Below are positions 1 to 39,245 of a DNA stretch of 39,245 nucleotides, piece by piece. A program made the position numbers and the translations under genes. Each line of letters starts with the position of its first letter. Within the stretch, counting starts at the first letter, position 1. The notes under the pieces were generated by a model. The model saw only the letters and a program-made list of their open reading frames with translations. It had not been told where the DNA came from and did no database searches. This DNA is from Candidatus Helarchaeota archaeon (GTDB lineage: Archaea; Asgardarchaeota; Lokiarchaeia; Helarchaeales; RDOG01): assembly GCA_029838215.1 (NCBI GenBank), contig JALGVI010000019.1:1-39245 (forward strand), in the 5' to 3' direction.

Positions 1-3000
1 ATTTATAACGTGACGATCATTTCGGCAACGCTCCACGCTCAAATCTATGCATTGAATTTCTCCATTACCACCAATGAAACACAGGTTCAACGTCAAGTGA
101 TAATGCTTACCGTTCAAAATCGCACGACACAATTCTATGCAAACCAAACCACGTATGACGTTTATTTAGGAGACAATCTAACGATTTATCTCACGTATAA
201 AGATGGCATAAACGGTACTGAAATTGCATGGGATTCATTGACTTGTTTAAACAATTCAGGTCTTGTTTTCACGTCTTTCGGTGGTCCAGGGAATTATAGC
301 ACCACCATTAATTCATCCCTGATGATAGAAGGGACGATCTTGAACACGACAGGAGTATACCAACTCGTTTTTAGGGCCGTCAAGCAAGATTATGTCACGG
401 CAGATTTAATCATAACGGTCAACATTTCAGCCTTGCATAGCATGCTTTCTTTCGTGATCACGCCAGAAGCATCGATCTCTTATGATGGAACCTACGTGAT
501 TCGCGTGGTGAAGGGCACGACGAATCATCAGATAATCGTGTATTATAATGATTCTTGGGGTTATTCGGGAGTGGGAATCAGTGATGGCTCTGTCAACGTT
601 ACGTTAAATGGTAGTTCGTTATTTGCTTCATCTGCAGGCACGGGAAATTATACAATTCAGATAGATGCAACCGTGCTTTCGGATCCTCCAGCACCTTCCA
701 ATTACACGCTGATCATAATCTTGTCCAGACCGCAGTACGAGACAAAAACATTAACTGCAATAGTTGAGATCGTTGAAATGGATTTGAGTTGCTCGCCCCT
801 AAATTCAACAGAAGCCACGTTTTATCCCGTGGCAGAAAATTGGACTTTCAGCATGGTTTTGAACAGATCTCTCACTTTTGACGTGCTCTGTAATGATTCT
901 AATGGAAATGTTACAGGAGCATCCGTCTCTGCTTACTTGAACGGGTCCACGTGTCTTGTTTCGGAACAGGGAGACGGACTGTACTCAATTGTCGTGGATT
1001 CGAGCACGTTAATTAATCCTGTAATGACACAAAATTACACGCTACTCATCATCGTAGATGCCACGGGGTATAAACAAACCAACGTCACGATATATCTCCA
1101 ATTAGACCCGGTTCCATCGATATTAAACCCCGTTGATCCCGAGCTAATCGGATACGGGTCCGAAACGTTAAACATCGATTTCATCCTTCAAGATGATGAA
1201 TCAAACATCATAAAGGACATAATTAACAATGGGTATGGAGAAATAAACTTTACAATAATAAACTCCACCTATAAAACGGGTGTACCCGTTTCGGGTGCAA
1301 CCGGTAGTTTCACTTGGAATACTAATGGTTTTTACAGGGCATCAACTTTGCTTCAGAATTTTGCAAATGGATCATATCAAGTTCTCGTGAATTTTTCAGG
1401 AACACCCAAAAACTACTTCCAGAACGCATCACACGTCTCGAACTTAACCATATTGGTAACAGGAGAGAAAATAACTACCCAGATTCAACACGTCATTCCT
1501 CAGACAATTCTAGAATCCAACAAATTAGTCATAAATGCCAGCCTGGAAAAACTGAATGGCGATCCCATCGTGTCGGAAAATATCAATTTCACGGTAATTA
1601 CAACATATCTTGATAGTTCTACAGACATATTCAGCGTGTCTAAAGTAACCAATGCATCAGGGCATGCAGGATTTGAATATCACGTGCCAGATGGGGCATC
1701 AACAATCAGCATACTAATGACTTATTATGGAGATCAATACAGGCACGCGGCTGCGAATTCAAGCTTTGTGACAGTTGAGCACCACGACATTACCTTGACG
1801 ATCATGGAGTATCCGGGCATAATTTCACCGGGAGAAACACTTTCAATAACGGTCCGGCTTCTAAATGACACGACTCCATTAGTTGGAAAACAGGTGAACT
1901 TAACGATTACATTTGCATTCACAGGCGGTGATTCTCAAGAATTCTTATTTAGTGTTCAAACAGATGCTAACGGTAGAGCAACGGCTTCAATTCAACTTAC
2001 AGGCACGCTGGAGAGTGCAATTTCCGTATCGATTAATGCCGTTTTTTACGGATCGAACGGATTTTCCTCAGCGGCAGCTCCAAAGAGCATTGCAATTTTG
2101 ACACAATTTGAGATTTTTCTCAGAAACATGCTTCCGCTACTTCTCACGCTGCTTTTCATCATGATCACAATCATCGTCATCGCAGTCATTACCATGATTG
2201 TCTATGTTAAATACATCCGACCAAAACGAGAACCATTAGCCGAGAAAAAACGAAGATTGATGATAAAACGTGCCGAAACCGACAAGGAGATAGCAGAGAT
2301 CACGCGAGAATTAAATAGACTTCGCCAAGAGACCTTGTTAAAAGCGAAACAAGCAAGAAAAGGAAATAAATATGAAGAAGCTTGGAAACTCTATGAAAAG
2401 GTGGGCAATTTATCTCTTGAATTAGCGGAAAAAAGCGTTGCGAAGGAATTCTTTGCCATAGCCCGAGAAATGAAAAGCTCCTACGAAAGAACCGTCCAAG
2501 ACAAGGAACTTCGGAAGGAGCGAACACGCCTGATCAACCAAGCGCGTGAAGCCATAAAAAATCAACAAACAAGAGAAGCAAAGATCCTGTACTCGAAGAT
2601 TGTTGAGATTTCTCGCAGGCTAAAAGATCATGAAGCAGTAGAAAAATATTCCAAACTTGCAGGCACGGCGGTTGAACAGGTAAAAACGGTTGCCAGTTTA
2701 GACTTACGAAAAACGTTAAAGCAAACCTTAGCAAAAGCTGACTCACTAATGGGCAAGCAGAAATTTCAAAAAGCCGCGGAACACTTTGAACAAGCCTCAA
2801 AAATCCTGATTGCTTTAGGTGAGGAAGATGGTGTAAAAAGGTTCATTGGTTGGGCAAAATTAGCAAGAGAACGGGAAGAAATGTTGACAGGAGCCATCGA
2901 TCAGTGGCGAACCACAGTCGAAGAAAAACAGGAAAAATTGTTGGCGAATGCAGATAAACAATATAGTGCAGGTCACATAGAAGATGCACTTGAAGATCTG

Positions 3001-3966
3001 AGATCTGCATTGGTCTTTGCCATGGAACTCGGTGATGATGAAACCGTTGAAAATATAAAAGACAAAATCTCCAAAATAGAAACAAAAATAGCCAATTTTA
3101 AGGGAAACGATCAAGAAAAGAATAAAATGAAACTGGAAAAGGCACTGAAATCAGCGAAAGAAGCAGAAGAATCAAAGCAATATGGCGTTGCGATTCATCT
3201 TTATGAATCGGCAGCATCGTACGCTGCAGATTTGGGAGATTCCGAACAAGCGAAGGCATTGATGGAAAAAGTTCAAGAAATTCTCGAAATAAAGCAGAAA
3301 AAAGAAGAAGATTTAATTCGAAAAACACTTCAAGAAAACGAAAAGGAAACACCAGAGGAAACAGAACAATCTACAAAAACTGCAGAGAAAAAGCTCCCAA
3401 AACCCAAACAAATCTCCGAAACACCAATAGCAAAGGTTAAACCAATAAAAATAAAGGCAAAGAAACCCACGAAACCCGCAAAAAAAGCCAAGAAAGTCAA
3501 ACGCATAAAAAAAGTCATAAAAATCAAGAAACCCGGTAAAACTCTTGCGAAAGAAGAAGCCAAACTGCTTGAAATCCGCATCGAGAACATCCTAAAGATC
3601 GCCAGTGATTTCCTAAATAAAAAATTATATCTCACGGCGGCTTTCCTCTATCGTAAAGCAGCGGGATTTTCAGCCGAATTAGGAGATTCTGAACAACAGT
3701 CAGAACTCAATTTAAAAGCGGAACACCTTGAAACAATTAGGGCGGACAAAAAAATTGATCAACGGAAAATCAGAACCAAATGTAGGACATTAGTCAACGA
3801 AGCCGAAACAGCAATTGCAAAAAAGAATATAAAACAAGCCATCAAGGCATATGAAGAGGTCACGGAGAACTTTTTCCTGCTTGGAGATGAAGATGCGGCT
3901 TTGGAATTCTTCGAAAAAATAATAAAGTTACGAGAACAGGTCAAGAATGGAAAAAGCGAAAAGTAA
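1..3966 (+). CDS. Giant single-pass membrane protein, 5'-partial: Ig-like beta-rich ectodomain, one TM helix, cytoplasmic helical (MIT/TPR-like) repeats with an acidic then Lys-rich linker
   Basis: Frame is open to the window edge (att tat aac gtg). About 36 N-x-S/T sequons by hand count before the TM (LPLLLTLLFIMITIIVIAVITMIVYV, ~2128-2208) and 1 after it. Seven repeats of the form A..A....Y..A...Y..A...A.ELGD.E. Confidence 0.9.
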   Translation: MYNVTIISATLHAQIYALNFSITTNETQVQRQVIMLTVQNRTTQFYANQTTYDVYLGDNLTIYLTYKDGINGTEIAWDSLTCLNNSGLVFTSFGGPGNYSTTINSSLMIEGTILNTTGVYQLVFRAVKQDYVTADLIITVNISALHSMLSFVITPEASISYDGTYVIRVVKGTTNHQIIVYYNDSWGYSGVGISDGSVNVTLNGSSLFASSAGTGNYTIQIDATVLSDPPAPSNYTLIIILSRPQYETKTLTAIVEIVEMDLSCSPLNSTEATFYPVAENWTFSMVLNRSLTFDVLCNDSNGNVTGASVSAYLNGSTCLVSEQGDGLYSIVVDSSTLINPVMTQNYTLLIIVDATGYKQTNVTIYLQLDPVPSILNPVDPELIGYGSETLNIDFILQDDESNIIKDIINNGYGEINFTIINSTYKTGVPVSGATGSFTWNTNGFYRASTLLQNFANGSYQVLVNFSGTPKNYFQNASHVSNLTILVTGEKITTQIQHVIPQTILESNKLVINASLEKLNGDPIVSENINFTVITTYLDSSTDIFSVSKVTNASGHAGFEYHVPDGASTISILMTYYGDQYRHAAANSSFVTVEHHDITLTIMEYPGIISPGETLSITVRLLNDTTPLVGKQVNLTITFAFTGGDSQEFLFSVQTDANGRATASIQLTGTLESAISVSINAVFYGSNGFSSAAAPKSIAILTQFEIFLRNMLPLLLTLLFIMITIIVIAVITMIVYVKYIRPKREPLAEKKRRLMIKRAETDKEIAEITRELNRLRQETLLKAKQARKGNKYEEAWKLYEKVGNLSLELAEKSVAKEFFAIAREMKSSYERTVQDKELRKERTRLINQAREAIKNQQTREAKILYSKIVEISRRLKDHEAVEKYSKLAGTAVEQVKTVASLDLRKTLKQTLAKADSLMGKQKFQKAAEHFEQASKILIALGEEDGVKRFIGWAKLAREREEMLTGAIDQWRTTVEEKQEKLLANADKQYSAGHIEDALEDLRSALVFAMELGDDETVENIKDKISKIETKIANFKGNDQEKNKMKLEKALKSAKEAEESKQYGVAIHLYESAASYAADLGDSEQAKALMEKVQEILEIKQKKEEDLIRKTLQENEKETPEETEQSTKTAEKKLPKPKQISETPIAKVKPIKIKAKKPTKPAKKAKKVKRIKKVIKIKKPGKTLAKEEAKLLEIRIENILKIASDFLNKKLYLTAAFLYRKAAGFSAELGDSEQQSELNLKAEHLETIRADKKIDQRKIRTKCRTLVNEAETAIAKKNIKQAIKAYEEVTENFFLLGDEDAALEFFEKIIKLREQVKNGKSEK

Positions 3967-3998
3967 ATAGAGTTCTAAGTGATAAATTCATTCAATCT

Positions 3999-4040
3999 TG
4001 ATTTCATTTTGATGAAATCACGGAAATTTCTTTTTTTTAC
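3999..4040. terminator. Hairpin plus T-tract between convergent genes
   Basis: Perfect 9-bp inverted repeat TGATTTCAT-tttg-ATGAAATCA (3999-4020) followed by a T-run, between the stops at 3966 (+) and 4075 (-). Confidence 0.45.
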
Positions 4041-4074
4041 TAAAAATAGTCGAGTTTTTTAAAAAAATATTGGG

Positions 4075-5604
4075 CTAAAAGGATGGATCCCTTTTTCTTC
4101 TCCATGTTAATGCACCGAGAAAGATCACGGCTCCTATAACACAAAATAGTTCAAATCCAGGAATGTTCGGTGTCCCACCCGAAATTATTACAACAACGCT
4201 TTCACAGTTTGAAATGGAACTATTATACGTACTGTTTCCTGCAATTATGACATAATAGTATGTACCCGTATTCGAAACGACATCCACGTGTTCGCTTTGC
4301 GTTACCTCTACTATTGCATTTTTTCCAACTATAGAGGTAATTGGAGAAGTATCACGAAAAATATAGTATATTGTTGCGTTTTCCACGTCATTCCAATTTA
4401 AATTGATTGACCCATCATTATCGGGATTTGGAGATATTGCATCCAGCGTGGGAGCATTTATGATCTCTCCACCAACGGTATATTCGAATTTCCTGATGCC
4501 AAATAGGTTATTGGTGTCGTTCGCATATACAATGAAATATACGGTTGTTCCTGCCGTCTGTCCGGGTATGTCTGCCGTATAATAGCCGCTACTCGGATTC
4601 ATCGTGATGTTTTGGATGCCCGAGTAATCGGATGAGAGCGTCCAACCCAGCGTGACGTTTGAAATTCCATCGCTATCGGTAACATTAACGGTTACCGTGG
4701 TATCTTGGTTGTGTGATCCAATGAGATCATTTACCAAATAAACCACGGGAAAATTAACGGAATCGTTAAAAAGTTGAAATAACAAGTCAGCAAGGTAATT
4801 CACGCAGGTGTTTATGATGTCTTGAACCCTTCTTTCGAAATTGTCATCAACAGGAACTGTAAATGCGTGGTAATTATTGTCGAGCCACTCACAATCAAAT
4901 TGTTCTCCAGGATTGGTTCCGTCTGTTCCATTCGAATCGGTATCGAGACCCATTTCGTACGAGGCTTGATACGCCGAGATCGTGGAATTATAAACGCCAT
5001 CAAAAGAAATGCTAAAATAAGTTTCAGCTGGATCATCCATTCTGGTTTGTGCCGAACCTTCAAAATCGGAGTGATGCGTTTCAGAACCGTGAGGTGATGC
5101 TACACCCATGACGTGTCCCCAGACACCCAAGTCTGCTAAATAGTGCGTCATTGATCCCGCGTAAAATGCTGCCGAATAAAGATTGCCAGCATTCAGAGCA
5201 TTTACAGCTTTATCATATTCTTCTTGGCATCTTAAAGAAGCGTCATCTTCATTTTCAATAGTGTCGGAGTGGTTGGCAAGATAATAATTGTGATGTTTTG
5301 CAGTATCCCCATAACCTATAAGATTGCCAGCTAAATCTACGGAAGCATTATCAGGAGCTTCGGTACCTGTCAAAAATACCGTGATATATTCATCAACATA
5401 CCATGTCCGATTCGAAGAATCTAAAAAATTCATCGCTTTATGCGCCAGCCAATCATGACTCCCAAATCTCACGTCGAAATACCGATCGTTGGCGTCTCCA
5501 TTATTCCATGCCATTACGGGAGAAGAAAACGTTGGTAAAGAAACAATTGCAAGAATCATGAGAATGAGTGAAACGATAATGACTTCAATTTTTTTTATTT
5601 TCAT
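4075..5604 (-). CDS. Secreted Zn-dependent phospholipase C / S1-P1 nuclease-fold enzyme with Ig- and FN3-like domains and a PGF-type C-terminal anchor
   Basis: Signal peptide ending VMA|W. Candidate Zn ligands: N-terminal W, SHDW, APD, KHHNY, THYLAD, WGHV, HHSDFE. C-terminus IPGFELFCVIGAVIFLGALTWRRKR. Confidence 0.8.
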   Translation of the reverse strand: MKIKKIEVIIVSLILMILAIVSLPTFSSPVMAWNNGDANDRYFDVRFGSHDWLAHKAMNFLDSSNRTWYVDEYITVFLTGTEAPDNASVDLAGNLIGYGDTAKHHNYYLANHSDTIENEDDASLRCQEEYDKAVNALNAGNLYSAAFYAGSMTHYLADLGVWGHVMGVASPHGSETHHSDFEGSAQTRMDDPAETYFSISFDGVYNSTISAYQASYEMGLDTDSNGTDGTNPGEQFDCEWLDNNYHAFTVPVDDNFERRVQDIINTCVNYLADLLFQLFNDSVNFPVVYLVNDLIGSHNQDTTVTVNVTDSDGISNVTLGWTLSSDYSGIQNITMNPSSGYYTADIPGQTAGTTVYFIVYANDTNNLFGIRKFEYTVGGEIINAPTLDAISPNPDNDGSINLNWNDVENATIYYIFRDTSPITSIVGKNAIVEVTQSEHVDVVSNTGTYYYVIIAGNSTYNSSISNCESVVVIISGGTPNIPGFELFCVIGAVIFLGALTWRRKRDPSF

Positions 5605-5605
5605 T

Positions 5606-6037
5606 TTATTTTTCTTCCTTCAATTGCAAGTTTTTTATTCGGAGATCGAATGGATCGTCACCATGGAAAGTCCGAAACGTCAATTTCAGAACGGAAGCTT
5701 CTTCCCGAGGTTCCACGTTTAAGGTCAATTTCACGTCGCCCCATTCACCATGATGAATTTCCTTCCCTAATAGCGCAATGAAATCGGTCTTGCAAACAGG
5801 TTTTTCGTTGATGAACACTTCAAGATTCGACCCATCAGGATCGAATTTCATTAATATTTCAAGAGAAATAAAGATCTTGTTCGTTTTCGGTTGGAGCTTC
5901 GTTTCCAGCGTGAAATCACATCTATATGCAAAATTTATTTTTTCTTTTGGAGATTTAATTGTCAAGATGTCGTCTTCGATGGAATTTGAACATTCAGTCT
6001 TGATATTAAAACCAGCGAAATCCTCAGAAAGAACCAT
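5606..6037 (-). CDS. Hypothetical beta-sandwich protein (143 aa)
   Basis: Alternating hydrophobic beta-strand pattern. Its stop lies 1 nt from the PLC ATG on the same strand. Confidence 0.7.
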   Translation of the reverse strand: MVLSEDFAGFNIKTECSNSIEDDILTIKSPKEKINFAYRCDFTLETKLQPKTNKIFISLEILMKFDPDGSNLEVFINEKPVCKTDFIALLGKEIHHGEWGDVKLTLNVEPREEASVLKLTFRTFHGDDPFDLRIKNLQLKEEK

Positions 6038-6158
6038 AATACTCGCCTATCATACAAGCATGTTACAACATGTATATATTTTTTTTGAATTTAAATTGCC
6101 CTAAAAGTTGGCGACAAAAATAGAAAAGAGGTTTTCACGGACTTGGTTGGAGACATGT

Positions 6159-7451
6159 TCACTTTATTTTCCATTGACGAACTTCTTTCTCTTCCTTGCC
6201 CAATATCAACGTGCCTGATGGGACATCTTCGAACACGTTAATATTTGGACCGATTGCGCAATTCATTCCTATGATGACACCCGGCATGAGCGTGCAACCA
6301 ATTCCTGTCTGTGAATTATCACCGATTATTGCTCCCAACTTTCGACGTTTCGTGTCAATTCTTTGTTTTTTAATTGTGGCTTTCACGGTTGTCTTGTCCA
6401 TTTTTAAGTTTGCAGTAATGGTTCCTGCAGCAAGGTTTACGTTTCTGCCGATTATACTGTCACCGATATAGCTAAGATGAGGAATCTTCGTGCCGTCCAT
6501 GACAAGACTGGCTTTAATTTCACAGGCATGACCGATCCGGACATTATCACCGATTACGGTATGATCTCTAATGTAACAGTTTGGTCCAATGTCGCAATTC
6601 TTCCCAATGATGATTGGTCCTTTAAGATAAGCGCCCGATCTCACGATCGTCCCTTCACCGATACCGACACGATTATGAACGACGGTTCCCGGTTCCATCA
6701 CTCCTTTAATTATCAAAACGGAGTCAGGAAGGTCATCGAGAATGAGCTTGTTAGCTTCCAAAAGACTCCAGGGTAGGCCGATGTCCTTCCACCAGTATGG
6801 CAATTTAAAGACCTTTATCTTCTCGCCTTCATCAATCAGCATTTGAATGGGATCGGTGATTTCATACTCTCCCCGCTTCGATTTTTTCGTCATTTTAATC
6901 TTTTCAAATATCTTCGTGTTGAAAATGTAGAGCCCCGCATTAACTAACTTGCTGGGTTCTTTACCCGGTTGCGGTTTTTCTATGATTTTCACGAGATTAC
7001 CGCTTTCGTCCAATTCAAGCACGCCGAACTGAGAGGGATCGTCCACTTCTCTTGCCGAAATCATCATGCATTTACCATTACATTCGAAATCCTGAAAAAG
7101 CACGTCATACGTCTGAGGAGAGACCATGACATCTCCGTATTGGATGAAAAACCATTCATCTTCAATAATAGATTCGATTAATCCAATGGCTTGTGCTGTG
7201 CCTTCGGGAACGGGTTGATTGATATAAGTTATGGAAATTCCGAAATCCGAACCATCACCATAAAATTCCCGAATCTTTTCTTCCAAATGCCCAACAATTA
7301 TTATGAATTCCTTAATTCCCTGCTCTTTAATGCCGTTAATCGTGTGCGTTAGCAATGGAATTCCAACAATTGGAAGCAAATGCTTCGGTTGCGTGAAAGT
7401 AAAAGGTCTAAGTCTGCTTCCTTCACCTGCGCAAAGTAATACTGCCTTCAT
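6159..7451 (-). CDS. glmU: Bifunctional sugar-1-phosphate nucleotidyltransferase/acetyltransferase (archaeal GlmU-like)
   Basis: LCAGEGSRLRPFT...PKHLLPI nucleotidyltransferase motif, EKP, RGEYEITD, and a C-terminal hexapeptide (LbH) repeat region. Confidence 0.85.
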   Translation of the reverse strand: MKAVLLCAGEGSRLRPFTFTQPKHLLPIVGIPLLTHTINGIKEQGIKEFIIIVGHLEEKIREFYGDGSDFGISITYINQPVPEGTAQAIGLIESIIEDEWFFIQYGDVMVSPQTYDVLFQDFECNGKCMMISAREVDDPSQFGVLELDESGNLVKIIEKPQPGKEPSKLVNAGLYIFNTKIFEKIKMTKKSKRGEYEITDPIQMLIDEGEKIKVFKLPYWWKDIGLPWSLLEANKLILDDLPDSVLIIKGVMEPGTVVHNRVGIGEGTIVRSGAYLKGPIIIGKNCDIGPNCYIRDHTVIGDNVRIGHACEIKASLVMDGTKIPHLSYIGDSIIGRNVNLAAGTITANLKMDKTTVKATIKKQRIDTKRRKLGAIIGDNSQTGIGCTLMPGVIIGMNCAIGPNINVFEDVPSGTLILGKEEKEVRQWKIK

Positions 7452-7620
7452 TTCAAATCAGACTCGTCATCAAATTTTAAATCCGCTCATTAAGATCCTG
7501 AACTCGATCTTAATTTAAGTTTAAAGACCATTCGTATTTTCTTTTTGGTGATTTCATGAGAAAAATGGAATTTAAAAAAAATATTGATGACGGAGGAAAC
7601 GGATCGTTCCATGGCATGAT

Positions 7621-8901
7621 TCATTTATTGGTGGCTTCTTTGATTTCAGAAAGGGTATTTTTTAGGGATTCAGCCAATTCGCCCAGTCTTTGGGATGTTG
7701 CTGAAATTTCTTCCATTGATGCGGTCTGTTGTTCAGTCGAAGAACTAATTTCTTCCATTGTTGCCGATAATTGTTCTGCAATGCCAACAGCAGCCGTAAT
7801 GTCTTTCACGATTGAAGTGATCAAAGTAACGGAACTCTCAATTTGTTCAACGATCAACTTGGCATCATTTCCAGTTTTTGATACGGCAGCCTTTGATTCC
7901 TCGGCAAGTTTACGAACCTCACTTGCGACTACGGCGAATCCTCGTCCGAGTTCACCCGCCCTTCCCGCTTCAATGCTTGCATTCAATGCCAATAAATTAG
8001 TCTGATTGGCGATGTTTGTGATTAAATTCGTTATGCTGTCTATTCTTTTACTTGATTCTAAAACAAGTAATGCTTGTTTATTAACTTCGTTTGCCTTAGA
8101 GTTCATTTCATCGAGAGCATCGACCTGAGACTGCGTGAGATTATTAATGCTTTGAGTCGTGGAAGATATTTCTTCTGCTGAGGCATTGACTTCGCTTGCA
8201 CTCGCAGCCAATTCCGTTGCCATGTTCGAAACATTTATGCTCACGGCAGAAGATGTCTTCAAAATGCGTTCTAATTTTTTCTGTTGGGATAAAATTTGCG
8301 TTTCCAAAAATGCCACCAATCCCGTGATCATCAACAGGACATTAAAAACCATATTCACGGCACTTGCGATATTTTCTGCAACTCGATTATCAAAACTCGA
8401 AATCATTACTGTAACGACAGATATGATAGCAACTCCAAATGCAATGCTCATGAAAGCATGTGTTGGTGTTCGCTTCTTATCATAAATACGTACGAGCAAC
8501 ACGATATTCGTGATTAAAAAAGCAATGATCACAATTTCAATTCCTAAAAGGAAAAAAGTAGTGGCATCGACCACGAGCATCTTTTGTACGAATTTATCAT
8601 CCTTTTTAACGAATATCTTAAAATATTCAACAATAACAGCCATGAACATAAGAAAAATTGAAATCACGTAAATTATGTAACTCAGAGTGTCAAGAAATGG
8701 CATCAATAGAGAAAAATTGCCTAGAAATATACCAATCGAATAACCACTATATGCAGGAAGCCACCAGATTAAACTACGTCGGTAAAGACAAGCAAAGGAC
8801 ATTATTCCAAGTCCAATAAACATTACAATAGTCGATACAAACGTGTATCCGTAATTTATCGGGTCGTAAATAATGACTATTGTCTGTTCTAACGAAAACA
8901 T
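7621..8901 (-). CDS. Methyl-accepting chemotaxis protein, multi-TM N-terminus, no HAMP
   Basis: [40 protein letters not shown] hairpin tip, SAEEIS and [12 protein letters not shown] methylation-type motifs, 6-7 hydrophobic segments. Confidence 0.92.
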
Positions 8902-9251
8902 TTTATCACATCAACGATGAATTCATTCAAAGATTTCCTTCCAGAGAATTTGATGACAATATTCTTTCTTTTAATTAAACAATGGATTGATCGAACATAA
9001 TTTTTTGAGAATAAGTAATTTGCATGTCTTAGTTTGGGAATTTTAATTACGAAGTTGCAATAAACACCTCATTTTTTTAGCACTTTGTTAAAAAAGGGGA
9101 GTAATTTCGGAAAGTCTGTAACTATTTCTCAGCGGCTTTATAGAGATTCCAGAGGAAAAAACGGATTGCTTCTTGAATATTACAAGGACTTTAAAACATG
9201 CATATTAATAAAGAATTCAGATTGAAGAATAAAACGACACGTTAGTTTTGA

Positions 9252-9485
9252 GTGAATATCATGGAAGATGATGACGAGCCTTTCTGGAAAAGAATAAAGA
9301 ACAAACTTTGGGCATTTGGAGAGGATATCGCAACGAGAAATGAAGGTAGAACAATAAAAGAGATTTATTTTGTCACCTCCATCGTCAGTTTTATCGGTTT
9401 TATTCTATCGTTGGTATTTATCCAACCAATACTTGTCATTATTTTTATTATCATTTTCTTCTTCATGATTTACATGTTGTTGTAG
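9252..9485 (+). CDS. Small membrane protein (start possibly at 9261)
   Basis: Charged N-terminus followed by two hydrophobic helices. Ends 16 nt before the permease on the same strand. Confidence 0.6.
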   Translation: MNIMEDDDEPFWKRIKNKLWAFGEDIATRNEGRTIKEIYFVTSIVSFIGFILSLVFIQPILVIIFIIIFFFMIYMLL

Positions 9486-9501
9486 GAGATTAGAGGGAAT
9501 C

Positions 9502-10842
9502 ATGATACCGCTTCTTTTTTGGCTTGACGTTGCAATCCTCGTGGTTTTTCTATCGGTGATCGTTCTGATCATTCTGGAAAAAAACCGTGCATTTGCAGCA
9601 CTCTTGGGAACGGTGATAATTGTAATTATCTTGTTAGCGTGGGGGATTTACGTGCCACAGGCCCAAGCCATTCACGTTTCAGAATTCATTACAGAAAAGA
9701 TCGAATTGCTCAGTCTCATCATTGGGTTAATGCTTATCGTTACCATTCTTCTCGAAACGGGCATTTTTGAATTCATTGCATTAAAAATGATTCGTCTTAC
9801 TAAGGGTCGCCCGTTTTCCTTGTTCTTGGTTTTTATCCTAATGACGTATGGCATTAGCATCATAATGGAAAATATTGGCGCCATATTGATCATTGCGCCC
9901 TTGACGATCACGACTTGCCGCATACTAAAAATGAGAAAAGCCCTTCCGTATTTTCTTGTTGCAGAGCAACTGGCAACCGTTCCCGCAGGTCTTGTTTTGG
10001 AAATCTCTTCAATCCCAAACATGATCATTGCAAGTGAGCTAAATTTCGCTTTTTTCGATTTTATTGTCTTGATAGGACCTCTTTCATTGATAATAGTCGT
10101 CGTTATCATCATTTACATGAAGAAATTTTACTTGGACAAGGAAGACAGGTTAAAAATGCCTTCAGAGAATCTCAGGATGTACATAGATCAATGGGACGAA
10201 TATTCGGTAGTTCCGAACATGTCGATTTTTCGGGGTTCTGCAATCATACTCGGTGCCATAATAGTAACGTTGGTCATATTTCATGAGTATGCATACATGA
10301 TTGCACTGATAGGAGGTCTTTTTCTACTCATTTTCAGCAAGCAGAATATTGGAGAAGTGCTGAGAAAGCTCGATTGGGTGACATTGTTCTTCCTAATAGG
10401 CGTTTTCATCATAGTTGATACGATGAATTCTCTAGGAATTCTCAGCATCATCGGCGTGGTGGTGACAATGACTTCCGCAGGCTTGATTTTGCCCGCATCG
10501 ATACTCACGTTATGGCTTTCGGGCTTCACGAGCGCATTTGTTGACAACATCCCCATCACGTTAACGTTAACGGAACCCATAAAACAGATAATATCCCTTA
10601 CAAATGCCTCATTTTTCAAGCAGAAACTCATCTCTTCTTCGTTGGTTATAGGAGCTTCACTGGGAGGATGTTTCACTCCAATCGGAAGCCCTTCTGGAGT
10701 ACTCACGTTGCAGATTGCCAAGGAACGGGGGATAAAAGAATTGGATTTTAAATTTTTCATAAAAATCGGCTTCATAATTACATTTATCAATTTTTTCCTT
10801 GCAACCGGTTACCTGGTTCTTCTTAATTTTTTCCTTGTTTAA
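9502..10842 (+). CDS. ArsB/NhaD (SLC13/P-protein-like) ion transporter
   Basis: About 12 TM segments, MENIGAILIIAP, SAFVDNIPITL, GASLGGCFTPIGSPSG. Confidence 0.85.
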   Translation: MIPLLFWLDVAILVVFLSVIVLIILEKNRAFAALLGTVIIVIILLAWGIYVPQAQAIHVSEFITEKIELLSLIIGLMLIVTILLETGIFEFIALKMIRLTKGRPFSLFLVFILMTYGISIIMENIGAILIIAPLTITTCRILKMRKALPYFLVAEQLATVPAGLVLEISSIPNMIIASELNFAFFDFIVLIGPLSLIIVVVIIIYMKKFYLDKEDRLKMPSENLRMYIDQWDEYSVVPNMSIFRGSAIILGAIIVTLVIFHEYAYMIALIGGLFLLIFSKQNIGEVLRKLDWVTLFFLIGVFIIVDTMNSLGILSIIGVVVTMTSAGLILPASILTLWLSGFTSAFVDNIPITLTLTEPIKQIISLTNASFFKQKLISSSLVIGASLGGCFTPIGSPSGVLTLQIAKERGIKELDFKFFIKIGFIITFINFFLATGYLVLLNFFLV

Positions 10843-10990
10843 ATTTTTAACTCATTTTTATCAATGAGAAACCATAAATTCATTCAATCTCTTAGAGAGA
10901 TGGAATTAAGTTTAAATAATATTGGATGTTAAATTGGTGATGTCATTCATCCTAAATGAATGAAGCAAGGATTTAGGGGAATTGAGGAAC

Positions 10991-11179
10991 ATGAATCCTA
11001 CTCATTCAAATTATGATCCTGTTGAAAGAGATAAACTAGCAAAAGGCATAAACAGGAGATTAGAAAAGTCAATCCATGAAATAGAGAAGAATAAACCTGA
11101 AGAAACACCGCTTGATGTTGCAAAGTTCAGAAAAAAAGAAGATGGAAGTACAGAAACTTATGAAGAAATTAAAAACTAA
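10991..11179 (+). CDS. Small soluble hypothetical protein (62 aa from ATG 10991)
   Basis: GAGG 5 nt upstream of the ATG. Fills an otherwise empty gap and has a charged helical composition. Confidence 0.45.
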   Translation: MNPTHSNYDPVERDKLAKGINRRLEKSIHEIEKNKPEETPLDVAKFRKKEDGSTETYEEIKN

Positions 11180-11358
11180 AATTAGAACAATGGTTATGAT
11201 GAACGGCTTATATTTGTTCATGTAATCATTAGATACTGTTTCACTCATCTAAGATCCCCTTCTTAATGATAAACAAACAGATCTGTAGTGGAATTTTTCC
11301 TTATTTTTTTTTAGTCTAATTCACGACATGATCGCGTTCACGAGTTTTGAAAGGCTGG

Positions 11359-12120
11359 TTAAAACTGACCGTGCCTACCTGCACCTTTTTTAAAGCGTTT
11401 CGCCCCTTCGGATGTTTCTCCACTCCAAAGAGTCCGAAGTCCGTGCTTGAATTCATTCTGCAATGCATCTTGAATGGTCATTCCAAATTGTTCATGTGCA
11501 GATATTCGGTCTTCCAACATGCACGTTTGCGGGAACGATGCTATTTCACGGGCTAATTTTTCGGCTTCTTGACGAGATTGTCCTTTTGGAACCACGCGAT
11601 TTGCCAAACCGATCGCGAGAGCTTCTTCAGCATTCACGGGGCGCCCTGTAAGTATTAAGTCAAGAGCTCTACTGAGTCCTATTAAACGAGGGAGACGAAC
11701 GGTTCCACCGTCTATAAGAGGCACGCCGAATCGCCTGCAAAAAACACCGAATATGGCATTTTCTTCCATCACTCGAAGATCGCACCAGAGGGCAAGCTCA
11801 AGACCTCCTGCCACGGCAAATCCAGATACTGCAGCAATGACGGGCTTTTTCAGTAGCATTCTCGTCGGTCCCATCGGTCCATCACCCGATTTATCGATCC
11901 GATTGCCGTGCCCCTCACTTATTGCCTTTAAATTCGCTCCTGCACAAAAGCACCCGTGATCACCCCAAAGCACGGCAACTCGAGCATTCCCATCCTTTTC
12001 AAATTCGCGAAATGCATTGGCGAGTTCAGCCGCAGTCGGTCCATCCACTGCATTTTTCACTTCGGGATTGTCAATTACAACAGTCGTCACGACATCTTTC
12101 TTTTCAACTCGAATTCCCAT
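11359..12120 (-). CDS. Enoyl-CoA hydratase/isomerase (crotonase family)
   Basis: FCAGANLK, KPVIAAVSGFAVAGGLELALWCDLR, LPRLIGLSRALDLILTGRPV. Start placed at MGIRVEKK (12120), behind a GGTG site. Confidence 0.92.
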   Translation of the reverse strand: MGIRVEKKDVVTTVVIDNPEVKNAVDGPTAAELANAFREFEKDGNARVAVLWGDHGCFCAGANLKAISEGHGNRIDKSGDGPMGPTRMLLKKPVIAAVSGFAVAGGLELALWCDLRVMEENAIFGVFCRRFGVPLIDGGTVRLPRLIGLSRALDLILTGRPVNAEEALAIGLANRVVPKGQSRQEAEKLAREIASFPQTCMLEDRISAHEQFGMTIQDALQNEFKHGLRTLWSGETSEGAKRFKKGAGRHGQF

Positions 12121-12246
12121 GAAAACACCATAATTGTACTGTTTAAACAAATAGAAATCTTTTGTCATGAAACGATACTTGTTGAAAAGCAAAAAGTAAT
12201 GATTGAATCGAGAAAAAAATAAAAAATTGCCTTGAATGAAGAAAGG

Positions 12247-13488
12247 TCATTCAGCTTGTTCAATTTCGGCGAGCGTGCTTTTAAGTTCCTCAGCTAATTC
12301 TCCGAGTTTGTTGGCTGTAGCCGTGATTTCTTCCATTGATGCCGTTTGTTCTTCGGCTGAAGAACTGATTTCTTCCATTGCCGTGGAGGTTTCCTGTTCA
12401 GCCGTCAACGTGCCTTCAATGTCGGAGGTGATGTCCCTGATGAGCTCCACGGATTTTTCGATTCTATTGACGATGTCAATGATCTTGGAACGTGATTTTC
12501 CAACGGCGGCTTTGGATTCTTCGGCAAGCTTTCGCACTTCATCGGCTACGACCGCAAAACCCCGTCCGTGCTCTCCCGCACGACCCGCTTCTATGCTGGC
12601 ATTCAATGCAAGCAGATTCGTTTGCTCGGCGATGTTAGTGATGATGTTCATCACGTTTCGTATCGCATCCGAAGACACCTTTACTTCAAGCGCAAGAGAG
12701 CTGATTTCGCTTGCCTTGGAATTTATATTGGATAAAGAGTCGACTTGGTTTTGTGTATTCCTCACGACCTCTTGAGTGGTTGCCGATATTTCTTCCGCCG
12801 ATGCGTTCACCTCGCTTGCACTTGCTGCCAGCTCGGTTGCCATGTTGGAAACGTTGACGCTTACAGTGGAGGAAGCCGTCAATACTTGCTTCAATTTGGA
12901 TTGTGATTTCAAGATCTGGTCTTCGATAAAGGCTACTAAAGCTGCCACGGTGAGCATACAGGAAAACATGAAACTAAATATATTGGCTAAATCAAGGGCA
13001 GCAACGGTTGGAACGCTGAAAAATATGAATACAAAGACGAAGCTCAAAATGGAAGTACCCAAAGCGATTGTTATGAATGCATAAAATGGAGACTTTTTCT
13101 TCAGATACACCATTATCATCAAGACAACTCCGATGCAAACCAGAAATGTTTCAAGGATCAAAATTGGAATGAGGAAGATAAAAAGTATTTCGAATTGAAA
13201 TAGGGCGTTTTTCATTGTCTTTTTTGTATCTTTTTTAAGATAGAGCGGAACGAAGTCGTTTAGTATAGCATACAAGGTAATTGACATCGAAAGGACATAA
13301 AGAATAAACGTTATCAACATAAAAAGCTGACTAATGTCAGAGAAAAGGTAGAATGTAGCACCGACACAATATATTGCAACGGTTGTGAACCAGAATACAA
13401 GTTCACGTCTTTTAATTAATGCAACACCCATTGAAATGGTTGCAATATAACTCATTATCGTGGTAACGAAATTAATCATTTCAATCAT
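12247..13488 (-). CDS. Methyl-accepting chemotaxis protein, paralog of 7621-8901
   Basis: [40 protein letters not shown], shared [24 protein letters not shown] block, multi-TM N-terminus. Confidence 0.92.
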
Positions 13489-13708
13489 TAGTTTTCACAC
13501 CGCACAAGTAGAATTCAATTAATTGAAAGAACATTCATCAACAGTTTCTACCAATTTTTCCTAATTTTAAAAGGAATTGTCATCATTTAAAGAAAAAAAA
13601 TAACGGAATTGTCAAAAGTCAGACAGATTTTCTTGCAGTATGTTAAAAAAAAATGTGAAATATTTGGGTTTAATATCTTTTAATGGCAATGGAATCATGC
13701 CAAATGAT

Positions 13709-14560
13709 TCAACGATGTCCGTATTTTGGTTCTCGTTTATCAAAGAAAGATGAAACACCTTCGATCGTGTCTTTTGAAGATCCGCAAACTACTTGAGTCC
13801 GATTTTCCAATTGTATCATTGTTTCCAGACTTGGAGCATCTAAAGTCAGGTTGATGGCATCTTTCGTCATTCGCAATCCCAATGGGCTCTTAGCAAGCAT
13901 ATTTTTAGCCAGATCAATGGCAACATCGAATAATTCTTCTTCCTTCACGACTTTTAAGACCAGACCAATGCGTTCTGCCTCTTCAGCATCGACAAACCGC
14001 CCCGTATACAAGATTTCGGCGGCACGGGATAATCCGATGAGACGAGGCAGGAAATAAGTACTCCCGAGATCGGCTCCCGATACCCCTATCTTGATAAATG
14101 CATTATTAAACCGGGCGTTTTCGCTTGCAATTCTGACATCAGATGCCAACGTGAGCGTGAATCCACCGCCAGAAGCGGGTCCTTGAATTATCGCGATGAT
14201 TGGTTGGCTAATTTTCCGCATCTTGACGATTATCTGACTGATCCGTTGCTGGAAATACCAACGTGATTTCACCGACTCGGGAACGTCCAAAAAATAAAAT
14301 TTCTTGAATTCAGGCGGCTTTTTTCGCCTTTCCAAGATGTTGGATTCTTTCAAATCCAGACCGGCGCAGAACGCTCGTCCGGCACCTCGAAGAATGAGAA
14401 CGCGACAGTCAAGATTCACCATTAACTTATCAAGGAGATCGTGTAAATCTTCTACCATCTGAAAAGACAAAGCATTGAGACTTTTTGGGCGGTTTAGAGT
14501 TAGAATTCCAATGCCGTCATCTTTTAATTCAAATTGAATGGTTTCATATTCGGTCATCAT
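13709..14560 (-). CDS. Enoyl-CoA hydratase/isomerase (crotonase family)
   Basis: LTLNRPKSLNALS, FCAGLDLKE, QPIIAIIQGPASGGGF, LPRLIGLSRAAEILYTGR. GAGGA precedes ATG 14560. Confidence 0.92.
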   Translation of the reverse strand: MMTEYETIQFELKDDGIGILTLNRPKSLNALSFQMVEDLHDLLDKLMVNLDCRVLILRGAGRAFCAGLDLKESNILERRKKPPEFKKFYFLDVPESVKSRWYFQQRISQIIVKMRKISQPIIAIIQGPASGGGFTLTLASDVRIASENARFNNAFIKIGVSGADLGSTYFLPRLIGLSRAAEILYTGRFVDAEEAERIGLVLKVVKEEELFDVAIDLAKNMLAKSPLGLRMTKDAINLTLDAPSLETMIQLENRTQVVCGSSKDTIEGVSSFFDKREPKYGHR

Positions 14561-14609
14561 GTTCGTATCCTCTATTTCTGATGATTTTTTCATTCAAACA
14601 TGTCTTTAG

Positions 14610-14626
14610 ATGATTTTTAAAATCAT
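14610..14626. promoter_or_regulatory. Palindrome, candidate operator
   Basis: ATGATTTT-T-AAAATCAT, 50 nt upstream of the crotonase start. Confidence 0.3.
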
Positions 14627-14788
14627 GTTAATCATTAATCACGTGCAATCTCTTTAATTCGCAAGATGATTTTTATTTCTATTGAAATCACCGAAATTGC
14701 TCTTTTTTAACAGACAAAAATCTCGATTCCTGATTTCGTGGGAGAAATATCTTTTGTTTCGTCATCTCTTTGTGTTTTTATAAATTAA

Positions 14789-15019
14789 TCATCAATTATA
14801 CATGGAGAAAGGAGCGAAATCAGAATCTGTGTCAAGGAGAAAGGCATTCGGACGTGCGCGGAGTGTGAAGAATTTACATCTTGTAAAAAACTTGATTTTC
14901 TCAAGCCGATACATCCGAATTTGATGAAAGATCTTGACATGATTAATGACAAGGGATTCGATGCATTCGTTTCAGAAGTAGTAGCAAAATTCAAATTAGA
15001 TCCTTTAGTCATTGACTAG
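14789..15019 (+). pseudogene. 5'-truncated Cys-rich (DUF3795-like) gene remnant
   Basis: Stop-to-stop frame SSIIHGERSEIRICVKEKGIRTCAECEEFTSCKKLDFLKPIHPNLMKDLDMINDKGFDAFVSEVVAKFKLDPLVID*. No start codon precedes the Cys cluster, and there is an in-frame TAA at 14786-14788. Confidence 0.6.
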
Positions 15020-15056
15020 GATCAAATCCTTTTTTTTGCAATGAGGTGCTATTGAA

Positions 15057-15833
15057 ATGATCTTGGACGATCCGCGTATTTCAGGAATAATTTTTTATCC
15101 TCGAAAGATGCCAGAACCTAAGAAATTGCCTCCTGATGTTCACGTGTTAAAGTTTAGACTCTTTGGTGATATCGTGCTTGGAGGAGTCTGTTTTGAAAAT
15201 GATCCCGAGCTCCCAACGATATTGTTGTTCCACGGAAATGGTGAAATCGCTTTCGATTATCAATATTTTGTTAAATTATTTTTCGAGTGTGCCGTGAATC
15301 TGGCTGTTGCGGATTTTCGCGGATACGGGTTTTCATCGGGTCATCCCACGTATTCCAGCTTGTTTCATGATGCTCCACTCGTGCATGAGCAGTTCCATCG
15401 ATGGATGCAAGAACACGATTTCAGAGATTCACTTTTTGTCCTCGGACGTTCGCTCGGCAGTACCTGTGCTGCAGAAATAGGCGCGAGGAATCCTGAAGGA
15501 TTGCGAGGAATCATTTTTGAGAGTGGTTTTGCAGACACGTACCGATTAATCACGGGTCTTTTTCGCGTGAGTGGACAGGGAATTACCGAGGAGGCATTAC
15601 GAGAATGGTCGAATGATATTCGAATGGCAAGAATTAAAAAACCAACGCTAATAATTCACGGCACGAATGATTTCATCGTGCCCTGCGAGCAAGGGCAGCT
15701 AATTCACGATAGCATTCCAGAAGAAGTTGAAAAAGAACTCATTTTCATAAATGATGCCGGTCATAACGATATTTTCTCATATAAAGAGGAATATTTCAAG
15801 CCATTAAAGAATTTCATCAAGAAATACAAATGA
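15057..15833 (+). CDS. Alpha/beta hydrolase (ABHD13/Bem46-like)
   Basis: LFHGNGE, DFRGYGFSSG, nucleophile GRSLG, IIHGTND, AGHND. Confidence 0.9.
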   Translation: MILDDPRISGIIFYPRKMPEPKKLPPDVHVLKFRLFGDIVLGGVCFENDPELPTILLFHGNGEIAFDYQYFVKLFFECAVNLAVADFRGYGFSSGHPTYSSLFHDAPLVHEQFHRWMQEHDFRDSLFVLGRSLGSTCAAEIGARNPEGLRGIIFESGFADTYRLITGLFRVSGQGITEEALREWSNDIRMARIKKPTLIIHGTNDFIVPCEQGQLIHDSIPEEVEKELIFINDAGHNDIFSYKEEYFKPLKNFIKKYK

Positions 15834-16232
15834 TATTACGTAGTTTATCGAGCCAATGATAAAAAATAGAAACTACCTGCGCGAGTGGGATTAAAAACAG
15901 CCAAAAATATCGAATCAAAAAAAAATAGTACAAAATTCATGTGAAAAAAACAAAGAAGTAACAAAATCAAGAGAAGATAATTTCATCGTTAGTTCCTCCA
16001 TATTATAATGAAGCTGTTCCCTTCGTGGCGACAATAAGAGGCGGAAGTAGCATTTCTTTGATCGTTCATGCCATGGTTTTTTCCAAAACGAATATTCTTC
16101 CAGCGATTTCGATATCTGTTAATACTTCGTTTATCTTGTAATATCCAAAATCCATGCTAAATGGATCTTTTTTCGTTTTTTCTCGTTGTTGAAATTACTT
16201 TTAATCAAAAATAGCGGGATTGGATTTAGAAT

Positions 16233-16832
16233 TTACTCAGCAGCACCGGGTTCTTGAACGACTTTGATTTTCATGACTTCTGCCTTGCGAATGGGCAATA
16301 TTATCTTGCATTCTTCAGATAATGCGTGAGCCATTTCTCCAGAAACAGCATCTTTGATGAACTCAATAAAACTTAATTTTTCTGCAGCGGCATTAATGGT
16401 TTCATTCATAATTGCACGAACTAGTTTCTGTTGGTGAGTTTTACAGCGTTTTTGAGTGAATATTAAACAGGTGACCCGCAATTTGTAGCCGTCTTGTGTC
16501 TGAATGTTGAATAATCCAGTCACTTGGGACGTGCTACGGCGTACGAGAGACCTCAAGTAATCACGCGTGTAATCATGTCCAACGTATTTAGTTTGCACGA
16601 TATCATTCTTCAATTCAAAGGCTCGGAAAAATAGTTTGATATGAGCCAATCTAAAATCGCCGGTTAAATCATAAAGAGTGGTTTCAAAGATGCGTCCCAT
16701 GACATCATTAATTTCACGGGCGGGAGTCAAGCAAATTTCTTTATTTTCAAAATATGGAGGTGCTTCTACTGCAAACCATTGTTTTTGTTTCCATGTATCC
16801 ACGGGTTTTGATCTTCGTCTTGCTTTACCCAA
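16233..16832 (-). CDS. rps3ae: 30S ribosomal protein eS1 (S3Ae)
   Basis: DTWKQKQWFAVEAPPYF, GRIFETTLYDLTGD, RDYLRSLVRR, CKIILPIRKAEVMKIKV. TTG start behind GGAG. Confidence 0.95.
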   Translation of the reverse strand: MGKARRRSKPVDTWKQKQWFAVEAPPYFENKEICLTPAREINDVMGRIFETTLYDLTGDFRLAHIKLFFRAFELKNDIVQTKYVGHDYTRDYLRSLVRRSTSQVTGLFNIQTQDGYKLRVTCLIFTQKRCKTHQQKLVRAIMNETINAAAEKLSFIEFIKDAVSGEMAHALSEECKIILPIRKAEVMKIKVVQEPGAAE

Positions 16833-17014
16833 ATATTCAACTCCAATGTACGAAATTCATCTTTTCATGCCCAAAGGGCATTAATTGTAACCCAAAATGC
16901 AAAGACGTTTAAAAAATTTTTGCTTTAAATGGAGTTTATCATGCACGAATTCGGCTGAGTTATTAACGATGTTAGTCGCAATTATTTTTAGAAAGCAAAT
17001 TTCACGTGAAGAAG

Positions 17015-18457
17015 TTAACTTAATTGAATCTTGATGATTTCGTCTAATTGATTAATGAAATCGTTGAAGTAGGACGCAGGTATGCGACCTCCTGCAGCGA
17101 TGTTATGTCCACCACCCCCAGTATTTAATTTGAGTCGTGTTAAGGCAGTTTTTATGGCTTTTCCCAAGTTTAAACCTTCATCGACAAGCTTATTTCTTGC
17201 TCGGGCAGAAGTTTTAAAGAATCCATCATCGGAATTCGTGAATCCAAAAATCGGTTTTTCGGGCAGAATGAGACTTGAAGACACGAGAAGAGAAGTGATT
17301 TCACCGATTAAATTTTCAGGGATTTGATTTTCTCCAAGAAAATATTGAATGTGATTTTTTTGAACGATGGCATTAGTCATTTCTATCCAATGCATTGCTT
17401 CTTGGAGTGCACGTTTATAAGCATCGTATTCTTTAACGGCTTCTTGGTAATTTTGCTCACGATCACCGATACATATGGCAAGACCGGCACCTGCTCGCCC
17501 TTGTCGTCCGCATGAATTTAAAAGAGATGAAAAATCGTCTGCATTTGTTAAATATCTTGCATTTTCTTGAGGATAATCATAAACGTATCCTACAAGTGCT
17601 TGCATTGTTGTGGAGTCAAGACCTTTTTCAAGCCCATATTCTATCAGCTTCGTCGTGAAAGTGCGTTTTTCATCTTTACTGAGTTCAGAAATGGTTCGAT
17701 ATCTCTCTCCATCTTTCAATTTAAGTCTTGTTTCGGAAATTAAAAATCTCAAGCAATTTTCTTCGTTTCCTGTCAACCCGGGTAAATATGGTTCAACGCA
17801 CTCTTTCAATGATAGATGGAGAGGAAGATATTGTCGTCCTGGAAGCTTGAGGTCACGCTTCTCTTGGATGATTCCTTTACTCACGCCATCCTTGACGATG
17901 ATCTGGTTCAGGGCTATTAGGGCACCTTTTTTACCTTTATTCTGCCGATCACCTATGGCTCCTGCAAGTGCCACGGGAGCCAAATCTACATTTTTTTCAT
18001 TCAGTGCCTTCGCCACGAAATAGCAAATTCCAGAAGCGGAAATTTGAGTCGCTCCTTTAATGCCGAAAACATGTGGATTGACTTGCAAGCAGTTCGAGGG
18101 CACTTCTTCACGGGGAGGATGGTGGTCCAAAATGATGATGTTTTCATCAGGCATGTATTTTTTTATCAGTGCAAGATGACCGCTACCCAGATCTGAAAAA
18201 ACGTGATACTCATGTTTTTCTGCAGCAAGCTCCCTAATAGAAGGTTCTTCTAATTGCCGAATGATTCGAGCGTGAAATCTTGCACCTTCATGATAAAGAG
18301 CCGCTGCTATAATTCCTCCAGCACTTATACCATCTGCATCGATATGACTGGTAACACGGATGAGCACGCCTTTTTCGATCCATTCTCGAAGGCGGCTTGC
18401 TGCCCGAGCAATTAAAGCAAAGAAATCAGGATATTCTTCCACGTTCAAACAACTCAA
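17015..18457 (-). CDS. recJ: DHH/DHHA1 phosphoesterase, archaeal RecJ/Cdc45-like
   Basis: SHIDADG, SDLGSG, ILDHH, GAIGD, GGGHNIAAGG. Adjacent to rps3ae. Confidence 0.9.
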   Translation of the reverse strand: MSCLNVEEYPDFFALIARAASRLREWIEKGVLIRVTSHIDADGISAGGIIAAALYHEGARFHARIIRQLEEPSIRELAAEKHEYHVFSDLGSGHLALIKKYMPDENIIILDHHPPREEVPSNCLQVNPHVFGIKGATQISASGICYFVAKALNEKNVDLAPVALAGAIGDRQNKGKKGALIALNQIIVKDGVSKGIIQEKRDLKLPGRQYLPLHLSLKECVEPYLPGLTGNEENCLRFLISETRLKLKDGERYRTISELSKDEKRTFTTKLIEYGLEKGLDSTTMQALVGYVYDYPQENARYLTNADDFSSLLNSCGRQGRAGAGLAICIGDREQNYQEAVKEYDAYKRALQEAMHWIEMTNAIVQKNHIQYFLGENQIPENLIGEITSLLVSSSLILPEKPIFGFTNSDDGFFKTSARARNKLVDEGLNLGKAIKTALTRLKLNTGGGGHNIAAGGRIPASYFNDFINQLDEIIKIQLS

Positions 18458-18513
18458 AATAACTATTCTTTCAATTCCAATTAACTTGGATTTTAATCAA
18501 TGCTTGTATTAAG

Positions 18514-18523
18514 TATATTTAAA
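18514..18523 (-). promoter_or_regulatory. Candidate TATA box for the DHH gene
   Basis: TTTAAATATA on the minus strand ~57 nt upstream of the TTG. The region is AT-rich, so specificity is low. Confidence 0.3.
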
Positions 18524-18595
18524 CAAATAAATTTTTAAAAGCATAAAATAGGGTTTTTTTTCAGAAATCATTACCAATAATTTTAGGTCTTCTCG

Positions 18596-19747
18596 ATGAA
18601 CGTGCTGATGATAGGATGGGATTCTTCACTTGCTACGGAAAATGAGATAGTCATTGGAGATAGCAAATTTAGACACATCTTATATGGGAAATTGGTATCT
18701 ACTCTTCACATCATTGTTCCTTCACCAAGAAAAACGAAACAGAAGCCGATGAAATTGTCAGAAAATGTTTTTATTTATCCCGTATCTAGAGGAATTCGTT
18801 TCATGATTGAAGCTTTTTCCCTTGGCATGCGTTTATGCAACAAAATGAATATAGATGTAATTACTGCTCAAGATCCTTTTTATACCGGACTTATTGGTGT
18901 AATGTTAAAAAGACTTTTACGAAAACCGCTGAACATTCAACTACACATTAAGATATTCAAGAATATTTATTGGTTGAAGGAATCAAAGAAGCATTACCTT
19001 CTTTTATTGCTGAGTAAATTTCTTTTAAAACAAGCAACAACAATTAGGGTGGTAAGTAAGAAAATAAAAAGAAGCATTATTGATTCTTTAAGGATTCCAG
19101 AGGATAGAATCATCTGCTTTCCAGTTTTTACGAATATAGAAGCTTTCTCGAGTTTCAATCAAGAACTTAGTATCCGAGATAAATATTTAGAATACGAGAA
19201 TATTATTTTATTTGTTGGGAGATTGGTTGCACAGAAAAACGTAGATTTCCTTATAAAGGCCGCAAAAAATGTTCTTAAAACGCATCCTGATGTTCTTTTT
19301 TTGATTATTGGTGATGGACCAGAACGAGAACATTTGGATAAACTTGTGAAGGAGTTAGAAATTAGAGATAATGTTATTTTTAAAGGAAAGATAGAAAATA
19401 AAGATTTGATAAAAAATTATTTTATCAGTGATATCTTCGTGCTTCCTTCTAATTATGAAGGATGGGGCCTAGTTTGCATCGAGGCATTGGCGGCTAGAAA
19501 ACCAGTTATCATGACGAACACGGGCTGCGCAGATGAAGTAGTTATAGATGGGCATAATGGATATGTTATTCCCATAGGTGACGTGCAGACCCTTGCCAAA
19601 AAAATAATATATTTAATTGAAAACCCGGAAGTTCGAAAACAAATGGGTCAATTTGGATGGGAATCTATCCAAGGAAAATATAGCCTTAAAGAAAATGCAT
19701 TTCAATATAGAGATTTATTTAGAAAGACGATTTTACAGTCAAGATAG
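18596..19747 (+). CDS. Glycosyltransferase family 4
   Basis: LFVGRLVAQKNVDFL, IIGDGPERE, DIFVLPSNYEGWGLVCIEALA. Confidence 0.92.
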   Translation: MNVLMIGWDSSLATENEIVIGDSKFRHILYGKLVSTLHIIVPSPRKTKQKPMKLSENVFIYPVSRGIRFMIEAFSLGMRLCNKMNIDVITAQDPFYTGLIGVMLKRLLRKPLNIQLHIKIFKNIYWLKESKKHYLLLLLSKFLLKQATTIRVVSKKIKRSIIDSLRIPEDRIICFPVFTNIEAFSSFNQELSIRDKYLEYENIILFVGRLVAQKNVDFLIKAAKNVLKTHPDVLFLIIGDGPEREHLDKLVKELEIRDNVIFKGKIENKDLIKNYFISDIFVLPSNYEGWGLVCIEALAARKPVIMTNTGCADEVVIDGHNGYVIPIGDVQTLAKKIIYLIENPEVRKQMGQFGWESIQGKYSLKENAFQYRDLFRKTILQSR

Positions 19748-19787
19748 AACGGATTGAACGACATGTCAAAAAAATCGAAAGGATGAT

Positions 19788-20864
19788 TTGATGAATGTTC
19801 TTTTTATAACCCAAGAAGTTGCTAAAGATAGTTCAATTTTGGGTTTTGTTCATGGATGGATTTTGGAATTTTCGAATAAAGTAGATAACTTATTCGTATT
19901 AAGTGGACGTGTTGGGCAGCATGATCTTCCAAAAAACGTCAAGGTCTTTTCGTTAGGGAAAGAAGTGGGCACCAATCAACTATTCCGGTTTATGAAGTTT
20001 TATATTATCTTGATTAAACTACTATTTACGAGACATATAGATGCCATTTTTGCCCACATGTTGCCAGAATATGTTATTGCTTCAAGTTTTATTTCAAAGA
20101 TAAGAAAAGTTCCGATTTTCCTGTGGTATGCTCATGGTTCGGTTAGTTTTCGCTTGAAGTTGGCATGTCGACTTTCAACAAAAATCATCACTTCATCGAA
20201 GAAAGGATTTAGAATTAATACAAAAAAAAGACTGATCGTGGGTCACGGAATCAATTTTAAGAGATTATCAAATTTTTCAGGTAAAAATGGCACGAAAAGT
20301 AAGAAAATTAGGATTATTTCGGTTGGGAGAATATCTCCTATAAAAAATAAAGAAATTTTAATAAAAGCTGTAGAAATTCTAGTAAAAAAACATTCATTAA
20401 CTAATATTGAAGTACTTTTTATCGGTAGTGCTCCTAGAGGTGCTTCAAAATATGAATCGAAATTAAAAAAAATGGTTTCAGACTTAAAACTAAACGATTA
20501 TTTCAGATTTATTGGAGACGTTTCTCATGAAGAAATTCCTTCATATTTTCAATCATGTGATTTAAAAGTGAACACGAGTCTCACGGGTTCCATGGACAAA
20601 ACAGTTCTCGAAGCCATTGCTTGTGAGAAGCCAGTATTAACGTGCAATGAAGCATTTTTTGAGTTTTTAAAAGATTATTCGCATATTCTCATATTTAATA
20701 AGAGAAATCCTCAAGATCTAGCTCAAAAAATCAAGGATATCATTCAATTAGATGAAACAGAAAAGAAAAAGATCTGCCGTCAATTAAGGAAAAAAGTTGA
20801 AGAAGAGCATAATTTAAAAAATCTGGTGACGAAAGTAATTAATATTTTCGAAGATTATAGATAA
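19788..20864 (+). CDS. Glycosyltransferase family 4 (divergent)
   Basis: IISVGRISPIKNKEIL, VNTSLTGSMDKTVLEAIACEKPV. Confidence 0.88.
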   Translation: MMNVLFITQEVAKDSSILGFVHGWILEFSNKVDNLFVLSGRVGQHDLPKNVKVFSLGKEVGTNQLFRFMKFYIILIKLLFTRHIDAIFAHMLPEYVIASSFISKIRKVPIFLWYAHGSVSFRLKLACRLSTKIITSSKKGFRINTKKRLIVGHGINFKRLSNFSGKNGTKSKKIRIISVGRISPIKNKEILIKAVEILVKKHSLTNIEVLFIGSAPRGASKYESKLKKMVSDLKLNDYFRFIGDVSHEEIPSYFQSCDLKVNTSLTGSMDKTVLEAIACEKPVLTCNEAFFEFLKDYSHILIFNKRNPQDLAQKIKDIIQLDETEKKKICRQLRKKVEEEHNLKNLVTKVINIFEDYR

Positions 20865-21990
20865 CTTTTTTGTATGCTTTGGCGATTTTCTCGGTAATTA
20901 ATTCCCATGAATATTTCTTCGCTGTTTCAGTTCCATTTTTAATGATTTCGGATCGTATTTTTTCACTTGAGTAGATTTTTTCAATGTATCTAGCAACACA
21001 CTTAGGATCATTGGGTTTACATAAGAATCCGTTTTTTCCATGAGTAATGATATCAATAATTCCTCCAACATTTGTACCTATTGCAGGTAGACCTGAAGCC
21101 ATTGCTTCAATGAAGCTAATTCCAAACCCTTCATTCAATGAAGGACGAACAAAAATATCAGCATTTCGATAATGATTTAACAATTCTGAATGTTTAACAT
21201 AACCATGGAAGATTATTTTATCATTCAAACCCAATTCTGCAGTCAATTTCTTTAGATTAGATTCTTCTTCACCAGCTCCAATTATCAAAGCTCCGATTTT
21301 TGGATATTTTTCCTTTAAGTCATAGATTGCTCGAATTATAGTATCAATTCCGTTCTTTTTTGTCAGACGAGAGGTCGTGATGATTGCAGGAGAGAATTTC
21401 TTGTCTTCGATAATTTTCTCCTTGCTTGCCGGGGCATGAAACTCGTTGAATTCCACGCCATTCGGAACTATGATCACGTTTTTCCCACCTAAATCTCGTG
21501 CTCTATTCTTTGTATACCTGCTAACTGCAGTGATTAAATCAGCATTGCGCATTATAATTCTCAGAAATAAATGAGTAATCGGATCAAGAAATCTGGACCC
21601 TTCAGAATAGTCTAGCAAATCTCCCCCCTGAACAGTAATAATCAATGGTTTCCGCAATATCTTCTTTAATAAGTATCCGGCAACACCACCACTAATGGCC
21701 AGATGTCCATGAATTACGTCAATACCCGATTTTTTATTCAATTTCACGCCTTTAATGACAGATTTGATATAATAAGTGATAAAATAGAGCCAAGAGGGTT
21801 TTGAAACATAATGTATTCTACATACATTCACATTGTTTATTTTGGCATGTTTTGATAACGGTTTATTCCTTCTGGTAATCACGTGGACTTCAAAATTCTT
21901 TTTCACTAGATTTTCTGCCACTTTTTGAACGAATAATTCTGAACCTGCCACAATGGGATAATACCAATCAGATAACATGCATATTCTCAT
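20839..21990 (-). CDS. Glycosyltransferase family 4
   Basis: TTSRLTKKNGID, DIFVRPSLNEGFGISFIEAMASGLP. Its 3' end overlaps the convergent GT by 26 nt. Confidence 0.92.
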   Translation of the reverse strand: MRICMLSDWYYPIVAGSELFVQKVAENLVKKNFEVHVITRRNKPLSKHAKINNVNVCRIHYVSKPSWLYFITYYIKSVIKGVKLNKKSGIDVIHGHLAISGGVAGYLLKKILRKPLIITVQGGDLLDYSEGSRFLDPITHLFLRIIMRNADLITAVSRYTKNRARDLGGKNVIIVPNGVEFNEFHAPASKEKIIEDKKFSPAIITTSRLTKKNGIDTIIRAIYDLKEKYPKIGALIIGAGEEESNLKKLTAELGLNDKIIFHGYVKHSELLNHYRNADIFVRPSLNEGFGISFIEAMASGLPAIGTNVGGIIDIITHGKNGFLCKPNDPKCVARYIEKIYSSEKIRSEIIKNGTETAKKYSWELITEKIAKAYKKVIYNLRKY

Positions 21991-22085
21991 TTTAATACCA
22001 TGCCTCTAAATCCATAATACAATACCTTTAAATCCAAGAATTTCTTCAAAAAATACCTGATAACATTCAAAAACATTATAAATTT

Positions 22086-22739
22086 TCATTTTTTTGCCCA
22101 GATATAAAAGCCGGAAACATTTTCCTTTTCATTAGAATTTCCAAATATTCTATCTATCAGTTTATTTAATTTTTCTCCAAATTTTTTTTCAATGACGAAC
22201 TTCCAAATTGCGTTTATATTCATTATCGTAGAATATTTTCCTCGAACCGGATAGAGAATGACGTTTGAAAAATTTCTAAACAAATAAGCGATTCCATCTT
22301 TTGAAAAACGATAGAAATCTTGATATTTTAAATCATCAGGGGCGTGGTACCTATATAGAAATGGTATAAATGAGAAAACATAACCTCCATCTTTTAAAAT
22401 CGAGAAAATGTTATTAACAGCACTTTCTGGAGAATATACGTGTTCTAAAATGGACATGCAAATTATCCCATCAAAAATCGAACCCTGAATCTTTTGAAGA
22501 TTGCAAATATCATCGAGTATATCGGGATAATCACCATACTGGTTGACATCAAGCGTGATAATCTGGTCAGTAGAAAAATGGTCATACCATTCGCGTGAAC
22601 TTTTACCGATATCTAGAATTTTTTTGGCATTTTGAGCCAAAAAAACCATTTTTCTTCGTATCAAAACATCCGTGTCGTATTGGTAATTGGTATTTATTTT
22701 AATTTTTCTACAAATTTTTCTTAATTCTTCAATTTGCAA
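22086..22739 (-). CDS. Class I SAM-dependent methyltransferase
   Basis: ILDIGKS, FDGIICMSILEHV, ILKDGG, PFLYRYH, DFYRFSKDG. Confidence 0.85.
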   Translation of the reverse strand: MQIEELRKICRKIKINTNYQYDTDVLIRRKMVFLAQNAKKILDIGKSSREWYDHFSTDQIITLDVNQYGDYPDILDDICNLQKIQGSIFDGIICMSILEHVYSPESAVNNIFSILKDGGYVFSFIPFLYRYHAPDDLKYQDFYRFSKDGIAYLFRNFSNVILYPVRGKYSTIMNINAIWKFVIEKKFGEKLNKLIDRIFGNSNEKENVSGFYIWAKK

Positions 22740-22771
22740 TTAATTTCTCCTCAGTATTTCAAATTAATCGA

Positions 22772-23953
22772 TTAATTTTTTTCTTTTACAAATAATGAAT
22801 TAAAAAGCCTCTTATATTTCTGTATCATTTCCGTTCTTGAAAAGCGAGCCTCTAGATTTTTCTTTGCATTTAAAGTAATGAATTGTCTCAGTTTTTCATT
22901 AGCCAGCAACATTTTAGTTTGTTTTAATAATGAATTCGAATTTTTTGGATCTATTAAAATGCCGGTTTTATCATGAGTAATGACTTCACGGGTTCCATTA
23001 ATTCTAGTGGCAATTACGGGGATGTCAAGTGCCATCGCTTCTAAGACGACATGTGGCAGTCCTTCATATATTGAGTTTAAAATAAATAAATGAGATGAAT
23101 TTAAAATTTTCATTGCTTCATAATGAGAGAGATTTCCATAGAAGCGAACGTGTTTTTCAAGTTTCAAGTTTTTTACAAGCGAGATGAGACTTGAAAGAAG
23201 AGGACCATCTCCAATTATCTTTAGTTGGATGTTTGGATAGGATTTTATTAACGGAGGTAACATTTGAATGATTTGATCAACACGTTTCCAAGAAACCAAT
23301 CGACATATTGTCGTGATAAATGGACCTTCTTCTTTTTTTTGGGATTCTTTTGGAATTTTCGGAAGAATAAAAGAATTATGAATCACGACTATATCATTTT
23401 TAGGTATATTGTAGCCTTTAATCAAGATCCATTTAAGATAATTTGATGGTACGATTATTTTAGTAGACTTTTTAAGTACCACTTTTTGGATTAATTTGAT
23501 TAACCTGATTTTAAAATCAGAAATGGGAGAAGAAAGGAATTTTTCAAGAGTCTTCGAAGTTTTTTTTTCTCTGGTTGCTGTTTCCCATGCAACGTCTCCA
23601 ACGAACTTGATTACTAATGGTTTTTGTAATAATTTCGTACAAATCAAACTAATGGGTCCCATCACGACGGATCCCTGTGAAAAGATAAGATGAAAGTCTT
23701 TACTTTTAGCAATGATTTTCATGAATAATCGAAAATGTCTTAAAAAAGGAAAATGATTTTTTCGCTTGACTCCATACAAAATAACTTCTCGATTTTTATT
23801 AGTTCTTAAAACTTCTTTTTTCTCATTATCTGCCAAAGTAATTATCGAGACCTTGTTCCGTTCATCTATAAGTTCAAAGGATATATTTCTTGCAAAGATA
23901 GCAGGTCCCCCGATATCAGGCGGAAAAATGGGAGTTACAATTAGGATGTTCAT
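22772..23953 (-). CDS. Glycosyltransferase family 4
   Basis: Starts MNILIVTPIFPPDIGGPA. TICRLVSWKRVD, NSIYEGLPHVVLEAMA. Confidence 0.92.
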   Translation of the reverse strand: MNILIVTPIFPPDIGGPAIFARNISFELIDERNKVSIITLADNEKKEVLRTNKNREVILYGVKRKNHFPFLRHFRLFMKIIAKSKDFHLIFSQGSVVMGPISLICTKLLQKPLVIKFVGDVAWETATREKKTSKTLEKFLSSPISDFKIRLIKLIQKVVLKKSTKIIVPSNYLKWILIKGYNIPKNDIVVIHNSFILPKIPKESQKKEEGPFITTICRLVSWKRVDQIIQMLPPLIKSYPNIQLKIIGDGPLLSSLISLVKNLKLEKHVRFYGNLSHYEAMKILNSSHLFILNSIYEGLPHVVLEAMALDIPVIATRINGTREVITHDKTGILIDPKNSNSLLKQTKMLLANEKLRQFITLNAKKNLEARFSRTEMIQKYKRLFNSLFVKEKN

Positions 23954-23990
23954 TATAGCCAACAATTTTTGATTTTGAATTAATAATTTT

Positions 23991-24977
23991 CTACGAAATC
24001 TCATACATTGTACAGTTTTTACAAACAGATGGTAATTTTCCCAATAGGAAACGGTTCAAAAAATGGATTCGTCTATTAGAAAACCAAATATCTTTGAAAG
24101 TACGTTTTGAGGATATTTTTCCTATTACCATTTCATCATAATCAGGATTATTATTGAACCTACAACCACAAACTCTGACGATTCCATCATACGAAATATT
24201 ACCTCTAAAAACAAACTTGCACGGCCATCGATACTTGATTTTTGAAGGCGATATCAACATTCTTCCGATTAAATCCGATTGGTTTATTAATCCTCCCCAA
24301 TTATCATAAATTTCAGCAAATGTAAGGATATTTCCACCGCCCACGTAGGGTTTAATGTATTTTTTAAAATCTTCGTGTTTAAAATTGGACTTTCTTCCAA
24401 TGGGAGATCTAAAAGCGATGGTCACTTGAGTAGGAAATCCGAATTCTTTGTTTAACCTTAATAATTCAGAAGTATTTTTTAACATTATCGAATATTTTCC
24501 TGTTCGATATGTTCTTTCATATATTTTTTGCTGAAAACCTGCGGTACTAACCAATATTTCGGTCACTCCAGACGTAATTAGCTGTTTCAGATTTATCTTT
24601 GGTGCAATCATGTTAGTACTTATTCGAACCATTTCGATTCCTTGCTTTCTTGCAAAGGTGATAAATTCAGAAATTTTGGGATGCAATAGCGGTTCTCCGA
24701 CCAATGGGGTTAGGATGATGTTCTTACCTCCCATCGTGACAAAATCTTGAATTATTGATTGAAACAGGTTTTCTTTCATGTAACCTTTAGGTCTAGTTTG
24801 ATATTGATAGGCACAGAATATGCAATTTGCAGAACAAATATTAGTTAATTCAATCTGTAATTTCCGTGGAATACTGAAAAAATCAAATTTCTGTTTAAAC
24901 AATAGATATTTTATAAGATTATTAAATTCCGCTTGAAAGTGGAAAAGATATTTTCTTATTACTGAAGAAATATCCAT
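23991..24977 (-). CDS. Radical SAM protein with SPASM/twitch-type C-terminus
   Basis: CSANCIFC (CxxxCxxC), VGEPLLHP, then WPCK, RVCGC and VCKNC. Confidence 0.9.
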   Translation of the reverse strand: MDISSVIRKYLFHFQAEFNNLIKYLLFKQKFDFFSIPRKLQIELTNICSANCIFCAYQYQTRPKGYMKENLFQSIIQDFVTMGGKNIILTPLVGEPLLHPKISEFITFARKQGIEMVRISTNMIAPKINLKQLITSGVTEILVSTAGFQQKIYERTYRTGKYSIMLKNTSELLRLNKEFGFPTQVTIAFRSPIGRKSNFKHEDFKKYIKPYVGGGNILTFAEIYDNWGGLINQSDLIGRMLISPSKIKYRWPCKFVFRGNISYDGIVRVCGCRFNNNPDYDEMVIGKISSKRTFKDIWFSNRRIHFLNRFLLGKLPSVCKNCTMYEIS

Positions 24978-25058
24978 GAAATACCATCTTTTTCATTTAT
25001 TTTTTATCTCACGCATTCGCGGACCAGTAAAGAGGTTGGAGATGACCGATCCGTGCAG

Positions 25059-26087
25059 TTATTGGACAATTTTGTTTTTGAACCATTCAATTGTTGTTTT
25101 CAATCCATCATCTAAGGGAATCATGGGTTGCCATTTCAAGATTGTTCTTGCTTTCGTGATGTCTGGACATCTTCTTCTGGGATCGTCAGGTTTTGCATCC
25201 AAGAATTTAATTTCAGAATTAGAGTTAATAAGAGATTTTATCCTATTAGCTAGTTCAAGAATAGTAATTTCATCTTGAGATCCAATATTGAAGACTTCGC
25301 CTTTTGAGTTCCCTTTTATCAGGGACAAAATAATTCCCCTTATTGTATCAGAAACAAACGAGAAAGATCTTGTTTGTAAGCCATCACCAAATATCTCAAT
25401 CGATTTACTTTGCAGGGATTGAACGATAAAGTTTGGAACAACGCGTCCATAAAGATTTCCTGATTTTATTCTTGGACCATATGTATTGAAAATTCGGACT
25501 ATCCTGGCATCGATATCATGTTGTGTAATATACGCCTTAACAAATGCTTCGCCAGCTCTTTTTGCTTCATCGTAGCATGCTCTTTCTCCGAGTGGATTCA
25601 CATTCCCATTATATGTTTCTTTCAGGGGTAATTGAGACGGATCGGGATCCCCATATACTTCGCTCGTGCTGGTATAGAGTAGTTTCGAGTTGTGTTTTAA
25701 CGTGATTCCTAGAACGATCCAGGTTCCCAAGGTGTTTGCCTTCAAAATTTGGATTGGAAATCTTGAGAATTCAAATGGAGATGCCCTGCTTGCAAGATGA
25801 AAGATGTAATCGATTTTCTTATCAAATGAAAAGTATGTCGTGATGTCATGATTAATAAATTCAAAGTTATCTTTGTTTTGCAGATGGTGAATATTATCTA
25901 TACTTCCGCTAACTAAATTATCTAAACAAAGAACATTCGATTCTAAATTTATAAGTGCTTCACATAACCAAGATCCTAAGAAGCCCGCGCCTCCAGTAAC
26001 TAGAATGGTTGAATCTTCGAATACATCAGCATCCAATCCGGACAATATTGATTTTATTATCGTATCATTTACAACCATAAAAAACAC
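25059..26087 (-). CDS. UDP-glucuronate decarboxylase (UDP-xylose synthase)-like SDR
   Basis: TGGAGFLGSWLCEAL, YTSTSEVYGDP, RACYDEAKR, RIFNTYGPR, DDPRRRCPDI. Confidence 0.88.
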   Translation of the reverse strand: MFFMVVNDTIIKSILSGLDADVFEDSTILVTGGAGFLGSWLCEALINLESNVLCLDNLVSGSIDNIHHLQNKDNFEFINHDITTYFSFDKKIDYIFHLASRASPFEFSRFPIQILKANTLGTWIVLGITLKHNSKLLYTSTSEVYGDPDPSQLPLKETYNGNVNPLGERACYDEAKRAGEAFVKAYITQHDIDARIVRIFNTYGPRIKSGNLYGRVVPNFIVQSLQSKSIEIFGDGLQTRSFSFVSDTIRGIILSLIKGNSKGEVFNIGSQDEITILELANRIKSLINSNSEIKFLDAKPDDPRRRCPDITKARTILKWQPMIPLDDGLKTTIEWFKNKIVQ

Positions 26088-26093
26088 TTGCTA

Positions 26094-27002
26094 TTAATTT
26101 GAGAATTTTTTTAGCGCTTCCTTGACATGTTTCTGAAATTCTGTTTTGATTTCATCATTTCTAATACAGAAATCGAAAAATGCACATGAATATGAAAGAA
26201 AATTCCCGATGTCGTACCGCAATTCATCCTTTTTTAAACTCAATCCCCATATTTTGCCTCTCTCTTTATTTATTAAACCTTGCACGGCATCAGTTAATTG
26301 AATTTCCCCTCCATAACCTGATTTCAGGTTTTTCAATTCATCAAAAATCTTTTTATTGAATACATAACGTCCATTTATTGCATAATTGCTGGGTGCAAGC
26401 TCTTTTTTCGGTTTTTCCACGACATTTTTTATAATGCAACTCAGACCACCAATTTTCTCTGGTTCAATGATTCCATATCGCTCTACTTCGCTTGGAGCTA
26501 CTTTTTCAACGCCAATAGTTGCAACGGCTTTTTTCTCTTCGTGGAAATTCATTAAACGTTTTACGTAATTATTGTCTTGCTCGGATAATATAATTGTATC
26601 ACCCAGTAGGACGACAAAATCTTCGTCTCCAATAAAATCTCGCGCCAGATAAATAGCATGACCTAGACCTAGGGGTTTCTTTTGACGCGTGTAAAAAATT
26701 TGGACTTCTTCATATTTAATTTCCATGAAATTGATTTGGGCATGCAGTTCTTTCTGATTCTTTTCCATGAGGAGTGTATTTAATTCGTTATCAGAGTCGA
26801 AATGATCTTCAATGCTTCTTTTCTTGGACCCGGTTATGATAAGAATTTGCTTGATTCCGGCTTCCGCGGCTTCTTCAACGACATATTGAATCACGGGTTT
26901 ATTGCCAACAGGAATCATTTCTTTTGGTTGACTTTTTGTGGCGGGTAATAAACGAGTTCCAAGACCTGCAGCAGGTATAACCGCCCGGGTTATTTTGCCC
27001 AT
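26094..27002 (-). CDS. galU: UTP-glucose-1-phosphate uridylyltransferase
   Basis: AVIPAAGLGTRLLPATKSQPKEM, KRSIEDHFD, PLGLGHA, VEKP, GEIQLTDA. Confidence 0.92.
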   Translation of the reverse strand: MGKITRAVIPAAGLGTRLLPATKSQPKEMIPVGNKPVIQYVVEEAAEAGIKQILIITGSKKRSIEDHFDSDNELNTLLMEKNQKELHAQINFMEIKYEEVQIFYTRQKKPLGLGHAIYLARDFIGDEDFVVLLGDTIILSEQDNNYVKRLMNFHEEKKAVATIGVEKVAPSEVERYGIIEPEKIGGLSCIIKNVVEKPKKELAPSNYAINGRYVFNKKIFDELKNLKSGYGGEIQLTDAVQGLINKERGKIWGLSLKKDELRYDIGNFLSYSCAFFDFCIRNDEIKTEFQKHVKEALKKFSN

Positions 27003-27163
27003 AAATCATTTATCCAATTTTCGAGTTTATAAACAATTCCATATCTGAAATGATTTAAAAACAAAGTTTTATTTTGGAACAAAAAGGCTTTAATCAAAAC
27101 TGAACTTTAAAGGAAAACGAAATTTCTCGTGGGGCGCGGACGATCTCAGCTTTTATTAAAGAA

Positions 27164-28438
27164 ATGAGTAACAATTTAAATTTTGTAAGTAAGGGGCTAA
27201 GTTTATCACTTATTGAATATTTCTTGGCAGGTATTGGATTAGTTCAGCTATTTTTGGTTACAAATTTTTTGGGTTTAAATATCTACGGGCAATATTCGTT
27301 GGTTGACTCGATTTTCATGCTAGGCTCGTCTCTCATTCCCTTCACAACAGTTTACATCATGCGCCTGAGACTACACCATTACAGATCCGAAAAACAAACA
27401 GATGCTTATAACAATGTTCAGAAAATTCACTATCTCTTGGTATTTGGTCAAAATTGCTTTGCTTTTGTTTTGGGCATGTGGATATTATCATTATTTTTTA
27501 AGGATGTCTTATTAATGACATTCTTTTTATTCTTTTTTCTTTACATGATAATAAACATATTTAACACGCACATGCTTTCAGTGTTGACGAACGAAGAACA
27601 GATTAAATGGATTATTGTTGCGAGAATCGTTCCTGCATTAATAAGAATTTTATTCCTTATCCTATTTATCGTCCAAAATTTGGGTGTTTTCGCAATCATA
27701 TATTCATTCTTGATTGAATCCCTGATCGGTTTTACGATTTATTTATCGTGCAACAAGTATGGCTTCAAACAGATAATTAAAACAAGAATTGACAAGAAAA
27801 TTTTCAAGAATTACTTCTCCCTTTCGGTTAAGAGCTCCATCCAAAAATCCATTCTGCCCATAGTGCAAAATCTTTTATTTATTTTCATAGGCATTTATTT
27901 GGGAACCGTCATATTGGGGGAGTTTCGCATTATTGACCGAATACTCTCGCTTTCCATCTTGATCTTTTCAGGTTTTAGCTCTTTATTTCATAACAAAGTC
28001 AAAGTCATAGAGAACAATTTTAGGCAAGTATTTACGAAATCTATTGTCTTTGGATTAGCTCTTGGCTTTCTGACTTATTTTTTAATTGTTTTCACGGGAC
28101 CAATCATGCTAACAATTCTAAAAGTAGATCCTAGGTTAAATTTTCTCTTATCATTATATTGCCTTACAATTCTACCTTATTCAGCAATCATGATTTTTCC
28201 ATCGATTATTCGTCATTACGATAAGATGCTAATAGATAGCGTTTTTCAAGGTTGTTATTATTCGATAGTTCTTATCGTTTCATATATTTACCGTTTCAAC
28301 CTATATATCATTAGCATTTCATATGTTACCTCTTTCACGATGCTGGTAATAACGGAAGCAATTTACATAAATTATTTGTTGAGGAAGAAATATCTTGAAA
28401 AAAATCCGGAGGAAAAGATTAGAGCTGAAATTTCTTAA
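27164..28438 (+). CDS. Oligosaccharide flippase (Wzx/MOP family)
   Basis: About 12 TM segments, N-terminal TNFLGLNIYGQYSL pattern, located in the glycosylation cluster. Confidence 0.72.
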   Translation: MSNNLNFVSKGLSLSLIEYFLAGIGLVQLFLVTNFLGLNIYGQYSLVDSIFMLGSSLIPFTTVYIMRLRLHHYRSEKQTDAYNNVQKIHYLLVFGQNCFAFVLGMWILSLFFKDVLLMTFFLFFFLYMIINIFNTHMLSVLTNEEQIKWIIVARIVPALIRILFLILFIVQNLGVFAIIYSFLIESLIGFTIYLSCNKYGFKQIIKTRIDKKIFKNYFSLSVKSSIQKSILPIVQNLLFIFIGIYLGTVILGEFRIIDRILSLSILIFSGFSSLFHNKVKVIENNFRQVFTKSIVFGLALGFLTYFLIVFTGPIMLTILKVDPRLNFLLSLYCLTILPYSAIMIFPSIIRHYDKMLIDSVFQGCYYSIVLIVSYIYRFNLYIISISYVTSFTMLVITEAIYINYLLRKKYLEKNPEEKIRAEIS

Positions 28439-29697
28439 TCCTTCCGGGATTTTTTATCTTCAGACGTTTTTCTCTTGACGAGATTTGGATAAAGAATGTT
28501 ATAGGATACTAATCCAATAGCAAAGATCATTAGAGATACTAATATTAGAAAATAAAATAGGGGAATCCCAAATATTGTTTGATGGATTACCGTTACTTTA
28601 ATTTCTGGACTAGATTCTATGGAAAAGTCGCCATAATAAACACATAATACCCCAGAGTAATCGTGCATTATATCATAAACGCTTATTAGCATTCCTTCTT
28701 CAAGAAGAGAAATATACCTTCCGTATAATCCATTCCCCAAAGGTTCGATTCTTATGTTTCTATTGTTGATAAATAGTAGGACAATTGCATCTGAAATTCG
28801 AGACCCATTCAATGGGTTTATTAACTCAATGGAAAAATAAAATCCAGAGTTCTCAACTATTGTAAATGATGTCTGATTTATTATCGCTTGAACGTAAAAT
28901 TGAGAAACGTTGAAATCAAATTCATACGTGAAATTAGAATATTCATTAGTCATAAATGAAATTGAAATGTCATAATCTGAAAGAAGATTATCTGTTGTAA
29001 CATTCAATGAAAAAACACCATTAGTAACATTTGTATAAGTAACTTGAGATGCGGGAATGGAATTTTCAACCCACGTAATATTTGATTTAGAGATGTTAAC
29101 GATAGAGTGATCTATTGCATCCGTTATGTTCAAAATTGTTTGGGCAATTTGAGTTTGGGTTACAACGGACGTCTCATAAATCACGCTAGCATTCAGGTTT
29201 CTCTTGCAAATCACGATTTTTAAACTGGCATATCCAATATCATATCCTGTTCTATTTAATATGACAATCAGATCATATGTCCCAATATCCCGAAGTTCCG
29301 TGTCAAAATCCAAAAGGTAGAGACCAAGACCTTTATCTTCTAAGGAGCCGCTTCCATTCATGCTTTGGTTTGAATGAAAGGACCACTGATAAGTTCCATT
29401 CGCTCCGGGAATGGGATTGCCGGAAATGGATTCATTAAAGACCAGAGTGATATTTTGTTCGATCTCATAATTGACATTAATGGTTTCGGAAAAAACATGG
29501 GAATTATTAATCCTCGTTGAAATGGCAAGGATTTTTTGTACGCTCTCGGAATCTACAGCATTATTACTTTTATTGAGAAAAAATGGGAGTGATATTGAAT
29601 ACAAACTTAATCCTAGTATCATTAACAATATAAGAGCTTTAAATTTTCTTCTAAGTCCTAAAGATGTTGTGGATATGGTATCACTTCCGTTATCCAT
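28435..29697 (-). CDS. Membrane-anchored Ig-like surface glycoprotein
   Basis: N- and C-terminal TM helices with ~18 sequons between them. G.G.Y.L..D / Y.L.....R.GY motifs resemble the ORF1 ectodomain. Confidence 0.8.
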   Translation of the reverse strand: MDNGSDTISTTSLGLRRKFKALILLMILGLSLYSISLPFFLNKSNNAVDSESVQKILAISTRINNSHVFSETINVNYEIEQNITLVFNESISGNPIPGANGTYQWSFHSNQSMNGSGSLEDKGLGLYLLDFDTELRDIGTYDLIVILNRTGYDIGYASLKIVICKRNLNASVIYETSVVTQTQIAQTILNITDAIDHSIVNISKSNITWVENSIPASQVTYTNVTNGVFSLNVTTDNLLSDYDISISFMTNEYSNFTYEFDFNVSQFYVQAIINQTSFTIVENSGFYFSIELINPLNGSRISDAIVLLFINNRNIRIEPLGNGLYGRYISLLEEGMLISVYDIMHDYSGVLCVYYGDFSIESSPEIKVTVIHQTIFGIPLFYFLILVSLMIFAIGLVSYNILYPNLVKRKTSEDKKSRKD

Positions 29698-32489
29698 TGA
29701 TAAAGCGGGTTTTGAGAATAGATATAAGTTGAGATTAGATGTGTATCAATCAGATAAGTATTAACTAATATAAATATGAAAACTGTGAATAGGATAAGTG
29801 AAATTTGCAAGGTCGTTTTCGACGACGTTCTTATTCCATACTTTTCTCTGAAGGAAGAACATATCTTAATAACTCCCCCGTAATTTTTTAGCGCTCCTTG
29901 ATCCCAAACAAGAAAAATTTCATCAATTGCCATTAAGAATAGGAGAATTATAAGTGGATACAGAGAATGTTCGAATCTCTGTGAGTAAATTGTAAGACTT
30001 GTTAAAGAATAAAAGATAAAATTTGAGGACAGAATGCTCATTACAAAAAATGAAACGATTATGATCAAAACTTTGCCTGAAATAGACGTTTTTTTTAGGA
30101 ATAAATTGAAAAGAAATTCAATTATGAAAATTAACATAATATTAAATACGATAAAAGGAGTAGTATAATTCGGTCGAATTATAAACAATAAATTAATAAA
30201 AAACAGGAACAAAACAAAATAAATACTGTATTTAACAAACCTTAAAGAGCTAGAATTTAGCGGTGAACCTTGAAAAAAAGAGTTTTGTTTCTTCTTATTT
30301 TCAAGGAATGCAATGCTTATAAAGAAAATTGAAGCAATTACTGTTAAAACTAATGATATGAGGGACTGAAATAACGCCTTGGAGTATGATTCAATTAGAA
30401 AAGAATAGAATGAGAGATTTGATGCACCTAGACTGAGTATGAAGTCTATAGCTTGATTCAAAAGGGATGGATAAAATAAAATTAGACCAAAAGATCCAGC
30501 CAAGATTAGAATCAAGATTGCAAGAAATGGGAAGATTATTAGAGGCGGCTTAAATAGTTCCTTCAGCCCTACTTTTCTATTTCTTAATGCGAAAACCATA
30601 AAAGGACTAAGAAAAAATGAAAAAAATATGAAGAATTCACTAGTTAACATTGAAACCACAAAGAATAGGACAATTAATGACATTAGTAGGTATTTCCTAA
30701 GGCGGGACAGCTTATCGATTCGGTTTAAATACAATGTCATTAAGAACAGAAAGCAAATAAAAAATGTTTGAGCTAATAACTGTTTATGAAGATGTGTAAG
30801 GCAAATTATGTTATATATATTGAAGAAAAATATGAATCCTGCAAGAAAAATTAGAAATGAACGGTTTGAATATTGCTTGCATAGTGAATAAAATATTGAG
30901 ATTTCAAAAATGACTAAAAATGTTCGCATGTATTTTGCAACATATAGAGATGGAAGACCAGTAAAAATTAAAAATGTCCGGGAAATCGAATAATATACTG
31001 AACTCGGAAGGATAATTAGAGAATATAACTCGAAATTAGAATAATTCATAAAGTATTGATTGACATCACCGAAAATTTGGTATGGCCAAATGAAAAAAAA
31101 TGGGATTATTGCAAATAATAACGCGATGATTGAAAGGAATATTAATAAAAAGGATTCTGACTTAATCATGAAAAAAAATCTTGAAATGATTTTGGACTTA
31201 ACGTTTTCAGGATAAAAATCAATTCTAAAATGTTCTGATTCGATAATTTCACGGACTTCGTTTTGTTTCAAACTCAGAACATATTTATTTTTCATTAAAC
31301 CAGTTCTAAGATTTTTAAAATGGATAAAAAGGAAAATTATACAGTTAGAAATGCTTCCAAAAAGTAAAAGCCATTCCAATATCGCAAAGAATCCCCCATA
31401 AATCATAACTCCTTGACTGATATTGCCGTTCAAATTAAAATACAATGTAGAATTCAATGGATTAGATAGGTCCCGATTGACAATGATAATTTTATAATTT
31501 TCATAATTCGTTGTTCTATAAGGAGCTATCGTGAAGTTTGTCTGATTTACTGAAACATATGAAATCATGGAAAGATCTTTAGAGGACTCTTGGGATTTCA
31601 CATCCAATTCTTCCCATATAATGAAATTTTCGTGTGTAAAAATATATATCTCACAAGATGAATTTGCTTCAAATTCGAGACTCAGAATCTCATTTTGAGA
31701 TAATGTAGTTGTATATGACTTGTAGAAATTTAGATATACGGGTTCATCATTTATAGAGATGGCGGGAACCGTGTTTGTAATGTAAATTTGATCAAAAATA
31801 AGAAAAATAGCGGCTGAAGTAAGAAAAAATAAACTAAGAATTAAGAACAGCCATTTTATATGAATTTTCTTGTAATTGAATTTAAAATTGTAATTTATTC
31901 TTCTCAATATTTTCTGGATTGCAAAAATATCTTTTACAAAATTTCCCAGAATTAAAAAAATCATGATGGCGTTTACAATAGGAAGAATCGTAAAGAGTAA
32001 AAGAGCAATTTCTAAAATATTTAAAATAAATCCCATAATTCCAACAATTGTCAAACTAAACCCTATTGTAAAAGAAATTGAAATTACACTTGTTTTTTTA
32101 AGTTCAGATATGGGGAGCAATTTTAAACATAAAGATCCTGGAATGAAAAAAACGAATATAATTCCAAAAATAGTTTTTAGAATGATAAATGGATAAATGT
32201 TTTGGAAATAGAACACAATATTAGATAAGATAAGAAAAACCAGGGCGAAAATGTCAAAAAGAATGCTTAGAATTTTATTGCGAATGACGTGATCATTCTT
32301 TTTAATTGGGATTGCTTGAATCAGTTTTTTTTTAAGCAAAACCGTTAATGCCGCTTGAATCTCATTTTCAGCATGTTTATTTCTTGTTTGAAGAAAATTT
32401 TTTAGGTTTTCGTATTCAACTTCATCTTCAGATTCGAAATATCGAACAATATCTTTAATGATTGCTCCAGAAATGTCCTCTTTCATCAA
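29658..32489 (-). CDS. 943-aa polytopic membrane protein, C-terminal half GT-C-like
   Basis: Soluble N-terminal ~60 aa, ~5 TM (FFIPG), a beta-rich external loop, then a TM followed by FGDVNQY and a PMT-like multi-TM region. Confidence 0.7.
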   Translation of the reverse strand: MMKEDISGAIIKDIVRYFESEDEVEYENLKNFLQTRNKHAENEIQAALTVLLKKKLIQAIPIKKNDHVIRNKILSILFDIFALVFLILSNIVFYFQNIYPFIILKTIFGIIFVFFIPGSLCLKLLPISELKKTSVISISFTIGFSLTIVGIMGFILNILEIALLLFTILPIVNAIMIFLILGNFVKDIFAIQKILRRINYNFKFNYKKIHIKWLFLILSLFFLTSAAIFLIFDQIYITNTVPAISINDEPVYLNFYKSYTTTLSQNEILSLEFEANSSCEIYIFTHENFIIWEELDVKSQESSKDLSMISYVSVNQTNFTIAPYRTTNYENYKIIIVNRDLSNPLNSTLYFNLNGNISQGVMIYGGFFAILEWLLLFGSISNCIIFLFIHFKNLRTGLMKNKYVLSLKQNEVREIIESEHFRIDFYPENVKSKIISRFFFMIKSESFLLIFLSIIALLFAIIPFFFIWPYQIFGDVNQYFMNYSNFELYSLIILPSSVYYSISRTFLIFTGLPSLYVAKYMRTFLVIFEISIFYSLCKQYSNRSFLIFLAGFIFFFNIYNIICLTHLHKQLLAQTFFICFLFLMTLYLNRIDKLSRLRKYLLMSLIVLFFVVSMLTSEFFIFFSFFLSPFMVFALRNRKVGLKELFKPPLIIFPFLAILILILAGSFGLILFYPSLLNQAIDFILSLGASNLSFYSFLIESYSKALFQSLISLVLTVIASIFFISIAFLENKKKQNSFFQGSPLNSSSLRFVKYSIYFVLFLFFINLLFIIRPNYTTPFIVFNIMLIFIIEFLFNLFLKKTSISGKVLIIIVSFFVMSILSSNFIFYSLTSLTIYSQRFEHSLYPLIILLFLMAIDEIFLVWDQGALKNYGGVIKICSSFREKYGIRTSSKTTLQISLILFTVFIFILVNTYLIDTHLISTYIYSQNPLYQWITEVIPYPQHL

Positions 32490-32595
32490 TAATCCTCAAT
32501 TTGTAAGATTATTTTTTTCGTCCGTACTTCCCTATCCTTTTTTAACAATAGAATCAAAATTTAATATCTTTTTTGGATATTAAACAGAAAAAAAT

Positions 32596-33822
32596 TCAAT
32601 TAATTTTCTTTAAGAAATCAACGATATTTCGCGCTCTTTTTCCATATGAATACTTATTCTTGAATTTTTCAAATTCGTTTTTGATAATTTCGCTTCTTAA
32701 ATGATCATTCGTTGTAATTAACCTTATTTTTTCGCTTAAATCTCTTGCACTGTCTTTTTCATATAAAATTCCAGTTATTCCATCGTCTATGACTTCACGC
32801 AATGTAGGAGTATTTGCCCCTATGACGGGTAATCTTGAAGCCATGTATTCAAAAAGTTTCATTGGTGATTCTGCGGTTTCGACATTTTTTGCCTTACTTG
32901 AAACTGTTAATACACCGAGATCAGAGATTTTCATGTAACATGGAATCTCAGATGGAGGTCTAAATCCGAAAAACTTTAAATTTTTTACTTCTTTTTTCTC
33001 AGCATAAGTCATTACTCTAATGATGTCTTTTTTTAGTCCACCAACAATAATTAAGAAGTATTTTTGATGGTCAAGAAACTTCATTGCATCAATTAGAAGT
33101 TCAACATTTTTCCACGGGTATAGATGACCGCAATACAAGATGATTTTAGATTCAAGTGGTATATTATTTGTCAACTTGAATTTTTCACTAAATGTTTCAT
33201 TTATTTCAAGATTATTTTCTTTGGATGCATCAGGAATTACGGCAATCCCTTTCCGATATAACGCCTTTCTCAACAAGAATTTCTTCAGATTTTTTGAAAT
33301 AACAACAATCCCACTTACATTTTTTAAAACAAACCCGTTCAATATAGTTATTTTTTCGAATTTATTGTGTAATTCAAAGATTATTGGTAAATGTAACAAC
33401 CATTTAAAAATTAAAAGGAAAAATGCTGTAGAAATGTCTCTCGTGTATAGGTACTTCTTTCCGTGAATCCCAAATCTTAATCTTAGTAGGTTTATTAATG
33501 CAAAAAACCAAAAAAACAGTAGATGTACTATCCAACTCATTCGATTTTCTTTTTCTGCTATGAAGTCAACGGTGGGAAGTTTCTTCACGCACGGAAGTGT
33601 TTTAATGCCATAATATTTTCGTAAATCATTTTCTTTACCGTCAATAAGTTTTAAAAAAACCTTCGATTGTTTACGTTTTGGACATAGAAGTATGGGATTA
33701 CAACCAATTTCTTTTAATCCAGATAATGTATTAATTATTTGAATAGAATGAGCTTTTTCGCTTGGAATTCTAACAGGATGTACATAAAATATTGTAATTC
33801 TATATTCGTTTGTTTCATTCAA
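32596..33822 (-). CDS. Glycosyltransferase family 4
   Basis: PSEKAHSIQI, YCGHLYPWKNVE, SPMKLFEYMASRLPVI. Confidence 0.9.
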   Translation of the reverse strand: MNETNEYRITIFYVHPVRIPSEKAHSIQIINTLSGLKEIGCNPILLCPKRKQSKVFLKLIDGKENDLRKYYGIKTLPCVKKLPTVDFIAEKENRMSWIVHLLFFWFFALINLLRLRFGIHGKKYLYTRDISTAFFLLIFKWLLHLPIIFELHNKFEKITILNGFVLKNVSGIVVISKNLKKFLLRKALYRKGIAVIPDASKENNLEINETFSEKFKLTNNIPLESKIILYCGHLYPWKNVELLIDAMKFLDHQKYFLIIVGGLKKDIIRVMTYAEKKEVKNLKFFGFRPPSEIPCYMKISDLGVLTVSSKAKNVETAESPMKLFEYMASRLPVIGANTPTLREVIDDGITGILYEKDSARDLSEKIRLITTNDHLRSEIIKNEFEKFKNKYSYGKRARNIVDFLKKIN

Positions 33823-33843
33823 GAAGATCCCGTTTTTGAGTTT

Positions 33844-34593
33844 TTATTTTATAGGATTATCTAGAACCATTACCACTTGCCATGCGAATCTTTTAACTTG
33901 AGGGAATAGTCGAAAGATTAATGCATCTATTTTAACGAAAGTATCGTGGAGGAATTTAAAAATCCTTGAGCCCCCGAGTGGTAGGAGCAATAAAGATATT
34001 AAATAAAAAAAATCATAATTTGTGTTTCTAAATTGAAGATCAAACAATTTCAAATCATTATTTCTCAAGGGATGCTCATTTGGGGTAACTAAATTCGGAT
34101 TAATTTTTCTTAGAAGAGTCATCAGAGGATTAACACCCATGGGTTCTAAGAAAATTGCAGTTCCATCAGATTTTAGAATCCTTTTTATCTCTTTTATTGC
34201 ATTCTTAATATTTAAATGATGCAATATGCCGGTTCCACAAACAACATCGAATGAATTATCGTCAAACGACATTTCTTCGGCATCCATGACAAAAAAATCA
34301 ATGTTATTCAGGTTATTTTCTCGTTTTTGTTTCTTTGCAACTTCTATTCCCGATTCAGAAATATCAATTCCGATGATTTTTTTACCAATAAATGCTAACG
34401 GAATGGCTAATGATCCAGAGCCGCAACCATATTCAAGTATTTTCTTTCCACGACATCTTTCAAGAACTTTGACTTGATAATATTTAGTAAAATCGTTAAA
34501 GTAATGAGAAAGCTTCCATGACAAGTCCTTTACTCGGTGTTTATATTTTTTTTCATAAAACCTTATCTCATTTTCTTTATTGCTTTTTGACAT
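33844..34593 (-). CDS. Class I SAM-dependent methyltransferase
   Basis: ILEYGCGSG, GIDIS, MDAEEMSFDDNSFDVV, GILHHL, LEPMGVNP. Confidence 0.9.
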   Translation of the reverse strand: MSKSNKENEIRFYEKKYKHRVKDLSWKLSHYFNDFTKYYQVKVLERCRGKKILEYGCGSGSLAIPLAFIGKKIIGIDISESGIEVAKKQKRENNLNNIDFFVMDAEEMSFDDNSFDVVCGTGILHHLNIKNAIKEIKRILKSDGTAIFLEPMGVNPLMTLLRKINPNLVTPNEHPLRNNDLKLFDLQFRNTNYDFFYLISLLLLPLGGSRIFKFLHDTFVKIDALIFRLFPQVKRFAWQVVMVLDNPIK

Positions 34594-34695
34594 CCCAACG
34601 TCAAATCCAAAATTCAGTTTAGTCAGAAATGCTCAATTTCTAATTTGAAAGAAAAGTTTTATTGAGAATTTTGATTAAAACGAACAAGTCGTATA

Positions 34696-35151
34696 TCATC
34701 GAATGAGTTGCGCGGCTTTTTTGTAGTCGTATTTCCAATCCGCCGGCAAAACCTTTGTTTTTCGATAATATTTCGATAATCGGTGAATTTTACTTTCTAT
34801 TAGAGTAAGCCCTCGTTTAGAACTCTTATCCTTTTTATTTTCTTCGAGATGCTTGCGGAGGTTCATGGCTTTAACAATTAAATTAGTAAGATCTTCAGGG
34901 ACGGGATGCAGGAGGTCGTTCTCTTTCAGTATTTCGGTAACGCCTTTTTTAGTAATTAGCTTCACGAGAGGAACCCCATATTGATCTCGCAGGATGGTTC
35001 CGATCATTGAAGGCTTGTACCCTTCACGAGCCAATTTAATGACAATATCTTCTGCTTCTTCCTCGGAAACTGTACACCATTCGGGTAAGGTAGCCCTAGG
35101 AGGACGTGTCGAAGAAGATTTTCCTTTTTTTCGATGATGCATTCGTGCCAT
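34696..35151 (-). CDS. rps15: 30S ribosomal protein uS15
   Basis: [55 protein letters not shown]. Confidence 0.97.
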
Positions 35152-35334
35152 GAATCTACCTTCTCTTTTCAAAGGTTTTCTCTTTAATTTAGACTAAGTA
35201 TCATTTTGGATTAGGAATAAAAATATTTTGCTAAAAGGCTTGTAAAATTTTAAGCTCTAGAACTCTAGAACGAGCTTGACTATCATCATTAATTTAATAT
35301 CATTCAGATAAGTTTCGGTTTTAAGTTTTGGCTC

Positions 35335-35898
35335 TTATCGGTTTGTTTCAACATCAAGAAGATTTACCAGCTTTTTTAATGCTTTTTGGCGATGTGAAAC
35401 TTCATTTTTTTCAGATGGAGTCATTTCACCATATGTTTTTTGGCCACTTTCCTCCGGCACGAAGATGGGATCAAAGCCCCATCCAGAACCCCTTATTTCA
35501 AGAGCAATTTTTCCGAATGTTTCTCCAACAACGATTTGCATGTTTTCTCCAGGCTTTAGAAAGGCGATAGCGGATTTGAAACAGGCGGTTCTATCCGTTA
35601 CTTCTTTCATGAGATTTAGAATTCCACGATTACCGATTTTTTTGAACGCGTATGATGAATACGGCCCGGGAAATCCATTTAACGCATTTATGAAAAGCCC
35701 CGCATCTTCAACGAAACACGGTCCGGGAATTTCATTTTTTACCATTTCCAAACTAAATCTCGCAACGGGTTCCAATTCATCGGCTTGAATTTCAACGCGT
35801 TCAATGGGAAATTGTTTGACAATAATTCCATACCTCTTCAAGATTGCACTGACTTCTTGAACCTTGTTAGGATTTCCCGTGCCAAAAAATATTTTCAC
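35335..35898 (-). CDS. rdgB: Non-canonical purine NTP pyrophosphatase (RdgB/HAM1)
   Basis: TGNPNKVQE, EIQAD, EDAGLFINALNGFPGPYS, GWGFDPIF, KNEVSHR. Confidence 0.95.
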   Translation of the reverse strand: MKIFFGTGNPNKVQEVSAILKRYGIIVKQFPIERVEIQADELEPVARFSLEMVKNEIPGPCFVEDAGLFINALNGFPGPYSSYAFKKIGNRGILNLMKEVTDRTACFKSAIAFLKPGENMQIVVGETFGKIALEIRGSGWGFDPIFVPEESGQKTYGEMTPSEKNEVSHRQKALKKLVNLLDVETNR

Positions 35899-36482
35899 GT
35901 TTCGGTTCCTCCGTCTTCAGATTTCTCTTTTTTTCTTCTAAACCTGACTTTATGCTGCTTTGGAAGGTCGATAAAAAGTACATCGTCTTTGTATCCGACA
36001 TCCGCAATGAATGTTTCATCTGCGACCAGTAAAACAATCAAGTCTTCAACTTCGCCTTCATCCATATCAATGATTTCGGCAATTTCTGACGCAAATATCT
36101 TGTTCTTGCCCATGGCAATTTTTCTAATGGCTGCAGAGATGATTCTCTTTTTAGTTTCTAATTCTTCGTCTATTTCGTCATCAAATGACATCCTTTCGAT
36201 TTCAATTATGCGATCCATCTCACCTTTAGACCGCTCTTTTAGAATTGCATTCATTTCATGAAAAATAAAGTAAAGAAAGATTATGGATATGCCCGGAATC
36301 AGTACTAGGCTTACAGCAATAAATATTATTGGATGTACATTAAAGAACATCATCATGTGCAGGACAGGTACAAAGAATAGAATAATAGTAAGAACCATTA
36401 TGATTATTAAAATAGAGGTAAAAAGAAGGTCTTTCTTCCAACCTTCAAAAAATCCTTTTTTTTCCTCCTCATCGCTTGACAT
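35895..36482 (-). CDS. Two-TM membrane protein with C-terminal PCI-like winged helix
   Basis: Two TM helices, then KIFASEIAEIIDMDEGEVEDLIVLLVADETFIADVGYKDDVLFI. Overlaps the bud32 stop (14 nt) and the rdgB start (GTGA). Confidence 0.75.
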   Translation of the reverse strand: MSSDEEEKKGFFEGWKKDLLFTSILIIIMVLTIILFFVPVLHMMMFFNVHPIIFIAVSLVLIPGISIIFLYFIFHEMNAILKERSKGEMDRIIEIERMSFDDEIDEELETKKRIISAAIRKIAMGKNKIFASEIAEIIDMDEGEVEDLIVLLVADETFIADVGYKDDVLFIDLPKQHKVRFRRKKEKSEDGGTET

Positions 36483-37086
36483 ATCGACCACGAGTTTCAA
36501 TTTCTTCGATACGGTTTAAAACTTTTTCGTATTTCGTGCAGTGTCCAGAGTATGCTTTAAGTATTCTTGGAAAGAATTGACCTTCCTGCTTGTAATGAGT
36601 GGAGATTAATGCACGGTGTAATAAATGCAAGTCCACGCCGAAATCTTCAATGTTTCTACTATATTGACCCAACCCAAAATCAATAAAATAGACTAAATTA
36701 TCTTTCAAAATCATGTTTGATGTTGTCAAATCTCCGTGAACAATACCCTTTTTATGAAGTTTCCCTACGGACGCTCCTATTTGGTAACATAAATTGTCCA
36801 AGTCATTTCGACCTACGTTGAATGCTTCTTTCACGCGCGTTCCTTCAATGAATTCCAAAAATAAACTTGAGTTTTTTAAGTCGATAAAATAAACAACAGG
36901 AGTTGGAACTCCGGACTTTCGAGCATCGCTCAAGAGTTTTGCCTCGCGCACGGTTCTCGCTTGCCTGATTTGAAGGTCTAATTCGGGAATTCTGTACTTT
37001 TTCGGAAGACGAACCTTTCGCACGATCGATTTTCCATTCCACGTTTCTTTGTATAGATTGGCTTCGGCCCCTTTTTTAAACAGCAT
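36469..37086 (-). CDS. bud32: KEOPS kinase Bud32
   Basis: KKGAEANLY, KVRLPKKYRIPELD, REAKLL, HGDLTTSNMIL, IDFGL, VDLHLL, RGRY. Confidence 0.95.
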   Translation of the reverse strand: MLFKKGAEANLYKETWNGKSIVRKVRLPKKYRIPELDLQIRQARTVREAKLLSDARKSGVPTPVVYFIDLKNSSLFLEFIEGTRVKEAFNVGRNDLDNLCYQIGASVGKLHKKGIVHGDLTTSNMILKDNLVYFIDFGLGQYSRNIEDFGVDLHLLHRALISTHYKQEGQFFPRILKAYSGHCTKYEKVLNRIEEIETRGRYVKR

Positions 37087-37089
37087 GAT

Positions 37090-38088
37090 TCATTCCGACT
37101 CTCCTTCGTTTATTCGCCAGGGTATTTCGACATCATCCAATCGCCATTTACTATCCACGTGTGAATGCTCGATAGGTGTCGTTATTCCGTGTTGAAACAA
37201 CCGCAGTCCAGTCCAAGCTATCATTGCACCATTGTCTCCTGCGAGCTTCCGAGAAACAACATGGAAGGACACGCCGTGATCGTTAGCAATGGATTCAAGC
37301 ATCTCTTGAAGGCGATGATTTGCTGCAACGCCACCAGTAAGAAGGATGGATTTTTTTTCCGTGTGTGCGAGCGCGCGCTCCGTGACTTCAGCCAACATTG
37401 AAAACGCCACTTCTTGCAGGCTGAAGCAAAGACTTTCCAAATTCTCACCGTTAAACTTGTTTACAGCTGCCGTTAACAGTCCTGAATACGACAAATCCAT
37501 TCCTTTCACGACGTAGGGGAGATGAAGATAAGTTGATGATTTGGCAGCAAGTTTTTCAATTTTAGGACCGCCTGGATGGCCAAACCCGACCTTTCTTGCG
37601 AAAACATCCAACATGTTACCAATGGGAATATCCAGAGTTTCTCCGAAAATGCGATAACGTCCTTCGGCGTGACCTGCCACCAAAGTATTACCGCCCGAAA
37701 CATAAAGCGTTATGGGGTCTTTGGCTCCGCTAACCAAACGACCGATTTCAACATGAGCGAGGCAATGGTTTACACCAATGAGTGGCAATCGCAGGTCAAG
37801 TGCAAGGCTTCGTGCAAGAACGGCAGTACCGCGGAGACAAGGAGGCAAACCCGGACCCTGCGAAAAAGCAATCAAACCCACGTTTTTCAAATCCTGCCCT
37901 GATTGCTTCAAAGCCCTTGCCAAAAGGTTAGAAATTTTCTTAGCATGAAATTCCGCCGCTTCTCTAGGATGTATGCCGCCTGTTTCAGGCACGAATACTT
38001 CACGCACGTTAGCAAGCACGGTTCCATCTTCAGAAACAATGCCGATCCCCAGCGTGTGAGCCGTTCCTTCAATTCCGAGACAAATCAA
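37090..38088 (-). CDS. kae1: KEOPS tRNA threonylcarbamoyltransferase Kae1
   Basis: LGIEGTAHT, GGIHPREAAEFH, SQGPG, VNHCLAHVEIG, YVSGGNT, ETLDI, GGVAAN, DNGAMIAW. Confidence 0.97.
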   Translation of the reverse strand: MICLGIEGTAHTLGIGIVSEDGTVLANVREVFVPETGGIHPREAAEFHAKKISNLLARALKQSGQDLKNVGLIAFSQGPGLPPCLRGTAVLARSLALDLRLPLIGVNHCLAHVEIGRLVSGAKDPITLYVSGGNTLVAGHAEGRYRIFGETLDIPIGNMLDVFARKVGFGHPGGPKIEKLAAKSSTYLHLPYVVKGMDLSYSGLLTAAVNKFNGENLESLCFSLQEVAFSMLAEVTERALAHTEKKSILLTGGVAANHRLQEMLESIANDHGVSFHVVSRKLAGDNGAMIAWTGLRLFQHGITTPIEHSHVDSKWRLDDVEIPWRINEGESE

Positions 38089-38184
38089 GCCAGTAAAACT
38101 TCCTCTTAATAATCTAACAAGTTATCAACACGAATCTGAGATTCATTTTCCATGTAAATACCATGTCATGAAGATCAAATTTAC

Positions 38185-38808
38185 ATGTCACTTACATTAA
38201 TTAAGAAGTTTCATATTTTCTTTACAAGATGTAAAGGAAGTGGAAAAGTGATAAGACGTGCTTTAAAAGAAATTACAGAATTGAAATACATCATCATGTT
38301 GGGAATTATCGTCTCGGCAATTGCAATTGCTAAATTCATGGTAATCTCGGTATTTGTCGGCATGGATGTTTTAACTCTTTCCAATAGTGCTTTATATCTC
38401 ACGTCGTTTTCACAAGTGAGCGGAATAATGGCACGTCTTAGCATTTATTTAAGAATTTTAATCGTCGGCTTGATTTTTGCTTGGATGATTTCTCTTACCG
38501 TTCTTTTCATGGCAAAGGAAAACTCCATCATCCTTTTCGATTATGCACTGACTAGGCGGCAATTGGCAGTTCTATTAATTATTTTCAGCACACTAAACAT
38601 GATCTTGGGATGGCCTGCTTTTTTTGGAGGAGATATCGTTGGCATCATCACGGGAATATTGTATATTTTTAGATCTTTGGTTTCGGATGATTTCTGGATT
38701 GAAGAAGAAAAGCCTCCAGCACTCGACTACGAAAAGCCTCAAAAAGTGAAAGAGAAACCACGATCGAAGCAGGAAGGCAAGACAACCACATCAAAAAATG
38801 AAATATGA
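38185..38808 (+). CDS. Hypothetical ~4-TM membrane protein
   Basis: Four hydrophobic segments and a charged C-tail. Divergent from kae1. Confidence 0.7.
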   Translation: MSLTLIKKFHIFFTRCKGSGKVIRRALKEITELKYIIMLGIIVSAIAIAKFMVISVFVGMDVLTLSNSALYLTSFSQVSGIMARLSIYLRILIVGLIFAWMISLTVLFMAKENSIILFDYALTRRQLAVLLIIFSTLNMILGWPAFFGGDIVGIITGILYIFRSLVSDDFWIEEEKPPALDYEKPQKVKEKPRSKQEGKTTTSKNEI

Positions 38809-38810
38809 AA

Positions 38811-39245
38811 TCATGTTTGGGATTCTTTTTCCTTTTTCTCGAATTTAGAAAAGTCAAAGTCGATTTGCACGTGCCGAAAGATAAAATATGAGGCAATTAT
38901 GAAAATGCTCGAGATGACTCCCCACCAGATATACCCATAAGAGACCGGCAATCCACCTGCTCTTGTAATTCCAAAAATGGGAGGATTGAGTATCGAAACT
39001 TCGAATATGAAAATTCCCAAGAGATGCGATACGGCTTGAAACACGTTTAGTGGAAGTCCTGAAAACCCATAATACATGGCTGCGCGCGGTTCACCAGTCT
39101 CGAGTTCGTCCTTGTGAGCGATGTCAGCCATGACGAGATATGGAAAAATATACCATCCAGCCAAGCCAACAGCCATAAAACATACAAAAATGATACCAAC
39201 AATGGTGATGACTACTTGAGAAACGAAACCGAAAATGACGAGATA
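38811..39245 (-). CDS. MFS transporter, MelB/GPH-like (C-terminal part, 5'-partial)
   Basis: MADIAHKDELETGEPRAAMYYG motif. The frame is open to the window end (YLVIFGFVSQVVITIVGIIFVCF). Confidence 0.8.
   Translation of the reverse strand, partial: YLVIFGFVSQVVITIVGIIFVCFMAVGLAGWYIFPYLVMADIAHKDELETGEPRAAMYYGFSGLPLNVFQAVSHLLGIFIFEVSILNPPIFGITRAGGLPVSYGYIWWGVISSIFIIASYFIFRHVQIDFDFSKFEKKEKESQT

Follow-up and report, generated by a model that had tools for sequence, protein, structure and literature searches.

Winged helices of the PCI, DDRGK1, and UFL1 type build the proteasome lid, the COP9 signalosome, eIF3, and the UFMylation scaffold of the endoplasmic reticulum (ER) in eukaryotes. Both UFL1 and DDRGK1 have been traced to Asgard archaea, and a function independent of UFM1 was suggested (Picchianti et al. 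2023, PMC10183829). PCI-like winged helices have also been described on membrane-associated archaeal kinases and on ESCRT-linked proteins of Asgards (Makarova et al. 2024, PMC10936438). The expansion of such domains in Asgard archaea bears on the origin of the eukaryotic machines in which they are found. The locus described here also touches on KEOPS, the five archaeal subunits of which are listed in PMC9889334, and on the colocalization in archaea of kae1 with the gene for Ham1, which was remarked upon by Hecker et al. (2007, PMC2094082).

The window, i.e., the whole stretch of 39,245 nucleotides that was analysed, is contig JALGVI010000019.1 of a Candidatus Helarchaeota archaeon (assembly GCA_029838215.1). 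It carries, between bud32 and rdgB, a gene that will be called X, the product of which combines two transmembrane (TM) helices with a single winged helix (wH). An earlier reading of the same letters, below referred to as the original prediction, had described this product as a membrane-anchored PCI-like protein.

Gene X and its distribution

The genes at the locus are the following:

37090..38088, minus strand: kae1, t6A synthase subunit of KEOPS (TIGR03722, 493 bits)
36469..37086, minus strand: bud32, KEOPS kinase/ATPase (TIGR03724, 237 bits), the 3' end of which overlaps the start of X by 14 nt
35895..36482, minus strand: coding sequence of gene X, stop codon included, for a membrane-anchored wH protein of 195 aa (P0001), based on the open reading frame, its translation, and ten orthologs
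35335..35898, minus strand: rdgB/Ham1, XTP/dITP diphosphatase (NF011396, 217 bits), the GTG start of which overlaps the stop of X
34696..35172, minus strand: rps15 (uS15), recognized by PF08069 and PF00312

X starts with an ATG at 36480-36482 on the minus strand and the stop codon of bud32 is located at 36469-36471, which gives the 14-nt overlap. At the other end, the plus strand reads tcac at 35895-35898, corresponding to GTGA on the minus strand, in which the TGA stop codon of X overlaps the GTG start codon of rdgB. Both overlaps had been given in the original prediction and agree with these codon coordinates. The N-termini of the orthologs match the ATG at 36482 and not the upstream TTG at 36500. 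As ten orthologs share the same architecture, X is more than a chance reading frame, and their conservation rules out a spurious one. X is a real gene, and its family is restricted to Helarchaeales.

The orthologs all come from Helarchaeales genomes or metagenomic kin, and the plan of two TM helices, stalk, and wH is kept in every one of them. Six-frame searches of whole genomes revealed a full-length X in each of the seven Helarchaeales genomes searched, in addition to metagenomic contigs; Ca. Helarchaeota LW55_61 and Hel_GB_B are among the carriers of X-bearing loci. An exhaustive HMMER scan of 1.84 billion representative proteins returned no more than four (E ≤ 1e-3), while a word-index homolog search with X returned nothing beyond the query itself. 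Conservation of the gene position across Asgard lineages had been raised as a point to check in the original prediction. The position is indeed kept beyond the genome of the window, in all seven Helarchaeales genomes and the metagenomic contigs, and no full-length X was detected by six-frame searching in 293 other Asgard genomes, where unrelated proteins were matched by the wH part alone.

Some observations were made on the surroundings of X. The listed reading frame of rps15 has a TTG as its start, which precedes by seven codons the ATG (MARMH...) used by the orthologs; to judge from the latter, the true start is probably this internal ATG, at 35151. Divergently from kae1, positions 38185-38808 on the plus strand encode a multi-pass membrane protein of 207 aa with a Lys/Glu-rich tail, which belongs to no Pfam family. 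A scan for sigma-70 promoters yielded 8 sites against a shuffle mean of 8.3 and is not applicable to archaea, and terminator-like sites inside genes were not taken as meaningful.

A membrane hairpin with a charged stalk

Protein X can be divided into five parts:

36342..36431, minus strand: TM helix 1, approximately residues 18-47 (Kyte-Doolittle maximum of 3.1, AF2 helix 5-47, hydrophobic in all orthologs)
36243..36332, minus strand: TM helix 2, approximately residues 51-80, with the invariant Pro63 (Kyte-Doolittle, AF2, alignment)
36171..36242, minus strand: charged stalk helix, approximately residues 81-104, which runs on from TM helix 2 in the model (AF2 helix 51-123)
35967..36170, minus strand: acidic wH, assigned to the PCI/DDRGK1 type, approximately residues 105-172 (PF01399, PDB profile matches, VIA-align)
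35898..35966, minus strand: tail, residues 173-195 (ortholog alignment; pLDDT below 50 from residue 176 onward)

The maximum 19-residue Kyte-Doolittle mean of the two hydrophobic helices amounts to 3.1, and on account of this value a reading of them as a soluble PCI helical repeat was rejected. Matches of the TM region to DUF2207_C, ORMDL, 7tm_7, and Orai were taken as compositional. The AF2 model of X (8 orthologs, mean pLDDT of 73) contains helices at residues 5-47 and 51-123, the wH, and a disordered tail. Within the wH, strands are modelled at residues 128-130, 161-165, and 168-172 and helices at 131-138 and 142-154, the wing being formed by residues 161-172. Pro63 in TM helix 2 is invariant in the eight full-length sequences that were aligned, and the stalk carries a net charge of -3. 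The succession of two TM helices, a charged helix, a wH, and a basic tail, as it had originally been read from the letters, is borne out by hydrophobicity, the AF2 model, and the orthologs. Because the loop between the TM helices is only three residues long, both termini of X should lie on one side of the membrane, presumably the cytoplasmic one.

The tail starts with the motif LPKQHKVRF, continues with a basic run, and ends in an acidic, Ser/Thr-containing stretch. A K-V-x-[FY] motif in the tail is common only to the orthologs of the type found in Helarchaeales family f1, and the ortholog alignment contains no tail at all in families f2 and f3, which make up half the X family. Since the tail differs between the Helarchaeales families, a function of X that depends on it would not be common to the whole family.

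The winged helix of X

With the whole X protein, PCI (PF01399) was the best Pfam match at 19 bits, which is under the cut-off of 22 bits. With the wH sequences on their own, the same family was matched by all ten orthologs at E ≤ 1 and was the top Pfam family in eight of them. The wH of the window's X then reached 21.6 bits against the cut-off of 22 bits, which was exceeded by three orthologs (30, 24.8, and 23.6 bits), the others scoring 18-20.6 bits or less; sub-threshold matches to PF01399 such as these were likewise obtained with 6 of 14 control genomes, from bacteria without PCI complexes. One ortholog scored higher on RPA_C than on PCI. The DDRGK profile (PF09756) gave a weak match in three orthologs (16-18 bits, with 16.1 and 18 bits in two of them; cut-off 27.8 bits) and none with the X protein of the window.

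A profile built from the ten wH segments was compared with all PDB sequences. CSN2 (2.8e-4), DDRGK1 (1.5e-3), and Rpn9 and Rpn3 (approximately 3e-3) all outranked every DNA-binding wH, and the single row above CSN2 was a designed repeat protein that matched over a motif of 19 residues only. An exhaustive structural comparison using VIA-align placed the UFL1/DDRGK1 structures 8c0d (Z of 10.3, rmsd of 7.0, 70 residues) and 8b9x (Z of 9.8, rmsd of 2.2 over 66 residues) and plant CSN2 (Z of 9.4, rmsd of 1.8 over 69 residues) at the top, a lead of just 1-2 Z units over generic winged helices such as those of SelB, Scc1, and PefI (Z of approximately 8.5). Clusters of Rpn6- and CSN2-type PCI proteins were among the rows obtained for X by shape in the ESM Atlas, and a feature search of this atlas yielded scores no higher than 0.83, which can serve as leads at best. 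Foldseek retrieved no PDB match to X at E ≤ 0.001.

The helical-repeat (TPR-like) half of the PCI domain is absent from X: residues 1-104 consist of the two TM helices and the stalk and contain no soluble bundle. X is, therefore, not a complete PCI domain. On the basis of these sequence comparisons, the wH of X is best read as a member of the PCI/DDRGK1/UFL1 class and not as a PCI domain proper. The term PCI-like in the original prediction was apt as far as the best matches of the wH are concerned, in eight of the ten orthologs in Pfam and in the four proteins from the PDB, but it does not extend to a complete PCI domain, and the score of the window's protein stays below the cut-off.

The charge of the wH is of importance for what it may bind. 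It is negative in all ten orthologs, with a net value of -2 to -10 (-10 in the window), and helix 3 of the wH, which reads EVEDLIVLLVADE, is acidic and hydrophobic. These two properties speak for a protein ligand and against DNA as the target. They also weigh against the idea that X is a membrane-tethered regulator with a conventional wHTH domain on DNA or RNA. Such a regulator could be imagined from the many Foldseek and VIA-align rows that represent ArsR/MarR/IdeR-type proteins with similar scores, from weak Pfam matches to HrcA, Rrf2, HTH_24, and MarR in single orthologs, and from the basic tail of the f1-type orthologs. However, the basic/polar recognition helix of MarR- or ArsR-like wHTH proteins is not seen in X, the family matches are scattered, weak, and confined to single orthologs, and PCI was never outranked by a DNA-binding family in the sequence searches. 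Moreover, half of the family does without the basic tail. A role as nucleic acid-binding regulator is, consequently, considered very unlikely.

Insertion of X into an old gene junction

The order kae1-bud32-X-rdgB-rps15 is found in the window, in genome G001, and in the metagenomic contig L039, which specifies an X ortholog with 46 % identity. In the latter two, bud32 and X are separated by 4-7 nt. In all ten loci, X is the immediate upstream neighbor of rdgB on the same strand; the two genes overlap by 4 nt in the f1-type loci and are 11-18 nt apart in families f2 and f3. In these two of the three Helarchaeales families, a gene on the opposite strand lies between bud32 and X:

L003 674-1255 (-), L004 250-807 (-), L011 726-1337 (-), L041 196-852 (-), and L045 2775-3407 (+): Zn-ribbon gene of families f2 and f3

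The helical product of this gene, approximately 185-220 aa in size, has a C-terminal Zn ribbon and is encoded divergently from X. Using it as the query, no such gene was found in the genome of the window. It may have arrived together with X, or family f1 may have lost it.

The history of the junction was revealed by 80 archaeal rdgB loci (L094-L173), which were gathered with the RdgB protein and derive from Thermoproteota, Bathyarchaeia, Nitrososphaeria, Korarchaeia, Baldr- and Odinarchaeota, and three Helarchaeota. In 44 of these, bud32 is located directly upstream of rdgB on the same strand, 17 times with an overlap of exactly 4 nt, and in 14 more a convergent bud32-kae1 pair is present just downstream of rdgB. 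X occurs between bud32 and rdgB only in the three Helarchaeota loci; it is missing from the other 77, including 58 in which bud32 is adjacent. Sister families within the class have rdgB positioned head-to-head with rps15 and lack X. The string (kae1-)bud32-rdgB-rps15 is an ancient and widely kept one in archaea and, as bud32 and rdgB are adjacent in more than half of the loci and X is confined to Helarchaeota, X is an insertion into the old bud32-rdgB junction that took place only in Helarchaeales. The tight coupling of bud32 and rdgB in archaea looks under-discussed.

These data bear directly on the proposal, made in the original prediction, that X lies inside a KEOPS operon and is either a tether or a substrate of Bud32. 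X would then hold t6A synthesis by Kae1-Bud32 at the membrane, or Bud32 would phosphorylate the Ser/Thr-rich tail of X. Such a role would fit the 14-nt overlap with bud32 in the window and the short spacing in G001 and L039, the distance of no more than approximately 1.3 kb between kae1-bud32 and X in every Helarchaeales locus of sufficient length, and the occurrence of PCI-like winged helices on membrane-associated kinases of other archaea (PMC10936438). The adjacency, however, is accounted for by insertion into a junction that already existed. Coupling to both neighbors is to be expected of such an insertion and constitutes, for that reason, weak evidence for a function in KEOPS. In families f2 and f3, bud32 and X are parted by the opposite-strand Zn-ribbon gene and X has no Ser/Thr tail. 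X and KEOPS do not co-occur across archaea: X was found in Helarchaeales only and is absent from every other searched archaeal lineage that has KEOPS. No homology of X to Kae1, Bud32, Cgi121, Pcc1/Pcc2, or Gon7 was detected using Pfam and NCBIfam, and the matches obtained with the PDB profile were to PCI and other winged helices only. A complex prediction with the Bud32 alignment and residues 84-195 of X gave no answer (score of 0.00), which speaks neither for nor against binding. The description of the locus as a KEOPS operon was, thus, overstated, with an ancient bud32-rdgB-rps15 string, an insertion specific for Helarchaeales, and a gene on the opposite strand in two of the three families; none of the findings points to a tether or a substrate of Bud32, and either role is improbable. 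The position of X reflects an insertion into an old string of genes and provides no evidence for a membrane-bound KEOPS.

The invariance of rdgB as the downstream neighbor in ten of ten loci might, in a similar way, be taken to mean that X sites the cleaning of the nucleotide pool by RdgB/Ham1 at the membrane or controls the translation of rdgB by coupling. Yet this adjacency needs no more than a single event, the insertion of X, without a later insertion on that side. RdgB is a soluble housekeeping enzyme that manages without X in all other archaea, and an ITPase partner with a wH domain is not known. A link with RdgB is, therefore, also rated as unlikely.

A possible docking adaptor at the membrane

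The reading favored here is that X is a membrane docking adaptor, in which a hairpin anchor with cytoplasmic termini and a stalk present an acidic, protein-binding wH of the PCI type; its probability is estimated at roughly 0.55. The role is suggested by the type of the domain, its charge, and analogy with related proteins. Following its entry, within Helarchaeales, into the ancient bud32-rdgB(-rps15) junction of archaea, X would be read, in the genome of the window, within a kae1-bud32-X-rdgB run with stop/start overlaps at both of its ends and may well be co-transcribed with these genes. The hairpin would expose both ends of the protein to the cytoplasm, and the charged stalk of approximately 25-40 residues would hold the one acidic wH just under the membrane. 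The wH could bind another protein either edge to edge with a second wH or by gripping a peptide or helix, as do the winged helices of PCI proteins and DDRGK1. In this way, X would keep a protein partner at the membrane.

Interest in X would rise markedly if such a partner, be it a UFL1-like array, KEOPS, or RdgB, were found. With one wH, a membrane hairpin, and a fixed place in a run of housekeeping genes, X is the simplest form encountered here, which makes it tractable for asking what domains of this kind bind.

Related winged-helix proteins in Asgard genomes

Several other proteins with PCI/UFL1/DDRGK-like winged helices were observed. A UFL1-like array of 482 aa with about six of these domains in tandem (G000:C85, L072 1533-2981, minus strand) is encoded in the genome of the window, directly downstream of the gene for arginyl-tRNA synthetase, argS; it matched PF09743 (E3_UFM1_ligase) with 24.4-26.6 bits, over the cut-off of 23.2 bits. 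Two near-identical proteins of 85 aa, G000:C116 (L070 2795-3052, minus strand) and G000:C141 (L071 68-325, plus strand), consist of a charged helix and a wH and scored 23.9 bits with DDRGK and 20.5 bits with PCI. They are the closest paralogs of the soluble part of X in the genome of the window. Their genes are located in near-duplicate contig ends, next to those for a protein of 354 aa and for a membrane protein with a long acidic coiled coil.

Arrays of Zn fingers and winged helices, approximately 800 aa in length, are present in Lokiarchaeial relatives that belong to sister families. In another Asgard lineage, f8/g44 (L013-L038, e.g., L015 1498-1911, minus strand), a conserved family of proteins of approximately 132 aa combines a Zn ribbon at the N-terminus with a PCI-like wH at the C-terminus and gave no match in Pfam. 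Family f10 specifies proteins of 174-197 aa (L021 234-758, plus strand; L029 1303-1896, minus strand) in which hydrophobic helices at the N-terminus are joined to a PCI-like wH (19.2 bits) and possibly a Zn ribbon. The f10 proteins, the genes of which are away from bud32 and rdgB, are an independent design combining a membrane part with a PCI-like wH. Asgard genomes commonly use a wH of the PCI/DDRGK1/UFL1 class as a building block.

Comparison with known systems

The layout of X is the same as that of DDRGK1/UFBP1, which anchors the UFL1 scaffold to the ER membrane (PDB 8c0d, 8b9x, and 8qfc): an N-terminal membrane anchor, then a long charged helix, and finally a PCI-like wH on the cytosolic side. 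X has two TM helices, whereas DDRGK1 has one. Unlike DDRGK1, X carries a single wH and no recognizable C-terminal partial wH that could complement UFL1; all that follows the wH is a disordered tail of approximately 23 residues, which families f2 and f3 do not have. Ufm1 (PF03671) was looked for in the genome of the window, with nothing but noise as the result. Given its restriction to a single order, X is not the ancestor of DDRGK1. It is a long shot that X is a minimal Helarchaeales counterpart of DDRGK1 that recruits to the membrane the UFL1-like array of the genome, or its small DDRGK-like wH proteins, and, by way of these, ribosomes or translation factors. If this were true, the scaffold would have been at work before UFM1 existed, and the placement of X with kae1-bud32, the genes for tRNA modification, and with rps15 would reflect translation at the membrane.

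The best and most consistent sequence match of X, on which the adaptor reading draws, is the wH subdomain of PCI proteins of the proteasome lid, the COP9 signalosome, and eIF3, such as CSN2, Rpn3, Rpn9, Rpn5, and CSN4. Helix 3 is acidic and hydrophobic both in X and in CSN2. In place of the helical-repeat half of the PCI domain, X has its TM helices.

The accessory subunits of KEOPS (Cgi121, Pcc1, Pcc2, and Gon7) are small, as is X, and X is encoded beside kae1-bud32 in the genome of the window, but there is no similarity in sequence or fold between them and X. Moreover, no KEOPS subunit is membrane-bound, unlike X.

The wH of X belongs, by the same comparisons, to the class found in the Asgard multi-wH proteins that have been described as E3-UFM1-ligase/DDRGK/PCI-like (PMC10936438, PMC10183829) and that are expanded in Asgards. 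Those proteins are soluble arrays or fusions, whereas X is a minimal form, in which a membrane hairpin carries just one wH; X also differs from them in forming a family of its own that is restricted to one order and has a fixed place between bud32 and rdgB. In conclusion, X is a new, lineage-restricted variant among the PCI/DDRGK1-like wH proteins of Asgard archaea.
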